Assembly (NCBI GenBank): GCA_963708025.1
Contig: CAVPSB010000002.1
Coordinates: forward strand, 355,930 to 419,929
DNA from: an uncultured Candidatus Rokubacteria bacterium
GTDB taxonomy: Bacteria > Methylomirabilota > Methylomirabilia > Rokubacteriales > DASRDR01
Reading direction: 5' to 3'
DNA length: 64,000 bases
Under the pieces are notes generated by a model. The model ran no database searches, was not told the origin of the DNA, and worked only from the letters and a program-made list of their open reading frames with translations. The position numbers were made by a program, and so were the translations under genes. Shown one piece after another: positions 1-64,000 of this stretch (its first letter is position 1; the number at the start of each line of letters is the position of its first letter).

Positions 1-185
1 AGATCGGCATCTGCGGGCAGGCCCCCAGCGACTACCCGGAGTTCGCGCAGTTCCTCGTCGAGCAGGGCATCGACAGCATCTCCCTCAACCCGGACGCCGT
101 GATGAAGACCACGCTCCGCATCCTCGAGACGGAGGCGGCGCTTACCGGACGACCAGGGGCACCAGAGCTCCCCCGCCGGCCATGA
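1..185 (+). CDS. ppsA: Phosphoenolpyruvate synthase, C-terminal end (5' part outside window)
   Basis: Frame from nt 3 reads [36 protein letters not shown], the typical PEP synthase C-terminus; stop TGA 183-185. Not in ORF track. Confidence 0.9.
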
Positions 186-1389
186 GCGCGACGACGAGCC
201 ACGCCGGCGCCTTCCAGAGCGCGAGGAGACCGAAGGCCACCAGCGCCAGCGCGACATCGGCCGGCGCCCGGATCGCGCTCGTCCACACCGGCTGATACAG
301 CGCGGCCAGGAGCAGGCCGACGACCGCGGCGTTGATCCCCCGCAGCGCGGCCTGGAAGCCCGATCGCGCGCGGAGCGCATCCCAGAACGGGAGGGCCCCG
401 ACGATCAAGAGGTAGGACGGCAGGAAGATCGCCACCAGCGCGAGAGCGGCGCCCGTGACGCCGTTGGGCCGGGGGCCCATCACCGCCCCCAGGTAGGCGG
501 CGAAGGTGAAGAGCGGCCCCGGCACCGCCTGGGCGGCGCCGTAGCCGGCGACGAAGTGCTCGGGGGTCACCCAGCCGGGCGGGACCACCTCCGCCTGGAG
601 CAAGGGAAGAACGACGTGGCCGCCGCCGAAGACCAGCGACCCCGCCCGGAAGAAGCTGTCGAAGACGGCGAGCGCGTGACTGCCGGTAAGCTGGCGAGCG
701 ATCGGCAGGGCGACCAGGAGACCGAAGAAGAGCCCGAGCATGGAGGCGCCGAGCCGGCGCCCGACGGGCACCGGCCGCCGGGAGGTCGCCGGCGCGGTGG
801 CCCCGGGCAGGAGCCGCCACCCCACCAGGCCGGCGGCGGCGATGAGGGTGACCTGGCCGATGCCCGTCGGCCACAGGATCGCGATGACGGCGGACAGGAG
901 CGCAATGGTGGCCCGCTGGCGATCGGGCGCGAGCGACCGGGCCATCCCCCAGACGGCCAGGGCGACCACGGCCACCGCGGCCACCTTCAGTCCGTGCAGC
1001 CAGCCGGCGCCGGCGACCTCGACCACGCGGAGGCTGTACGCGAAGGCGACGAGCGCGAGCGCCGAGGGCAGGGTGAACCCCAGCCAGGCCGCCACGCCGC
1101 CCAGCAGGCCGGCGCGCGTGATGCCGATGGCGATGCCGACCTGGCTGCTGGCCGGGCCCGGGAGGAACTGGCACAGCGCCACCAGATCGGCGTACGTGGC
1201 CTCGTCCACCCACCGGCGGCGGACCACGTATTCCTCCCGGAAGTAGCCGAGGTGGGCCACCGGTCCGCCGAAGGAGGTCAGCCCCAGCCGCGTCGCGACC
1301 CGAAGCACCTCCAGGAGGTGGGAAGTGAGACCACCCGCCGCCCGGTCGGGCCGGGTGTCCCGGTCCACCGGGGCGTGCCCCTCGCTCAC
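142..1389 (-). CDS. chrA: Chromate efflux transporter (CHR family)
   Basis: [36 protein letters not shown] and [16 protein letters not shown] motifs; GTG start 1389 chosen because the longer ORF extension overlaps the upstream gene. Confidence 0.92.
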
Positions 1390-1412
1390 CGGCGATGCCT
1401 GCCTCTCACCGG

Positions 1413-1805
1413 TTACTCGAGACGGAACACGGGGTGGTCGGCGGGATTCGGCAGGGTCTCGAAGGCACCTTTCACCTGGTAGCCCCAGCGGGCCAGATAG
1501 GCATCGACGATGCGGGGCTTCTCGTCGTCGGGGACCTCGGTCGCTCGAAAGGGCTCGATGCGCGAGCGCCGGCGGAGCTCCCCACCGCCGGTCGCTCGCA
1601 GGTTGCGCACCCACTGGGTGTCACCTCGTGGCGCCACCAGGTACCGCCGGCCATCGAGCTCGAGCACGTTGACGGGAACGGTGCGCCACTCTCCGCTCGT
1701 GCGACCGCGCACGGCCAGGGTGGGAACGATGCCGAGTCGCATGAGCAGTGGATTGACCACTCGAGAGACGAGCCAGCCGGGCTTCAGATAGCGAGTCTGG
1801 TTCAC
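1413..1805 (-). CDS. Nitroreductase-family deazaflavin (F420)-dependent oxidoreductase, Ddn-like
   Basis: LAVRGRTSGEWRTVPV...YLVAPRGDTQWVRNLRA...HPVFRL signature. Confidence 0.8.
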   Translation of the reverse strand: MNQTRYLKPGWLVSRVVNPLLMRLGIVPTLAVRGRTSGEWRTVPVNVLELDGRRYLVAPRGDTQWVRNLRATGGGELRRRSRIEPFRATEVPDDEKPRIVDAYLARWGYQVKGAFETLPNPADHPVFRLE

Positions 1806-1941
1806 GGGGCTTCTCCCTCGTACTGGCGGCGAGCGGTGCTGGTGGAATATCGTACATCAGGAGCCGCTCCGGGGGCGCCCCTGGAACCAGGTGGACGGAG
1901 GTGACGTCACTCGGCCAGGCGGCCGCGGGTCGTTGCGCCGG

Positions 1942-3045
1942 ATGAGAATCATCGCCCACGTCGACATGGACGCCTTCTATGCCGCGGTGGAGGAGCGGCA
2001 CCACCCCGAGCTTCGCGGCCGGCCGGTCGTCGTGGGCGCCGATCCGAAGGACGGGAAGGGCCGGGGCGTCGTCACCGCCGCGAACTACGCCGCCCGGACG
2101 TACGGCATCCGATCGGCGCTTCCGATCTCCCGAGCCTGGCGGCTGGCCGAGCGGGCCCGACGACGGGGCGAGGCGGAAGCCGTCTTCGTCCGGGGCGACC
2201 GGTCGCTCTATCGCGAGGTGTCGGGCCGCATCATGGGGATCATCGCCCAGGGCGTGGACGCCTTCGAGGAGGCAAGCATCGACGAGGCCTACGTGGACGT
2301 CTCGTTCCTCGGGGACATGGTCCGCGGCGAGGCGCACGCGCGGGCGCTCAAGGCCGAGATCCTGGCGCGCGAGGGACTGACCTGCTCGATCGGCCTCGCG
2401 CCGAACAAGCTGGTGGCGAAGATCGCGTCGGACTTCCGCAAGCCGGACGGGCTCACGGTCGTGCGGCCGGACGAGGTCCAGGCGTTTCTCGATCCACTGC
2501 GGATCCGGGTCATTCCCGGGATCGGCCCGAAGACCGAGGCGTTTCTCCACGGGAAGGGCATCCGGACCGTCGCCGAGCTGCGTGACGTGGAGGTCGGCCG
2601 GCTCACGGAGTGGTTCGGCAAGTGGGGAGGGGATCTGGGGCAGAGGGCCCGCGGGATCTCCGAGGATGCCGTGTCGAACGAGTGGGAGCGCAAGTCGGTG
2701 GGCGAGCAGGAGACGTTCGAGGAGGACTCGCTGGATCCGGCCTTCGTCTTCGAGCGCGCGCGCCTCATGGGCGGCGACGTGTATCGGCGGTTCGTCGCCG
2801 AGGGGCTCGGGGCGTTCCGGACGGTGACGGTGACGGTCCGGTTCGCCGGGTTCGTGACCCGGAGCCGGTCTCACACGGGCCGCACGCCGTTCCGGAGCGA
2901 GGACGAGCTGCAGGGCGAGGTGCATCGACTGCTGGAGCCGTTCTTCGACGCGCGGGAGAACCCGAAGGGGAAGAAGATCCGCCTCATCGGCGTCCGGGTG
3001 GAGAAGCTGCTGCGGGAGGACGGAACCGAGGGTGACCGGCGGTAG
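1942..3045 (+). CDS. dinB: DNA polymerase IV
   Basis: HVDMDAFYAAVE, RGVVTAANYAAR, SIDEAYVD, NKLVAKIASDFRKPDG and IPGIGPKT Y-family motifs. Confidence 0.95.
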   Translation: MRIIAHVDMDAFYAAVEERHHPELRGRPVVVGADPKDGKGRGVVTAANYAARTYGIRSALPISRAWRLAERARRRGEAEAVFVRGDRSLYREVSGRIMGIIAQGVDAFEEASIDEAYVDVSFLGDMVRGEAHARALKAEILAREGLTCSIGLAPNKLVAKIASDFRKPDGLTVVRPDEVQAFLDPLRIRVIPGIGPKTEAFLHGKGIRTVAELRDVEVGRLTEWFGKWGGDLGQRARGISEDAVSNEWERKSVGEQETFEEDSLDPAFVFERARLMGGDVYRRFVAEGLGAFRTVTVTVRFAGFVTRSRSHTGRTPFRSEDELQGEVHRLLEPFFDARENPKGKKIRLIGVRVEKLLREDGTEGDRR

Positions 3046-3157
3046 GTGAGCCCCCCGCTTGAGATGACCCCGCGAGATCGTCTACCATCGGGACGTTCGC
3101 GCTCGATCCACTCCGACACGACGACCGCTCGCCGCCTGGGGCGACCGGGAGGGTGAC

Positions 3158-4715
3158 ATGAGACGGAGATCCTGGCCCGCGTGGCTCGTCCTGCTGCTCG
3201 CCCTCGTGGCTGTCGCGTCGGCGCCGGGGCCCGGCCACGGCCAGCCGGCCGGGACGCTCGTGTTCGTCCGCTCGGCGGACTCGAACTTCGTCGAACACGG
3301 GCTTCACGACGATCACCGAGGATGCCGACGTCGCCGTGAACGTCTTCGACAGCCTCCTGCGCATGGACGCGACGGGCAACGTGGTGCCCGGGCTGGCCAC
3401 GTCGTGGGAGCACAGCCAGGGCAAGGTGTGGACGTTCAAGCTGCGCCGCGATGCGAAGTTCCACGACGGCACGCCCGTGGACGCCGAGGCGGTCGCGTTC
3501 AGCCTGAACCGCCTGAACCCGGACTCGCCCTTCTCCGTCAAGGGCCGCACCTCCTCGCTCCGCATCTGGCTCCGGGACCTGATCGTCAGCGCGGAGGCCG
3601 TCGACAGCGGCACCGTCCGCGTCTCGCTCAAGGAGCCGTACGCGCTCCTCGCCCACATGCTCGGCGCCTGGCCCGCGCCGATCGTCAGCCCGACCGCGGT
3701 GAAGCGGCTCGGTGAGAGCTTCGCGCAGAAGCCGGTCGGCTCCGGCCCGTTCAAGCTCGGGGAGTGGGTCAAGGACGACCACATCACCCTGGTGGCGAAC
3801 AAGGACTACTGGGGCGGGGCGCCGAGGCTGGAGCAGGTGATCTTCAAGGTGGTGCCGGACCCGAGCAGCCGGTTCCTCGAGCTGAAGCGCGGCTCCGGCC
3901 ACTTCCTCAAGGGGATGGCCCCCGACCAGCGACAGGTCGTGGAGTCCGACAAGAGCCTGGTGCTCCTGACCCGGCCATGCTCGTGCATCGGCTACCTGGC
4001 GATCAACGACCAGAAGAAGCCGTTCGACAACGTGCTCGTCCGGCGCGCCTTGAACCACGCCATCGACCGGCCCACGATCATGCGGACGATCGAGGCCAAC
4101 CTCGGCATCGTCGCCGAGAGCATGATCCCGCCGTGGATGCCCGGCTACAACGCGGGGGCCGCGCGGTACGCGTACGATCCCGCCAAGGCGAAGGAGCTCC
4201 TGGCCCAGGCGGGGCTGCCCAACGGATTTTCGACCCAGCTCTGGACGTTCAACGTCGAGCGCCCCTTCATCCCCAACGTGCTCCAGGTGGCGGAGAAGGT
4301 GCGGAGTGACCTGGCCGCGGTCGGGATCGAGGCCAAGCTCTCCGTGATGGACTCCGCCGTGTACTGGCGGAGCATCAACACGCTCCAGGGCGAGCTGGCC
4401 ATGAAGGGCTGGTACACGCCGCCCCAGCCCGACTTCCTGATCCGGGTGGCCCTCCTGGGCCTGGAGTCGGCGACCTACTATCCGAACACGCCGCGCGGGG
4501 CGCAGCTCCGTGACCTGGCCGGTCGCGCCGCTCAGGCCTTCGACCTGGAAGGGCGGAGCCGTCTCTACCAGCAGGTTCAGCAGATCTACGCGGAGGACGC
4601 CCCCACCGTCCCGCTGATGCACCCGGCGTACGCCTGGGTGCACGTGAGCGCCTTCGAGGGGGTGGAGATCTCCCCGGACGGGCTGACCCGGTTCCACGGC
4701 GTCCGCCGCAAGTGA
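3158..4715 (+). CDS. Peptide/nickel ABC transporter substrate-binding protein (family 5), frameshift near 3297
   Basis: Signal peptide in ORF 3158 joins ORF 3336-4715 (WTFKLRRDAKFHDGTPVDAEAV, PVGSGPF, PFDNVLVRRALNHAIDR); removing one base near 3297 joins the frames. Confidence 0.85.
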
Positions 4716-4802
4716 GGGCGCGTGAAGCAATGGGTCCTCTGACTCCCCCCTCCCCCCGGTGGGTGGGGGAGGGGGGTTGGGGGGGTAGGCGGGAGGTCCC
4801 GA
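4713..4802 (+). repeat. Intergenic repeat copy A (short form, C-rich/G-rich stem)
   Basis: Shares the TGAG..GTGAAG start, CTCCCCC(C)TCCCCC/GGGGGAGGGGG stem and GGGTAGGCGGGAGGTCCCGA end with copies at 5707 and 17490. Confidence 0.7.
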
Positions 4803-4803
4803 C

Positions 4804-5709
4804 CTGACGGCCGCCCGCGGCGCCGGGGGCGAGCCCGACGCGGGACCCGTTCCGGCGGCGGGCCGATCGGGGTTCGCCGGCCGCCTCCGGAAGAGCCGGC
4901 ATGCCCTGGTCGGGGGGGTCCTGGTCGGGACCTTCCTGCTCGTCGGGCTCCTGGCGCCTGTCCTCGCGCCCCACGACCCGCTCCGGCAGGATCTCGACCG
5001 CCGGGTGGCCCCGGGGCTGTGGGCGGGCGAGACGGCGCACCCGCTCGGGACCGACGAGCTCGGGCGGGACATCCTGAGCCGGATCGTCTACGGGGCGCGG
5101 GTGTCGCTGGTGGTCGGCTTCATCGCGCTGGTCATCATGAACGTGTTCGGGATCACGCTGGGGGCCACCGCCGGCTACCTGGGCGGCCGGGTGGACGCCG
5201 TGGTGATGCGCGTGATGGACGTGCTCCTGGCCTTCCCCTACATCATCCTGGCGATCGCGATCATGGCCGTGCTCGGGCAGGGGGTCGTCAACGCCGTGAT
5301 CGCGATCAGCGTCGTCTACACGCCGACGCTGGCGCGGATCGTGCGGAGCGTGGCGCTCCAGCTGCGGGAGCGGCAGTTCGTCGAGGCCGCCCGCGCCCTG
5401 GGGGGCGGGACCGCACGCGTGCTCGGGCGGCACGTGCTGCCCAACGCCGTGCCCCAGGTCATCGTGTTCTCGGCGCTGTCGCTGGGGGAGACGATCCTGT
5501 ACATCGCGGCGCTCGGCTTCCTGGGCCTCGGGATCGCCCCGCCCACGCCGGAGTGGGGCGCCATGATCAGCACCGGCAAGGATCACCTGATCCTGGGCCA
5601 GTGGTGGCCGTCCGCTTTCCCGGGGCTGTCGATCATGCTGGCGGCGCTCGGCTTCGTCCTCCTCGGCGACGGGCTGCGCGACACGCTCGATCCCCGGCTC
5701 CGCACATGA
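4804..5709 (+). CDS. ABC transporter permease (DppC/OppC-like)
   Basis: HPLGTDELGRDILSRIVYGARVSL, EAARALG, LGFLGLGIAPPTPEWG, LGDGLRDTLDPR; frame open from TAG 4786-4788; probable CTG start 4804 behind GGGAGG (start uncertain). Confidence 0.85.
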   Translation: MTAARGAGGEPDAGPVPAAGRSGFAGRLRKSRHALVGGVLVGTFLLVGLLAPVLAPHDPLRQDLDRRVAPGLWAGETAHPLGTDELGRDILSRIVYGARVSLVVGFIALVIMNVFGITLGATAGYLGGRVDAVVMRVMDVLLAFPYIILAIAIMAVLGQGVVNAVIAISVVYTPTLARIVRSVALQLRERQFVEAARALGGGTARVLGRHVLPNAVPQVIVFSALSLGETILYIAALGFLGLGIAPPTPEWGAMISTGKDHLILGQWWPSAFPGLSIMLAALGFVLLGDGLRDTLDPRLRT

Positions 5710-5840
5710 GAGTGTGTGAAGGATTGCGGTTCTCCGGCTCCCCCTCCCCCCGGCCAAAGGCCGAAGGCCGTCGACATCGGTGGGGGAGGGGGCCAAAGGC
5801 CGAAGGCCGTCGAAGGATCGGGGTAGGCGGGAGGACCCGA
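5707..5840 (+). repeat. Intergenic repeat copy B (long form, two GGCCAAAGGCCGAAGGCCGTCGA modules)
   Basis: Near-identical to the reverse complement of 17490-17622; modules at 5752-5774 and 5791-5813. Confidence 0.85.
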
Positions 5841-5843
5841 TCC

Positions 5844-6572
5844 ATGATCCCGCGCGCGATCTACGGCCAGGCGGTGGGGGTCGTGATGCAGCAGGACCGC
5901 ATCGTGCGGCTGCCCGGGGACGTCGGCAACGCGACGACGTTCCCGTTCCCGGTGCGGTACGAGCTGGTGGAGGGCGTGGACCCCGCGGAGCTCAAGTCGC
6001 CGGACCGGGCCCGGGCGGCGGCCCCGGCCTTCGCCCGGGCCGCCCGGGCGCTGGAGGCGGCCGGCGCCCGGGTCATCGGGACCGGATGCGGCTACCTGTC
6101 GATCCTCCAGGACGAGATCCAGGCGGCGGTCCGCGTCCCGGTTCTCAGCAGCAGCCTCCTCCAGGTGCCCTGGGTGGCGCGGACGCTCGGCCCCGGGCGC
6201 CGCGTGGGCATCGTGACCGCCGACAGCCGGGCGCTCGGCGACGCGTACTTCGAGCCGCTCGGCTGGACGAGCCGCACGGTGCCGGTGGCGATCGTCGGGA
6301 TCGAGCACGAGACGGAGTTCATCGAGCTCCTGTTCCATCCTGACGTCGAGGAGGACGAGGTCCGCCGCATGCACCAGGCCATGGGCCGGCTCGTCCGCCG
6401 GTTCGTCGAGGCGACCCCGGACGTCGGCGCCCTGGTGCTGGAGTGCACGAACCTCCCGCCGTTCGCGGCCACGATGCAGCGGGCGACCGGGCTCCCGGTG
6501 TTCGACGTGGTGACGCTCCTGTCCTGGGCCCAGGCCGGCGCCGTGCGACAACCGTTCACCGGCTACCTGTAG
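5844..6572 (+). CDS. Aspartate/glutamate/hydantoin racemase family protein
   Basis: PGDVGNATTFPFPVRY, GTGCGYL and LECTNLPPF two-cysteine motifs; ATG behind GGGAGG. Confidence 0.85.
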   Translation: MIPRAIYGQAVGVVMQQDRIVRLPGDVGNATTFPFPVRYELVEGVDPAELKSPDRARAAAPAFARAARALEAAGARVIGTGCGYLSILQDEIQAAVRVPVLSSSLLQVPWVARTLGPGRRVGIVTADSRALGDAYFEPLGWTSRTVPVAIVGIEHETEFIELLFHPDVEEDEVRRMHQAMGRLVRRFVEATPDVGALVLECTNLPPFAATMQRATGLPVFDVVTLLSWAQAGAVRQPFTGYL

Positions 6573-6587
6573 GCGTCCGGCGACGGG

Positions 6588-7593
6588 ATGCGCCGCCACG
6601 TCCTCGCGCGGCTGGGCAGCGTTCCACCGACGCTCCTCGGCGTCGCGGTGGTGGTGTTCGTCCTCATCCGGCTGATCCCGGGGGACCCCGCCGAGGTGAT
6701 GCTCGGGGGATTCGCGACCCCCGAGCGGACCGTGGAGATGCGGCGGCAGCTGGGGCTCGACCGGCCCGTCGTCGTCCAGTTCGGCTGGTGGCTCGGTGGG
6801 CTCGTCCAGGGGGACCTGGGCCGGTCGATCATGACGCGGCGGCCGGTGGCGGAGGAGATCTGGAGTCGCTTCCCGGCGACTCTCGAGCTGACGCTCTGCG
6901 CGACGGGGTTCGCGGTGGTGGTGGGCGTCACCCTGGGGGTCGTCTCCGCCGCCGCGCACAACACGCGGCTCGACCTCGGCCTGACGATCGTGAGCGTCCT
7001 GGGGATGTCGACGCCGATCTTCTGGTTCGGGCTGATGCTGCTCTACGTCTTCGGCGTGTGGCTTGGCGCTCCTGCCGATCTCCGGCCGGCTGGACGTCGG
7101 CACCAGCCTGCCGCGCCTGACCGGCCTCGTCCTGGTGGACAGCGCGCTCCAGGGTCGCTGGAGCGTGTGGGCCGACGGGCTCAAACACCTCCTGCTCCCC
7201 GCGTTCTCGCTCGCGGTCATTCCCATCGCCACGCTCTCCCGGATGACGCGGGCCGGCATGCTCGACATCCTGCGCCAGGACTACGTGGCCGTCGCCCGGG
7301 CCAAGGGGCTGGGAGAGCCCGCCGTCGTCGGGCGCCACGCCCTGAAGAACGCCCTGATCCCGGTCGTCACCGTGGCCGCCACCCGCTTCGGCATGCAGCT
7401 CGCCGGGGCCGTCCTGGTGGAGGTCGTCTACGCCTGGCCCGGCGTCGGGCGGCTCGTGTACGACGCGATCCAGAAGCGTGACTACCCCGTGATCCAGGGG
7501 GCGGTCCTGTTCATCGCGGTGATGTTCGTGCTGATCAACCTCCTGACGGATCTCCTCTACGCGGTCCTCGACCCGCGGATCCGCCTGGAGTAG
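6588..7593 (+). CDS. ABC transporter permease (DppB/OppB-like), frameshift near 7065
   Basis: LIPGDPA..LGLDRP..GDLGRS..FPATLEL in the first frame; LPISGR, ARAKGL, HALKNALIP, DYPVIQG, DPRIR in the second. Confidence 0.85.
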
Positions 7594-7606
7594 CCGGGGG
7601 GCCGAA

Positions 7607-9193
7607 TTGCTGGACCTGGTCATTCGCGGCGGGATGGTGGTCAACGGCACCGGGCGGCCGGCGTTCCGCGCCGACCTCGGCGTGGCCGGGGACACGATCG
7701 TCGCCGTCGGCGGCGCCATGTCGGAGGCCGCCGCCACGCTGGACGCCACCGGGCTGGTGGTGGCCCCGGGCTTCGTCGACCTCCACAGCCACTCCGACTA
7801 CACGCTTCTCCTGAACCGCAACGCCGAGAGCGCGGTCCGGCAAGGCGTGACGACGGAGCTGGTCGGCAACTGCGGCATGTCCTGCGCGCCCCTGGCCGAC
7901 CCGGCCCACCTCGCCCTCGTGCTGGCGGATCACATCCCCGGCGTGGAGGCGCGCTGGCGGAGCTTCGGCGAGTGGCTGGACGCCCTGGCGGACGGCGGCG
8001 TGTCGGTGAACGTGGCCGCGCTCGTGGGACACGGCGCCCTGCGCCTGGCGACGCTGGGGCCCGCGCCCCGTCCGGCGTCGGCGGCGGAGACCGAGGCGAT
8101 GGCCCGGCGCCTGGACGCCTGCCTGGACGAGGGGGCCTTCGGCCTGTCCTCGGGGCTCGAGTACCCGGCGGGTCGGCCGGCGACGAGCGAGGAGCTCGTG
8201 GCGCTGGCCACGGTCGTCGGGCGGCGCGGTGGGCTCTACGCCACGCACATCCGCAACCGCGACTACCAGTACCTGGACGCGGTCCAGGAGGCCCTCGACA
8301 CCGGGACGGCTGCCGGGGCGCGGCTCCAGGTCTCGCACGTGTCGCCCCGCTGGGGTGTCGGGGACGGCGCGGCCGAGGAGGCGCTCCGGCGGATCGAGCG
8401 CGTCCGCGAGTCGGGTCTCGACGTCGCCTTCGACAACCACCCGTACGTCTTCGGGCGGGGCCTGGTGATGGCGGCGCTGCCGCCCTGGGCGTTCGAGGGC
8501 GGGATCCAGCGACTCCACGCGCGCCTCCGCGACCCGGCGGAGCGGGCCCGCCTGCGACGGAACGAGAGTCCCCAGTGGAAGCACGTCCACCAGGGGCGAT
8601 GGGACCTGATCCGCATCTACGACGCGCCGTCCACGCGCGCGGTCGAGGGCCAGACGGTGGCCGACATCGCCGCCGCCGGGCGCCAGGACCCGTGGGACGT
8701 CGTGTTCGATTTGCTGCTGGCCGAGGGCGACCATCCGGGGTCGCTGTTCTGGTCGGCCCCGATCCACCGCCAGGAGGACGTCAACGCGACCTTCCGCGAC
8801 TCCCGGAGCGCGATCATGTCCGACGGCTCGACGGTCGCCCCCTACGGCCCCTGCCGGAACGTCCGCCACATCTACGCCTACGGCTGGTCGACCCACGTGC
8901 TCCGCCGCTACGTGCGGGAGCGCCGAGTCCTGAGCCTGGAGGACGCGGTCCACAAGATGTCCGGGCTCCCGGCCCGGCGGATGGGGCTCGCCGACCGCGG
9001 TACGATCGCACCCGGCCAGAAGGCCGACCTCGTCGTGCTCGACCCGGCCCGGGCCGCCGACCGGGCCACGTTCGAGCAGCCGATCGCGTTCCCGGAGGGG
9101 ATCCACCACGTCTTCGTCAACGGGGCGTGGACGGTCCGGGGCGGCGACCATACCGGAGCGCGGGCCGGGCGGGTCCTCCGGCGCGCCGCGTAG
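7607..9193 (+). CDS. N-acyl-D-amino-acid deacylase (D-aminoacylase) family amidohydrolase
   Basis: PGFVDLHSHSD, QGVTTELVGNCG, GLSSGLEY, YATHIR, MSDG, DRATFEQP; TTG start. Confidence 0.88.
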   Translation: MLDLVIRGGMVVNGTGRPAFRADLGVAGDTIVAVGGAMSEAAATLDATGLVVAPGFVDLHSHSDYTLLLNRNAESAVRQGVTTELVGNCGMSCAPLADPAHLALVLADHIPGVEARWRSFGEWLDALADGGVSVNVAALVGHGALRLATLGPAPRPASAAETEAMARRLDACLDEGAFGLSSGLEYPAGRPATSEELVALATVVGRRGGLYATHIRNRDYQYLDAVQEALDTGTAAGARLQVSHVSPRWGVGDGAAEEALRRIERVRESGLDVAFDNHPYVFGRGLVMAALPPWAFEGGIQRLHARLRDPAERARLRRNESPQWKHVHQGRWDLIRIYDAPSTRAVEGQTVADIAAAGRQDPWDVVFDLLLAEGDHPGSLFWSAPIHRQEDVNATFRDSRSAIMSDGSTVAPYGPCRNVRHIYAYGWSTHVLRRYVRERRVLSLEDAVHKMSGLPARRMGLADRGTIAPGQKADLVVLDPARAADRATFEQPIAFPEGIHHVFVNGAWTVRGGDHTGARAGRVLRRAA

Positions 9194-9298
9194 CCGGGCG
9201 TCGCGGGCCCCGGATCCCCGGCCGCGCTCCCGGTGTCAGGCGGCGAAGCCGCCGTCGATGGTCAGGCTGGCGCCGGTGACGTTTGGCTCCGTTGGGTG

Positions 9299-10306
9299 TT
9301 ACCGGAAGAGCGCGCTGTACGCGTTGAGCGCCGGCTGGCCGCCGAGGTGGGCGTAGAGCACCGTCGAGCCCTTCTCGATCTCGCCGCTGGACACGAGGTC
9401 GATCAGACCGGCCATCGACTTGCCCTCGTAGACCGGATCCGTGATCATGCCCTCGAGTCGCGCGGCCAGCCGGATCGCCGCCAGGGTCCGGTCGTCCGGG
9501 ATCCCGTAGGTGCCGGCGTGGTACCGGTCGTCGAGGAGGATCTCGTCGTCCCGGAGGTCACGGCCGATGCCGATGAGGGCGGCGGTCTGGCGGGCGATGC
9601 GCGCCACCTGCTCGTGGGTCTCCTTGGCCTTGGCGGAGGCGTCGATCCCGACGACGCGGCGCGGCCGGTCCTGCGCCGCGAAGCCGGCGATCATCCCGGC
9701 CTGCGTGCTCCCCGTCACCGAGCAGACGACGACGGTGTCGAAGAAGACGCCCAGGTCGCGCTCCTGCTGCGCGACCTCCTGGGCCCAGCGCGCGAAGCCG
9801 AGGCCGCCGAGCCGGTGGTCCGACGCGCCAGCCGGGATCGCGTACGGCTTTCCCCCGGCCGCTTCGATCTCGGCGATGGCACGCTCCCAGCTCTCCTTGA
9901 ACCCGATCCCGAACGCGGCCGAGACGAGCCGGACGTCCGCGCCGAGGATCCGGCTGAGGAGGATGTTGCCCACGCGATCGTAGACCGCGTCGGGCCAGTC
10001 CACCCAGCTCTCCTGGATCAGCACGCACTTCATTCCCACGCGGGCGGCCGCGGCCGCCACCTGGCGGGTGTGGTTGGACTGGACGCCGCCGATCGAGACG
10101 AGCGTGTCACACCGCTGCCGGATCGCTTCGGCCACGAGGTACTCGAGCTTGCGGGCCTTGTTGCCCCCGAAGGCGAGCCCGCTGTTGCAGTCGTCGCGCT
10201 TCGCCCAGATGCGAGCCCCGCCGAGGTGCGAGCCGAGCCGCTCCAGCGGGTGCAGGGGCGAGGGCCCGAACAGCAGGGGATAGCGGTCGAACGAGTCCAG
10301 CTTCAT
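9299..10306 (-). CDS. acdS: 1-aminocyclopropane-1-carboxylate deaminase
   Basis: [24 protein letters not shown] motif, [21 protein letters not shown] and YAHLGG (Glu/Leu residues that separate AcdS from D-cysteine desulfhydrase). Confidence 0.93.
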
Positions 10307-10440
10307 TGCGCCCTCATGTCGGCCCTGACGTGGCCGCGCTCGGCCGCCCCATCCGGGCGGCGGCCGGGTGGCCACCAGCGGAGTCCCGCGTCAGGCGCGG
10401 CGATGCTCGGCGAGTCCGGAGGGGGATGGTGAACCGAGAA

Positions 10441-10893
10441 TCAGGGTCGGGGACGACCTGATAGGCGACTCCCCCGCCCATGTAGACCGGCCGATAGAAG
10501 CCGCCCCCGCAGCTGAAGTACTGGACGCCGTTGACGACGACAGGGGGGCAGCCGGCCGGGAGGGCATAGACCACCGTGCCCACCATGACCGGAGGCGGAG
10601 CGGCGTAGACCACGGGCGGCGGCGCATAGACGACCGGCGGCGGGGCATACACGACCGCCGGCTGGGCGGCCGACGCCACCGCGGCGCCGGCCACCGCCCC
10701 CACCGCCACGCCGGCGACCGCGGCGCCGGCCACCGCCGCGCCGCCGTAGCAACAGCGGCTGTGATAGCAGCAGCGGTTGCCTCCGACGGCGACGGCGCCG
10801 TGATAGCCGCGCGCGGCGACCCAGGCGTGGGCCGGCGCCGCGATCGCTCCCAGGAGACGCCACGGTGACTGCGAGGAGCGTGAATCGCTTCAT
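10441..10893 (-). CDS. Exported Gly/Ala/Pro-rich protein (DUF6515-like), apparent compensating indels near 10855 and 10445
   Basis: Signal-peptide start MKRFTLLAVTVA shifts into ...AHAW..RCCYHSRCCY..GAAVAG repeats, VVYAPPP repeats and LPAGCPPVVVNGVQYFSCGGGFYRP. Confidence 0.6.
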   Translation of the reverse strand: MKRFTLLAVTVASPGSDRGAGPRLGRRARLSRRRRRRRQPLLLSQPLLLRRRGGGRRRGRRRGGGGGGRRRGGVGRPAGGRVCPAAGRLCAAARGLRRSASGHGGHGGLCPPGRLPPCRRQRRPVLQLRGRLLSAGLHGRGSRLSGRPRP

Positions 10894-10913
10894 GATGAGA
10901 CCTCTCCCGTCGT

Positions 10914-11723
10914 CTAGTTGCCCGGCGCGGCGGTCTTCAGCTCCACCTGCGTCGCCTTGGGCGGCTTGACGAAGACGAATTGACCCGCGGGAACGCTGAC
11001 GTTCAGCTTCCAGTCCGAGAAGATCGCGAGCATCCGCGGGGCCCCCGGCGCCTTCTTGTAGACGATCGCGAGCCGGCGGGGCAGCGGGCGCTTGCCGGCC
11101 TCGACCCATAGCTGCCAGTCGGCGTCGTCCTCGCCGAAGAGCAGGTGTCGGCAATCGACGCCGTCCACCTTCACCACCCCGAGATCGACGGCGGTGTTGA
11201 GGCCGTCCCGCATCTTGTCGTAGGGATCGGCCAGCAAGACCCCCGCCACCGGGAAGGAGGTTTGGAACTTCTCCATCAGCAGCATGAGCGTCTCGTCCGT
11301 GGTGGCCGGAGCGTCGATCTGTGAGAAGAAGCCCTGGGTTGGGTCGAAGAGCGATACCACCTTGCCGTCGTATCGCAAGATCGTGTTCCGGACGTCTCCC
11401 GCCACGTCGAGTCGCAGCTTGTTGGGTCGGGTGAGCGCCACCTTGACGTGATGGAAGAAGTCCACGATCTGACCGGTCTGCGCCACCTGCTCGTGCACCG
11501 TGCGGTACGTGAAGGTGAAGCTCTTGGCATTCTTGAGGAGGTCGCTCATCCGCTTGAGCGTGTCCAGCGCCGCCGGCTCGATGGGAGGCGCCTCTTGCGC
11601 CGCGACCGCCGGCGGGGTCTGTCCGGCCTGAGACTGGGCGGCGGCGGATCCGACCCACAGCAGGGCCAGCGCCAGCCCACAGAGAAACATCGCGGTGAGC
11701 GATCTCGAGGCCTTCAGGTCCAT
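10914..11723 (-). CDS. DUF2092 domain periplasmic protein (LolA-like fold)
   Basis: Signal peptide; LKRMSDLLK..SFTF, RPNKLR, YDGK, CRHLLF, DWQLWVEAG..PLPRRLAI, FSDW. Confidence 0.8.
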   Translation of the reverse strand: MDLKASRSLTAMFLCGLALALLWVGSAAAQSQAGQTPPAVAAQEAPPIEPAALDTLKRMSDLLKNAKSFTFTYRTVHEQVAQTGQIVDFFHHVKVALTRPNKLRLDVAGDVRNTILRYDGKVVSLFDPTQGFFSQIDAPATTDETLMLLMEKFQTSFPVAGVLLADPYDKMRDGLNTAVDLGVVKVDGVDCRHLLFGEDDADWQLWVEAGKRPLPRRLAIVYKKAPGAPRMLAIFSDWKLNVSVPAGQFVFVKPPKATQVELKTAAPGN

Positions 11724-11976
11724 CGTCTCCGCTCCAGTCGGCGAGGAATGCACGCCCTCCCGGCCCCATTTTAATCCTGGACCGCCTCGGGCGAGCCGTC
11801 AAGCCCTTAAGGGTGTCCGTGGTGGTTGCGGGCCGGAAGACGACGCGCCTGTCCCTCGACTCGCTCACTACGGCGGCGACAGGGTTGACCCGGGGCCGCC
11901 GCTCGCCGCACAGTAGCGTGAGCCGGGGACGTGTGGGAGCGGTGAACGCCCGAAGGATCGAGCAAGGGGGTGGGCG

Positions 11977-12966
11977 ATGGCGCAGGCCCGCGCGATGAGC
12001 TACGAGGTCGTCGAGGGCTGGGAGCAGCTTCCCGGCGGATACGCGCACCGCGATGTCGCGGGGGTGGCGGTCAACGCCGAGGATCGGGTCTTCCTGATCT
12101 GCCGCGGCGATCACCCGATCATCGTCTACGACCAGAAGGGCAGCTTCGTGGGCTCCTGGGGCGAGGGCGAGTTCACCTACCGGACCCATGGCATCACGGT
12201 CGGCCCGGACGGCATGCTCTACTGCACGGACGACGGCAACCACACCGTGCGGAAGTTCACGCCGGGCGGCAAGCTGCTGATGACCCTGGGGACCATGAAC
12301 ACGCCGGCGGCCACCGGCTACGACGGCAAGGACTACCTGACCATCGCGCGGCCCGCCGGGCCGTTCAATCGGCCGACGAACCTCGCGGTCGGGCCGACGG
12401 GGGACCTCTACGTCTCCGACGGCTACGGCAACTGCCGGGTCCACCAGTTCTCCCCGACCGGTGAGCTGAGGCGGTCCTGGGGCGCCCCGGGCACCGGCCC
12501 CGGCCAGTTTCACGTGCCGCACGGCATCGCCGCCGCGGCGGACGGGCGCGTCTTCGTCTGTGACCGCGAGAACGACCGGATCCAGATCTTCAGCCCGGAC
12601 GGCGAGTACCTCGGCGAGTGGACCGACACCCAGCGGCCCACGCACCTCGTGTTCGACGCGGAAGGTCGGGCCTACGTCTCCGAGCTGTGGTGGCACAAGG
12701 GCCAGACGTCGCGACGCCACGGACCCATCCAGGAAGCGAGGCCCGGCCGGGTCAGCGTGTACGACAAGGAGGGTCGGGTCCTGGTGCGCTGGGGCAGCGC
12801 GGATGCCTGCGCGCCGGGCAGCTTCGCCGCGCCGCATGGTCTGGCCGTGGACTCGCGAGGCGACGTCTACGTGAGCGAGGTGACCTGGACGTTCGCCGTG
12901 AGCCGAGGGCACGTCCCGGAGGGCTGCCACACGTTCCAGAAATTCGCGCTGAAGCCCGCGCCATGA
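11977..12966 (+). CDS. NHL-repeat beta-propeller (peptidyl-alpha-hydroxyglycine alpha-amidating lyase family)
   Basis: FNRPTNLAV, VSDGYGNCRVHQF, FHVPHGIA, VCDRENDRIQIF, APHGLAVDSRGDVYV. Confidence 0.85.
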   Translation: MAQARAMSYEVVEGWEQLPGGYAHRDVAGVAVNAEDRVFLICRGDHPIIVYDQKGSFVGSWGEGEFTYRTHGITVGPDGMLYCTDDGNHTVRKFTPGGKLLMTLGTMNTPAATGYDGKDYLTIARPAGPFNRPTNLAVGPTGDLYVSDGYGNCRVHQFSPTGELRRSWGAPGTGPGQFHVPHGIAAAADGRVFVCDRENDRIQIFSPDGEYLGEWTDTQRPTHLVFDAEGRAYVSELWWHKGQTSRRHGPIQEARPGRVSVYDKEGRVLVRWGSADACAPGSFAAPHGLAVDSRGDVYVSEVTWTFAVSRGHVPEGCHTFQKFALKPAP

Positions 12967-13448
12967 CCGAGCTGGCGACGATGGCCGCGTCGCTGGGGGC
13001 GCTGCTCAAGCGGAGGCAGGAGACCCTGGCCGTCGCGGAGTCGTCGGCGGGCGGATTGATCTCGGCGGCGCTCCTGGCCGTCCCCGGCGCCTCCGCCTAC
13101 TTCCTCGGCGGAGGGGTGATCTACACGCAGGCGGCGCGGCGCGCGCTGCTGCGGCTAGAGGACGAGTCGCTGGCGGGGATCCGGGCGAGCACCGAGGCGT
13201 ACGCGCTCCTGAAAGCGCGGCGGATTCGCGAGCTGCTGGGCGCGACGTGGGGATTGGCCGAGACGGGTGCGAGCGGGCCGGCGGGCAACCGGTACGGCGA
13301 CGCGGCGGGCCACGCCTGCCTCGCGGTGGCGGGACCGGTCGAGCGCGCGATCACGCTGGAGACCGGGCATTCCGATCGGGAGAAGAACATGTGGACGTTC
13401 ACGCGCGCCGCGCTGGAGCTGCTGGCGACGTCGCTGCCGAAGCCATAG
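12963..13448 (+). CDS. CinA C-terminal / PncC-like amidohydrolase family protein
   Basis: LAVAESSAGGLISAALLAVPGASAYFLGG, AETGASGP; ATGA-type overlap with the upstream stop. Confidence 0.85.
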   Translation: MTELATMAASLGALLKRRQETLAVAESSAGGLISAALLAVPGASAYFLGGGVIYTQAARRALLRLEDESLAGIRASTEAYALLKARRIRELLGATWGLAETGASGPAGNRYGDAAGHACLAVAGPVERAITLETGHSDREKNMWTFTRAALELLATSLPKP

Positions 13449-13480
13449 CCCGGGGCGGACCGGTGACATGGAGGCCATCC

Positions 13481-14467
13481 ATGCAACCCAGGCGAGCGTT
13501 CCTGAGTCGGGCCGCGGCCGCGCTGGTCGGCGGGGTGGTCGCCCGTGGCGGGTCGGCGGCGATGCTCCCCGTCCTGGTCGTGTACGACCCGATCTTCCTC
13601 GAGCACCGCGCCGAGGGGCACCCCGAGCGCCCGGAGCGCCTGACCGCCATCATGCGGGCGCTGGCGACGCTGCCGGGCCTGCGACGGCTCGCACCGCGGG
13701 CCGCGACGCCGGCCGAGCTGGAGCTGGTCCACACCGCGGCCCACGTCGAGCGCATGCGGGCGCTGTCGGCGTCCGGGGGCGGCCCGGTGGACGCCGATAC
13801 CTACGTGACGCCGCGCACCTTCGAGGCGGCCCGGCACGCGGTCGGCGCGCTACTCGCCGCCGTCGACGAGATCGCGGCCGGGCGTGCACGGAACGCGTTC
13901 TGCGCGGTGCGTCCGCCCGGGCACCACGCGACGCGCGATCGCGCGATGGGGTTCTGCATCTTCAACCAGGTCGCGGCGGCCGCCCGGTACGTCCAGGCGC
14001 GGACCCCCTGGAAGAAGATCCTGATCGTCGACTTCGACGTCCACCACGGCAACGGGACCCAGGACATCTTCTATCGTGACGACTCGGTGTTCTACCTGTC
14101 GGTCCACCGGGCGCCGTTCTACCCGGGGACCGGCGCCGCGTCCGAGCGGGGTAGTGGGACGACCCTCAACCTGCCGTTCCCCCTGGGCACGCCCCGGGCC
14201 GAGATCCTGGGCGCCTACGAGACCGCCGTGCGCCGGGTCGGGCGGGAGTTCGGACCCGACTTCGTCCTGGTCTCCGCGGGATTCGACGCCTACCGGGACG
14301 ACCCCATCGGGGGACTGGGGTACGAGGTCGACGACTATCGCCGGCTGATGGAGGTGGTGGTCGCGGTGGCGCCGCCCGGCCGGGTCGTCTCTACGCTCGA
14401 GGGCGGGTACAGCCTCGATGCGCTAGGGGCCTGCGTGGCCGCCCACCTGGCGCCGATGCTCCGGTAG
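13481..14467 (+). CDS. Histone deacetylase / acetylpolyamine amidohydrolase family protein with putative Tat signal
   Basis: HPERPERL, RPPGHHA, MGFCIFN, DFDVHHGNGTQ, SAGFDA, LEGGY; N-terminus MQPRRAFL plus hydrophobic stretch; GGAGG RBS. Confidence 0.9.
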   Translation: MQPRRAFLSRAAAALVGGVVARGGSAAMLPVLVVYDPIFLEHRAEGHPERPERLTAIMRALATLPGLRRLAPRAATPAELELVHTAAHVERMRALSASGGGPVDADTYVTPRTFEAARHAVGALLAAVDEIAAGRARNAFCAVRPPGHHATRDRAMGFCIFNQVAAAARYVQARTPWKKILIVDFDVHHGNGTQDIFYRDDSVFYLSVHRAPFYPGTGAASERGSGTTLNLPFPLGTPRAEILGAYETAVRRVGREFGPDFVLVSAGFDAYRDDPIGGLGYEVDDYRRLMEVVVAVAPPGRVVSTLEGGYSLDALGACVAAHLAPMLR

Positions 14468-14483
14468 GCCGCGCTGGCCGGGG

Positions 14484-14912
14484 TCACGACCAGTCGCCGG
14501 GCCTGGTGCGAAGGCGCTTCACCACGCTTCGTTGCTTCTTGCCGGCGATCCGCTGCTCGCGTGAACTGCGGGTCGGACGGGTGGCGCGGCGGGGCTTGGG
14601 CCGGATCAGCGCGGCGGCGATCAGCTCCCGCACCTTGGCGCGGCAGTCGTCGAGGTTCTGAGATTGGGTACGAGCCACCTGGCTCGTCACGACGAGACGG
14701 CCGTCGCCGTCGAGGCGATGAGAGGCGAGAGCGAGGAGGCGGCGGCGCGGCGCTTCGCTCAACCCCTCGATCGCGCCCAGGTCCACGCGAAGATCAACCT
14801 TCGTGGCAACCTTGTTCACGTTCTGGCCGCCGGGACCGGAGGCGCGTGCAGCACGGAGGGTGATGGCTCTCGCCGGCACCCGCACGGTCTCGCTCACGAC
14901 AATCGAGTTCAC
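14484..14912 (-). CDS. arfB: Alternative ribosome-rescue peptidyl-tRNA hydrolase
   Basis: ASGPGGQNVNKVATKV GGQ motif, RTQSQN, basic tail PKPRRATRPTRSSREQRIAGKKQRS. Confidence 0.92.
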   Translation of the reverse strand: MNSIVVSETVRVPARAITLRAARASGPGGQNVNKVATKVDLRVDLGAIEGLSEAPRRRLLALASHRLDGDGRLVVTSQVARTQSQNLDDCRAKVRELIAAALIRPKPRRATRPTRSSREQRIAGKKQRSVVKRLRTRPGDWS

Positions 14913-14937
14913 CACCTCATTCCAGCGAGAGCCGGGT

Positions 14938-15123
14938 TCACGCCTCGTACTCCTGGGTGATCTGGAGCCGCACGTCATCCTCGTCGATGACCAGGGCGAT
15001 GAGGTTGGGCCGGCAGCAGACCGAGCAATCCTCGGTGAAGGTCTGGCGACGGCCCGCGCTCCGGTCGACGACGATGTCGTTCTCCTCACCGCAGAACGCG
15101 CAGTGGTACGTCACGGTCCCCAT
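14938..15123 (-). CDS. CPXCG-motif cysteine-rich small zinc-binding protein
   Basis: CAFCGEEN..VD.S.G..QTFTEDCSVCCRPN. Confidence 0.85.
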   Translation of the reverse strand: MGTVTYHCAFCGEENDIVVDRSAGRRQTFTEDCSVCCRPNLIALVIDEDDVRLQITQEYEA

Positions 15124-15504
15124 TCTATGCTGAGAATGCCGGCAGGCAGACTTCCCGTCATCGAGGAGTCTGATCCAGGGGGCCATCGATCGAGTGTGTC
15201 GGTACGGGGTCGAGCCAGCCCCCGAGAATCGCCCGATCCCCCGATCCGAGGATGCCGCTGGACGTTGCCCAGCCTCGAGCCCACCTGATCTGATCCGCTC
15301 GAGATCGCGGAATCAGGCCCCATGCGCGGCCGGCATCGAGTATACTGGAATCCGCAGATGAGGGCTCGGGGCCTCGTCTGCAGACGACCTTCCGAGTGTC
15401 CGTTGTCCGCCTGGGTCCTCGGTATCCGAAGAGTTCTCGCGGGGTTAGCCTTTCGTCGCGCTCGTCGTCCGGCGAATGGCCGGCAGGCTGGCGGGGGAGA
15501 GCAA

Positions 15505-15735
15505 ATGTTGAGAGCGAAGCGCAAGAAGGCCGTACTTCCCAAACCCGTGGATCCGGTAGAATGCGCGCCAGCTGATCGGGCTGGACTGATCGGCGCCTAC
15601 AAGGCCGGTCTGATCGTGGCATGGAAGCGCGATGCCGAGCGTGGGTACCGCTTGACGTTCGCCGGTCGACCGGACGAGTACGTGGAGGTCACGAGGCTCA
15701 CCCGGTATCTCGAGAGACTCAACGGCGCGGCGTGA
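15505..15735 (+). CDS. Small hypothetical protein (76 aa)
   Basis: ATG behind GGGGGAGAG RBS; normal composition MLRAKRKKAVLPKPVDP...LERLNGAA. Confidence 0.55.
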   Translation: MLRAKRKKAVLPKPVDPVECAPADRAGLIGAYKAGLIVAWKRDAERGYRLTFAGRPDEYVEVTRLTRYLERLNGAA

Positions 15736-15798
15736 CCGCGCCGAGGGATATCCCGAGCGCCCGCAGCGCCTGAGGCAGAACCGGCCCGGCCGAGCCCG

Positions 15799-16194
15799 CT
15801 ACACCACCGCGATCGCCTCGATCTCGATCAGCCAGTCCGGGTGCGCGAGCGCCGGCACCTGGATCAGCGTGGACGCCGGCCCCTTCTTTCCGAAGAACTC
15901 CTCGCGAACAGAGGCGAGGTCGGGGCGGTACCGCACGTCGAGCACGTAGGTGTTGAGCTTGACGACGTTCGCCAGCGTGCCGCCCTGGGCCTCCACCAGC
16001 GCCTGGATGGCCTTGAAGGCCTCCCGGGCCTGGCCCTTGACGTCGCCACGGTGTGCCACGCCGCCGTCCTTGTCGTAGGCCACCTGCCCCGAGATGAACA
16101 GCACACTCTGGGCGCCGGAGACCTTGATCGCCTGCGTGTAGGTCGGGGGATCGAAGACGCCCGGCGCGTTGTAGCGCTCGATGCTCGCTGCCAT
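15799..16194 (-). CDS. RidA/YjgF/UK114 family protein
   Basis: YTQAI, LFISGQV, NVVKLNTYV, PASTLIQVPALAHPDWLIEIEAIA. Confidence 0.9.
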   Translation of the reverse strand: MAASIERYNAPGVFDPPTYTQAIKVSGAQSVLFISGQVAYDKDGGVAHRGDVKGQAREAFKAIQALVEAQGGTLANVVKLNTYVLDVRYRPDLASVREEFFGKKGPASTLIQVPALAHPDWLIEIEAIAVV

Positions 16195-16251
16195 GATGCT
16201 CCTCTCCGTCGGGGGTGGACGTCCGAACGTGGGCTCGACTCGATGCGCGCG

Positions 16252-16281
16252 ACTTTAGGCCCCGACCCGACGGCGTGTCAA
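16252..16281 (-). promoter_or_regulatory. Putative sigma70 promoter of the ridA-family gene
   Basis: TTGACA-N18-TAAAGT on the minus strand about 60 nt upstream of the start. Confidence 0.4.
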
Positions 16282-16341
16282 GCGACCCCGCCGTTTGATA
16301 AGCTGAGGTGACTGATCCGGGACAAGGGAGGCGAGGAAGCC

Positions 16342-17457
16342 ATGTACTTCAAGCAGATCTTGAACGAGGACTGTGGTTGCGCGTCCTACATCGTCGCCTC
16401 GCGCAGCTCCCACGAGTGTGCCGTGATCGATCCGGCGCTGGACATCCAAGCCTACCTGGACGTCATGAGAGACCGCAGCATGACGCTCCGTTACGTCATC
16501 GACACGCACCTCCACGCGGACCACGTGTCCGGTAGCCGTCGCCTGGCGGGCGAGACGGGGGTGCCCGTCTCGCTGCACGAGGCGGCCGACGTGCTGTTCC
16601 CCTTCGAAAAGCTCCGCGATCGGCAGAAGCTCGAGCTCGGTCCGGTGGTGCTGGAAGTGTGGCACACGCCAGGCCACCGTCCCGAGTCGCTGTCTCTGCT
16701 CATCACCAACCCGCCGCGCAGCCCGCAGCCGTCGATGGTGCTGACCGGTGACTGCCTCTTCGTGGGCGACGTGGGGCGGCCGGACTTCGGCGGGCCGGAG
16801 GCCGCCGCCCAGCAATTCGACAGCAACCGGCGGTTGCTCGGGCTCGAGGACTACGTGGAGGTGTTCCCGGCCCACTTCGAGGGGTCGTGCGGGCGCGGCA
16901 TGTGTGGCCGGCCGAGCTCGACCATCGGCTTCGAGCGCCGCTTCAACCCGATGCTGCTCCTCCCCACCAAGGAAGCGTTCGTGCGCGAGCTGACCTCGTC
17001 TCGTCCGCCGAAGCCCCTGAACATGGAGGCCATCATCGCCACGAACCGGGGCGCGGCGCCGATGAGCTGGGCGATGCTGCGCCACCCGCTGGCCCACGTG
17101 CCGGACGTGACGATCGATCAGGCCCGGCCCAAGATGGATCGCGGCGAATGGTGGCCGCTGGACGTGCGGGAGGACGAGGAGTGGCAGCGCTTGCACATCC
17201 CCGGGGCCCATCACATCCCGCAGTCACAGCTGGCCTCGCGGCTGTCGGAGATTCCCAGCAGTTGCGTGCCGCTGGTAATCTGCCACAGCGGCGTGCGCTC
17301 GCACCGCGCGGCTCAGTTCCTCAAGCAGACCGACTTCCCCCTGGTCTACAGCCTGGCCGGCGGCACCGCGGGCTGGCACCAGGCCGGCTTGCCGGTGGTC
17401 AGCGGGGATACATCGCAGACCAGCGTCCGGCTGACGGACATCGTCGGCCCGCACTGA
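16342..17457 (+). CDS. MBL-fold hydrolase/persulfide dioxygenase-rhodanese fusion
   Basis: DTHLHADHVSG, HTPGHRPE, LTGDCLFVGDVGRPD, PAH; C-terminal rhodanese LDVRE..EW...HIPGA..ICHSGVRS..LAGGT. Confidence 0.88.
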   Translation: MYFKQILNEDCGCASYIVASRSSHECAVIDPALDIQAYLDVMRDRSMTLRYVIDTHLHADHVSGSRRLAGETGVPVSLHEAADVLFPFEKLRDRQKLELGPVVLEVWHTPGHRPESLSLLITNPPRSPQPSMVLTGDCLFVGDVGRPDFGGPEAAAQQFDSNRRLLGLEDYVEVFPAHFEGSCGRGMCGRPSSTIGFERRFNPMLLLPTKEAFVRELTSSRPPKPLNMEAIIATNRGAAPMSWAMLRHPLAHVPDVTIDQARPKMDRGEWWPLDVREDEEWQRLHIPGAHHIPQSQLASRLSEIPSSCVPLVICHSGVRSHRAAQFLKQTDFPLVYSLAGGTAGWHQAGLPVVSGDTSQTSVRLTDIVGPH

Positions 17458-17489
17458 GGCGTGGGCGTCTGTCCTCGAGGGGCCTCAGT

Positions 17490-17622
17490 TCGGGACCTCC
17501 CGCCCACCCGATCCTTCGACGGCCTTCGGCCTTTGGCCCCCCTCCCCCACCGTTCGACGGCCTTCGGCCTGTGGCTGGGGGCAGGGGGGAGCCGGAGAAC
17601 CCCACTCCTTCACACGCTCTCA
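17490..17622 (-). repeat. Intergenic repeat copy C (long form)
   Basis: Reverse complement closely matches 5707-5840; begins at the TGA of fae. Confidence 0.85.
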
Positions 17623-18177
17623 GATCTTGCCCTCCAGTCCCATCTGGAAGTACCGGTGCACGATCTTGTCCTGGTTCTCCAGGAGCCAGTCGATGGATGG
17701 CTCGTGGTGCATGGCCTTGTTGATCGCCTTGGCCATGCCCTTCCGGTGGATGTCGAACAGCACCCGATGGTCGAGGTTCGGGACGTCCACGATGCCGGGC
17801 GCGAGCCATACCGCGCAGATGATGCCGAGCTCGTTGACCTGGCTCTTCGGCAGGTCGCCCGCCCGCACCGCGTCCAGGACCCCGTGCGCGATCGCCGCCT
17901 GCACGGTGCCGAGGAGGATGTTCGTGTACTTGGTGGCCTTCTCGCCTCCCACGGTGACCTTGCTGACCATCAGGGTGGCCGGGCGCACCTGGACGTCGGT
18001 GTTGAGGAGCGCGAAGACGCGCGAGTGTCCCTTGACCTGATCGCCGAGCAGGGTGGCCATCGCGGCGCCGATCGGGCCGTCGAGGGCGCCGATCGCGATC
18101 TCGGGCTCGGCCGCCGTCCCCGGCGGTCCGCCGGTCACCAGTGCCTCGCCGAATCGCAGGACGATGCGTTCCGTCAT
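17620..18177 (-). CDS. fae: Formaldehyde-activating enzyme family protein
   Basis: GEALV..., DGPIGAAMATLL, GH..VFALLN...VRPATLMVSKVT, GTVQAAIAHGVLDAVRAG.LPK, EPSIDWLL. Confidence 0.8.
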   Translation of the reverse strand: MTERIVLRFGEALVTGGPPGTAAEPEIAIGALDGPIGAAMATLLGDQVKGHSRVFALLNTDVQVRPATLMVSKVTVGGEKATKYTNILLGTVQAAIAHGVLDAVRAGDLPKSQVNELGIICAVWLAPGIVDVPNLDHRVLFDIHRKGMAKAINKAMHHEPSIDWLLENQDKIVHRYFQMGLEGKI

Positions 18178-18202
18178 GTTCAGCCCTCCCTTCCCGGCGC
18201 GG

Positions 18203-18559
18203 TTACCTGGGTTTGAACTCCTTGAGTGGCCGCACCTCGATGCATCCCAGGCGCGCCGGTGGCATCTTCGAAGCCACCCGGATGGCGTCGTTCAAGTCCG
18301 GGGCCTCGATGAGGTAGAACCCGCCCAGCTGCTCCTTCGTCTCGGCGAAGGGACCGTCGGTGATCGAGACCTTGCCGTTCCGGACCCGTATGGTCGTGGC
18401 CGTCCGAACGGGTTCCAGGGGGGACGAGGTGATGTAGTGGCCGCTCTTCCGCAGCTCCTCGCGGTAGTCGAGAACCTCGTCCACGATGGTGTCGTACTCG
18501 CGCTCGGGCAGCGCGTCAACCTTCGTCTCCTCATGGTAGACCAGGCACAGGTATTTCAT
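18203..18559 (-). CDS. YciI/DGPF family protein
   Basis: MKYLCLVY, ATTIRVRNG..SITDGPFAETKEQLGGFYLI, IEVRP. Confidence 0.9.
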   Translation of the reverse strand: MKYLCLVYHEETKVDALPEREYDTIVDEVLDYREELRKSGHYITSSPLEPVRTATTIRVRNGKVSITDGPFAETKEQLGGFYLIEAPDLNDAIRVASKMPPARLGCIEVRPLKEFKPR

Positions 18560-18608
18560 CGTTCCCTCCAAATCATCGGTCTCGCCCCGAGGCACCATGC
18601 GTTGGCCC

Positions 18609-18636
18609 ATGATACCCATCCCCCCCCGGGGGTCAA
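18609..18636 (-). promoter_or_regulatory. Putative sigma70 promoter for yciI-fae
   Basis: TTGACC-N16-TATCAT on the minus strand (spacer contains a homopolymer of uncertain length). Confidence 0.45.
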
Positions 18637-18738
18637 TCCGTGACGAGAGCACACACAGACCCGCGTCATTGACCCACCTCGTCCCGCGTGCCAGAATTCA
18701 ATCGACCTCGTATCGTGGGCAGCGGATAGACCCCCGGC

Positions 18739-19716
18739 ATGAACCTGACTGACAGCGTGCAGCTGCTCGAGCGGTACAGCGTGGTCATCCTGCCGGTCCT
18801 GGTCGTCACCGAGCAGGTCGGGATCCCGCTGCCGGCGGTCCCGGCCCTTCTCGCGGTCGGCGCCCTCGCGGCGAAGGGACGCGTGAGCCTCCTGCTCGTG
18901 ATCGGCGCGATCGCGGCGGTGGCCCTGCCCGTCGATCTCGTCTGGCACGAGCTGGGCCGACGGCGCGGGGCGCGCGTGCTCTCGAGTCTGTGCCGGCTGT
19001 CGCTCGAACCCGATCTGTGCGTGCGCCGGACCGGTAACCTCTTCCTCCGCCACGGCGTCCGGGCGCTGCTGGTGGCGAAGTTCCTTCCGGGTCTGACGAC
19101 CGTCATGCCGCCCCTGGCGGGGATTTTCGGGGTCCCGCGCCTCCGGTTCGCCATCTACGACCTGGTCGGGGTCGTTCTGTGGGCGGGTCTCTGGGCGGGG
19201 CTCGGCTACGTCTTCAGCGACACCATCGAGGCAGTGGCCCTGCGTGTCAGTGCCCTGGGACGAACGGCGGGCCTGTTGGTGGCGGGGGCACTCGTCGGCT
19301 ATGTCCTGCTCAAGTACCTGCGTCGAAGGCTCTTTCTCCGGCGTCTCCGGATCGCCCGGATCTCCCCGGAGGACCTCAAGCGGAAGCTCGACGCCGGGGA
19401 GGACGTCGAGATCCTCGACCTCCGCTCCGCGCTGGACGTGGCGGCCACCCCGTATGCCATTCCCGGCAGCCGCTGGATCACGGCCGAGGCGCTCGACGAG
19501 CACCTGTCGGACATCCCCCGGGACCGCGAGCTGGTTCTCTACTGCTCCTGACCCAACGAAGCCACGAGCGCCCGGGTGGCGCTTCAGCTCGAGCGCCGTG
19601 GGATCACCCGTGTCCGTCCCCTCGAAGGGGGGATGGCGGGGTGGATGGCATTGAGCTTCCCGGTCCACGATCTGCCCGCGCCCGCGATTCCCGCTCTCGA
19701 GAGCTCGCGGCAGTGA
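18739..19716 (+). CDS. DedA/VTT-rhodanese fusion, probable selenoprotein (UGA 19549-19551 = Sec)
   Basis: DedA motifs (EQVGIPLP, AKFLPGL) then rhodanese LVLYCS[TGA]PNEATSARVALQL..GITRVRPLEGGMAGW, continuing in frame to TGA 19714-19716; SECIS-like hairpin follows. Confidence 0.82.
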
Positions 19717-19765
19717 GCCCTGGGATGACTACCGAGCTGGGACTGACTTGGGAGGAGATGACGCG

Positions 19766-20467
19766 ATGATCCAGGTTCGATCCGCCGAGGCGCGCGGCCG
19801 CACCGACTGGGGCTGGCTCGACAGCCGGCACACCTTTTCGTTCGGCGAGTACCATGACCCCGCGCACATGGGTTTCAGAACCTTGCGCGTGATCAACGAT
19901 GATCGCGTGAAGGCCGGCGCGGGGTTCGGCACCCACGGCCACCGGGACATGGAGATCCTGTCCTACGTGCTCGATGGCGCGCTCGAGCACCAGGACAGCT
20001 CGGGGGGTGGCGGCGTGATCCGCCCCGGGGAGATCCAGCTGATGCGGGCGGGTACGGGCGTCACCCACAGCGAGGCCAACCACTCGAAGGTCAACCCCGT
20101 GCACTTCCTGCAGATCTGGATCGTGCCGGACGCGCGCGGTCTGAAGCCGGGCTATGGGCAGCAGGCCTTCGATCAGGCGGTGGCTAGCCGGGCGTTCGTG
20201 CTCCTCGCCTCGAGGGGGGGGCGAGACGGCAGCCTCGACGTCCACCAGGACGTGGACCTCTGGGTCACCCTCATCGGCGCGGGGGAGAGCCGGGAGCTCC
20301 GGCTGCGCCCATCGCGTCGTCACGCGTGGGTTCACGTCGCCCGTGGATCGGTCTCGGTGAACGGGACCGAGCTGGGAGAGGGCGACGGCGGGGCGGTCAG
20401 CGGCGAGGACCGCCTGGCCTTCCTCGGGCAACAGCCGGCCGAAGTTCTGGTATTCGACCTGGCTTGA
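19766..20467 (+). CDS. Pirin family protein (YhhW-like)
   Basis: WLDSRHTFSFGEY, LRVINDDRV, GFGTHGHRDMEI, MRAGTGVTHSE, FLQIWI. Confidence 0.93.
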   Translation: MIQVRSAEARGRTDWGWLDSRHTFSFGEYHDPAHMGFRTLRVINDDRVKAGAGFGTHGHRDMEILSYVLDGALEHQDSSGGGGVIRPGEIQLMRAGTGVTHSEANHSKVNPVHFLQIWIVPDARGLKPGYGQQAFDQAVASRAFVLLASRGGRDGSLDVHQDVDLWVTLIGAGESRELRLRPSRRHAWVHVARGSVSVNGTELGEGDGGAVSGEDRLAFLGQQPAEVLVFDLA

Positions 20468-20483
20468 GCCGTCGGCATCGGCC

Positions 20484-20742
20484 ATGCCGACCAGTGTGAG
20501 ACTCGATCCCAAGACGGAGCGCCGTGGTCCGCTCCCGGGCGCGCCGCACGGGGCGGACCAGATCGCAGGTCATCCGTGACGCCATTCACCGCCTCGCCGC
20601 CGCGGAATCGGAGACGGGGCAAGGGCAAATGGCCTTCGAGATGTGGAAGGACGCTATTGGGTGTGCCGAGGGAGGGCCGCCGGATCTTTCGGAGCGCACC
20701 GGCGACCACTTCCGTTCACTCCTCCTGACCAAGCGCCGATGA
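20484..20742 (+). pseudogene. CopG/ribbon-helix-helix antitoxin-like protein, frameshift near 20522
   Basis: MPTSVRLDPKTER joined to ARRTGRTRSQVIRDAI...IGCAEGGPPDLS; no toxin gene follows. Confidence 0.6.
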
Positions 20743-20955
20743 GCACCGTGGAGCGGGCTTTCGGTGGGCCGGAGATCGAGGTCGTGGCGAAGGCGACGCG
20801 GCGGCGGTTCACGGTGGAGTACAAGCGGAAGATCGTCCGGGAGGCCGACGGGTGTAAGGCCCGGGGACGGTGGGGGCGCTGCTGCGCCGCGAGGGACTGT
20901 ACTCGTCCCACTTGGCGACGTGGCGGGCAGTGCGCGAGTGCGGCGACCTGGTGGG
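20739..20955 (+). mobile_element. IS3-family transposase OrfA remnant
   Basis: EVVAKATRRRFTVEYKRKIVREADGC / GALLRREGLYSSHLATWR; frameshifted and truncated. Confidence 0.8.
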
Positions 20956-21204
20956 GTGTCCAGGTCAAGAACCCCGTCGGCCGGACCTTCCCAACCCTGC
21001 GGTGGCCCCGCGTCCGCGGGCTGGCCGAGCGGTTCGAGAGCCAGCTGCTGCTTGACATCGGCGCGCTACTCACGCGGCTGTACCGCCGGGTCGGCTGCTC
21101 CTGGCGCGGCGGGCCGGCTGCCCGAGGACGGCAGTGTTGAACGGCGACCGGGCAGGCTTCAGGGCGAGGCCGGACCGGCCGGAGGCTCCCACGGGGGTGG
21201 CGTT

Positions 21205-21309
21205 AATCGTTCTTGTGCGCTCTCCGACGACGCGCGTCATATCGCCGGCCAGGTCCTCGTCGTCGACGTCGGTACCAGGCTCACGGCGCCGGAGTGGGAC
21301 TCCCGCTGA
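21205..21309 (+). pseudogene. SDR oxidoreductase C-terminal fragment
   Basis: LSDDARHIAGQVLVVDVG motif with no upstream body. Confidence 0.5.
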
Positions 21310-21403
21310 AAGTGATGATCGACACCCGGCTCGACCGACGGTAAGATCTCCGGGTCGCGTCGATCGGCTCCGAGGCGACCGGACCACGAGCTGAGCGCGC
21401 GCC

Positions 21404-23440
21404 ATGAGGATGCAAAGCAACACGCGGCTCGAGTTCATCATCGAGGCGGTGCCCGCCCTCATCGGGTACGTCGATACGGAGGAACGCTACCGCTTCAACA
21501 ACCACGCCTACGAGCAGTGGTTCGGTCGTCCCGTCAGCGACGTCGTGGGCCGCCATGTCCGCGAGGTCCTCGGCGACGCGGTGTACGCGGTCATCGCCCC
21601 GCACGTTCGGTCGGCGCTCTCCGGCCGTCTCGTCACCTTCGAAAGCTCGTTGGCGTATCGCGACGGCAAGACCCGCTACGTGCGGGCGACCTACGTTCCG
21701 GACGTCGGAGAGGACGGCCGTGTCAGCGGCTTCGTGGCGCACGTCACCGACATCACCGATCTCAAGCGGGTCGAGGAAGAGCGTGAGCAGCTCCGCCGGA
21801 ACGCCGACGAGCTGGCCCGCGTCGCGCGGACGCTGACGGAGTCACTCGACATTACCGAGGTGGCGGAGCGGATCGCCGAGAGCATCCTGCCGCTCCTCCG
21901 CGCGCAGTCCTCGGTGGTGCGGTTGCTGCAGCCCGACGGTTCCCTCGTTTGCGTGGCCATCGCCGGCAAGTGGCTGGAGAACTTCAAGCCCGGCTACCTC
22001 TTGCCCCCCGGCGTCGGCCTCGTCGGGCGCGCCGTCGCCGAGCGCCGGGCGCTATGGACTCCGGACGTCCTTAACGAGCCGAGCGTCGTGCTCCCGGACG
22101 ACTTCCGGCGCGGCCTCGCGGGCGCAGGACACCACGCCGTCCTAGCCGTCCCGCTCCAGGTCAAGGGCGAGATCATCGGAGCGATCTCGACGGCGCACAG
22201 CGAGATTCGGACGTTCTCCAAGGCCGAGATCGATCTCCTCCAGGCCTTCGGCGACCAGGCGGCCCTCGCGATGCGCAACGTGCAGCTCTTCACGCGAGAG
22301 CAGGCTGCCCGCGCCGAAGCCGAGGCCGCCAACCGCGCGAAGGACGAGTTCCTGGCGCTCCTCGCGCACGAGCTGCGAAACCCGCTGGCGCCGATCGTGA
22401 CCGCAGCGGCCTTGATCCGCAGGCCCGGCGCCACGGCCGCAGCCGTCGAGAAGTCGGCCTCCATCGTCGAGCGTCAGGCCAAGAACCTCGGGCGGCTGCT
22501 GGATGATCTCCTCGACGTCTCGCGCATCACTCGAGGCAGGATCGAGCTGCGGCAGGAAACCGTGTCGCTCGCCGATGCCGTCTGCAAGGCCCTGGAGACC
22601 ATGCGGCCGCTCGTCGACGAGCGACGGCAGACCGTGTCGCTGATCCTGCCGCCGGCGCCCCTCTACGTCGAGGCCGACCCCATGCGGCTCGAGCAGATCG
22701 TCGTCAACGTCCTCAACAACGCCGCCAAATACACACCTCCCGAGGGCCGCATCAGTGTGACCGCATACGAGGACGGCGGCCATGCCGTGCTCCGGGTCCT
22801 CGACACGGGCATGGGGATCTCCGCAGAGATGTTGCCCCGCATCTTCGAGCCGTTCACGCAGGGCGACCAGTCCCTCGCGCACACCTCCGGCGGCCTGGGC
22901 GTCGGTCTGACGCTCGTGCGCCGGCTGGTCGAGCTCCACGGTGGCCGTGTGTGGGCCGAGAGTGAGGGACCGGGCCTTGGGAGCACGTTCACGATCCGCC
23001 TGCCGCTGAGCCTTACGCCCGTGCAGCCGGCCGCGGCCGCCGTCGCCAGCGCACCGGCTCGCTGGCCGGCCGCCGCTGTGCTGCTCATCGAGGACAACGC
23101 GGACGCACGGCAGACGCTGCGCACGCTCCTCGAGCACGAGGGCCATCGCGTCGAGGAGGCCGCCAACGGCGCGAGCGGTCTCGTGCGTGCCGAAGTCACC
23201 CGGCCCGACATCGTCCTCATCGACATCGGGCTGCCCGGGATCGACGGCTACGAGGTGGCCCGCCGCATCCGGTCAGAGCGCGGCACCGCGCCGATCCTCG
23301 TCGCGATCAGCGGGTACGGCCAGGCCGACGACCGGCGGCGCTCGCTCGAGGCCGGCTTCGACGCGCACCTGACGAAGCCGGTGTCTGCCGATCATCTCTC
23401 CGACGTCCTCGCCACCCTCTTCCAATCACGCGCCTCGTAA
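21404..23440 (+). CDS. Hybrid sensor histidine kinase (PAS-GAF-HisKA-HATPase-REC)
   Basis: PAS (VPALIGYVD..YRFNN.AYEQWFG), GAF, KDEFLALLAHELRNPLAP, NNAAKYT, DTGMGI, GGLGVGL, receiver LIEDN..DIGLPGIDG..HLTKP. Confidence 0.93.
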   Translation: MRMQSNTRLEFIIEAVPALIGYVDTEERYRFNNHAYEQWFGRPVSDVVGRHVREVLGDAVYAVIAPHVRSALSGRLVTFESSLAYRDGKTRYVRATYVPDVGEDGRVSGFVAHVTDITDLKRVEEEREQLRRNADELARVARTLTESLDITEVAERIAESILPLLRAQSSVVRLLQPDGSLVCVAIAGKWLENFKPGYLLPPGVGLVGRAVAERRALWTPDVLNEPSVVLPDDFRRGLAGAGHHAVLAVPLQVKGEIIGAISTAHSEIRTFSKAEIDLLQAFGDQAALAMRNVQLFTREQAARAEAEAANRAKDEFLALLAHELRNPLAPIVTAAALIRRPGATAAAVEKSASIVERQAKNLGRLLDDLLDVSRITRGRIELRQETVSLADAVCKALETMRPLVDERRQTVSLILPPAPLYVEADPMRLEQIVVNVLNNAAKYTPPEGRISVTAYEDGGHAVLRVLDTGMGISAEMLPRIFEPFTQGDQSLAHTSGGLGVGLTLVRRLVELHGGRVWAESEGPGLGSTFTIRLPLSLTPVQPAAAAVASAPARWPAAAVLLIEDNADARQTLRTLLEHEGHRVEEAANGASGLVRAEVTRPDIVLIDIGLPGIDGYEVARRIRSERGTAPILVAISGYGQADDRRRSLEAGFDAHLTKPVSADHLSDVLATLFQSRAS

Positions 23441-23626
23441 CACTCGTGCCGCGCCCGAGTCGAGCCAGCTTGGCCGGCGCGCCGGTTTCGCCAGGCGTTT
23501 ACCCTGAAGGGTGCACAATCCTCGGTTCAGGCCGCGGCCCTGGTAGTATTCTTGCGGCAGGCCGCCGGGCACGTCCCGCCGTTACACGTCGCCGGTCATC
23601 GCGTAGCCGCGTCGTCGAGGCGTACT

Positions 23627-24550
23627 ATGCCTGAGCCGCTAGGCCCTCCGCCGGCGTACGCCTCGCTCGGTGACCGCGCGCTGGGTCAGCTGGTGGATGG
23701 CCTGCCGCTTCTCGGGGTCTTCTTTCTGCTCGGCATGCTCCTGGCGGTCAGGTTCGGCGGCTTCACTGACCAGGGCTTCGCGCTGGAAGGTCTGCCGGCG
23801 CTCATCCTCCTCGGGGTGCTGACCGTCGTGGCCCTGGGCTACTTCATCGTGTCGGAGGCGCTGTTCGGCGTGACCCTCGGGAAGATCGTGGCCGAGACGG
23901 AGGTGAGGTCGCGCGACGGCCTGCGGATCGGGATGCGGGCCGCGGTGGTCCGCAACCTGATGCGGCTGGTCGACGGCATCGTCGGCTACCTGGTCGCCGC
24001 GTTCAGCGTCATCCTGACCAGCCGCCAGCTCCGGCTGGGTGATCTGGCCGCCGGCACGATCGTGACCCGGCGCCCTCGGGGCCGGGCGGCGCGCGCGGCG
24101 GCATTGCTGGTCGCGCTCGGGCTGGGGGCCGGCGGGATCGCCGGCGGCGTGGCCGTCAAGCGCGCGTCCGCGCCGGCGGGAGGTTCGGACACCGCGCGAT
24201 CCGCCCGGCCCGTGACCGCCGTGTTGGCGAAGAGCGTGACGGCGGATCACCGGCCCATCGACCCGACCACGGTCTTCGCGCCCGACGCCGCCGCGATCGC
24301 CGTCGCGTTCGACGTGACGCACGCTTCGCCAGGATCGCGGCTGAAGGCGGTCTGGACCGCGATCGACGTGGGCGAGGCGACCCCGCCGAACACGGAGGTG
24401 GACGAGGCGCTGCTCGTCCTGCCGGGTCCTGCGCCCGGAACCTTCCGGCTGCGCCGCGGCCCCGCGCCGTGGCCGGTCGGGGAATACCGGGTGGACCTCT
24501 ACCTGAACGACGAGCTGGTGCTCACCCTGCCGTACCGGGTATCCGGATGA
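23627..24550 (+). CDS. RDD-family membrane protein with C-terminal extracytoplasmic Ig-like domain
   Basis: RALGQLVD, YF..SE...GVTLGK, RNLMRLVD, RLGDLAAGTIV; extra TM helix then a beta-rich domain ending GEYRVDLYLN. Confidence 0.8.
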   Translation: MPEPLGPPPAYASLGDRALGQLVDGLPLLGVFFLLGMLLAVRFGGFTDQGFALEGLPALILLGVLTVVALGYFIVSEALFGVTLGKIVAETEVRSRDGLRIGMRAAVVRNLMRLVDGIVGYLVAAFSVILTSRQLRLGDLAAGTIVTRRPRGRAARAAALLVALGLGAGGIAGGVAVKRASAPAGGSDTARSARPVTAVLAKSVTADHRPIDPTTVFAPDAAAIAVAFDVTHASPGSRLKAVWTAIDVGEATPPNTEVDEALLVLPGPAPGTFRLRRGPAPWPVGEYRVDLYLNDELVLTLPYRVSG

Positions 24551-24569
24551 CGATCCTTCTCGGAGGTCA

Positions 24570-25586
24570 ATGATGAAACACGCGATGCACTTGTGGCTCA
24601 TCGGTCTGCTCGGCGCCGCCGGCGTCGCCGCGGCGCAGCCCGCCGTCGAGCTCCAGCTCTGTCTCGCCGGAGCTGCGGACTACTCGCCGGTCTATCCCAG
24701 CCAGAGCTTCCCGGCCGGCTCCACCGAGGCGGTGTCGGCCGTCGTCAGGCTCGGGAAGGGTCAGTCGTACCGGACGCTGGGCGCGACCTGGGTGGCGGTC
24801 GACGTCGGCAAGGCGGCTCCGCGCAACCCCGTCATCAGCAAGACGACGATTCCCATGCAGGGCAAGGACCGCGCCGCGATCCACCTCAAGTCGCGGGCCG
24901 GGGCGTTGCCGCCGGGCAAGTATCGGCTCGATGTCACCGCCGACAGCAAGCCCTGGCGCTCCGTCGAGTTCTCGATCGTGCCCGTGACGGCGCCGGTGGT
25001 GAGGCAGCCCGGCGACTTGCTGCCGCTCAAGCCGGGCATGGTCTGGCGGTACGCGTTCGAGCAGCAGTTCGCCCCGGGCGTGAAGCCGGAGCTTCCTCCC
25101 GGCACGAAGCTCGACGCCGACGGCCGCCTGAGAGCGACGCTCACGAAGACGGCGGTCGCCGAGGACAGCATGGGGCTGCACATCGAGGCCCGGCGCGGGA
25201 AGGACGTGGTCGAAGAGGAGTGGTGGAAGCTGACCGACGCCGGGCTGGTCGTCACCAAGACCAGGAGTGGCGGTGACGAGGAGACGTTCGACCCCCCCGG
25301 CCAGATCTGGCCGTGGCCGCTCGAGACGCCGCGGCGCTGGACCTACAAGCTGCCCGACGGGTCGGTCGGTCAAGCGTTCCGGATGTGGGGGCCGCTCCCG
25401 GTGAAGGGGCCAGCGGGGGAGACACCCGGGTACGTGGTGCTGATGGAGCAGGCGTCGAGTCCGATCGCGGTCTCCGTGGAGCGACACTACGTCCCCGGCA
25501 TCGGCATGGTGCGCGAGGTGGCGGTGCAGGCGAGCAACGGGGTGATGTTGACCCGCTGGGAAAGCATCCTGACGGCAAAGCCGTAG
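24570..25586 (+). CDS. Exported two-domain hypothetical protein
   Basis: GGAGG RBS, signal peptide ending AAA-Q; N-domain resembles the C-domain of the upstream RDD protein; C-domain LLPLKPG..WRY...VPGIGMVRE. Confidence 0.75.
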   Translation: MMKHAMHLWLIGLLGAAGVAAAQPAVELQLCLAGAADYSPVYPSQSFPAGSTEAVSAVVRLGKGQSYRTLGATWVAVDVGKAAPRNPVISKTTIPMQGKDRAAIHLKSRAGALPPGKYRLDVTADSKPWRSVEFSIVPVTAPVVRQPGDLLPLKPGMVWRYAFEQQFAPGVKPELPPGTKLDADGRLRATLTKTAVAEDSMGLHIEARRGKDVVEEEWWKLTDAGLVVTKTRSGGDEETFDPPGQIWPWPLETPRRWTYKLPDGSVGQAFRMWGPLPVKGPAGETPGYVVLMEQASSPIAVSVERHYVPGIGMVREVAVQASNGVMLTRWESILTAKP

Positions 25587-25606
25587 CTCCCCATGCTGAC
25601 GTAGAG

Positions 25607-25985
25607 GGTGTGCCTTCTACTTACTCCGTCCGTCTCGTCAACGTTGAACTGTCGGCCGGCCTGATCGATGATGGCCGGCATGATCACCCTCATCCTCAGA
25701 GGCCTCCTCCGCGTGCTCAGAACCCGCCGCGCCCTGGTACTCGAAAACCTGGCGTTGCGGCACCAGCTGGCCGTCCTCCAGCGCACCGCGCCGCGTCCAC
25801 GCCTGCGTCACCGCGACCGCCTCTTCTGGGTCTTCCTCTGCCGACTGTGGAGCGGCTGGGCCGACGCCCTCTCCATCGTCCAACCCGAGACCGTCATCCG
25901 GAACGGGCCAGGCCGCCCGGCCGTCGCCCCGGAGGTCCGAGCGCTCATCCTGCGTCGGCTGCTGCGAGACTACCTTGCCCACGCA
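25607..25985 (+). mobile_element. Internally deleted rve/integrase-core IS remnant
   Basis: ENLALRHQLAVLQR..PRPRL...DRLFWV.L.RLW.GW..AL.IVQPETVIR, GRPAVAPEVRALI, LRRLLRDY joined with the core missing. Confidence 0.75.
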
Positions 25986-26066
25986 CCGAACCGCTCGCTC
26001 GTGTACATGCCCGTGGCTCCCCGTACCCCCCATTACCCGACCCGGTCCCCTCCGCCGAGCCTGCAC

Positions 26067-27476
26067 CTACCTCAACCGCTCCACCAGCTGTCGAAAGACC
26101 GGCGAGGCATCGAGCAGCCTCGGGCCGAGCTCGATCAGCCGCGTCACCTGCTCGTCCGTGAGCGAGTAATTCGTCCCCATGTCGTTGAAGAAGCGCCGCT
26201 CCGCATCGTCCGCGATGGCGGCGAAGGTCACCTCCACCGGATAGAACTCGACCGGCGCCAGCTCACCGTCGGGCAGCCTCGCGCCCGGGCACGCGTCGCG
26301 CAAGAGCTGCGCACATTGCTCGAGTGCCTTCGCGTCGCGGTTCCACTCCTTGATGGTGCTCCGGAGCAGCTCCACCGTCTCGAACGAGTAGTTGCCCATG
26401 GGCGCCGTGCTCACCGTCAGCAGCACGTCCACGACACCGGGCGTGTCCTCTCGACGATCGAGGCGTGCCTCGCCCTCGGTCCTCGCGTTCACCGCGATCA
26501 CCACGATCCGCTTCACCCGTTTCTGGTTCACCCGCCGGAGCACGCTAAGCTCGCCGTCCAGAGACGACAGCGCGTGGAGAATGCCGCGCAGGCCGATGTT
26601 GTCGGCGATCCCGCCATCCATGAGGTGCAGGTAGGGCCGATTCCCGGCGACGTAGGCACGGAGCTCCAGGGCGGACCGGTATCGTCGCTGGTTGACCGCA
26701 AAGTCCTCGAGCGCTCCGCTCACCCACTCGGGCTCCTGGAAACCGCACGTCCCGGCGTAGCTTCGCAGCGTGATGGGGCTCAGGAGCACCGGAAATGCCG
26801 ACGAGGCGGCAACCGCCCGTCCGATGGTGAGCGACTGCAGATCGGAGCAGATCGGGTTCAGCTGCTCCTGCGTGAACTCGAAGCGCGCCCCGAGGTCCAT
26901 CTCGCTGGCGCTGACGACGAGGTAAGGCCGGCGACGCCGGCCCGCGAGATCCGCGTACGTCCGACCATCGAACAGCTGCCTGTCGTAGTACTCGGCGGCG
27001 AGGTCGATCCGGCTGAACCGGGGCGACAGGAGCCGCCACCAGTTGTACGGATTGAGCACCGCCGCCTTCAGGAGATCCGCCTCCACGTTGCGACGCAGGA
27101 AGCGCTCCTCGAAGCGCGGCAGCGCCCCGGCGCCGTTGAGCGCGTAGAATGCGGCCGTGAAGCTGCCCCCGGAGACGGAGGAGATCACGTCCACCTCGTC
27201 GATGAGGGTGCGACGGCCACCGTCGATCGGGGTCCTGGCCAGATGCTGGAGCACGCCGTACGCGAGTGCAGCGGCACGAGTGCCGCCTCCGGAGAACGAG
27301 AGGACGACGAAGGTCTCGTCCTCGTCCGTTTCCGCCGGGATCTCCGAGAAGCGATACCCGTACTGGCGGTCATAGCGCGCGAGCTGTTTGTTCACGGGGT
27401 AGTGAGCGCATCCCGCCAGCAGGCCGAGAGCCACCAGCGCCACTCCGGCTGGGCGCATGAACGGCCTAGGCTTCAT
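26067..27476 (-). CDS. Patatin-like phospholipase, predicted lipoprotein
   Basis: Lipobox LAGC, SGGGTRAAA oxyanion motif, SSVSGGS nucleophile elbow, DGG catalytic Asp. Confidence 0.88.
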   Translation of the reverse strand: MKPRPFMRPAGVALVALGLLAGCAHYPVNKQLARYDRQYGYRFSEIPAETDEDETFVVLSFSGGGTRAAALAYGVLQHLARTPIDGGRRTLIDEVDVISSVSGGSFTAAFYALNGAGALPRFEERFLRRNVEADLLKAAVLNPYNWWRLLSPRFSRIDLAAEYYDRQLFDGRTYADLAGRRRRPYLVVSASEMDLGARFEFTQEQLNPICSDLQSLTIGRAVAASSAFPVLLSPITLRSYAGTCGFQEPEWVSGALEDFAVNQRRYRSALELRAYVAGNRPYLHLMDGGIADNIGLRGILHALSSLDGELSVLRRVNQKRVKRIVVIAVNARTEGEARLDRREDTPGVVDVLLTVSTAPMGNYSFETVELLRSTIKEWNRDAKALEQCAQLLRDACPGARLPDGELAPVEFYPVEVTFAAIADDAERRFFNDMGTNYSLTDEQVTRLIELGPRLLDASPVFRQLVERLR

Positions 27477-27678
27477 CGAACTCGATCTCCATCGGCTCGA
27501 TGGACGTCGTACCCGTCACGGTGGGCCGCCGCCACTTCGGCCTGTAGTCGCGCGGGTCGCCCAGATTGATCGTGTGGGTTCCCTCCTCGACGCGAAGGCG
27601 CTCACCCGTCTCGCCGGTCTCCTCCCCGTCGATGAACACATTGCGCTTCCGTCGATACCGCACGACGATGAATTCCAT
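27466..27678 (-). CDS. Small PEGA-like beta protein
   Basis: VFIDG..TG.T...LRVEEGTHTINL; GGGAGG RBS; stop overlaps the patatin start. Confidence 0.65.
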   Translation of the reverse strand: MEFIVVRYRRKRNVFIDGEETGETGERLRVEEGTHTINLGDPRDYRPKWRRPTVTGTTSIEPMEIEFDEA

Positions 27679-27994
27679 GGCGGCCTCCCATGGGGCTCAC
27701 TGGAGAAGGCGGGATGCTTCAGCACTCCAGGGACACGAGGATGCCAACGCGACGGGCCCTCTTCGTGGGTCTCCCAGCTCCCGAACTCCACCGACGAGCG
27801 ACGCCGCCACTATGTGAACCGTGCTGGGCGAGCAGTCAAGCGTCTATTGTGGTCAGACCGGTCATTCGCATCGAGGACGGGCTGGGTTACTCGTGGGCTA
27901 GAATACATTTCGGCCTCGGTCGGTTCGAGCTCCGTCACGGAGACCATCGCGGGCTTCGAGGGGCGGCGCCGCCGAGCAACGAGAGGAGCCCACC

Positions 27995-28739
27995 ATGTCG
28001 CGTCCGAACGATGTGCTCTCGTCCCGCATCCTGGCCGGCGCCGCCCTCGCGGTGTGCGCCGCGCTGCTGGTCCCCGTCCTGGGGCCGGGCCTCTTCCGCG
28101 CCGCCCACGGGGAGGAAGGCATTCCGCTTCCCCGGCCCGCGACCGACCTGCCCAGGCCGTCCGACAAGACGCCCCAGGTGGCGGTGGTGGCCGGCGGCTG
28201 CTTCTGGGGCGTGCAGGGCGTGTACCAGCACGTGAAGGGGGTGCAGCGGGCGCTCTCCGGCTATGCCGGGGGCGACGCGGCGACCGCCCACTACGACATG
28301 ATCGGCAGCGGCCGCACGGGCCACGCGGAGTCGGTGGAGGTCGTCTTCGACCCGCACGCGGATCTCCTACGGCGAGATCCTGCGCATCTTCTTCTCGGTC
28401 GTCCACGACCCGACCCAGCTCGACCGCCAGGGTCCGGACGTGGGCCCGCAATACCGCTCGGCGATCTTCTACGCCGATCCGGAGCAGAAGAAGGTGGCGG
28501 AGGCCTACATCGCCCAGCTCACCGCGGCGAAGAAGTTCAAGAAGCCCATCGTCACCCGGGTGGATCCCCTGCCCCGGTTCTATCCGGCCGAGGACTACCA
28601 CCAGGACTATCTGGTGCTGAACCCGCGGCAGCCCTACATCGTCTACAACGACCTCCCCAAGATCGCGAACCTGAAGCGGATCATGCTCGAGGTCTGGCGC
28701 GACGACCCGGTGACGGTCGCCTCGACCCGGCCGCGCTAG
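27995..28739 (+). CDS. msrA: Peptide-methionine (S)-S-oxide reductase with signal peptide, frameshift near 28358
   Basis: AGGCFWG, SGYAGG, TGHAESV then (shifted) HDPTQLDRQGPDVGPQYRSAIF, FYPAEDYHQDY. Confidence 0.88.
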
Positions 28740-28802
28740 ACCCGGGGCCGGCTCGGCGGCGACGAGGGCCGCCGCCCACGCCCGACGATCCCGGGGCCTC
28801 GC

Positions 28803-29012
28803 TCACAGGCGGAGCTCCTGGCGCGGCGCCGCCAGCGCGGGTGGCACGCGGATCTGCCGCATGAACTCCACCAGCATCCGGTGGTGATCCCGACCCACGT
28901 CGGGGTGCCGGGACAGGACGCTGGACTCCTGCCCGGGGTCGGACGGCAGGTGGAACAGCTCCGAGCCCCCCGCCTCCGGCATGTAGAGGAAGGACGACGC
29001 AGTCTGCTTCAC
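28803..29012 (-). pseudogene. Sulfatase-like C-terminal fragment
   Basis: SELFHLPSDPGQESSV...HPDV resembles the ELYDL..DP.E..N sulfatase tail; no upstream body. Confidence 0.5.
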
Positions 29013-29349
29013 TCCGGTCGCCGGGAGGCCGCTGCAGAGAGCGCGGCGCCGGGCGCCCGCTGGTGACGGTCAAAAGGCGACAAAGCGGGTCCTCGCGCCG
29101 TGAGGAGCGGCTGGGCACCGTCGAGGCCACACGCTACCACGGGTCAGGGGTACGCCGACGGTACTCGAGGCAGCCGCGCGTCGAAAGGACCAGGATCGCC
29201 TTCGCCATGAACAGGGATAGGGGGGGAGTGCGACTGGTGGCAGCTTCGTTGATGGGCGGAGTGCACCAGGGACTATCACGGCTTCGATGTCCGAACGAGA
29301 CCTGGGCGCTACGCCAGAGGCGGCCGGGCTCCCTCCGAGCGCTTCCCGG

Positions 29350-30075
29350 CTATCCGGGCTCGCGGAGGAGACGACCAAACCCGGTCACCGGATCGGCGAT
29401 GCGGGCAAGTCGGAGCGCGCGCCACAGCGAGGCTTGCTGACTCGTCACGACCGGCTTGCCGAGCTCGCGCTCGAGACGCTCGATGATCCCGATCGTCGGC
29501 AACCCGGTGCCGCTGATCATGACCGCCTCGGCCGCCGGCACGTCGGCGGCACGTCCGAGCGCGTATGCTCGCTCCTCGGTCTCGTCATAGATGTTGGCCA
29601 CGTCGCGGAGCCGATGATAGCCGACGACCTCGAACCCCGACGCTTCCCAGAAGGCACGGCCAGCCGCACTGATCGACTCGGGGTAGGGTGTGGCGAGCGC
29701 TAGTCGCTTGACGCCGAGCCGCCGGAGGCCGGCGCTGACCGCTCCGGCGGCGGTCGTCGCCGGTGTGCCCCCGAGGTCGGTGAGCCGCGCCGCGAGGGCC
29801 GCTTCTCCGACGGCGCGGTTGAGATAGCTCACGGCTGTGTGAGCGAGCACAATCACATCCGGCCTGAGCGCGGCCAAGGAGCGGACGGCGCCGGGCAGCG
29901 CGTCGAGGTAGCCGAGCGTCCGCTGTTCCATCGCCTCGGGCGTGCCGGGCGCCCCAGCACCCGAATCGAGCCGAGCGAAGTGGATCGTCACGCCCGTCGG
30001 AGCCATGCGGTAGAACTCTGGCTCCACCGTGGGGTTGCCGGCGGGAACGAGAACGCCGATTCTGGCCCGGATCAC
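29350..30075 (-). CDS. Maleate isomerase/arylmalonate decarboxylase (Asp/Glu racemase) fold protein lacking catalytic cysteines
   Basis: RIGVLVP..NPTVEPEF, LATPY, LGKPVVTSQQASLW, GFGRLL; the two Cys sites read LAHTA and ISGTG. Confidence 0.82.
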   Translation of the reverse strand: MIRARIGVLVPAGNPTVEPEFYRMAPTGVTIHFARLDSGAGAPGTPEAMEQRTLGYLDALPGAVRSLAALRPDVIVLAHTAVSYLNRAVGEAALAARLTDLGGTPATTAAGAVSAGLRRLGVKRLALATPYPESISAAGRAFWEASGFEVVGYHRLRDVANIYDETEERAYALGRAADVPAAEAVMISGTGLPTIGIIERLERELGKPVVTSQQASLWRALRLARIADPVTGFGRLLREPG

Positions 30076-30429
30076 AGAATGACCATATCACGCCCACGCC
30101 GTGCGCGTCGGCAATCAGACACGCGGACGTCCGAGCCGCACGTTGGGTACGCGAGGGGGGCCGGAATGCGAAACGTAGTCGCGAGCCGACGGAGGTCAAA
30201 GCCGAGTGGAGATGCTCGAGCAGTTGCGTCTTTGCATCGTCATCTCGTTGACTACCCCCGGATGTTGCCCAGCTGCGGTATGAAGGCGCGGAGTTGCGGT
30301 GGGGTCTAGAATGTGACCGTTGGCTGGCTCATCCATGGCTTCGCCAGAGCGGGTCTGTGACACTCCGTGGCACGCTGATGGTTCGACCGAGAAGGTCTTA
30401 TCGGCGACATCGGCGAGCTCCTCGCGGGC

Positions 30430-30600
30430 AGCGGCCGGACGCTGTGCTCGTCGCGGTGCCGACACGGCTCCACGGCGAGATCGTCTCCTCGCTCCTTCGG
30501 GAGGGCATCCCCGTCCTGTGCGGGAAGCCGCTCGGCCTCACGGCAGCGACTGCCGCACAGGTGGGCGGTCTCGCCGCGGCTCCTGGCGTCCCGATGTCTG
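30430..30600 (+). pseudogene. Gfo/Idh/MocA oxidoreductase fragment
   Basis: PDAVLVAVPTRLH..IV...L..GIPVLCGKP (degenerate EKP motif). Confidence 0.55.
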
Positions 30601-30663
30601 ACCTTCTCGCGTCCGAGATGATCGGGCATGAACGTCCTTCCAGCCTCTGTCAGGAGGAGCGTC

Positions 30664-31095
30664 ATGAAGCCTGTCTTCGTCGGCCTGATCGGAATCGCAG
30701 CCGTTCTGTGCGCGTCCACCGCGATGGCGCAGACCGCCAGGGACATCCGTGGGCCTGCTCCCGTCGTCCCGCTGACCGGTGAGGAACCGCTGGCGAAGAT
30801 CGTCATCGATCCCCCGCTGGCGGACTCGCTCGCCCATGGGCGGGTCGTCATCCAGTACCGTGCCGAGAACCTCCACATCGTGCCGGTGTTCGGCCCGAAG
30901 GCCCTCGATGTGTCGCCACGCATCGGGCACATCCACGTGACCGTGGATGATGCGCCGTGGCGCTGGGCCGACGCGAGTGGCGAGCCACTCATCATCAATG
31001 GTCTGCCAGCGGGACCGCACAAGGTCCTCATCGAGCTCGTCAACGCCAACCACCAGACCCTGGACAAGGGGGTCGTTACGTTCGTGATTCCGTGA
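30664..31095 (+). CDS. DUF6130-like exported protein
   Basis: Signal peptide; DPPL..SLA.GRVVIQYRAENL.IVPVFG..ALDVSPRIGHIHVTVDDAPW.WADASGEP, GPHKVLIEL. Confidence 0.75.
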   Translation: MKPVFVGLIGIAAVLCASTAMAQTARDIRGPAPVVPLTGEEPLAKIVIDPPLADSLAHGRVVIQYRAENLHIVPVFGPKALDVSPRIGHIHVTVDDAPWRWADASGEPLIINGLPAGPHKVLIELVNANHQTLDKGVVTFVIP

Positions 31096-31259
31096 CGGGG
31101 TCGCGACCACCCACCAGCACTCGAGGCCGCCGTCGCTCGCCCGAGTGCTGAAGCAAGGACTCCCCCGCGAACGGGCGTCCTATCTCGGCCCGACACAGCC
31201 CGGCTGAGTGTCGCCTCGTAGCGACGCCGCTCGCTGGCGACCGGCTGGAAGGAGGATTT

Positions 31260-31727
31260 GTGCCAAACGGAAAAGGAAGCGGAGAGGTCGTTGCCATAGG
31301 GTTCACCGCGGGCTTCATCGGGGCCGCGGCCGTGCTGCTCGCCGTGAGGCGTCTGTTCTACATCGGGATAGGCCCGGCGCTCGGGGTGACGACGCCGCTG
31401 TCGCTTGCGCCGCCGGACGTATACCGACCGCTCGTATGGGGCGGTCTTTGGGGCATCCCGCTCGGCTTCATCCTCAGGGGGCTGAAAGGCCATCACACGG
31501 CCGTGGGTTTCGGTTATTTCCTCGCCCCCGTCGCGGCCCTGCTTCTCGTGTTCATGCCGCTGGGCGGGATGGGCCTTCTCGGGCTCAACGGCGGGCCGGG
31601 CATCATGGTGCATGCCCTCATCGCGAACACGCCCTACGGGATCGTGACGACGCTGGTGGTCGCGGCCCTTGCAGGCGGGGGCGCCCGTCGGCCGGAGCCG
31701 CACCTCGGGCAAGCGCCTCGGATGTGA
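31260..31727 (+). CDS. Hypothetical four-TM membrane protein
   Basis: GAAGGAGG RBS, four hydrophobic segments, YRPLVWGGLWG. Confidence 0.65.
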   Translation: MPNGKGSGEVVAIGFTAGFIGAAAVLLAVRRLFYIGIGPALGVTTPLSLAPPDVYRPLVWGGLWGIPLGFILRGLKGHHTAVGFGYFLAPVAALLLVFMPLGGMGLLGLNGGPGIMVHALIANTPYGIVTTLVVAALAGGGARRPEPHLGQAPRM

Positions 31728-31903
31728 CTCGAAGCGGCACGTGCGGAAGTGTCAGGAGCGACCGAGTGGTTCGGCGCCGTTGATGCCCCGGCTGTCGAGG
31801 AAGGGCTGACGAAGGAGGATCGGCAGGCCAAGGGGTCCAGAGTTAACGAGACTGCGGCCGGGGACATCTGACCGCCTCCCTCGACCCGCCAGCAGGACTG
31901 GCG

Positions 31904-32428
31904 TCAACCGGGCTTCCGCCTTCCTCTTCGAAGTGCGCGGCTCGGCTGCATCCACCTCCGTCCCCGACTCTCGACGGCCACATCACGCAAATGGGTCAGC
32001 CGGCGCTTGGCATCCGCCCAGGCCTTCGTCCCCAATTCGCGGAGGACCGTGTCTTGCGCCACGGCCCAGAGCGGCCACGCGACCGCCAGGACTCTTCGCC
32101 CTTTGGCGGTGGGTCTCAGCGCCTTGACGCGCCCGTCGGGGTGGGGAGCACGCTCGATCACGCCATCCCGCTCGAGCAGATTGATGCTCCGCGTCAGGGT
32201 CGTCTGGTTGACCGCGAGTCTATCCTCGAGTTGCCGCAGATTGGCCTCGCCCAGGTGCGCGAGAGTCGCGAGGATGCTGAACTGGGTCGCCCGCAGGCCG
32301 CTCGGCCGCAAGATGTCGTCGTACAGCTGGGTCACGGCCCGGGTGACCATCCGAAGAGTGCTGCAAACACAGGGGGACAGACGTTCGGGATCTCGGCCGG
32401 TCGTCCGGATGGTCCCGCGCAGAGTCAT
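31904..32428 (-). CDS. MarR-family transcriptional regulator
   Basis: CVCSTLRMVTRAVTQLYD..LRPSGLRATQFSIL, TTLTRSI..LERDG.I. Confidence 0.88.
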   Translation of the reverse strand: MTLRGTIRTTGRDPERLSPCVCSTLRMVTRAVTQLYDDILRPSGLRATQFSILATLAHLGEANLRQLEDRLAVNQTTLTRSINLLERDGVIERAPHPDGRVKALRPTAKGRRVLAVAWPLWAVAQDTVLRELGTKAWADAKRRLTHLRDVAVESRGRRWMQPSRALRRGRRKPG

Positions 32429-32471
32429 GGGGTCATCCTACCAGCCCCCGCCTTGGCCGGCAAGCGGCTTG

Positions 32472-32505
32472 CATGTAGATACATGATCATTGAATGTATA
32501 TACAT
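32472..32505. promoter_or_regulatory. Tandem palindromic operator between divergent marR and MATE genes
   Basis: CATGTA-GA-TACATG (32472-32485) and ATGTA-TA-TACAT (32494-32505) in an AT-rich island. Confidence 0.7.
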
Positions 32506-32591
32506 CGAGCTGCGAATCCCGAGGGCCCGGGCCGGCATCTGAAGGGGCAGGAGTGAGGCCACCATGAATCGAAGACGATGGGCTGATCGGC

Positions 32592-34058
32592 GTGCGCGGT
32601 GCGGACGTTTCGGCGGGCCCTCCGGTGGAGCGTAGGGCCGCCGGGTCCGCCGCCGTCGCGCCCCCCGTCGGCACGTCTGTCGCGCGCCCCGTGGCCGACC
32701 GCACCCGACTGCTCCTGGAGGGCCCGATCGCCCCGACCTTACTGCGCCTGGCCGCGCCCAACGTCGTCGTCATGGCCGTCCAGGCGGCGGTGAGCGCCGG
32801 CGAAGCCTACTTCCTGGGCTGGCTCGGCGCTGACGCGCTGGCTGGGGTGTCCCTCGCCTTTCCGCTCATCATGCTGATGCAGACCATGTCGGCGGGCGGG
32901 ATGGGCGGCGGCGTCAGCTCGGCCGTGGCGCGCGCACTGGGCGCCGGCCGGCGGGGCGACGCCAGTGCCCTGGTGCTCCACGCGCTGGTGATCGCAGCCG
33001 TCATGGGGACAGGCTTCACCGGCGCGCTTCTCGTCGGAGGTCCCACGCTCTACCGGGCCATGGGTGGCACTGGCGGGGCGCTGCGCGCGGCGCTCTCGTA
33101 CTCCAACATCGTGTTCGGGGGCGCGATCGCCGTCTGGCTCTTCAACACGCTGGCCAGCGCCGTCCGCGGGACCGGCAACATGCTGCTCCCGGCCACCGTC
33201 GTCGTCGGGGGCGCGGCCCTCACGCTGGGTCTCTCGCCGGCGCTGATCTTCGGTTGGGGACCGGTGCCTCCGCTGGGGATCGCGGGCGCCGCCGCGGGCC
33301 TCGTCGCCTACTACGTGGCCGGTAGCCTGGTCCTGCTCGCCTACCTGCTCTCCGGCCGGAGCCTTGTCCGAGTCTCGCTCTCCCGCGTCCGGCTCCGCTG
33401 GCGGTTGTTCGGAGAGATCCTGCGAGTCGGAGCGCCGAGCCTCGTGAACAATGTCCAGACCAACCTGACCGTCGTCCTGCTCACGGGGCTCGTCGGACCG
33501 TTCGGCACGACGGCCCTGGCCGGCTATGGCATGGGCGCCCGGCTCGAGTATCTCCAGATCCCGCTGGTCTTCGGCTTCGGCTCCGCCCTGGTGACGATGG
33601 TCGGAACGAACATCGGCGCCGGAGACCACGCACGAGCGGAGCGGATCGCCTGGACCGGCGCCGGCATGGCCGCGGTCCTCACGGGCGCGATCGGGCTCGG
33701 CGCCGCGCTGGCGCCCCGCGCATGGTTGGGCCTCTTCAGCGCCGATCCCGAGGTGCTCGAGGCGGGCGCGACGTACCTCCGGATCGTGGGCCCCGCCTAC
33801 GCCTTCTTCGGTCTCGGCCTCGCCCTGTACTTCGCGTCCCAGGGGGCGGGACGACTGCTCTGGCCCGTCCTGGCCGGGTTCAGCCGGCTCATCGTCGCGA
33901 CCGTGGGCGGATGGATGGCGATCCACTGGTTCGGCGGCGGACTGACCGCGCTCTTCGCCGTGATGGCCCTCGCCTTCGTTGTGTTCGGGATCACCCTGGC
34001 GTTGGCCGTGCGATCCGGCGCGTGGCGACGGGCGACCCCGCGAGCCGGAGACGTCTGA
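32592..34058 (+). CDS. MATE family efflux transporter
   Basis: LLRLAAPN, LGADALAGVSLAFP, RGTGNM, GYGMGARLEYLQIP, VGTNIGAG; start uncertain. Confidence 0.9.
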   Translation: MRGADVSAGPPVERRAAGSAAVAPPVGTSVARPVADRTRLLLEGPIAPTLLRLAAPNVVVMAVQAAVSAGEAYFLGWLGADALAGVSLAFPLIMLMQTMSAGGMGGGVSSAVARALGAGRRGDASALVLHALVIAAVMGTGFTGALLVGGPTLYRAMGGTGGALRAALSYSNIVFGGAIAVWLFNTLASAVRGTGNMLLPATVVVGGAALTLGLSPALIFGWGPVPPLGIAGAAAGLVAYYVAGSLVLLAYLLSGRSLVRVSLSRVRLRWRLFGEILRVGAPSLVNNVQTNLTVVLLTGLVGPFGTTALAGYGMGARLEYLQIPLVFGFGSALVTMVGTNIGAGDHARAERIAWTGAGMAAVLTGAIGLGAALAPRAWLGLFSADPEVLEAGATYLRIVGPAYAFFGLGLALYFASQGAGRLLWPVLAGFSRLIVATVGGWMAIHWFGGGLTALFAVMALAFVVFGITLALAVRSGAWRRATPRAGDV

Positions 34059-34088
34059 GAGATCCAACCTGCCCTGGAGGACGGAACC

Positions 34089-34526
34089 ATGCCGACGAAG
34101 CTCGCCGAGCTCCAGCAAATCCGGGACGGGACGCGCCCGCCGCCCCCGATCGCGGCCCTCATCGGATGCACCTTGAGCGCGGTCGCGCCCGGAGAGGCGG
34201 TCATCGAGCTCACGGCGGGTCCCCGACACGCGAACCCGATGGGAACCCTCCACGGGGGCGTTCTCTGCGACATCGCCGACGCCGCCATGGGGATCGCCTA
34301 CGCCAGCACGCTGGCCGAGGGCGAGACCTTCGCGACGCTCGAGTTGAAGATCAATTTCCTGAAGCCGGTGTGGACCGCCAAGCTCCGGGCCATCGGGCGC
34401 CTCGTCAAGCGCGGGAAGACCGTGGGTCTCCTCGAGTGTGACATCACCGATGAGCAACAGAGCCTCGTGGCCCGAGCGTCGTCGACCTGCATGACCCTCC
34501 GCGGGGAGGAGGCGCGTGGCCGGTGA
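34089..34526 (+). CDS. PaaI-family thioesterase
   Basis: HANPMGTLHGGVLCDIADAAMG, TLELKINFLKP. Confidence 0.92.
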   Translation: MPTKLAELQQIRDGTRPPPPIAALIGCTLSAVAPGEAVIELTAGPRHANPMGTLHGGVLCDIADAAMGIAYASTLAEGETFATLELKINFLKPVWTAKLRAIGRLVKRGKTVGLLECDITDEQQSLVARASSTCMTLRGEEARGR

Positions 34527-34644
34527 GGTTCGAGATCGGATACAGGCTGGCTCTGAGTCGGGGGGCCACGTAGGCGGCCTCCTCGCAGGCCGGCTCGCAA
34601 CCGGCACCACGTGTGGAAGCGTGGGCCGGAGAGAGGAGACCACG

Positions 34645-35064
34645 ATGCCCGTCGCCAAGATCCATGTCCTCGAGGGGCGGTACGACGAAGGCCGTCTCGG
34701 AAAGGTATCGAGCGCCGTTCAGGATGGCCTCATCCGTGCGCTGGGCATTCCGCCCGAGGACTTCTTCCAGATCGTTCACGTGCTGCCTCGGAGGCAGTTC
34801 CTTCATACGTCGTCGTTCCTGGGGCTGAAATATTCGGATGACCTGATCCTGCTGGAGATCACGTTCATCGCTGGCCGCCCCAAGGAGAAGCGACTGGAGC
34901 TGTTGAAGACCTTGAACGACGGCGTCACCGCGGCGGCCGTGATGTCTCCAGATGATCTCGTGATCACGCTCTACGAGACGCCGGGCGAGAACATTTCGTT
35001 CGGCCGCGGTCTGGCCCAACGGGCCCAGCTCTCGGACACGGCTCTCACGGGCAGCGTACGTTAA
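34645..35064 (+). CDS. Tautomerase superfamily protein (MSAD-like, catalytic Pro-1)
   Basis: M-P-V start behind GAGGAG; ALGIPPEDFFQI, GRPKEKR, ENISFGRG.AQ. Confidence 0.85.
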   Translation: MPVAKIHVLEGRYDEGRLGKVSSAVQDGLIRALGIPPEDFFQIVHVLPRRQFLHTSSFLGLKYSDDLILLEITFIAGRPKEKRLELLKTLNDGVTAAAVMSPDDLVITLYETPGENISFGRGLAQRAQLSDTALTGSVR

Positions 35065-35088
35065 CCCTCGGTCATGGGGAGAAAAAGT

Positions 35089-35946
35089 ATGAGCAAGTCC
35101 CCCTCGAACGGCACCGCGCTCATCACCGGCGCCTCCACAGGGATCGGTGCCGTCTATGCCGACCGTCTTGCCAGGCGTGGCTACGACCTCATCCTGGTGG
35201 CCCGTAACCAGGCGCGGCTCGAGGCCCTCGCCGCCCGCCTGACGAAGGAAACCGGACGCCTGGCCACCTCGCTGCGGGCGGACCTCGGCGACCGGACGGA
35301 TCTCGCCGAGGTCGAGCGCGTGCTGCGCGATGACCAGGCCATCACCATGCTTGTCAACAATGCCGGCATCGGCTCGATCACGCCGCTGCTGAAGACCGAA
35401 CTTGACACGGTCGACGACATGATCGCGCTCAACATCACCGCGCTGACCCGCCTCGCCTATGCGGCGGCCCCGGCATTCGTCGCGCGGGGCGCCGGCACGA
35501 TCATTACCATCGCCTCGGTGGTGGGCATCTCGCCCGAGACGCTCAACGGGGTGTACGGCGCGACCAAAGCCTATGCCATTGCTCTCAGCCATTCGCTGCA
35601 GCATGAGCTCTCCGATAAGGGGATCCGCATCCAGGCGGTGCTGCCGGCCGCGACCGCAACCGAGCTCTGGGAGAAGGCTGGTCTCCCGTACGAGAGCTTG
35701 CTCGCGTCGATCGTGATGTCGCCGGACGACGTGGTCGATGCGGCGCTGGCCGGGCTCGACCAGGGCGAGCGGGTCACGCTTCCCAGCCTCCACGATGGAG
35801 ACGAATGGACCCGTTTCGAGGCTGCCCGCCGCGCCCTCTCGAAGCAGTTCGGCAATTCCGAGCCCGCGCCTCGATATCGGATCGGTGTCCGAGCATCGGC
35901 TCGGGCGACCACGTCGGGCCAAGGAGAGAGACATGGGTCGGCTTGA
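35089..35946 (+). CDS. SDR family oxidoreductase
   Basis: TGASTGIG, NNAG, YGATK. Confidence 0.92.
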   Translation: MSKSPSNGTALITGASTGIGAVYADRLARRGYDLILVARNQARLEALAARLTKETGRLATSLRADLGDRTDLAEVERVLRDDQAITMLVNNAGIGSITPLLKTELDTVDDMIALNITALTRLAYAAAPAFVARGAGTIITIASVVGISPETLNGVYGATKAYAIALSHSLQHELSDKGIRIQAVLPAATATELWEKAGLPYESLLASIVMSPDDVVDAALAGLDQGERVTLPSLHDGDEWTRFEAARRALSKQFGNSEPAPRYRIGVRASARATTSGQGERHGSA

Positions 35947-36019
35947 CGGCAAGGTTGGGCTCAATACCACCTGAGCCGAGCCTATGATTCACGTCATTCC
36001 GAAGACCGAAGGGACGGAC

Positions 36020-36643
36020 ATGAGCGACCGACCGTATGACGCCGACCGCACCGGCCTCCTGCTGGTGGATCCGTACAACGATTTCTTGTCCGAGGGTGGG
36101 CAGATCTGGCCGCGGTTGAAGCCGGTGGCCACGGAGGTCGGGCTGCTCGACAATCTGCGAGCGGTCACCGCGGCGGCGCGCGCGGCGGGGATCCAGGTCG
36201 TCATCGTGCCGCATCGCCGCTGGCAGCCCGGCGACTACGACGACTGGGCCTACCCGAATCCCACCCAGGTCCGCATCCGAGAGAGCCACACGTTCGCCAA
36301 AGGCACCTGGGGCGGCGAGTTCCACCCCGACTTCACCCCCCGTGACGGCGACGTGGTGATCAAAGAGCACTGGGCCCAAAGCGGGTTCGCCAACACCGAC
36401 CTGGACGTCCAACTCAAACGACACCGCATCACCCACGTCATCGTCATCGGGGTCCTGGCCAACACCTGCGTCGAATCCACCAGCCGCTTCGCGATGGAGC
36501 TGGGCTACCACGTCACCCTCGTCCGCGCCGCCGCCGCCGCCCTCACCAGGGACATGCTCCGCGCCGCCCACGACCTCAACGGCCCCACCTACGCTCACGC
36601 CATCACCACGACGACCGAGCTCACCGCCACTCTGACCACCTGA
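36020..36643 (+). CDS. Isochorismatase-family cysteine hydrolase
   Basis: LLLVDPYNDF, SGFANTDL, ANTCVEST. Confidence 0.9.
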   Translation: MSDRPYDADRTGLLLVDPYNDFLSEGGQIWPRLKPVATEVGLLDNLRAVTAAARAAGIQVVIVPHRRWQPGDYDDWAYPNPTQVRIRESHTFAKGTWGGEFHPDFTPRDGDVVIKEHWAQSGFANTDLDVQLKRHRITHVIVIGVLANTCVESTSRFAMELGYHVTLVRAAAAALTRDMLRAAHDLNGPTYAHAITTTTELTATLTT

Positions 36644-36762
36644 ACTCGCTAGGGGAGCGTCCAGGGTCGGCGATGCGCACGGGTCGAACGTCGCGCCGTA
36701 ACGCACCAGAGGTCCGGAGATCGAATTCTGAAGGAAGAGGCCCCATCATGAGGAGGATTGCC

Positions 36763-37779
36763 ATGCCTTCTTCGGGGAACCGCCAGGTCCGTCTCAAGAG
36801 CCGTCCGGTCGGCGAGCCGAAGCCCGATGATTTCCAGCTCGCCGAGGCACCGATCCCCAGCCCGGGGATGGGCAGGTCCTGTCGCGGACGATCTACCTCT
36901 CGCTCGATCCGTACATGCGCGGGAGGATGAACGAAGCGCGGTCCTACGCGGCGTCATTGGACCTCGGCCAGGTGATGGTCGGAGCGACGGTGAGCGAGGT
37001 CGTCGAGTCGAGGTACGCTGGGGTGGCCAAGGGCGACCTGGTGCTGGGCTATGACGGCTGGCAGGATCGCGGTCTCCACAGGCCGGAGTCTCCGAACGCT
37101 CGATCCGCGCGCGGCGCCGATCTCCACGGCGCTCGGCGTGCTCGGGATGCCCGGCATGACGGCCTACGTGGGGTTGCTCGACATGGGTCGCCCGAAGCCG
37201 GGGGAGACGGTCGTGGTCTCTGCCGCGGCTGGCGCCGTCGGGTCGGCCGTCGGGCAGATCGCCCGGATCAAGGGCTGCCGGGCCGTCGGCATCGCGGGCG
37301 GCCCGGTCAAGTGCGACCACGTCGTCAAGGAGCTCGGCTTCGACGCCGCGGTCGACTACCGGACCGGAGATCTCTTCACGGCGCTCAAGCAGGCGTGCCC
37401 GAACGGGATCGACGTCTACTTCGACAACGTGGGCGGCGACATCCTGAAGGCGGTGCTGCGGCAGATCAACGTCAACGCACGCATCCCGCTCTGTGGCATC
37501 ATCTCGCAGTACAATGCGACCGAGCTGCCAGCCGGTCCGAACCTCGCGCCCGTGCTGGTGAATCGGGCGCTGATCCAGGGATTCATCATCTCGGATCACG
37601 TCGAACGCATGCCCGAATTCCTCCGCGACTGCGGGGAGTGGGTGCGAACAGGCCGTCTGAAGTATCACGAGGACATCGTCGACGGCCTCGAGCGCGCCCC
37701 GGACGCGTTTATCGGGCTGCTGCGCGGCCAGAACCTCGGCAAGCTCATCGTGCGGGTGTCCTCGGATCCGACCCGGTAG
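36763..37779 (+). CDS. NADP-dependent oxidoreductase (CurA/YncB/PTGR-like MDR), frameshifts near 36865 and 37065
   Basis: LKSRPVGEP..DF / YLSLDPYMRGRM / LGVLGMPGMTAY, SAAAGAVG, YFDNVGG, NLGK spread over three frames. Confidence 0.85.
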
Positions 37780-37800
37780 TCCCTCGAGTGGAGGCATGCG

Positions 37801-38589
37801 ATGACCCTCTCCTCCGACACCGAATTCACCGGCAAGCGCGCGCTCGTGACCGGCGGCACCAAGGGCATGGGCGAAGCCATCGTCCGACGCCTGAGAGGTT
37901 CTGGAGCCACCGTCGTCACCACGGCTCGGTCCGCGCCGTCTCACCTGCCCCAGCCGGATCTCTTCGTCGGAGCCGACCTCAGCTCGGCCGTGGGGACGGA
38001 GAAGGTCATCCGCTACGTGCTCGATCGCCTCGGCGGCCTCGATATCCTGGTCAACAACGTCGGAGGGTCGTCGGCACCGGGCGGAGGCTTCGCCGCACTC
38101 ACGGACGACGATTGGCAGCATGCGTTGAACCAGAACCTGCTGGCCGCCGTTCGTCTCGATCGCGGGCTGCTTCCATCGATGCTGAAGCAGGGATCCGGCG
38201 TCATCATCCACATCTCGTCGATCCAGCGGCGCCTCCCGCTGTTCGAGGCCACGCTGGCGTATGCCGCCGCGAAGGCGGCGCTCAGCAACTACAGCAAAGG
38301 TTTGTCGAACGAGGTCGGACCCAAGGGCATCCGGGTCGTCAGCGTGGCGCCGGGCTTCATCCAGACCAGCGCGGCCACGGCACTGATCGACCGACTGGCG
38401 GCCAGCTCGGGCACCGACCCGAATACGGCGCGCGAGGAATTGATGAAATCGCTCGGCGGCATCCCGCTTGGCCGCCCGGGCTGGCCGGCCGAGGTCGCCG
38501 AGCTGGTCGCCTTCCTCGCCTCTGATCGCGCCGCGTCGATCACCGGGAGCGAGTATGTCATCGACGGCGGCACGATCCCGACGATCTGA
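37801..38589 (+). CDS. SDR family oxidoreductase
   Basis: TGGTKGMG, NNVG, YAAAK, ITGSEYVIDGG. Confidence 0.92.
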   Translation: MTLSSDTEFTGKRALVTGGTKGMGEAIVRRLRGSGATVVTTARSAPSHLPQPDLFVGADLSSAVGTEKVIRYVLDRLGGLDILVNNVGGSSAPGGGFAALTDDDWQHALNQNLLAAVRLDRGLLPSMLKQGSGVIIHISSIQRRLPLFEATLAYAAAKAALSNYSKGLSNEVGPKGIRVVSVAPGFIQTSAATALIDRLAASSGTDPNTAREELMKSLGGIPLGRPGWPAEVAELVAFLASDRAASITGSEYVIDGGTIPTI

Positions 38590-38931
38590 CGGGGGCGAGC
38601 CATCGTCGCGCGCACTGCCGCCCGCCGGCGTCCAGACGCCGTCGGCACGTCGTGGGTGTATGCTCCGCATCATGGTCCGCAGAATGGCGAGGAGCGCGCT
38701 CACGCCATCGAGGCCGAGAGGAAGATGGACGGGAGGCGCGCCCCCGACACGACCCTCTGAGCGACACGGAACGGGCCGGGGACGGGCAACCGTACCGCGG
38801 TTCCCTCGCGACATCGCCCAGGCGCGAGGCGGCGCGGCCATGGCCATCGCCGCGGCGCAACCGAGCGGGACAGTACCCCACGCAGGGGCGTGTCTTGACG
38901 CACGCTCCACCGGATTGAAGGAGCACGGACC

Positions 38932-39768
38932 ATGCCGATGATCACGAGCAAGGACGGGGCGCAGATCTACTACAAGGACTGGGGCAGCGGGCAGCCCATC
39001 GTGTTCAGTCACGGCTGGCCGCTCAGCGCCGACGACTGGGACGCGCAGATGATCTTCTTCGCCTCCCGCGGGTTTCGTTGCATCGCGCACGACCGCCGCG
39101 GGCACGGGCGATCGACCCAGACGTGGGATGGCAACGAGATGAACACGTATGCCGACGATCTCGTGACTCTCACCGAGACGCTCGATCTGAAGCATGCGAT
39201 TCACGTCGGTCATTCGACGGGCGGCGGCGAGGTCGCGCATTACATCGGCCGCCACGGCGCCGGTCGGGCGAAGGGCCGCGTCGCCAAGGCGGTCCTCGTC
39301 GGCGCCGTTCCCCCGCTGATGGTCAAGACGGCTGGCAATCCCGGCGGGCTGCCGCTCGACGTCTTCGACGGGTTTCGCGCCACGCTGCTGGCCGATCGGG
39401 CCCAGTTCTTCAAGGACATCCCCGCCGGACCGTTTTACGGCTTCAACCGACCCGGCGCGAAGGTCTCGCGGGGCGTCATCGACAACTGGTGGCGGCAGGG
39501 GATGATGTGCGGGGTCAAGGCCGCCTACGACTGCATCAAGGCCTTCAGCGAGACCGACTTCACGGATGATCTCAAGAAGATCGACGTCCCCACGTTGATC
39601 ATGCACGGCGACGACGACCAGATTGTCCCCATTGGCGCCAGCGCGATGCTCTCGAGCAGACTGGTCCAGAATGCCCAGCTCAAGGTCTACACAGGCCTGC
39701 CTCACGGCATGTGCACGACGCACCATGACGTGATCAATGCAGCCCTGCTTGAATTCGTCAAGGCATGA
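38932..39768 (+). CDS. cpo: Non-heme chloroperoxidase / alpha-beta hydrolase (perhydrolase)
   Basis: [42 protein letters not shown]. Confidence 0.88.
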
Positions 39769-39915
39769 GGGGTCACACGTCGGCATTCCGGGGGACCAAG
39801 CGCGTGCGCCGACCAACGGGCGCCGAGACGACAAGTCTGGACGCAGCCACGACGGCGCCATCCCGGCCGGAGCCGCCGACGTCATCTGCGCCGGTCAGGC
39901 GGCAGGGGTCCTGAG

Positions 39916-41569
39916 ATGCCAACGATCGATGCCAGCCGTGAACCGATGTTCCCGAGCCTCAGCCCAGGGGAGATCGACCGTCTCCGCCGGTTCGGCACGA
40001 TTCGGCACTATGCCGCCGGCGATCAGCTGTTCACGACCGGCGACATCGGCACCGGCATGTTCGTCCTCATCTCCGGCTCCGTGGCCCTCACCGCACGGGA
40101 CGGCCTCGGGCACGTCATCCCGATCGTGGAGCTTGGCCCCGGCGGTTTCCTGGCCGAAGCCGGCATGCTGGCCGGTCAACCCAGGCTCGCGGATGCTCGG
40201 GCCGTCAGCGACATCGACGGTGCTCGTCGTCCCCGCCGATCGGCTGCAGACCGTGCTGATCGCCGAGGCCGAACTCGGCGAACGGATCATGGGGGCGCTC
40301 CTCCTGCGCCGGGTGGGCTTGATCGAGATCGGGGCTGGCGGTCCCGTCCTGATCGGTTCCGCCGTCCATCCCGACCTGGTCCGACTGCAAGGCTTTCTCG
40401 CTCGCAATGCTGGTCCGCATCGGGTGCTCGATCCGGCCGGCGATCACGAGGCGGCGGCCCTTCTCGAGCAATACGCGACGAGTGCCGCCGATCTGCCCCT
40501 CGTCGTCTGCCCGAACGGGTCGGTGCTCAAGAATCCGACCGAGCTCGACCTCGCCCGCGCCCTCGGCATGGTGCGGATCGATCATCCTGACCGCACGTAC
40601 GACGTCGCGATCGTCGGCGCGGGCCCGGCCGGGCTGGCCACCGCGGTGTACGCCGCATCCGAAGGGCTGTCGGTGATCGTGTTCGATGCGCGGTCGTTCG
40701 GCGGGCAAGCGGGGGCGAGCGCTCGCATCGAGAACTATCTCGGCTTCCCGGAGGGCATTTCCGGTCAGGCCCTCACCAGTCGTGCCTTCGTGCAGGCGCA
40801 GAAGTTCGGGGCCGAGATCGTGATTCCGAGCCCCGTCGTGCGACTCGACTGCGCGACGCTCCCCTTCAGGCTCGAAATGGCCGACGGCCGACGCACGACG
40901 GCGCGGACGATCGTCGTGGCCTGTGGGGCCCGCTATCGGCGGCCGCCCATCCCGAACCTCGAGGCGTTCGAAGGCCGCGGCGTCTGGTACTGGGCCTCGC
41001 CCATCGAGGCGCGTCTCTGCCGCCAGGAGCACGTCGCGCTGGTGGGGGGCGGCAACTCGGCGGGCCAGGCCGCCGTGTTCCTGTCGGGCTTCGCCGCGAA
41101 AGTGTCGATCCTGGTGCGCGACGAGGGGCTCGACATGAGCATGTCGCGCTACCTCATCGACCGCGTCGAGGCGACCGCCAACATCGAGGTCCTGCCGCGG
41201 ACGGAGATCACCACGCTGAGCGGCGGGCCCGGATCGCATCTCGCGCGCGTGCGATGGCGCCGCGCCACGACGGGGGAGGAGACGGAGCTGCCCATCCGCA
41301 ACGTCTTTCTGTTCGTGGGCGTCGAGCCGGCGACCGGGTGGCTCCAAGACTGCGGGATCGCACTTGACGCCGAGGGGTTCGTGCGAACGGGACCCGGCGA
41401 CCACCAGCCACGGCCGCTGCCCCTGGAGTCGAATCTCCCGGGCGTGTTCGCGGTGGGCGATGTTCGGTCCGGATCCGTCAAGCGGGTGGGCGGAGCGATC
41501 GGTGAGGGCGCCGCGGTGGTGCCGCAGCTTCACGCGGTGCTCGCGGAGACGGCGACGCTAGCGCGCTGA
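39916..41569 (+). CDS. Cyclic-nucleotide-binding domain plus thioredoxin-reductase-like FAD oxidoreductase, frameshift near 40218
   Basis: N-terminal cNMP domain (MFPSL...LF..GD...MFVLISG), then GAGPAGL, GGQAGASARIENYLGFP.GISG, GGGNSAGQ, GDVRSGSVKRV. Confidence 0.85.
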
Positions 41570-42003
41570 CGAGCGGTCATGAACGGACCGTGCGCCGCGA
41601 TGCTCACCCAGCGTGGGAGCACCGCGGGCAGCTCACGCCTGCAGTCGTGCGTTGCACTCGTGGCGCCGCTCGGCTCGGCGAGCCTCTCATTCGACCATCG
41701 GTACTGTGGACGGCCGGCCGGCCCTCGATCGGAAGAGCTGAAGGATGTTCAGGATTCTCGTCGGTGCCCTCGGGGCGCTCGCCCTCTCGTTGCCCGCTGC
41801 CCCCAGGTCACAAGCGGGACTCAATCGCGAAGAAGCAGAATGGAGAATGGTCGTGCCCAAAGTCTGGTTGGTAACCGGCAGCTGGGCCGGCATCAAGGCC
41901 GCGATCTAGGTCCAGAACGGGACCAGGTTCTCGCTCTCGAAATGCCGGTACAGCTGCGCGAGCTCAGCGCTCTGCCCAGCGGCCCGTTCAGCGATCGGTG
42001 TCG

Positions 42004-42447
42004 TCATCGCTGACCCCCCAGCGGAGGGACGACGCCGAGCTGCTGCATCAGGCCGAGCAGTGTCGCGACGCCCCAGTGCTCGGTGATCTTGCCGTTGACG
42101 ACCCGCATGGCGTCGACGGTGTAGAAACTGACCTTCCTTCCGGTGGCCGGGATGCCGAGAAACGCTCCCTTGTGGGTGCCGTGATAGGTCTTGTAGGTCG
42201 TCACGAGGTCGCCGGCGGCCACCTGCCAGTGGATCTCGGGGCGGAAGTCGGGGAACGCGGCGCGCAAGCCCTTGTACAGCATCCGCACCCCGTCCTTGTC
42301 GGGTGTGGTGCCCGGCTGCGGCGTGTGGTCGACAAAGTCATCGGCGAACAGCTCCTCGTACAGGTCCCAGTTGCCCTTGCCTTGTACTTCCTCGGTGTTC
42401 CGGCGCACTACGGCGATCGCCGCGTCGCCCTCTGTTGAGCTGCTCAT
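42004..42447 (-). CDS. SnoaL-like ester cyclase
   Basis: LRAAFPD, GTHKG.FLGIPATGRKV, GKITEHW. Confidence 0.88.
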   Translation of the reverse strand: MSSSTEGDAAIAVVRRNTEEVQGKGNWDLYEELFADDFVDHTPQPGTTPDKDGVRMLYKGLRAAFPDFRPEIHWQVAAGDLVTTYKTYHGTHKGAFLGIPATGRKVSFYTVDAMRVVNGKITEHWGVATLLGLMQQLGVVPPLGGQR

Positions 42448-42529
42448 TGTCCTGTCTCCTTCGAGTCTGGTCGGAACTCCCCGCAGATGTATGACCGATT
42501 GGACCTCCTGGATCGAGTTTACCCCGGGC

Positions 42530-42755
42530 TTAGAGCTGGATCATCCTGCCGTCAACGACCAGCTCCGTGCCCACCACGAACGCGGACTCGCTGGAGAACG
42601 GTACAGGACCGCGGCGGCGATCTCATCCGGGTGGCCGAAGCGCTTGAGCGGGACCTGCCGAGTCATTCACTCCTTGTTTGTCGGGTCTGCTCCTCTGGCA
42701 GGCCCATGCGGTCGAGGATGGGAGTCGCAATCGGTCCCGGGCTGACGACGTTCCA
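42530..42755 (-). pseudogene. SDR oxidoreductase C-terminal fragment (degenerate)
   Basis: Minus strand NVVSPGPIATPILDRMG / QVPLKRFGHPDEIAAAVLY / FVVGTELVVDG. Confidence 0.65.
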
Positions 42756-42761
42756 CGCCCG

Positions 42762-42850
42762 AATCGAGAACCTCGATCTCGAGCTGTCGATCAGTGATGG
42801 GCTTCGGCTGTCGGATCAACTGGTACAGCCGCTCTTCGGTAACCGTGCCG
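42762..42850 (-). pseudogene. DipZ-like redoxin C-terminal fragment
   Basis: Minus strand GTVTEERLYQLIRQPKPITDRQLEIEVLD. Confidence 0.55.
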
Positions 42851-42939
42851 CTGGGTCTCCTCCTCGCAACTGCAAGTCCTGTCGAACGCCACGGCGGCTC
42901 GGCCGCCGCGTTGAGCCCCCAAACGCGGGCCTTCCCCTG

Positions 42940-43416
42940 TCATTCGAACCGGCGAGCCAGCTGTTCCAGTGACAAGCGCGAGCCGGCCTCGTTGTCCTCG
43001 GGCCGCACGCCTGGCGGTAGGTTCTCGCACAGGAAGGTGACCTCCGTTCCGGCCGACACCTCTTCGAAGGTCACCACGATCGTCATCTCGCCGAGGAAGG
43101 CCGGATCGGTGGTGTCGAAGTTGACCGCCTCGACGATCTTGCGCCCGGAGACGAGCTCCACGAACCGCACGCTGAACCTGTCCTCCCTGTCGGACGTCTT
43201 GCCGCGGAACGTCGGCTCGTTCGACGGGTAGAACAGCGACATCCGGTACCCGCCGCCGACCCGCGCGTCGAACGCGTGAATCTTGCCGGTCATCTGCGCC
43301 GGAGGGAGCCAGGCGATGAGCGCGTCCGGGTCCATGAAGGCCGCGTAGACCTCCTCCGGCCGCGCCTTGACGATCGCCGATGTGCGAGTCTGGGCGCCCG
43401 TGTGCTCTTCGGTCAT
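42940..43416 (-). CDS. SRPBCC/AHSA1 domain protein
   Basis: PEEVYAAFMDPDAL..WLPP, FDARVGGGYRMS, DNEAG...SLEQLA. Confidence 0.88.
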   Translation of the reverse strand: MTEEHTGAQTRTSAIVKARPEEVYAAFMDPDALIAWLPPAQMTGKIHAFDARVGGGYRMSLFYPSNEPTFRGKTSDREDRFSVRFVELVSGRKIVEAVNFDTTDPAFLGEMTIVVTFEEVSAGTEVTFLCENLPPGVRPEDNEAGSRLSLEQLARRFE

Positions 43417-43566
43417 GTGGCGGCTCCGCCATCGTCGGGGTCGAAGCTCATGGGTGGGGCGCCTTTCGATTCGTCAGGACGACGTGCGTGGCATCCGGTG
43501 TCGAGACACGCTCGGTGCACTGGTAGCCAAGCCCGGGCAGGTGGTTTCTCTGCTAGCTGGATGGGG

Positions 43567-44055
43567 TCACTTCGCCGTGCCGGCGTACGCGGCCTGCAGC
43601 GCGGCCATGTCGAGCTTGACCATCTTCAGCATGGCGTCGCAGGCGCGCTTGGCCTTGACCGGGTCGGGGTCGGCCATCATCTCGCCCAGAGTGGTGGGCA
43701 CGATTTGCCACGAGAGGCCGAAGCGGTCTTTCAGCCAGCCGCACTGCTCGGCCGAGCCGCCCTGGAGAAGCGCGTTCCAGTAGCGGTCGAGCTCGGCCTG
43801 GGTCTCGCAGTTCACGACGAAGGACACCGCGTGGTTGAACGGGTCGAGCGGCCCGGCGCTCATCGCGACGAAGGTCTGTCCGCAGAGGACGAACTCGACG
43901 ACCTTGACGGATCCGGGCGGGCCGCTCGGCGATTCGCTGGGCATCGTGGCGACCCGCGTGATGCGCGAATCCGGAAAGATGCTGGCATAGAACGCCGCGG
44001 CCTCCTCCGCTTCCTTCGAATACCAGAGGAACGGCGTGATCTTCTGAATCGTCAT
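43567..44055 (-). CDS. VOC family protein (PhnB/3-demethylubiquinone-9 methyltransferase-like)
   Basis: QKITPFLW..AEEAA.FY, CETQAELDRYW, QCGWLKDRFGLSWQIVP. Confidence 0.9.
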   Translation of the reverse strand: MTIQKITPFLWYSKEAEEAAAFYASIFPDSRITRVATMPSESPSGPPGSVKVVEFVLCGQTFVAMSAGPLDPFNHAVSFVVNCETQAELDRYWNALLQGGSAEQCGWLKDRFGLSWQIVPTTLGEMMADPDPVKAKRACDAMLKMVKLDMAALQAAYAGTAK

Positions 44056-44235
44056 GGCAAATCTCCTCTCGGGGTGGGGGTCTTGGCCGCGGGCAATCCG
44101 CGCGCCCTCATGGAGGCGACGAACGACGCGGGTCGCGATTGCCCAGGTGGCAGATGACCCTGTCTCCCGGCGCCTAGGGACGATTGATAGTCTACGAGTG
44201 AGGCACACGTCAGGTTGGCCATCGCGGCGCGCTCG

Positions 44236-45045
44236 CTAGCCCGGTTTCGCCATTGGTCGTGGCTTCATGATCGCGAGTACCGCGCCGGTCGGATCCTCCA
44301 GCACACCGAAGCGACCGACACCCGGGATGTCCTCGGGGCCAAACGCGATCGTCGCGCCGAGCTTCCTGGCGCGCGTGATCGTCGCGTCGGCGTCGTCGAC
44401 GGCGACGTAGGGCAGCCAGTGCGGCGGCATACCATCTGGCAGATCGATCGTCACGCCGCCGCGGTCGACTCCGCCCTTGGAGAGGATGTGATAGGTGCCG
44501 CCGGGGCCCATGTCCATCGAGCGATGGGAGAACCCGAGGATCGTTTCGTAGAACGCGAGCGCCTTCGTCCGGTCGCTGGTGTGCAGCTCGTTCCAGAGGA
44601 AGCGGCCGGCGGTCACCGACGGGAAGCCGCCATGCGCCATCGGCGCGTCAGCCGGATCGCCGGTGGCGTTCTTGACCAGGCACAACTCGGCCCCCTGCGG
44701 GTCGGCGATCCGCGCCTTCCGGCCGACGCCCGGGAGGTCGGAGGGTGCCTCGACGATCCTCCCGCCGTTGGCGGTGACGGCCTTCGCGGTCGCGTCGACG
44801 TCCTCGACCGAGAGGTACGAGATCCAATGCGATGGCAGGCGATCGTTCGTGGGCGCCGCGTAGCCGCCGATCATCGTATCCAGCGTGTCGCCAGTCAGGA
44901 TCATCTCGTAGATGAAGGCGCCCATCGGAAATGGTTGCACCTTCCACCCGAGCGCCTCGCCATAGAACGCCTGCGCTTTTTTGGCGTCCCTGGACACGAG
45001 CTCGAACCACACGAACTTTCCGGGAAGCCGCTCGCGATCGGCCAT
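44236..45045 (-). CDS. Two-domain VOC/glyoxalase family protein
   Basis: FVWFEL..D..KAQAFY..LGW, DPQGA; second domain FLWNEL, HWLPYVAVDD, DPTGA. Confidence 0.9.
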   Translation of the reverse strand: MADRERLPGKFVWFELVSRDAKKAQAFYGEALGWKVQPFPMGAFIYEMILTGDTLDTMIGGYAAPTNDRLPSHWISYLSVEDVDATAKAVTANGGRIVEAPSDLPGVGRKARIADPQGAELCLVKNATGDPADAPMAHGGFPSVTAGRFLWNELHTSDRTKALAFYETILGFSHRSMDMGPGGTYHILSKGGVDRGGVTIDLPDGMPPHWLPYVAVDDADATITRARKLGATIAFGPEDIPGVGRFGVLEDPTGAVLAIMKPRPMAKPG

Positions 45046-45158
45046 GTCGGTTCTCCCTTCGGCCTCTGGGGACGAACGAGCCTGGCGGTGCCCTCCAGAG
45101 TCTTTCATCACTGGATCGAACGAAGGCGGTCCGGATCGATCCCCGAATCGACTTCCGC

Positions 45159-45968
45159 TCACCCCGCTGCTGACTGATGCACGGTGCACGCGCAGGCCGG
45201 CTGGTGGTACCGCCCGCTGCCTTCCACCGTGCCACCCCTTCCGTACATGTTCTTCGGCCGCACCCAGTCGGCGAGACTGTTGTAGGGCCCATCCTCACTC
45301 CGCCCCTTCGGCGTCACGTCGAGATACCGGTAGACGCCCAGGAACTCCTCGCCGCCGCGCCCATAGGTCGAGTAGGTGTGGAAGATATGGCCGCCGTCGT
45401 CCTTGAAGAAGACGCTGTCGCCGGACAGGTCCTCGAGTCCGGGATTCGCGTATTCGTAGTTGTAGAAGGCGCGGCCTGCCGCGATCTCGTCGGGCCTGAA
45501 TGAGACGTGGAAGTCATAGTTGAAGTCGGAGTGGTACGACGAGACCCACGTGAAGCGCCACCCCATCTGCTGGCGGACGCCTTCGATCTCCCCGATCGGC
45601 GCGCGCGCCACGACGGCGTACGACACGTCATGGTTCTGCAGATGCACGAGCGCGCCCTCGATATGGTCGACCTCGAGGGAGCACCCGACGCACTGGCCGA
45701 CTTGGCCGGGCCCCATCATGAAGTGCTTGACGAAGAGCTGGCTGCGGCCGTCGAAGAGATCGGCCAGCGTCACCGTGCCCTGCGGTGCGTCGAAGACGTA
45801 CGGCTTCTCCACCTTCACCCAGGGTAATGCCCGGCGCTCGGCAGCCAATCGGTCGCGAAGCCGCGTGAGCTCCTTCTCCTTCGCCAGGAGCGCCGTGCGC
45901 GCATCGAGCCATTCCTCGCGCGAGATGACGCGGTGCAATGGAGCGATACCTCTGGCGGTGTCGGTCAT
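45159..45968 (-). CDS. DUF899 thioredoxin-like protein
   Basis: REEWL.AR..LL.KEKELTR, RRALPWV, LADLFDGRSQL, CVGC, SDFNYDF, HTYSTYGRG, LDVTPKGR. Confidence 0.9.
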   Translation of the reverse strand: MTDTARGIAPLHRVISREEWLDARTALLAKEKELTRLRDRLAAERRALPWVKVEKPYVFDAPQGTVTLADLFDGRSQLFVKHFMMGPGQVGQCVGCSLEVDHIEGALVHLQNHDVSYAVVARAPIGEIEGVRQQMGWRFTWVSSYHSDFNYDFHVSFRPDEIAAGRAFYNYEYANPGLEDLSGDSVFFKDDGGHIFHTYSTYGRGGEEFLGVYRYLDVTPKGRSEDGPYNSLADWVRPKNMYGRGGTVEGSGRYHQPACACTVHQSAAG

Positions 45969-46072
45969 GGTCTCTCCTCCTATCCCGCCTCGAAGCGGCG
46001 AGAGGTTAGATTCGTACTGGTCGGTATGCATCCGGGCTCGCAACCCCTCTGGGCGCCTCCTCTTGCTGGATA

Positions 46073-46099
46073 GTCGAGCGGGCCGGCCCCAGATCGACA
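46073..46099 (-). promoter_or_regulatory. ECF42-type promoter upstream of DUF899 gene
   Basis: TGTCGA-N17-CGAC on the minus strand. Confidence 0.65.
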
Positions 46100-46424
46100 T
46101 GGTCGTGTCCCCCAGGTGCGCAAGGGTCGAAGGCGTCGCCACGGGTTCTCCCGCCCCCGTCCTCCCCGGCTTGCCGGCGTGCGACGGGCTCAAGGACCGC
46201 TGGCCTCGCCGAGCGTGCCCCGTCGAGGGCCTCGGCCGTGTCAGAGTGGGGGGTGAACCGCCGATGGTCTCGAGGCCGCGACCCCGTCACCTGTCGGCCC
46301 GGAGGCCCCTCGGGATGGACGCCCGGTGTATTCCGATTACGGTCGCGAGCCATCGCTCGACCGCTCGATCTACGGAGACGCTGATTTGGGGAACGAGGCC
46401 CGCCGGTCAGCCGTGCGCTCGGCA

Positions 46425-46770
46425 GGTTGGTGGCGGTGGGGGCGGCACTCCCGCCGGTGGTGGTGGGATCGAGCCCGGAGGGGCGGCCGGAGGCAGGGGG
46501 GCGCTGGGTGCGGGGGCAGTCCCGGCTGCGACTGATACGCCGGCACCGAGCCCCGCGTCACCATCTGTTGCCCTTCGCGTACATGCCCTGCATGTGCGCG
46601 ACGTCGTACCGGTTGCAGGTGATGGTCGCCGCGTCGGCCCGGGTGACGCCCACGACGGTCCCGCCAAGCAAGTCGGTTCCTGCTCCGACGGCGGTCCCGA
46701 TACCCGGATCGCCGGCCGCCGCCCCCACGGCGGCTCCCAGGGCGCGCCGATGGCCGCGGCGCTTACCGCA
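46425..46770 (-). pseudogene. Glycine-zipper family protein fragment with Pro-rich tail
   Basis: GAAVGAAAGDPGIGTAVGAG...RYDVAHMQGMYAKGN and PPPPAGVPPPPPP in different frames. Confidence 0.55.
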
Positions 46771-46912
46771 CTCTGCCGGAGACCCGCTCTGTGGCCCAAG
46801 ACTTCGGCCGGCGGACAAGCCGTTGATATCTCAGGGCGGATCCGGAGAAGCTCTCGGCTCCAGGGTCACCCTTCTGGGCGACGCCTGGCCGAGCGGCGGG
46901 GCTGAAGCCCCG

Positions 46913-46938
46913 TGTCGATTTTGAGCCTCCCGAACGAC
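46913..46938 (+). promoter_or_regulatory. ECF42-type promoter upstream of YciI remnant and DUF1579 gene
   Basis: TGTCGA-N16-CGAC. Confidence 0.65.
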
Positions 46939-46979
46939 TATAGGTGACAACAGCCCCTGCCGTTCCTGGGAGGAAGCCA

Positions 46980-47185
46980 CGAAGCCAATGTGCCTGGATA
47001 CTTGGATGAGAAGAAGTGGGAGACCCTGTCCGAAAGCGAGGGCAACGCCCTGATGGACAAGTGTTTCGCCTACGACGACGTGCTTCTCAAGGGCGGGCAC
47101 TTCGTCGGGGGGAGGCGCTCCAAAGCCCCCGGAACGCCACCACACTGAGATGCCGGAGCGGCAGGGTGTCCATCACCGACGGCAA
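46980..47185 (+). pseudogene. YciI/DGPF family remnant
   Basis: [14 protein letters not shown]...AYDDVL..GGHFVGG / [21 protein letters not shown], truncated before the PF. Confidence 0.7.
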
Positions 47186-47217
47186 ACATGAGACATATCA
47201 TCGCAGAAGGAGAGACT

Positions 47218-47829
47218 ATGAGCCGTAGCCTCGCCCGACCTTTGTTGGCGGCCACCGTTGTCGTCGCGCTCGCCACGCTCGCCGTGGCGCAACAGGGGCA
47301 AAAGCAGCCGGAGATGACCCCCGCGCAGAAGGCCGAAATGGAAGCGTACATGAAAGCCGGCACACCGGGCGGGCCTCACCAAGCGTTGGCATCGTCGGCC
47401 GGCAACTACGACCTCCAGATCAAGAGCTGGCACGAGCCCGGTGCGCCAGCGATGGAAGACACCGGCACCGCGACACGCGCCATGGCGCTCGGCGGCCGTG
47501 TGCTGGTCGAGGAAGTCAACAGCTCGATGATGGGCATGCCCTTCACGGGTCACGGGATGATGGGCTTCGACAACGTGACCGGTAAGTACTGGTCCACGTG
47601 GAGTGACAGTATGTCCACCGGCATCATGGTGAGCGAGGGCACGTGCGACTCCCAGAAGAAGACCTGTACCTTCACCGGGAGTTGGAACGATGCCCTCAAA
47701 AAGGGCCCAGTGACGGCGCGCATGACCACCCGCTGGACGAGCCCGACGACCGAGGTCTTCGAGATGTACGGGCCGGGCAAGGACGGCAAAGAGATGAAGA
47801 TGATGGAGATCACCTACACCAAGAAGTAG
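47218..47829 (+). CDS. DUF1579 domain exported protein
   Basis: Signal peptide; AGTPG.PH..L...AG.Y, MMGMPF.G.G..GFDN...KYWSTW.DSMSTG, MEITYTK. Confidence 0.8.
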   Translation: MSRSLARPLLAATVVVALATLAVAQQGQKQPEMTPAQKAEMEAYMKAGTPGGPHQALASSAGNYDLQIKSWHEPGAPAMEDTGTATRAMALGGRVLVEEVNSSMMGMPFTGHGMMGFDNVTGKYWSTWSDSMSTGIMVSEGTCDSQKKTCTFTGSWNDALKKGPVTARMTTRWTSPTTEVFEMYGPGKDGKEMKMMEITYTKK

Positions 47830-48093
47830 CACCAGGGTCCTCTCGAGGGATCGAGCGGTCAGGGCAGGGAGCGGCGGCCGACCTGGCGTCTGGAGTCATC
47901 ATCCGGCCGCCGTAGCGTGGGCACCCACCCGCGGAAACGCCGACCAGGTGGTCCCGGCCATCCTCGCGTTCCTCAAGTGGCAGCCGTATTCATCTGTGTT
48001 CCTTGGGAGCGTCTCAGGGAGTGTTCCGGGAACCAGTGATCCCTGCACGGGGGTTGATTAGGTTGCACTGTGTGGGGAAGGAGGAGATGAGAG

Positions 48094-48744
48094 GTGGCCT
48101 TTGTGGGATCGCGGCGGGCCGTCCAGCCAGGAGAGCCGGCCCCGAACTTCGAGGTGTCGGCCGTGCACCACGAGGGGGCCGTATCGCTCGCCGACTACCG
48201 TGGCAAGCGTCCGCTTTTCCTCGCCCTCTATCGTGGGCTGTACTGACCATTCTGCCGGCGGCACGTTGTGCAGCTACAGACCACGGCAGAGAAGCTTCGG
48301 CAGGTAGGCGTTGAGACGTTGGGGATCGTCGGGTCGGCGGTGGAGCGTGTGCGCTTCTATTTGCGGTTCCGTCCAAGCCGTTGCGTGCTGGGTGCCGATC
48401 CAGACCTGACCACCCACCACGCCTACGGCTTGCCTCAGAGTTTGCTGACGACGGAAGTCTGGGGTGCCGTCGAGTCTGCCGCCAGGAGTCTGGCCGGCGG
48501 GCTTGGAATACGGGTGCCTGAATCAGGGGCGACGGAGGCTATCGGTCGACTGGATGGCTTCGAAACGACGGACAGTGAGCGCGAAGAAATGGAACGACAC
48601 CAGGCGCAGTTCACCGGGCAGTTCCTCATTGACCGCGAGGGTGTTGTCCGATGGTCGAGCATCGAATGCGCCAGGGAGGGTCTTGCGGGGATCGACAAAT
48701 TCCCGAGCGATGAGGAGGTGCTGGCTGCGGCCAAGTTGCTCTAG
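48094..48744 (+). CDS. AhpC/TSA (peroxiredoxin-like) protein, probable selenoprotein (UGA 48244-48246 = Sec, UxxC)
   Basis: GEPAPNFEV..V....VSLADYRGKRPLFLALYRGLY[TGA]PFCRRH in frame with ORF 48268-48744 (ADPD...H.AYG, FLIDREGVVRW); GTG start behind AGGAG; SECIS-like hairpin. Confidence 0.85.
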
Positions 48745-48861
48745 ACGATCCGGCCCACCGGATTGTGTTGCGTGGTCACGTCCAGTGTTGAATCGGAAGC
48801 CGCGCCCTCGATTTTCCACATCAAACGGGGCACCAGCGATGATCGTCGCCAGAGAAACACC

Positions 48862-49214
48862 ATGACAGAGAGACGAAAAGATGTAAGCGCCTATATTGCA
48901 GCTGCCCCAAGCGAGGTACGAGCTAAGCTCACACAGCTTCGCAAGATTATCAAAGCCTCGGTGCCCAAAGCCGATGAGGGTATTAGCTACCAGATGCCCT
49001 ACTACAGATATCACGGCGCGCTTGTGGGGTTCGCCGCGTTCAAGAACCACATAGGACTGTTTGTCCCGCCGCCCGTCGTGGAGGAGCACAAGCATGAACT
49101 TGAGGGTTACGAAGTCGCTAGGGGAACTGTCCGCCTTCCAATCGACAAGCCGCTTCCCATCCGCTCATAAAGAGACTGATCAAGGCGCGAATGAAGAAGA
49201 ACGAGGCAAAATAG
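48862..49214 (+). CDS. DUF1801/YdhG-like protein, frameshift near 49160
   Basis: V.AYIAAAP..VRAKL.QLR.II...VP.A.EGISYQMP.Y...LVGFAAFKNHIG; tail LIKRLIKARMK in another frame; visibly lower GC. Confidence 0.8.
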
Positions 49215-50303
49215 AAGAAATAGGAGATGCTCACCGAGATGGGCCAGGCGAAGCGAGCACAGGAGGCGTGGGACCAGGCGCGGCGGCTGAGCCCCGGCGC
49301 TTCTCCCGCACAGCTCCGGCAGCGTCTGCCGTATCGGCGGCCGGCCGACCTGGACCGCTTTCTCGCCGCCGTGGCGAAGCTCCAGTAGAGTTCGGGCGGC
49401 TGTGCGCCGAGTGACCGGTGCGGTCAGGCAAGGGTCCCCCGATGCCGAGCGACGAATCCGGAGCCGCAGTCCCCGGGGGCTCCGGCGAGCCAGGAGTTGC
49501 CGCCATCGGTCGCTGACAAGCCGGCGCGCAAGATCCTTCAAGCCACGGGCTGATCCGGGAGGTACCTTCGAAGCATGATGCTGCACCGCCCGATCGAAGG
49601 CCACTGGGTTCAGGGAGTGTGGTCATGCCAAAGAGCCTCCGGAACGTGACGCCACTGCGCCGGGCAGATCTGACCGTTGAAGAAGGTGCTCGAGGGTCAC
49701 CAATGAAACGGGGCCGCGACAGTCTGGCTGACGTTCATCGGGATCACGCTGGGAGGTCTGACGATGACACACCTCCAAGCGGAAGAGCAGGCGGGCTTCC
49801 ATACTGTCCTCGGGGCGCCGGGTCGCTCGCCCGCGATCCCCGACTCGATGGACGCCTACGGGTGGCTTATCGGGAGCTGGGACCTGGAGGTCCTTCGACC
49901 GGAACGCTCCGGACGTGGTACCGCGTCATCTGCCGCACCACGGCGTCGAGGCCTTCTGCGGGTTCCACCGTCGCGCACCCGTAGGCTCGACGGACCCGCC
50001 GTTCCGGTGGTTCCCGTGGCAATCCCCCCGCGAAACTGGATACCCGCAAGGTGTGGGGAGCGGAGCGGACGGTCGGTCTCGACAAGGACGCCTCGCAGGA
50101 CCCCGCGGCCAGCTCGAGACCGACGCCCGCGAGGCTCTGGGGCGACCTCTGCAACCTGATCTACGACGAGGCGATGGTCCGGCGGGCGAAGGCTGACCAG
50201 GCGATCGCGACGGCGAAGCGCGCGACCGATGATCCCTGACACCCCGGCTCCCGGGGACCGATGGCGACGGCGCGATCCGCAGCACGCGCCGGAGTGCCCT
50301 TCA

Positions 50304-51188
50304 TCACCCGGCTCGGGGCGGGTGACTGCCGGGGCTCCCCGGCGCAGGTGGTGATGGCCTGATCCCTCTTCGCCCCCAGGATGCCGAAGAGAGCCGAGCC
50401 CTTCGCGGTCTTCCGGTGCGAGCTGGTCGAGCGGGGGCGTCGGGACGAGGAGGCGTGACGGTGCGAGTAGGCGGACCAGCCGGAGGACGGACTGTTGGGA
50501 GATCGGGCCGGGGCGGAAGGAGGCGCGGGGGTGACGGTATCCAGCGCCGCGTGGCGTCGGGCTCAGGACGCGCTGCGGTGAGTCCGAGAAACGGCAACCA
50601 GACCTCTCGGCAGTAGCGGCCGAGCCCCTCCGGGTCGGCCGCCCCGACGTATGGGTGGTTGATAGCCGTCCGTCGCGGCCTGCACCTAAACCCCTCGATG
50701 CCGGCCGAACCATATGGGTATCCGGCGCTCCCGAGGAGCCGTGCCCAGCGCACCGGCCAGTCGTGGAGACCCACCTCGTTCCGCAGGTATCGGCCGGGGA
50801 CCTGACCTCGCCGGACAACGCGCCCCCAGTCGTACTCGGGGCGGACGATCGATCCGAAGAAAATGACGCCGCGGAAGGCGACCTCGCCTTCGTGCTCGGC
50901 GAGTGCCCGGGTGACGAGGTAGGATCCGAGACTATGCGCGATGACAGCAGGGACGCCATGCGCATCTCGAACGCGCGCGTACGTCTCGAGGAACTCGCGC
51001 GTCACCCGAGTGGCGGTCGTGCCATGAGGTCGCAGGAGCGCGACCAGCCCGGTCCAGCGTGAGTACGTGAAGGACACCGGCTTGGCCTGGGCCTCGAGAA
51101 CCGCCGCTCCGCACGAGGTGATCCACCCCCGGACTGGGTCTCGCCATAGCGGCAACCCATGCACGAGCAGCACCGCCGGCTGCTCCAT
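50304..51188 (-). CDS. Alpha/beta hydrolase-like protein (C-terminus uncertain)
   Basis: VLLVHG, IAHSLGSY nucleophile elbow, VIFFGSI, D.PVR, YGSAG..GF; low-complexity tail. Confidence 0.65.
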   Translation of the reverse strand: MEQPAVLLVHGLPLWRDPVRGWITSCGAAVLEAQAKPVSFTYSRWTGLVALLRPHGTTATRVTREFLETYARVRDAHGVPAVIAHSLGSYLVTRALAEHEGEVAFRGVIFFGSIVRPEYDWGRVVRRGQVPGRYLRNEVGLHDWPVRWARLLGSAGYPYGSAGIEGFRCRPRRTAINHPYVGAADPEGLGRYCREVWLPFLGLTAARPEPDATRRWIPSPPRLLPPRPDLPTVRPPAGPPTRTVTPPRPDAPARPARTGRPRRARLSSASWGRRGIRPSPPAPGSPGSHPPRAG

Positions 51189-51227
51189 GTCACTCTTCCC
51201 CGGCGATGGGTTATCCGCTGGGTGCGT

Positions 51228-51932
51228 TCAGGCCGTCTTGGCCGACTTCCGCCCCGCGGCGGAACGCTTCGATCTCCTGGCGCGAGCGAGGGGGCGTCGA
51301 TCAGGCTCCGGCACGCGGGCGAGCGGCCGCCGCGGCACCCCGCCCGCCACCCCGACTTCCGCGAGGACCATCTTGACTCCAGCGATGGTGCTCGCGACGG
51401 CGTCGCGCAGACTCCGCCCCGCTGCCAACCCGACGCGGTCAACAGCGAGGACGGCTCCCTCAACCGCATCGACGGCCGGCGATCCGACCTCGCCGCCGAC
51501 CTCTCGAGTGGTCTGGACGGTGGCCGTGACGGTTCGCCGCGACAGTGAGCCGACACTCCCACCGACCTCCTCGACGATGCCGATCGTCGCGGCGGCCGAC
51601 CGCTCGACGGCATCCGAGAGTTGGCCACCGATCTCCTGTGTTGCCCTGAGCGAGCCCTGGACCGTACCCCTGGCAAACTCCCCAAGGTCCTTGCCGATGG
51701 CGGACACGGCCTTCGCGGCGCCTCGGACGGTCGTGACCGCCAGTGAGCCCATCCGGCCCCCTACGTCTTCGACGCTCTCCACAGCGGCCGTCAGGGTGTT
51801 CCGGGCCAGGTGTACCGCGCCAACAGTCAGGGCCTCGGCCGCACCGGCCACGTCCTGGGCCACTCGTGTCACCGGGCCGGCCTCGTCCGCCCGAGTCGTC
51901 GCCGGCTTGGCCGGCATTGCCTTCCTTGTCAT
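51228..51932 (-). CDS. Hypothetical protein with 22-aa amphipathic helical repeats and basic tail
   Basis: GGGAGG RBS; about six [VT]xx[VI]G repeats spaced 22 aa apart. Confidence 0.7.
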   Translation of the reverse strand: MTRKAMPAKPATTRADEAGPVTRVAQDVAGAAEALTVGAVHLARNTLTAAVESVEDVGGRMGSLAVTTVRGAAKAVSAIGKDLGEFARGTVQGSLRATQEIGGQLSDAVERSAAATIGIVEEVGGSVGSLSRRTVTATVQTTREVGGEVGSPAVDAVEGAVLAVDRVGLAAGRSLRDAVASTIAGVKMVLAEVGVAGGVPRRPLARVPEPDRRPLARARRSKRSAAGRKSAKTA

Positions 51933-52220
51933 CGTGCACCTCCCGCCAGTCTGGACAAGCGTTGCGCAACAATTTCGTCGGCTGACGCAATGTGATCGTA
52001 ACCATACGGTCGGGGGATTGCGGCGTCAAGCGAAAGCTGCCGTCCCCACCAGTGACAACACGGGAACTCGCCCTTTGAGGGAGTCCGGCTTGGCGGCCGC
52101 CTGCGCCAGATTCTCCACGAACCTGCGGACTACTCCGGAAACCCCGCTGACCACTGGTCGGCCCCTCCCTCTACCTCTGCTTCGCGCCCGGTCTGATCCT
52201 GGTCGTGCGAAATGCGCCCA

Positions 52221-52650
52221 TCAAGCCTCGGCGACCGTGGGGACCTCTCCGTGGGGGGTCGCGTCGTACGAAAAGGCACCAAACCCTGGCGGCGTCAACT
52301 CGACGACTGACAGATCGCCGGAGCGTGCCCAGTTCAGCATGTCCTCCGCGAACGCGCCGCTGTCCGTGCCCGTGTACTTGAGCAGGTCCTTGCGGCACAC
52401 GTCAATGGCGAGGTCGACATCGCCGTCGATGACCCGAACTTTGGCGCGCCCCCGCACGCCACGCGCGTGCCCCCCCGACCCGGTGTCCACGGTGAAGTAG
52501 GCGCGCTGGTTGGCGCGCAGCACCCTCGCCTTATGGGACGTCTTCGCGACGACGAGGCGGAATACCCCGCCCTCGAACAGGTGCCAGACGGGATGCACGA
52601 GGGGCCAGCCGCTCTCATCCACCATCCCGAGACGCAGGAAGAGAGGTTCA
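52221..52650 (-). pseudogene. Pyridoxamine 5'-phosphate oxidase family protein, 5' end disrupted by IS
   Basis: LRLGMVDESGWP.VHPVW...F.....S.KAR.LRAN....FTVD....RGV.G.A. Confidence 0.7.
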
Positions 52651-52883
52651 GTCACGCCGTCATCGTGAACCTGATCGCAGCGACGACGACCCCAACGGGC
52701 CTTCGCGTGCGAGCCCGGGTGGACACGAACCGCTATCCCTCGGGCCTCACGGTCAGTCGCGACGCCTTGGCTGCCGTCCGGCTCCGACCCGATTCGTTTC
52801 ACGGGGACTGGAACTACACCATCCTTCCCACCCCATCGGCAACGCGATAGAATCTGGTCCACTTATTTCGTAGCGGGCCCTTA
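52648..52883 (+). mobile_element. ISAzo13-family transposase 3' remnant with terminal end
   Basis: SHAVIVNLIAATTT.TGL.V.A.VD...YP.G..VS...L.....FHGDWNYTILP, then a TTATTTC...CCCTTA end. Confidence 0.8.
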
Positions 52884-52986
52884 GCCGAGGCCGCGGCGTT
52901 GACGTACCGTGACCGAGCATGCCCCAATTCGATGCCCAACCGGCGCCAAAACCGGCATCACCTGCACGCGGCGGCAGCATGAAGAG

Positions 52987-53256
52987 TCAGCGCTTGCGCG
53001 GGCGGCGACCCTCGCGGTAGGCGGCGACCCCCGCGCGGACACCCGCACGCACGCCGCGGGCGATCACTGCTGCCTCGGCGACCGCCTGACGCACTTTGGG
53101 CTCGAGTGCGCGCACGGTGCGCTCGACCTTCACGCGTGTCCGCCGCTCGAGTCGCTTGAGGCGACGGCGCGTCTGGCCGCGTGCCTTGTCGGCCCGAGCA
53201 CTGAGGTTCGTCAGGTGGTCTTGGAGGACCTTCAGCTGCTTCTCGAGACGTTTCAT
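52987..53256 (-). CDS. Small basic coiled-coil hypothetical protein
   Basis: CAGGAGA RBS; heptad-like MKRLEKQLKVLQDHLTNL. Confidence 0.55.
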   Translation of the reverse strand: MKRLEKQLKVLQDHLTNLSARADKARGQTRRRLKRLERRTRVKVERTVRALEPKVRQAVAEAAVIARGVRAGVRAGVAAYREGRRPRKR

Positions 53257-53531
53257 CGTGTCTCCTGCAGGTTACCACTGAAACTGGCGGCAATGACCGG
53301 CGGCGTGTGTGGAATGAGCAGCAAGGCGAAGGCTCCTCTCGGCCGAAAGGCCAAATGGGGCTTCATGCGAGCACCGCGCTCACTTCAGCCGAGGTCTTCA
53401 GCCGAACTCGCACGGCGGCAGGCACTCGCGGCGCAGAACTTGGCCGATATCCGAGCCAGGGCCGGCCGCGCAGTACCTCATCGGCCCGGGACTTCCCGAA
53501 GCTAACGCGCGCCGCCACGGAGGGTGGCTCG

Positions 53532-54283
53532 TCAGTCGTCGAGGACCGTCAGGTCGAGCTGGCGAAGGCGCTCGGGGTCGGCAACCAGGTCGATCTCGAC
53601 GATCCTGCCGCGCACAATCGTGAAGGCGAAGACGACACGCGGCTGTCCGCCCGGAGCCCACACGAGTCCCGCGGCGCCATTCACGAGCGCCGGTTGTGCG
53701 GCCTGGGCGCGCCCCGAGAAGGTCTTGGCCACGGCCGCCGCCCCGCGGACCTCGCTCGAAGCGCCCGCCCGCACGGCGGCGGGGTCGGCTCGGAGCACGA
53801 CCTCTGGGTCCAGCACCGCGAGCAGCGCAGCGAAGTCGCCGCCGCGCGAGGCGGCACGGAACGCGTCGACCACTTCTCGCTGGCGGGTGCGATCGGCGTC
53901 GGGAACCGCGGCCGATCCCTGCACGCGATGGCGTGCGCGGCTCGCGAGCTGCCGTGCCGCGGTCGGGGAGCGTCCCACGATGGGAGCGATCTCGTCGAAC
54001 GGCAGGTCGAACAGGTCGTGCAGCACGAACGCGACCCGCTCGGCGGGCGCCAGCGTGTCGAGCACGACGAGCAGCGCGAGACCGACCGAGTCGGCCAGGA
54101 GCGCTTCGTGCTCGGGGTCGGTCCCGTCCTCGCGGCTCACGATCGGCTCGGGCGCGTGCGCGTCCAGGGGCTCCTCGCGCCGCGACTTGCGCGAGCGCAG
54201 CATGTCCAGGCACACGCGCGCGACGACTGTCGTTAGCCATCCCGCTAGGTTCTCGACGCCGCTCGTATCAGAGCGGCTAAACC
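53532..54283 (-). pseudogene. ECF41/SigJ-like sigma factor with SnoaL-like tail, 5' truncated
   Basis: Begins mid region 2 (RLSRSDTSGVENLAGWLTTVVARVCLDMLRSR), AERVAFVLHD, AARQLASRAR, LLAVLDPEVVLRAD, VNGAAG; no N-terminus. Confidence 0.8.
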
Positions 54284-54329
54284 GTCCGTCGTGTCGGGAT
54301 TCTTGCGGGCGATCACCGCACGTCGGCGA

Positions 54330-55028
54330 TCACCAGACGAAGGGGACGAGGCGATAGCGGACCCGGCGGCGATAGTCGTCGTAGCCGGGGAGCTCGGCCG
54401 CCAAGAGGGCCTCTTCTTCGATGATGCGCACGACGAGCAGCGGCGACAGCGCCATGCTGGCGGCGAGTGCCGAGGCCGCGCCGGTGACGAGCGGCCCGCC
54501 CACGAACATGAGGATTCCGCCGAGATACATGGGGTGGCGCACCAGGCTGTACACGCCGGTCGAGACCACGCGGTGCTCGCGCTCGGTCTGGATGCGCACC
54601 AGCGCCGACGCGAACGGGTTGTCGGTGAGCGAGCGAAACAAGAAGAACCACGACACCGCCAAGAGCGCGCCGCCGACGACCTTGAGGGCGAGAGGCAGCG
54701 GTGGCGTCCAGTGGAAGCGCCGCGCGTCGAGCGGCATGAGCACGATCCAGGCGATGAAGCCGAGCATCACGAGGTAGACGATGATCGTGTCACGGCGGCT
54801 CTGCCCGCCGCTGCCGGGCAGGCGGGAGCGCTCGGCGAGCAGCGCCGGATCGTTGCGATACAGCCAGACAATGGTGCTGACGCACATGGCGAGGAACCAA
54901 CCGCCGAAGATCCAGCCCTCGGGCCAGCGCCAGTCGCTGGCGAGGAACAGGATCAGCGCCGGCCACAAGACCAGGGACAGCGTGGCCAGGATCAGCTTGG
55001 GTGGCGACAGGCGCGTCGGCGTCGGCAT
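54330..55028 (-). CDS. Isoprenylcysteine carboxyl methyltransferase family membrane protein
   Basis: LLAER, NPFAS..VRIQ..R.H.VVSTGVY..VRHPMY, EE..L..ELPGY..Y..RV.YRL.P. Confidence 0.88.
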   Translation of the reverse strand: MPTPTRLSPPKLILATLSLVLWPALILFLASDWRWPEGWIFGGWFLAMCVSTIVWLYRNDPALLAERSRLPGSGGQSRRDTIIVYLVMLGFIAWIVLMPLDARRFHWTPPLPLALKVVGGALLAVSWFFLFRSLTDNPFASALVRIQTEREHRVVSTGVYSLVRHPMYLGGILMFVGGPLVTGAASALAASMALSPLLVVRIIEEEALLAAELPGYDDYRRRVRYRLVPFVW

Positions 55029-55094
55029 CGGGAAGGTATCTCTGCGGCTGGGACGTCTGGCCGCGTCCCGCCCTCGGTCTGGGTTCAGGGTACC

Positions 55095-56147
55095 TCAGGG
55101 GTGTGAGTGGGACTCAAGCCCGTCATGCGTGTGAGCGTCAATGCGGTGGTGGGATTCCCCGCACTCGTTGCTCGGATCGATGTGGACCGTGACCCCCGAG
55201 ACATGGGGCAGATGGTGGAGGATCTGGTGCCGGACCTCCTTGGCCATTGTATGGCCCTCCGCGACGGTCCGATCTCCGTCCACCGCGACGCTCAGCTCAA
55301 GCGTGAGCCGATGCCCGATCCAGCGTGCCCGGACCTCCCCGACGTCACACACACCTGGGACGTGGCGGGCGGCGAGCGTGGCGGCATCCAAGACGTCGGG
55401 TTCGATCCCGTCGAGCATCCGCGTGAAGACGGCGCGGGCCGCCTGCCCCACGAGCACCAGGATCACCAGGGTGATGAGGAGTCCGACGATCGGATCGGCC
55501 AGGGGATAGCCGGCCCATACGCCCGCCACACCGACCAGGACGGCCAAGCTGGTGACGCCGTCGGCCCGCGCGTGATACCCGTCCGCCAGGAGCGCGGCGC
55601 TGCCGATCTCCCGGCCCACCTTGATCCGGAAGATCGCCACGGCCTCGTTGCCGAGAAAGCCGATCACGGAGGCGCCGGCCACCGCCCAGAGATGCTCGAC
55701 CGGTGCGGGATGCAGGAAGCGCTGCACCACTTCGTACCCCGCGACCAGTGCCGTGAAGAGAATCGTCAGGACGATGACCACGCCGGCCAGGTCCTCCACG
55801 CGACCATAGCCGTAGGGGAAGCGCCGCGTTGACCCGAGCCGGGCGAAGGCGAAGGCCACCCCCAGGGGGATCGCAGTGGCCGCGTCGGCAAAGTTATGGA
55901 TCGTGTCCGCCAGAAGCGCCACGCTGCCCGAGAGCAGCACGATCACGAGCTGGATCAGGGCGGTCCCGAGCAGGCCGGCGACGGACCACTTCAGCGCCCA
56001 GAGCCCCCGGCCGGTGGCAACGATCGACGGGTCCGCCATGCCATGGGAGTAGCTATGGTGGAAAGCGCGGGTGCGTACTCCGGGCCGTTCGTGCGCATGC
56101 GGTCGGCCTGCCTCGCCTGGGTCGTGATGATGATGCTCAGCGTCCAT
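55095..56147 (-). CDS. Cation diffusion facilitator family metal transporter
   Basis: SVALLADTIHNFAD, FPYGYGRVED, ALLADGYHARAD, His-rich termini. Confidence 0.92.
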   Translation of the reverse strand: MDAEHHHHDPGEAGRPHAHERPGVRTRAFHHSYSHGMADPSIVATGRGLWALKWSVAGLLGTALIQLVIVLLSGSVALLADTIHNFADAATAIPLGVAFAFARLGSTRRFPYGYGRVEDLAGVVIVLTILFTALVAGYEVVQRFLHPAPVEHLWAVAGASVIGFLGNEAVAIFRIKVGREIGSAALLADGYHARADGVTSLAVLVGVAGVWAGYPLADPIVGLLITLVILVLVGQAARAVFTRMLDGIEPDVLDAATLAARHVPGVCDVGEVRARWIGHRLTLELSVAVDGDRTVAEGHTMAKEVRHQILHHLPHVSGVTVHIDPSNECGESHHRIDAHTHDGLESHSHP

Positions 56148-56342
56148 GCACGAGCCTCCCCGGGGGGCGCCCAGGCCCCCGATGATTCTACCGCCCCATG
56201 GCCGCTGGCGGCTCCATCGGCCCTCGCGCCGGTCGCTCAGCGAGGGGCCACCCTTCCGCCCCTCATCCGCGTGGTAGGAGCGGAAGAGGCGCGCCCCTCC
56301 CATCGGCAGGCGGCAGGCTCGTCATGCACTGACAGACCCACC

Positions 56343-57479
56343 CTAGCGCCACTTAGGGGCGATGGCTGTCCGGTCGATCGGGTCCCAGCCGACCGCCATG
56401 CCAGCCGCCACCCGTTCTGCCGCGCTCCAGTGGCGCGAGGTGAGAAGCCGGTTCGGCCAGTCGAGCGCCGCGGTCAAATAGACGGGCTGCCGGGTTAGCC
56501 GGTATTCACGGACGCAGGCCTCGGCGAACTTGATGGCATGAGGGTCGCCCGTGTCTACCGCGCGCTCGACGATCTCCGGTTCCGAGGGCGGCGTCGAATC
56601 GTCTGGCGCGACGGGCGTGTCCCCGCCAAACGCGGCGACCCAGGCTGCGAGCGCCTGCCAGGTATACGCAAGTGCGACCTCGCGCATCCCTGCCGGCAGG
56701 TGTGGCAGGAGGATCCGCAGCGCGGCGGGCCCCGTGACCGCATGGACAAACACCAGCGGGTGTGCCGAGGCATGTGCCAGGTACAGCCGGGCTCCCATCT
56801 CCGTGAGCGCGCTGAGGGTCGTTTCCACCATCCCGTGCGCCCCGAAGGTGTTCACCGCTTCGGGAAACTCGGGGTACCCTTCGACCACGCGCACGAACTC
56901 CCGTGGGACGCCCTCTCGTCGCATTCCCAGCCGCTCTCGATTACGGCCGATCCGGGGAATCCGATCGATCGCCTGGATCAGGTCGAGGGAGCCCTGGAGG
57001 TGGGGAACGCCGGGCAACGTCAGGTAGTAGGCCGCCCAGTATGCGAGTGCCGTGCCGAACTCCTCGACTCGGAGCGGCGTCTCCGCCTCAGCGACGGCGC
57101 GAACGGCATGTGCCGTGCGAATCAGACCGTGGGTGCCAGCCGCCATGGTGCCTGGGATCAGCCGCGGCAGCCACCGCGCGAAGACGGCCGGCCACGGGGC
57201 CTCGGCCAGCTCTGTGCGGAGGAAGGCCTGCCAGTCGCCGATTCGGCCGATGGCGCCCAGTGCCTCCTGCCAGGTCCCCGCGGTCACGGGCGAGACCGCC
57301 TCGGGCATGGGACCAAGCTCCTGGCGGTAGCGATCCACCCACTGTGGCACTTCGTCGGAGCAGCCGAGAGCCATGAGGGCCTCCGCCGCCATCGGTCCAT
57401 GATTGGGCCCGCCGTCGCCCCCCACTTCGGGTCCCGTCCCGCGCAGACGTTCGAGTGCGTCGTCGAGGACACTGTTCAT
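56343..57479 (-). CDS. Questin oxidase family (DUF4243-like) protein
   Basis: NHGPMAAEAL, THGLIRTAHA, LAYWAA, VHAVTGPAA, GDPHAIKFAEA. Confidence 0.78.
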   Translation of the reverse strand: MNSVLDDALERLRGTGPEVGGDGGPNHGPMAAEALMALGCSDEVPQWVDRYRQELGPMPEAVSPVTAGTWQEALGAIGRIGDWQAFLRTELAEAPWPAVFARWLPRLIPGTMAAGTHGLIRTAHAVRAVAEAETPLRVEEFGTALAYWAAYYLTLPGVPHLQGSLDLIQAIDRIPRIGRNRERLGMRREGVPREFVRVVEGYPEFPEAVNTFGAHGMVETTLSALTEMGARLYLAHASAHPLVFVHAVTGPAALRILLPHLPAGMREVALAYTWQALAAWVAAFGGDTPVAPDDSTPPSEPEIVERAVDTGDPHAIKFAEACVREYRLTRQPVYLTAALDWPNRLLTSRHWSAAERVAAGMAVGWDPIDRTAIAPKWR

Positions 57480-57570
57480 CGCCAGCCACCTCCGGATCGG
57501 TATCTCGCCATTCTCTCTGGTGAGCGATCCAGCTCGGAGCGTACCGGCGAAATGGGGTTGCGTCCAATGC

Positions 57571-57586
57571 ATTCGATCTCTAGAAT
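57571..57586. promoter_or_regulatory. Putative LysR box (T-N11-A within ATTC..GAAT dyad)
   Basis: ATTCGATCTCTAGAAT between the divergent LysR and questin-oxidase genes. Confidence 0.35.
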
Positions 57587-57619
57587 CCATAACGACAAGG
57601 CATCACCCGGCTTGCCGTT

Positions 57620-58585
57620 ATGGACTTGAGACACCTCCGGTACTTCGTCACCGTCGCCGAGGCCGGCGGGTTCTCGAAGGCGGCGACCCAACTGCACATC
57701 AGCCAGCCCGCCCTGTCGCGGCAAGTGCGCGATCTCGAACGAGAGCTCGGTGTCCGGCTCTTCGACCGCGTCGGGCGGCGCATTAGGCTGACGGGCGAGG
57801 GCGACGAGTTGCTGATCCACGCGCGCACCTTGCTCGCCGATGCTCAGTCATTTGGCGAGCGCGCCACGGCGCTCACGCGAGGCGCGACGGGAATTCTCCG
57901 CATCGGCGCCTCGCCGCAGACGATCGAGAGTCTCCTGGCGAGCTTTCTCCTTCACTACCAGCGCGCCCACCGCGGCATCGACATTCGTGTGACGCAAGAC
58001 GCCGGTGTTCGCCTCCTCGAGAAGGTGGAGCGGGGAGACCTTCACGTGGCGGTGACCCTGCCAGGGGCCGGCTCGCTTCGGAGTCAGATGCTCTTCCCGG
58101 TGCGAGTTCTCGCGGTGACGGCGGCCTCGCAGGGGGCTCGGCGGCGCACCGTTGACCTCGCGGCCCTGGCGAACCGGCCCCTGCTGCTCCCGCGGCGAGG
58201 CTTCGCGATCCGCGAGCTCTTCGACGCCGCCTGTCAGCTGACGCACCTGCGACCGCGAGTCGTGTTCGAGAGTGATGAGGCGCACTCGCTGGTCGCGCTG
58301 GCGCGAGCCGGTCACGGCACCGCGATCGTGGGCTCTCTCGCTCGATTACCCCGCAGCGGGGTCGCCGCGGCTGCGGTCCGCCATGGAGAGGGTTCGCTCG
58401 GCTTCTGGGCGGCCGCCGTCTGGGATCCTCGACGGTTCCTGCCACCGAGCGCGGCGAGCTTCATCGATCGGCTCGTGGCGTACACCCGGCGGTCTTACCC
58501 CGGCGATCAGTTCCGCCACGCGCCGTCGGTGCCTCGCCCGCAGGGGGACATTCAGGGTGATGTGTCGGCGCTTCGAAGACGATGA
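57620..58585 (+). CDS. LysR-family transcriptional regulator
   Basis: MDLRHLRYFVTVAE...FSKAA..LHISQPALSRQVRDLERELGVRLFDR. Confidence 0.95.
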   Translation: MDLRHLRYFVTVAEAGGFSKAATQLHISQPALSRQVRDLERELGVRLFDRVGRRIRLTGEGDELLIHARTLLADAQSFGERATALTRGATGILRIGASPQTIESLLASFLLHYQRAHRGIDIRVTQDAGVRLLEKVERGDLHVAVTLPGAGSLRSQMLFPVRVLAVTAASQGARRRTVDLAALANRPLLLPRRGFAIRELFDAACQLTHLRPRVVFESDEAHSLVALARAGHGTAIVGSLARLPRSGVAAAAVRHGEGSLGFWAAAVWDPRRFLPPSAASFIDRLVAYTRRSYPGDQFRHAPSVPRPQGDIQGDVSALRRR

Positions 58586-59083
58586 GCTCGGTCGAACGGT
58601 GGTTCATGTCCACCAGGCGTCCGGGACCTGGCCGGCCACATCCTCGCTGACGAGATCGTCCAGCATGTCTACGTCATTCACAGGAGTCTCATCGAACGGA
58701 TGGGCATTCGGACACACGACACGAGTCCGGCGTCCTCGAGTCCCGGTTAGTGTCCATCCGTCGCCGTCGTCCTCATGAAGCCGCCTTTTCGAGCCGTCAC
58801 CGAGTACTCCGACAGCAGCCGCCGACAGAAGGAATCCGCCTGTCCCTTCTGTTTGACCCATCCAGGTGTTTGGAAGAGCTGCGGCCGTTCGTCAAGCGCC
58901 TGGGCCATGGCTCCGAACAACATCCCGCGTGGACCAACGTGTTCCGTGTGGAGTGTCAGAATCGCCCTGACCGGCCGACCGGCAGCTTTCGCCTGACGGC
59001 ACCCCCCGCAGGCCCGAAGGATCTTACGCCGCCTGGCGGGTATAGCGATGATGCCATGGGCGTCTCGACGATGCGCCTTGCGT

Positions 59084-59258
59084 CTCGACCACGTCGTGGT
59101 GCTGAACGAAACCCATCTACGTCGCCTGCTGATTCTGCCAAGGCGATCGAGGCGCCGTCTTGACTTCGCAGATTCCCATGCCTTTCACTCGACTCGAGAA
59201 CTCGACGCCGTAGACCCCGCCGCGGTCGCGCAGGAGATATCGAGGGGCAGTGTCCCAG
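59084..59258. mobile_element. rve integrase-core remnants in opposite orientations
   Basis: Plus strand LDHVVVLNETHLRRLL; minus strand PWDTAPRYLLRDRGGVYG..F..RVKGMGI.EVKTAPRSPWQN. Confidence 0.7.
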
Positions 59259-59620
59259 GGGTGTTTCGCCCCACAGGCTTCGGTTTCAGCGGCAACGACC
59301 GGGCGCGGGCGACCGTCCGCGAGATCGCGTCGCTGCTCGCCTCCATCGGTGCCGGCCACGTCGGTCCCTCGGGCCACGGCGTGGACATCGCCCCGATCGT
59401 GGAGGCGGGGGGCATTCCCGCCATGTCCCTGGAGGTCCAAGACGACCGCTACTTCCTGTGTCACCACACGCCGGCGGACACGATCGACCGCCTCGATCCG
59501 GAGGAGGTGTCGCTCAACGTGGGTGCCGTGGCGGTGATGGCGTACGTGGTGGCCGATCTGCCGGAGCGGTTGGGGCATCGGGGGACGGCCGCGGCCGCCA
59601 CCGTCCGGGCGCTCGGCTAG
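59259..59620 (+). pseudogene. M28 peptidase (carboxypeptidase Q-like) C-terminal fragment
   Basis: GVF.P.GF, G.DI.P, RYF..HHTPADTIDRLDP, AVMAYVVAD. Confidence 0.7.
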
Positions 59621-60080
59621 GGGCGGACGACCACACCGACCGCGATCGGTACGGCGCGCGCCAGCGCCGGCTCCTCCATCTCGACCGCCGCCAGCGCGAC
59701 GCCCAGCGGAAAGGCGGCCATTCCGAACACGGTCCACACGAGGAAGTACCCACGCTCACGAGCGCGGTCAGCCGACCGAGGCGCGTCGCGCCTGGCCTGC
59801 CAACGGCCTGGCGGTAGCGCCACAGCATCGGGACCAAGGACGGCAGCATCATCGCCACCATCATCACGACCCATATGCCAAGGAACGACGCCGCGGCGCC
59901 GGGCCACGTCTGTCCGGGCATCCGCATCCACGCCATCGACATCGTCCAGCCGCCGGGCATCGGCATCTCGCCCATCGCCGACATGGACGCGCACCAGACG
60001 ATCGTTCCCGCCGCGCTGGCCGCGAAGAGCAGCGCCGAGACGCCGAAGAAGGCTCGCTGGGAAGCTCGCTCGGAAACCAT
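59617..60080 (-). pseudogene. DUF2182 predicted metal-binding membrane protein, frameshifted and 3' truncated
   Basis: MPMPGGWTMSMAWMRMPGQTW, MMVAMMLPS, GYFLVW; ends abruptly. Confidence 0.72.
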
Positions 60081-60132
60081 GCGTCGTGAGATCTCCAGTC
60101 CCGCGGTTGCGCTATGACGACCACGACTTCGC

Positions 60133-60927
60133 TCAGCCCTTGTTGTACTCGTCGTGGCGGCGCCACCAGACGCCCGTCTCGTTGCGCCCCTTGGGGGCGC
60201 GGTCGAGCCACTGGTACATGCCCCAGAGGCCGTCCAGTCCGCGTGCATAGGTGGAATAGGCGTGGTAGACGACTCCGTCCTCGAGCGCGAACGCGCTCAT
60301 GCCCGGCCTCTCGCGCGTGTACGTGGCCGCGTCGGTTCCGGTCATGGCCGCGATCTCGGCGACAGGCCCCTCGTCGCCGGCTTTCCGGACCAGCGCGTTC
60401 AGCTGCCACGCCGCCTCGCGCCGGTAGTTGTACTCGATACCCCCCGCGCGCTGTTGCTCCTCGGTGAACCGGACGTTGAAGTCGAAGTTGAAGTCGCTGC
60501 CGAACGAGGACGCCCAGGGAAACGACCACCCCATCCGCCGCTTGTACGCCTGCAGCGTCGCGAGCGGCGCCCGCGACACCGCCGACAGCGTGACGTCGTG
60601 GTTGGCCAGGTGGACGACGAAGCCGTCGAACCCGTCCGCGATCGCCGAGCAGGACGGACACCCCGCTGCGTAGTCGGGCCCGAACATGAAGTGGTAGACG
60701 AGGAGCTGCGAGCGCCCTCGGAAGAGGTCTGCCAGCGAGGCGCTCCCCTCGTCGGACTCGAATCGGTACTCCTTGTCGATCCGGACCCACGGTAGCTCCT
60801 GCCGTCGCCGCGCCAGTTCGTCGCTGCGCCGGGTCAGCTCCTTCTCGGCCCCGAGCAGCTCGAGCCGGGCTGCAAGCCACTCTTCACGTGTCCCGGTCAT
60901 GTGCTTCGTCTTCGTCTGGACGGTCAT
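60133..60927 (-). CDS. DUF899 thioredoxin-like protein
   Basis: REEWLAAR..LL.AEKELTR, LPWV, GRSQLLVYHFMFGP..CPSCS, SDFNFDF, YSTYARG, LDRAPKGRNE, WWRRHDEY. Confidence 0.92.
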   Translation of the reverse strand: MTVQTKTKHMTGTREEWLAARLELLGAEKELTRRSDELARRRQELPWVRIDKEYRFESDEGSASLADLFRGRSQLLVYHFMFGPDYAAGCPSCSAIADGFDGFVVHLANHDVTLSAVSRAPLATLQAYKRRMGWSFPWASSFGSDFNFDFNVRFTEEQQRAGGIEYNYRREAAWQLNALVRKAGDEGPVAEIAAMTGTDAATYTRERPGMSAFALEDGVVYHAYSTYARGLDGLWGMYQWLDRAPKGRNETGVWWRRHDEYNKG

Positions 60928-61091
60928 CGAACTTCCTCCTCGTTCGCCGGCGTCTCGGCCGGCGCGCTATTGGTGGGGGCCTGCGCTGCAGGCTTCGTAC
61001 GGACCTTCTTCACGATCACGGCGCCAAGGCCGCCCGCCGATCCCGCTCCGACGGAAATCAACGCCAGGGTCGTCAGACAGGCAGGACACAT
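60924..61091 (-). CDS. 55-aa CxxC micro-protein with one hydrophobic segment
   Basis: GAGGAGG RBS; MCPACLTTLALISVGAGSAGGLGAVIVKKVRTK...EEEVR; stop overlaps the DUF899 start (ATGA). Below ORF-track cutoff. Confidence 0.75.
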   Translation of the reverse strand: MCPACLTTLALISVGAGSAGGLGAVIVKKVRTKPAAQAPTNSAPAETPANEEEVR

Positions 61092-61140
61092 CGCTCACCT
61101 CCTCGGCCGGGGGTGTGCTGATTCCGGCCTTCACTCCCAT

Positions 61141-61167
61141 GGCGTTCGAGGGGGGGAGATTTCGACA
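61141..61167 (-). promoter_or_regulatory. ECF42-type promoter upstream of micro-protein/DUF899/DUF2182
   Basis: TGTCGAAATC...CGCC, 17-nt spacer. Confidence 0.55.
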
Positions 61168-61182
61168 GGGATTCCGAAAATT

Positions 61183-62403
61183 TCAGCTGCGACGGTCGAG
61201 CAGGAACCGCCGGATGGCGGGATTCTCGGTCAGCCCGATGGCGCGATCGTAGGACTCCAGGGCCTCTTTCGCCTGGCCGAGATGGCTGAGAAGGTGGGCG
61301 CGTACGGCCCAATAAGGCTGATAAGCCGCCACCGCGGCGCGGTCCAGCCCGTCCAGAAGCGTCAGTGCCTTGGCGGCTCCGCGCGTCTCGGACACCGCCG
61401 CGGCCTGCGCCACCCGGGCGCCGAGCGTCGGCGCGATGCGGATGAGGTGTTCGTAGAACACGACGATGGCGTCCCAGTCGGTGCGGCCGCTGCGCGCGCG
61501 CTCGGAATGGACCGACTGGATGGCGGCCTCGAGCTGGAACCGGCCGATCCGCCCGAGCCCCGCGGCCGCTTGGAGCTCGCGCTCAGCCTCGACGATCGAC
61601 TCCGTTGACCACGCCGCCGGGTTCTGCTCCGAGAGCGGGACGTAGCTTCCCTCGGGGGTACGCCTCGCCGCGCGGCGCGCATCGCAGAAGAGCATCAAGG
61701 CGAGGAGCCCGCGCACTTCGGGCTCTTCGGGCATGCGCGTGCGGACCACGCGCGCCAGCCAGATCGCCTCGTCGGCCAGATCCTGCCCGCGCGCGTCGGC
61801 GCCCGCCGTCTCGTCACGGCCGAGACCATACGCGGCGTAGACGGCCTCGAGAACCGTGTCGAGACGGCGCGCCAGCTCGTGAGCTTCGGGGACCTGGAAA
61901 GGGACGCCCGCCTCGCGGATCTTGCGCTTCGCCCGCACCAGCCGCTGCCCCATGGCCGCGGGGGGAACGAGGAAGGCCTGCGCGATGCGCGCCGCGTTGA
62001 GGCCGAGGACCGTCTGCAGCATGAGCGGTGTGTGCAAGGCGGGGTCGATCGCCGGGTGGGCGCAGACGAACAACAGTTCGACGCGCCGGTCGGGAAACGA
62101 GTTGACGAAAGCCGGCGGCCCCGCGGTCCCCTCCGTGAGACGTCGAATCGTGTCCAGGTGATCGCTGCGCACGCGCCTCCGGCGGGCCTGGTCGATCAGA
62201 CGATGCCGCGCGGCGGTGAGGAGCCACGCCTCGGGCTGCTGCGGCACGCCGTCGCGCGGCCAGGAGTTGAGGGCAGCGAGCAGCGCCTCTCCCAGCGCGT
62301 CCTCCGCGCCGGCCACGTCCCGCGTCTCGGAGGAGAGATAGGCGAGCAGGCGCCCGTAGGACGCGCGCGCCACGGCCTCGACTGCGTGCTGGGCATCGCC
62401 CAT
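61183..62403 (-). CDS. ECF42-type RNA polymerase sigma factor (C-terminal DUF6596/TPR extension)
   Basis: SYGRLLA, AEDAL, WPRDGVP..PEAWL, LLFVCAHPAI, QRLVRAK, YVPLSEQ, GRFQLEAAI, TDWDAI; directly downstream of a DGPF gene. Confidence 0.88.
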   Translation of the reverse strand: MGDAQHAVEAVARASYGRLLAYLSSETRDVAGAEDALGEALLAALNSWPRDGVPQQPEAWLLTAARHRLIDQARRRRVRSDHLDTIRRLTEGTAGPPAFVNSFPDRRVELLFVCAHPAIDPALHTPLMLQTVLGLNAARIAQAFLVPPAAMGQRLVRAKRKIREAGVPFQVPEAHELARRLDTVLEAVYAAYGLGRDETAGADARGQDLADEAIWLARVVRTRMPEEPEVRGLLALMLFCDARRAARRTPEGSYVPLSEQNPAAWSTESIVEAERELQAAAGLGRIGRFQLEAAIQSVHSERARSGRTDWDAIVVFYEHLIRIAPTLGARVAQAAAVSETRGAAKALTLLDGLDRAAVAAYQPYWAVRAHLLSHLGQAKEALESYDRAIGLTENPAIRRFLLDRRS

Positions 62404-62408
62404 TGCGC

Positions 62409-62780
62409 TCAGGGACGAACGAACGTCTCGTGATAGTCAACGTCCACCGGCCGAATCTCCAGGGCGCCGACGGCGGCCGCGGGGCAGCGCGCGGCCCAGT
62501 CGAGGGCCGCGTCCAGGGACGGCAAATCGAGAATGATGAACCCGCCCAGTTCCTCCTTGGCTTCGGCGAACGGACCGTCCTGCACCAGCCGCCTGCCCTC
62601 CCTCAGGCGCACGGTCGTGGCCGTCGCCGCCTGCTTCAGAGGCGCCCCGCCGACATGGACGCCCGCCTCGACGAGGGCCTTGTGGTACGCGTGCCATGCG
62701 GCGATGTACGGGTCGCCCGCGGGGCCGTCCCGCCTGTTGACGTCGGCGGGGGGTTCATAGACGAGCATGATGTAGCGCAT
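62409..62780 (-). CDS. YciI/DGPF family protein
   Basis: MRYIMLVY, ATTVR, QDGPFAEAKEELGGF, WAARCP, EIRP. Confidence 0.9.
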   Translation of the reverse strand: MRYIMLVYEPPADVNRRDGPAGDPYIAAWHAYHKALVEAGVHVGGAPLKQAATATTVRLREGRRLVQDGPFAEAKEELGGFIILDLPSLDAALDWAARCPAAAVGALEIRPVDVDYHETFVRP

Positions 62781-62837
62781 CGTGATCCTCCTATGGGCGT
62801 GCGGCCTGGCGCGGACCGCGATCGCTTCCAGGGAGAT

Positions 62838-62864
62838 GACGGCCGGGGATCCGCGATTTCGACA
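62838..62864 (-). promoter_or_regulatory. ECF42-type autoregulatory promoter
   Basis: TGTCGAAATC...CGTC, 17-nt spacer, about 60 nt upstream of the DGPF gene. Confidence 0.7.
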
Positions 62865-63084
62865 CGCGGCCGCGAATTGGATGGCCGATGGATCTCCGTT
62901 GCCACCTGATGATCGGCGGATAGTCCGCATGAACGCCGTTTTCGCCCCGACCTCGCGGTATCCGATTGCCCCGAAGGTCCGGTAACGAGTTCTGTCAGCC
63001 CGGCTGAGGCCCGTTCAGGCCCTTCTCGACCGCGCGACGTCCCGGAGCATACCTCGAAGACCGCCTGGTGGGAACACGGACCCC

Positions 63085-63540
63085 CTCTACCTCGACGGCC
63101 AGCAGGCCGTGCTCTACCGCTCGAAGCGGAGTCCCTTCCCGGGCCGGAAATTCGAGGCAATGGACCTCCTGGAGTGGCTCGCGCGCCTGAGCGACCACAT
63201 CCCCGACGCCGGACAGCACCGGACGCTGTTCTACGCCGAGTACGCCAATCGCGTCCGGGGACAAGGGCCGCCTCCGTCCGACTCGACCCTGCCTCAAGGG
63301 GACCCGGCGCTCAGGCGTCGTTGCTCTGCAAGCTGGGCGAGACTCGTCGCCAGGGTCTTACCAGGTGGATCCACTCCTGGGCGCCCGCTGCGGCCAGCGC
63401 ATGCGCCCTCGTTGCGTTCGTGACCGACTCTCTCACGATCGGCCGCATCCTCGACCACCTCGGCCTCAGCCCACCGGAGCGGGAGGGGCCCCCGCCGCCG
63501 GGCGAGGTCCTCCGCGTCGCCGAGCACGGTGAGGGCCGGG
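63085..63540 (+). mobile_element. IS91-like (Y2) transposase 3' remnant
   Basis: LEWLARL..HIPD..QH.T.FYAEYAN, SWARL..RV / VDPL / MR.VAFVTD...I.RILDHLGL, frameshifted. Confidence 0.75.
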
Positions 63541-63599
63541 GGGGGCCGGGGCGGTGGGACTCGTCGTGGCTCCGCGTGGACGGCTGTTCCGGGCACTCA

Positions 63600-63694
63600 G
63601 CTTCACGATCACGGGCGGGAGGATCGTCGAGATCGACGTGGTCGCCGACCCCGGGCGGCTCCGCTAGCTCGACCTGGCGGTCCTGAACGACTGA
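63600..63694 (+). pseudogene. SigJ/ECF41 C-terminal fragment with internal stop
   Basis: FTITGGRIVEIDVVADPGRLR*LDLAVLND, paralogous to the tail of 53532-54283. Confidence 0.65.
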
Positions 63695-63859
63695 CGAGCC
63701 CGCGCTTGCGGCAGCGGTGACTGTGTCCCAGGAGTCGGGAGCAGAGCTGGGACGGCCGTGCGCGGTGGTCCGTTCGGGCAAGCGTCTCGGGTCAAGGACG
63801 CCATGGCGCATCGCGGTTCGGCGTCGCCCCCCGCCAACGCGAGCCTGATCGCCGCCCGA

Positions 63860-63883
63860 AAACGGGGACCCAAACGGGGACCC
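63860..63883 (+). repeat. 12-bp tandem direct repeat AAACGGGGACCC x2
   Basis: Exact duplication 63860-63871 and 63872-63883. Confidence 0.7.
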
Positions 63884-64000
63884 ACTCCGCGGTCAAAACC
63901 CATCCCAACGGGTCACACCGCATCCCAAAGGCGCTCGCGGACCCGAAGTGACGAATCGCCAGGCCCAGCGCGGGATTTCGGCGTTCGGCGGGCGAAAAAA

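Follow-up and report, generated by a model that had tools for sequence, protein, structure and literature searches.

Does the in-frame TGA at 48244-48246 terminate a short open reading frame, or does it encode the active-site residue of a larger protein? The question arises in DNA from an uncultured Candidatus Rokubacteria bacterium (assembly GCA_963708025.1, contig CAVPSB010000002.1), of which a stretch of 64,000 nucleotides, hereafter the window, was analysed. Two open reading frames lie in the same frame, 48094-48246 (50 aa, GTG start, TGA end) and 48268-48744 (158 aa, GTG start), and a first-pass annotation made from the letters alone had proposed that they are parts of one AhpC/TSA-like redoxin carrying selenocysteine (Sec) in a UxxC motif. 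The comparative evidence presented here supports that proposal, and the active-site residue is very probably Sec, specified by the in-frame TGA.

One reading frame across the TGA codon

Read through TGA 48244-48246, the frame yields 216 residues with zero further stops (Table 1), and the product contains the segments GEPAPNF, VSLADYRGK and LALYRGLY-U-PFC-RRH. The first-pass annotation had noted that the open reading frame beginning at 48268 lacks a redoxin N-terminus encoded upstream in the same frame, and that the TGA immediately precedes PFC. Both observations were borne out, and 48094-48744 is confirmed as one gene of 216 codons. An in-frame stop is located at 48088-48090, and the first start codon thereafter is GTG 48094, which is preceded by a Shine-Dalgarno-like sequence. 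By sequence inspection, no site comparable to this AGGAGG was found upstream of GTG 48268, which falls within the 3' arm of the hairpin described below. In addition, full-length Cys-form relatives (81% identity) have start and end positions that match those of the 48094-48744 product.

The gene is flanked by a DUF1579 gene (47188-47829) and a DUF1801 gene (48763-49170). In 42 other loci (L028-L069), no homologue was found beside a DUF1579, DUF1801 or DUF899 gene, and thus the neighbourhood offers no operon hint of a substrate. A promoter and terminator scan of 47700-49300 found neither element, and there was no RNA run among the runs listed for 47900-48900. A genome-wide reassignment of TGA was considered and rejected, as the DUF899 gene and selD each end in TGA.

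Gene callers cut the gene in two because its active-site residue is, in our reading, encoded by an in-frame TGA. Truncation by standard pipelines had been anticipated in the first-pass annotation, and it is indeed what the databases hold: the source contig's own database call (P0006) has 158 aa, and the best 120 database hits include 24 further calls of similar length, all 25 spanning 146-160 aa and lacking a Pfam domain. P0006 and 23 of the other short proteins begin with M/V-Q/L-LQ at Val59, while P0031 (146 aa) begins farther downstream. Most Sec-form orthologues in public gene calls, at 146-160 aa, are named only "hypothetical", and JGI labels the Cys forms 'peroxiredoxin'.

Table 1. Features of the redoxin locus in the window (positions numbered from the first letter of the window)
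Feature	Position	Strand	Details and basis
Shine-Dalgarno-like AGGAGG	48079..48084	+	9 nt upstream of GTG 48094; direct sequence reading
Complete coding sequence, predicted Sec-containing Prx-like redoxin	48094..48744	+	216 codons, then TAG stop 48742-48744; read-through translation
TGA, very probably Sec (U51), opening the UPFC redox motif	48244..48246	+	Cys-column alignment; dN/dS <1 on both sides
Putative SECIS-type hairpin within the coding sequence	48251..48280	+	MFE fold; bSECIS criteria; upper stem 48261-48264/48268-48271; apical loop GTT 48265-48267
TGC, Cys54, second residue of the predicted redox pair	48253..48255	+	Invariant in alignment; opposite the peroxidatic Cys in peroxiredoxin-2
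GTG (Val59), taken by gene callers as start of the 158-aa product	48268..48270	+	ORF list; database proteins
Three-helix insertion in the thioredoxin/peroxiredoxin fold, residues 120-169	48451..48600	+	DSSP helices 120-136, 146-153 and 160-169 on the model

The TGA codon lies in a Cys column

Homologues from related genomes were aligned in 47 rows, of which 21 carry U-x-x-C, 25 carry C-x-x-C and one is broken. In 21 of 21 TGA-bearing rows the TGA shares one alignment column with the first Cys of CxxC, so a check proposed in the first-pass annotation, the recurrence of TGA at this column in homologues, came out in its favour, with the proviso that 10 of the 21 TGA-bearing loci had been picked for holding TGA. 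An unselected count over 151 genomes of the phylum gave 28 of 104 matches (E<=1e-35) with one TGA, column position being checked for the aligned rows. Judged from these alignments, the placement of TGA at the Cys column is far beyond chance. Among the 151 genomes sampled, the UxxC/CxxC redoxin group is limited to one class of the phylum.

At the motif, CPFC is found in the nearest full-length relatives in the database (81% identity), and of the 120 best database hits 95 carry CxxC (93 by motif search, P0097 and P0108 by eye). Two Cys-form paralogues are also present in the same genome (C18:77814-78428 and C13:229557-230168). Both halves of the gene are under purifying selection: against 17 other Sec-form rows, dN/dS is 0.14-0.73 for the part before the TGA (15 rows computable, 2 saturated) and 0.24-0.59 for the part after it.

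The machinery for Sec insertion, another point raised in the first-pass annotation, was found in the genome. The tRNA-Sec scores 76.2 bits with Infernal and is called tRNA-SeC with anticodon tca by ARAGORN; selA (597.8 bits) and selB (371.9 bits) both adjoin it on contig C32, and selD (398 bits) has a predicted Sec of its own in GAG-U-ACK. The sel genes are located on contigs C32 and C7 and the window on C2, in an assembly of 49 contigs with 8.18% estimated contamination. Of 61 related genomes, 52 have a detected selA, among them all 20 others of the same family; in one TGA-form genome (G025, 98% complete), no selA match was found at E<=1e-50.

A putative SECIS hairpin downstream of the TGA

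The hairpin with a G-initiated loop 18 nt past the UGA, as described in the first-pass annotation, is present (TCTG-CC-GGC-G-GCAC[GTT]GTGC-A-GCT-A-CAGA) and forms part of the local RNA's minimum-free-energy fold; an alternative, longer lower stem extends to 48290. The bacterial SECIS model calls for 3-9 nt in the loop, 4-16 bp in the stem and an energy of -7.5 kcal/mol or lower, with G in loop positions 1-2, mostly followed by G/U, and 16-37 nt from UGA to loop (PMC13188914). The best single hairpin (3-nt loop GUU, upper stem GCAC/GUGC of 4 bp, spacing 18 nt, -15.6 kcal/mol) agrees with this model in its GU loop start, spacing and energy, and its loop and upper stem lie within the ranges, each at the lower limit. 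The energy, however, is at the level of shuffled sequence: in DNA of 69% G+C, the local 66-nt stretch folds at -20.2 kcal/mol and shuffles of it at -20.24 +/- 2.6 (z = 0.02), with 91 of 200 shuffles folding equally well or better. Taken alone, the hairpin is weak evidence.

All 21 Sec rows have a loop with G at position 1 or 2, located 18-25 nt after the UGA, but this criterion discriminates poorly because 15 of 25 Cys rows also show such a G. The best hairpins average -17.3 kcal/mol in the 21 Sec rows and -12.7 in the 25 Cys rows (one-sided Mann-Whitney p = 5e-5, the kin not being independent), and the seven class-A orthologues all share an identical upper stem. For pairs with the same residue, the use of identical codons over the 12 codons that follow the UGA compared with the rest of the gene was 0.82/0.50, 0.85/0.67 and 0.89/0.49 in the Sec groups, and 0.81/0.72, 0.70/0.61, 0.63/0.58 and 0.69/0.71 over the 12 aligned codons in the Cys groups. 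These values correspond to conservation ratios of 1.27-1.83 in Sec forms and 0.97-1.15 in Cys forms, and it is this excess of silent-site conservation after the UGA, in Sec but not in Cys forms, that supports the hairpin.

With stems that do not vary inside a class, there is almost no covariation: compensatory pairs numbered 0/14, 1/10 and 0/12 in the three SECIS class alignments of 7 rows each (1/36 in total). No Rfam family matched the window at its gathering score, and the two weak matches from a permissive scan of 48200-48330, to mir-497 (E 0.31) and to a viral pseudoknot (E 5.2), lie on the minus strand and are unrelated.

Fold and position of the redox motif

The Pfam AhpC-TSA domain matches residues 12-187 with 53.9 bits (cut-off 26), spanning the TGA and covering 176 residues for a model of 124 positions; PF08534 scores 38.8 bits (cut-off 26.6) over residues 11-114 only. 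The structure model has pLDDT 92.3 and pTM 0.90 and places residue 51 directly before helix 52-70. The best solved folds are the peroxiredoxins Bcp1 and Prx1 and an AhpC-type enzyme (TM 0.77-0.82 target-normalised, 0.56-0.62 against the query). In an HMMER alignment with human peroxiredoxin-2 (PDB chain 5ijt_A), the T-F-V-C motif has its Thr opposite U51 and its Cys opposite C54. The Thr that classical peroxiredoxins (Prx) have three residues before the peroxidatic Cys is therefore absent, its column being held by U51 here and by Cys in the relatives.

Proposed mechanism and alternative explanations

We consider it highly probable that the locus encodes a single cytoplasmic redoxin of 216 residues and AhpC/TSA fold, with a UPFC motif whose Sec would be decoded from UGA under the guidance of the hairpin; the protein would probably act as a thiol-disulfide oxidoreductase. 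By homology with E. coli, SelB-GTP and Sec-tRNA(Sec), held by the mRNA hairpin 48251-48280, would serve UGA 48244-48246, where Sec would be inserted in place of termination. Sec51, at the N-terminus of helix 52-70, would be the attacking nucleophile; Cys54 would resolve the intermediate to give an intramolecular selenenylsulfide, and a thioredoxin-type reductant would reduce this bond again. We infer this course from Sec insertion through to the reductant and substrate.

A more ordinary origin of the TGA codon deserves consideration. The base itself might be a sequencing or assembly error for TGC or TGT, leaving an ordinary CxxC redoxin, and some features of the assembly invite that suspicion, as it is of metagenome type, in 49 contigs and with the contamination given above, and support for the base comes from contigs. 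None of the public runs contained the exact stretch, the best run containing 0.42 of the sampled words, and the comparison was made with assembled Logan contigs of close relatives. Contigs from independent public assemblies of two studies (X1 record 3; X6 records 17 and 18) nevertheless bridge 48244-48246, and the codon is untouched by the 40 listed differences from the window (70 further differences are unlisted). The TGC or TGT that the first-pass annotation had named as its refutation is accordingly absent among those 40 differences, in relatives' contigs as opposed to raw reads. Since unrelated assemblies also show TGA at this column, and 24 other short database proteins from several sources begin or end alike, an error has next to no probability. 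Alternatively, a Cys codon could have mutated to TGA in a gene that is now dead, neither half being functional. TGC and TGT are each one base from TGA, the Cys-form paralogues in the same genome could cover the function, and the hairpin energy is at chance level. Such decay would hardly leave 21 rows, drawn from many genomes, with TGA at one column and without other stops or frameshifts, nor one TGA in more than a quarter of the unselected matches across the phylum (28/104). It is also at odds with dN/dS below 1 on both sides of the codon and with silent sites that are over-conserved after it only in the TGA forms. Three clades with independent nonsense changes at one column and intact frames are unlike decay, and we give a pseudogene a very small probability.

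Other readings accept a living gene and differ in what it makes. Sec insertion in bacteria competes with termination, so the UGA might mostly terminate, with the 50-residue N-terminal peptide, the 158-residue product from GTG 48268, or both, as separate functional units; the latter product is, after all, the one that gene callers predict. Against this, a thioredoxin fold needs both parts, and in the model strands 20-46 and the start of the active-site helix precede Val59. GTG 48268 lies buried within the hairpin stem and lacks a ribosome-binding site, whereas the first 50 codons show purifying selection and their start matches that of full-length Cys forms, which leaves two separate units with only a slight probability. 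The protein may instead be a real selenoprotein that works as a Sec-peroxiredoxin-like peroxidase and not as a thiol-disulfide oxidoreductase. Peroxiredoxins share its fold and are its nearest solved structures, Cys54 aligns with the peroxidatic Cys, and the JGI label of the Cys forms agrees. However, replacement of the Thr of the Prx T-x-x-C motif by Sec or Cys gives a C/UxxC motif of thioredoxin type, and a weak second alignment (0.4 bits) sets Thr174 against the Arg of A-Y-R-G in peroxiredoxin-2, which we take to be the catalytic Arg. All NCBIfam peroxiredoxin equivalogs also score far under their cut-offs (best 26.8 vs 140 bits). A peroxidase is thus unlikely, although it carries real weight among the alternatives. 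That the selenoprotein is a Prx-like thiol-disulfide oxidoreductase and not a classical peroxidase is something we infer from one feature, the position of the motif.

Significance and evolutionary reading

The main value of this work is a correction of annotation and not new biology, given that Prx-like UxxC selenoproteins and frequent Sec/Cys exchange are already established. Rule-based pipelines will go on splitting these genes because no NCBIfam model reaches its cut-off, and the addition of a family would correct selenoproteome counts in this soil and groundwater lineage. A 2026 review cites a metagenome-assembled genome of the same lineage with 63 predicted selenoproteins (PMC13188914).

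It is tempting to speculate further that the redoxin belongs to an undescribed, lineage-restricted Prx-like clade with a helix insertion, at least four Sec/Cys exchanges, three unrelated SECIS hairpins and frequent tandem Sec/Cys copies; we hold this to be possible, with the balance leaning somewhat against it. Three hairpin designs occupy the same dozen codons, with loops GUY, CGUGC and AGUU at 18, 20 and 25 nt. If the clade is real, it would provide a natural series for the birth and replacement of SECIS elements within coding sequence, and it would account for part of the phylum's reportedly unusually large selenoproteome. The three SECIS designs and the tandem Sec/Cys copies are of modest interest for SECIS evolution. 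A few literature searches found no paper describing this particular insertion-bearing Prx-like subfamily; none turned up on SelL-related selenoproteins, and the papers found on Rokubacteria and selenocysteine contained nothing about this redoxin family by title or abstract.

Comparison with known selenoprotein families

By domain, motif and description, the redoxin is best placed as a further case of the known Prx-like UxxC selenoproteins. These proteins (PF00578) have been described since 2004-2008, and Table 1 of the review lists Prx-like thiol:disulfide oxidoreductase selenoproteins ('Prx-like protein', 'Prx-like 1') with UxxC or UxxU motifs (PMC13188914). The window protein shares with them an AhpC/TSA domain above cut-off, Sec at the head of a thioredoxin-like UxxC in place of the T-x-x-C/U of a classical Prx, numerous Cys-form homologues, and a putative SECIS hairpin in the coding sequence just past the UGA. 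It differs in an insertion of about 50 residues forming three helices (120-169), and has 216 aa against a core of 124 positions. The work of Kryukov and Gladyshev from 2004 is reportedly the source for the Prx-like selenoproteins of the review table.

Other families are less close. No NCBIfam model reached its cut-off for either the Sec form or P0002, a Cys relative with 81% identity. The best-scoring model for both was NF040769 (SelL-related redox protein), which matches the N-terminal half including the redox motif, with 55.7 bits for the Sec form and 54.4 for P0002 (cut-off 120), over positions 2-106 and 2-112 of 173, respectively; by the NCBI criterion the protein is a non-member. The review's Table 1 also contains a redoxin family selenoprotein (PF08534, UxxC) and a peroxiredoxin-like family protein (cd02970, UxxS) (PMC13188914). 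The former has the UxxC motif in common with the window protein and its domain scores above cut-off, although the match covers residues 11-114 only and the comparison with the family is by description. The latter, likewise compared by description only, has UxxS where the window protein has UxxC. Finally, PrxU (TxxU; NF040737) has the same fold and, if our reading is correct, is a selenoprotein like the one encoded here, but its Sec occupies the peroxidatic position, whereas in the window protein the Sec would lie three residues earlier, at the Thr position, with Cys at the peroxidatic one (25.5 bits against a cut-off of 270).

The redoxin reading frame and its annotation

The first-pass annotation had read this gene as a selenocysteine (Sec)-containing AhpC/TSA-like redoxin split by an in-frame UGA and followed by a SECIS hairpin, and the elements on which it drew (a redoxin N-terminus in frame upstream, a TGA before PFC, and the hairpin) are all present. 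Read-through of the TGA yields 216 residues with no further stop, including GEPAPNF, VSLADYRGK and LALYRGLY-U-PFC-RRH. An in-frame stop occupies 48088-48090, and GTG 48094 is the earliest start available after it. On inspection, no AGGAGG-like site was found upstream of the called start, GTG 48268, which sits within the 3' arm of the hairpin's upper stem. The Pfam AhpC/TSA match to the read-through protein spans the TGA (53.9 bits against a cut-off of 26, residues 12-187), and the nearest full-length database proteins, at 81% identity, carry CPFC and coincide with it at both start and end.

Coordinates of features in and near the redoxin gene
Feature	Window position	Strand	Detail
Upstream ORF	GTG 48094 to TGA 48244-48246	+	50 codons (ORF listing)
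Downstream ORF	GTG 48268 to TAG 48742-48744	+	158 codons, same frame as upstream ORF
Shine-Dalgarno-like AGGAGG	48079-48084	+	9 nt upstream of GTG 48094
Hairpin	48251-48280	+	loop GTT 48265-48267, starting 18 nt after TGA
DUF899 gene	45159-46193	-	301 bits; ends in TGA

Standard pipelines had been expected to truncate the gene, and this is borne out by public gene calls. Among the best 120 database matches, 25 are shortened Sec forms of 146-160 aa lacking a Pfam domain, including the window's own call (P0006), and 24 of these begin at the residue equivalent to Val59; the remaining 95 carry CxxC and are full length.

Evidence for a very probable Sec-encoding gene

When 61 related genomes were searched in six frames, many full-length matches came to light, some with exactly one TGA and others without. 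An alignment of 36 full-length rows put TGA (11 rows) and Cys (24) in a single column, where the xxC motif begins; row L055 was frameshifted. Ten further matches, selected for containing TGA, were then added, and the enlarged alignment of 47 rows holds 21 U-x-x-C, 25 C-x-x-C and one broken motif. For an unselected figure, 151 genomes from across the phylum were sampled: 56 gave matches at E<=1e-35, 104 in all, of which 28, spread over 19 genomes, contained one TGA, the column being confirmed for those rows that were aligned. All matches lay within one class (families f1, f2, f4, f11 and f12), and the six remaining families in the sample, with 37 genomes, gave none.

Taken with the selection and machinery described below, these homologues support the Sec reading, and we consider it very probable that the gene genuinely encodes Sec. 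Nei-Gojobori dN/dS between the window gene and 17 other Sec-form rows was 0.14-0.73 over the 50 codons upstream of the TGA (15 computable, 2 saturated) and 0.24-0.59 downstream, which places both halves under protein-level constraint; these values below 1, together with the shared termini of the CPFC relatives, led us to reject a pseudogene. Sequencing error at the TGA was likewise rejected, as contigs from public runs of two other studies (record 3 of set X1; records 17 and 18 of set X6) span the codon, and none of 40 listed differences (of 110) falls at 48244-48246, a base check made on assembled contigs of close relatives with a best word share of 0.42. Nor has TGA lost its usual meaning: it is the terminal stop of the neighbouring DUF899 gene and of selD, and thus still serves as a stop in the source genome.

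The machinery for Sec insertion is encoded in that genome (8.17 Mb, 49 contigs, completeness 99.67%, contamination 8.18%), on contigs other than the window's. A tRNA-Sec gene (76.2 bits; tRNA-SeC with anticodon tca by ARAGORN) is directly adjoined by selA (597.8 bits) and selB (371.9 bits) on contig C32, and selD (398 bits) has an in-frame TGA. SelD is itself a selenoprotein here, with the motif GAG-U-ACK (L009, C7:91381-92304). A second SelD-like match (270 bits; L010, C23:88505-89419) lies inside an 833-aa open frame and possibly represents the fusion of an oxidoreductase with SelD that PMC2398784 describes. Since 52 of 61 related genomes have selA, as do 20/20 other genomes of the same family, the Sec trait belongs to the lineage. 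selA also accompanies the full-length TGA form in 13 of 14 genomes from the 61-genome search; the exception, G025 (98% complete; locus L051), gave no selA match at E<=1e-50, which may reflect an assembly gap or a selA missed by the first-look filter.

The candidate SECIS element

When the local RNA is folded, the hairpin forms part of the minimum-free-energy structure; the energy of the 66-nt stretch is -20.2 kcal/mol, and dinucleotide shuffles give -20.24 +/- 2.6 (z = 0.02). The hairpin's energy is not beyond chance in 69% G+C DNA, so the case for the gene has to be made by comparison, where it is strong. The bacterial consensus given in PMC13188914, a 2026 review of prokaryotic selenoproteomes, comprises an apical loop of 3-9 nt with G within the first two positions, 4-16 bp in the upper stem, a UGA-loop distance of 16-37 nt and an MFE <= -7.5 kcal/mol. 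With its G-initiated loop and -15.6 kcal/mol, the window element agrees with all four published criteria, loop and stem being at the lower limit. In 21/21 Sec rows one of the two leading loop bases is G, yet the best hairpin of 15/25 Cys rows passes too, so this criterion is loose. Best hairpins average -17.3 kcal/mol in the 21 Sec rows and -12.7 in the 25 Cys rows (one-sided Mann-Whitney p = 5e-5, kinship ignored); because related sequences are non-independent, p-values overstate this contrast, although its direction is consistent.

Across the 21 Sec rows we defined three SECIS designs, the window belonging to class A. As a silent-site control, the fraction of identical codons among same-residue pairs was compared between the 12 codons after the UGA and the rest of the gene. 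This control and the hairpin energies both set Sec forms apart from Cys forms.

SECIS designs and identical-codon fractions of Sec classes and Cys groups
Group	Stem	Loop	Distance from UGA	12 codons after UGA position	Rest of gene
Sec class A	GCAC/GUGC (upper stem)	GUY	18 nt	0.82	0.50
Sec class B	CCAGCU/AGCUGG	CGUGC	20 nt	0.85	0.67
Sec class C	CGCCC/GGGCG	AGUU	25 nt	0.89	0.49
Cys group 1				0.81	0.72
Cys group 2				0.70	0.61
Cys group 3				0.63	0.58
Cys group 4				0.69	0.71

Covariation is nearly absent (compensatory pairs 1/36 in the alignments of the three classes) because stems are invariant within each class, and Rfam gave no match to the stretch. Summed contig depth peaks in the UGA/hairpin bin, 48240-48273 (169 in X1, against 6-116 in other covered bins); contig depth is a poor measure, and the peak is in keeping with nucleotide-level sharing of this stretch by many relatives.

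Exchange between Sec and Cys forms

A maximum-likelihood tree built from 43 full-length rows places Sec forms in three clades matching the SECIS classes, except for L031, which has a class-B-like hairpin and branches at the class-A clade's base. Two of the three Sec clades have Cys forms nested inside them, and the Cys label needs five changes, at least four of them forced by well-supported branches. Sec and Cys copies also stand side by side in several genomes. Both patterns agree with published work in which Sec and Cys are often exchanged, a subject on which PMC1794560 bears. Tandem TGA and Cys forms occur at G012:C13:153133-154599 (L032), G004:C185:18329-19606 (L034), G082:C183 and G110:C244, and three TGA forms share a single contig in G121:C98 and likewise in G150:C148. 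L050 (genome G036), a Cys form nested in the class-B clade, keeps the class-B stem (-18.3 kcal/mol) with the loop CGCCC in place of CGUGC, and appears to have converted from Sec to Cys recently, its SECIS now decaying.

Outside the window, the source genome encodes a second TGA-containing AhpC/TSA protein, P0122 (C13:489146-489460; L059, about 1381-2040, +), which is probably a further overlooked selenoprotein and belongs to another Prx subfamily. In P0122 the U directly follows Thr (..DFAPT-U..), it scores 97.8 bits with Pfam AhpC-TSA, its best NCBIfam model is PrxU (61 bits vs 270), and its C-terminus appears disturbed in translation. Most related genomes have weak TGA-bearing matches resembling it (E about 1e-10, query residues 9-114).

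Predicted fold, function and neighbourhood

An AlphaFold2 model built with a 37-sequence alignment (pLDDT 92.3, pTM 0.90) has a thioredoxin/peroxiredoxin fold, with residue 51 immediately N-terminal to helix 52-70 and a three-helix insertion (120-136, 146-153, 160-169). Among solved structures the closest are peroxiredoxins (S. solfataricus Bcp1, human Prx1 and a Burkholderia AhpC-type enzyme), with TM 0.77-0.82 target-normalised, <=0.62 query-normalised and 15-20% identity among the matches listed, so no match listed covers the model beyond 0.62. A peroxidase function for the selenoprotein, which these structures would suit, is a live though less likely alternative. Positions 51 and 54 are the only invariant cysteines of the 37-sequence alignment, and on this ground we read the protein as a putative thiol-disulfide oxidoreductase, in which Sec51 would attack the substrate as nucleophile and Cys54 would resolve. 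In human peroxiredoxin-2 the corresponding motif is T-F-V-C, its Thr aligned with U51 and its Cys with C54 (HMMER). The protein is likely cytoplasmic, judging by eye from an N-terminus with no obvious hydrophobic leader.

The redoxin's neighbours encode DUF1579, DUF1801 and, 2 kb upstream, DUF899; they are not conserved beside homologues and offer no substrate clue. We take the DUF899 product to be thioredoxin-like; Pfam describes this domain only as a bacterial protein of unknown function. The match begins at residue 86 of the 344-aa ORF, and the true start may lie further in.

Relation to known selenoproteins

Table 1 of PMC13188914 lists as predicted prokaryotic selenoprotein families 'Prx-like thiol:disulfide oxidoreductase' (PF00578; UxxC, UxxU), 'Redoxin family protein' (PF08534; UxxC) and 'Peroxiredoxin-like family protein' (cd02970; UxxS), and in the GOS study 'Prx-like 1' (pfam00578, UxxC) numbered 225 Sec and 2,740 Cys sequences (PMC2398784). 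This kind of selenoprotein is thus already established. The subfamily itself may also have been catalogued, for example among the 63 selenoproteins of a Methylomirabilota MAG that PMC13188914 cites from Deng et al. 2026. No NCBIfam model scored above cut-off (best NF040769, SelL-related redox protein, 55.7 bits vs 120), and NCBI names homologues at 50-58% identity as Candidatus Rokuibacteriota and candidate division NC10. Our result usefully puts the annotation right and has some side interest for SECIS turnover, but it would not surprise a specialist. Compared with known Prx-like selenoproteins, its possible peculiarities are the three-helix insertion, the absence of an NCBIfam model scoring above cut-off and, among the 151 genomes sampled, the restriction of the subfamily to one class of one phylum.
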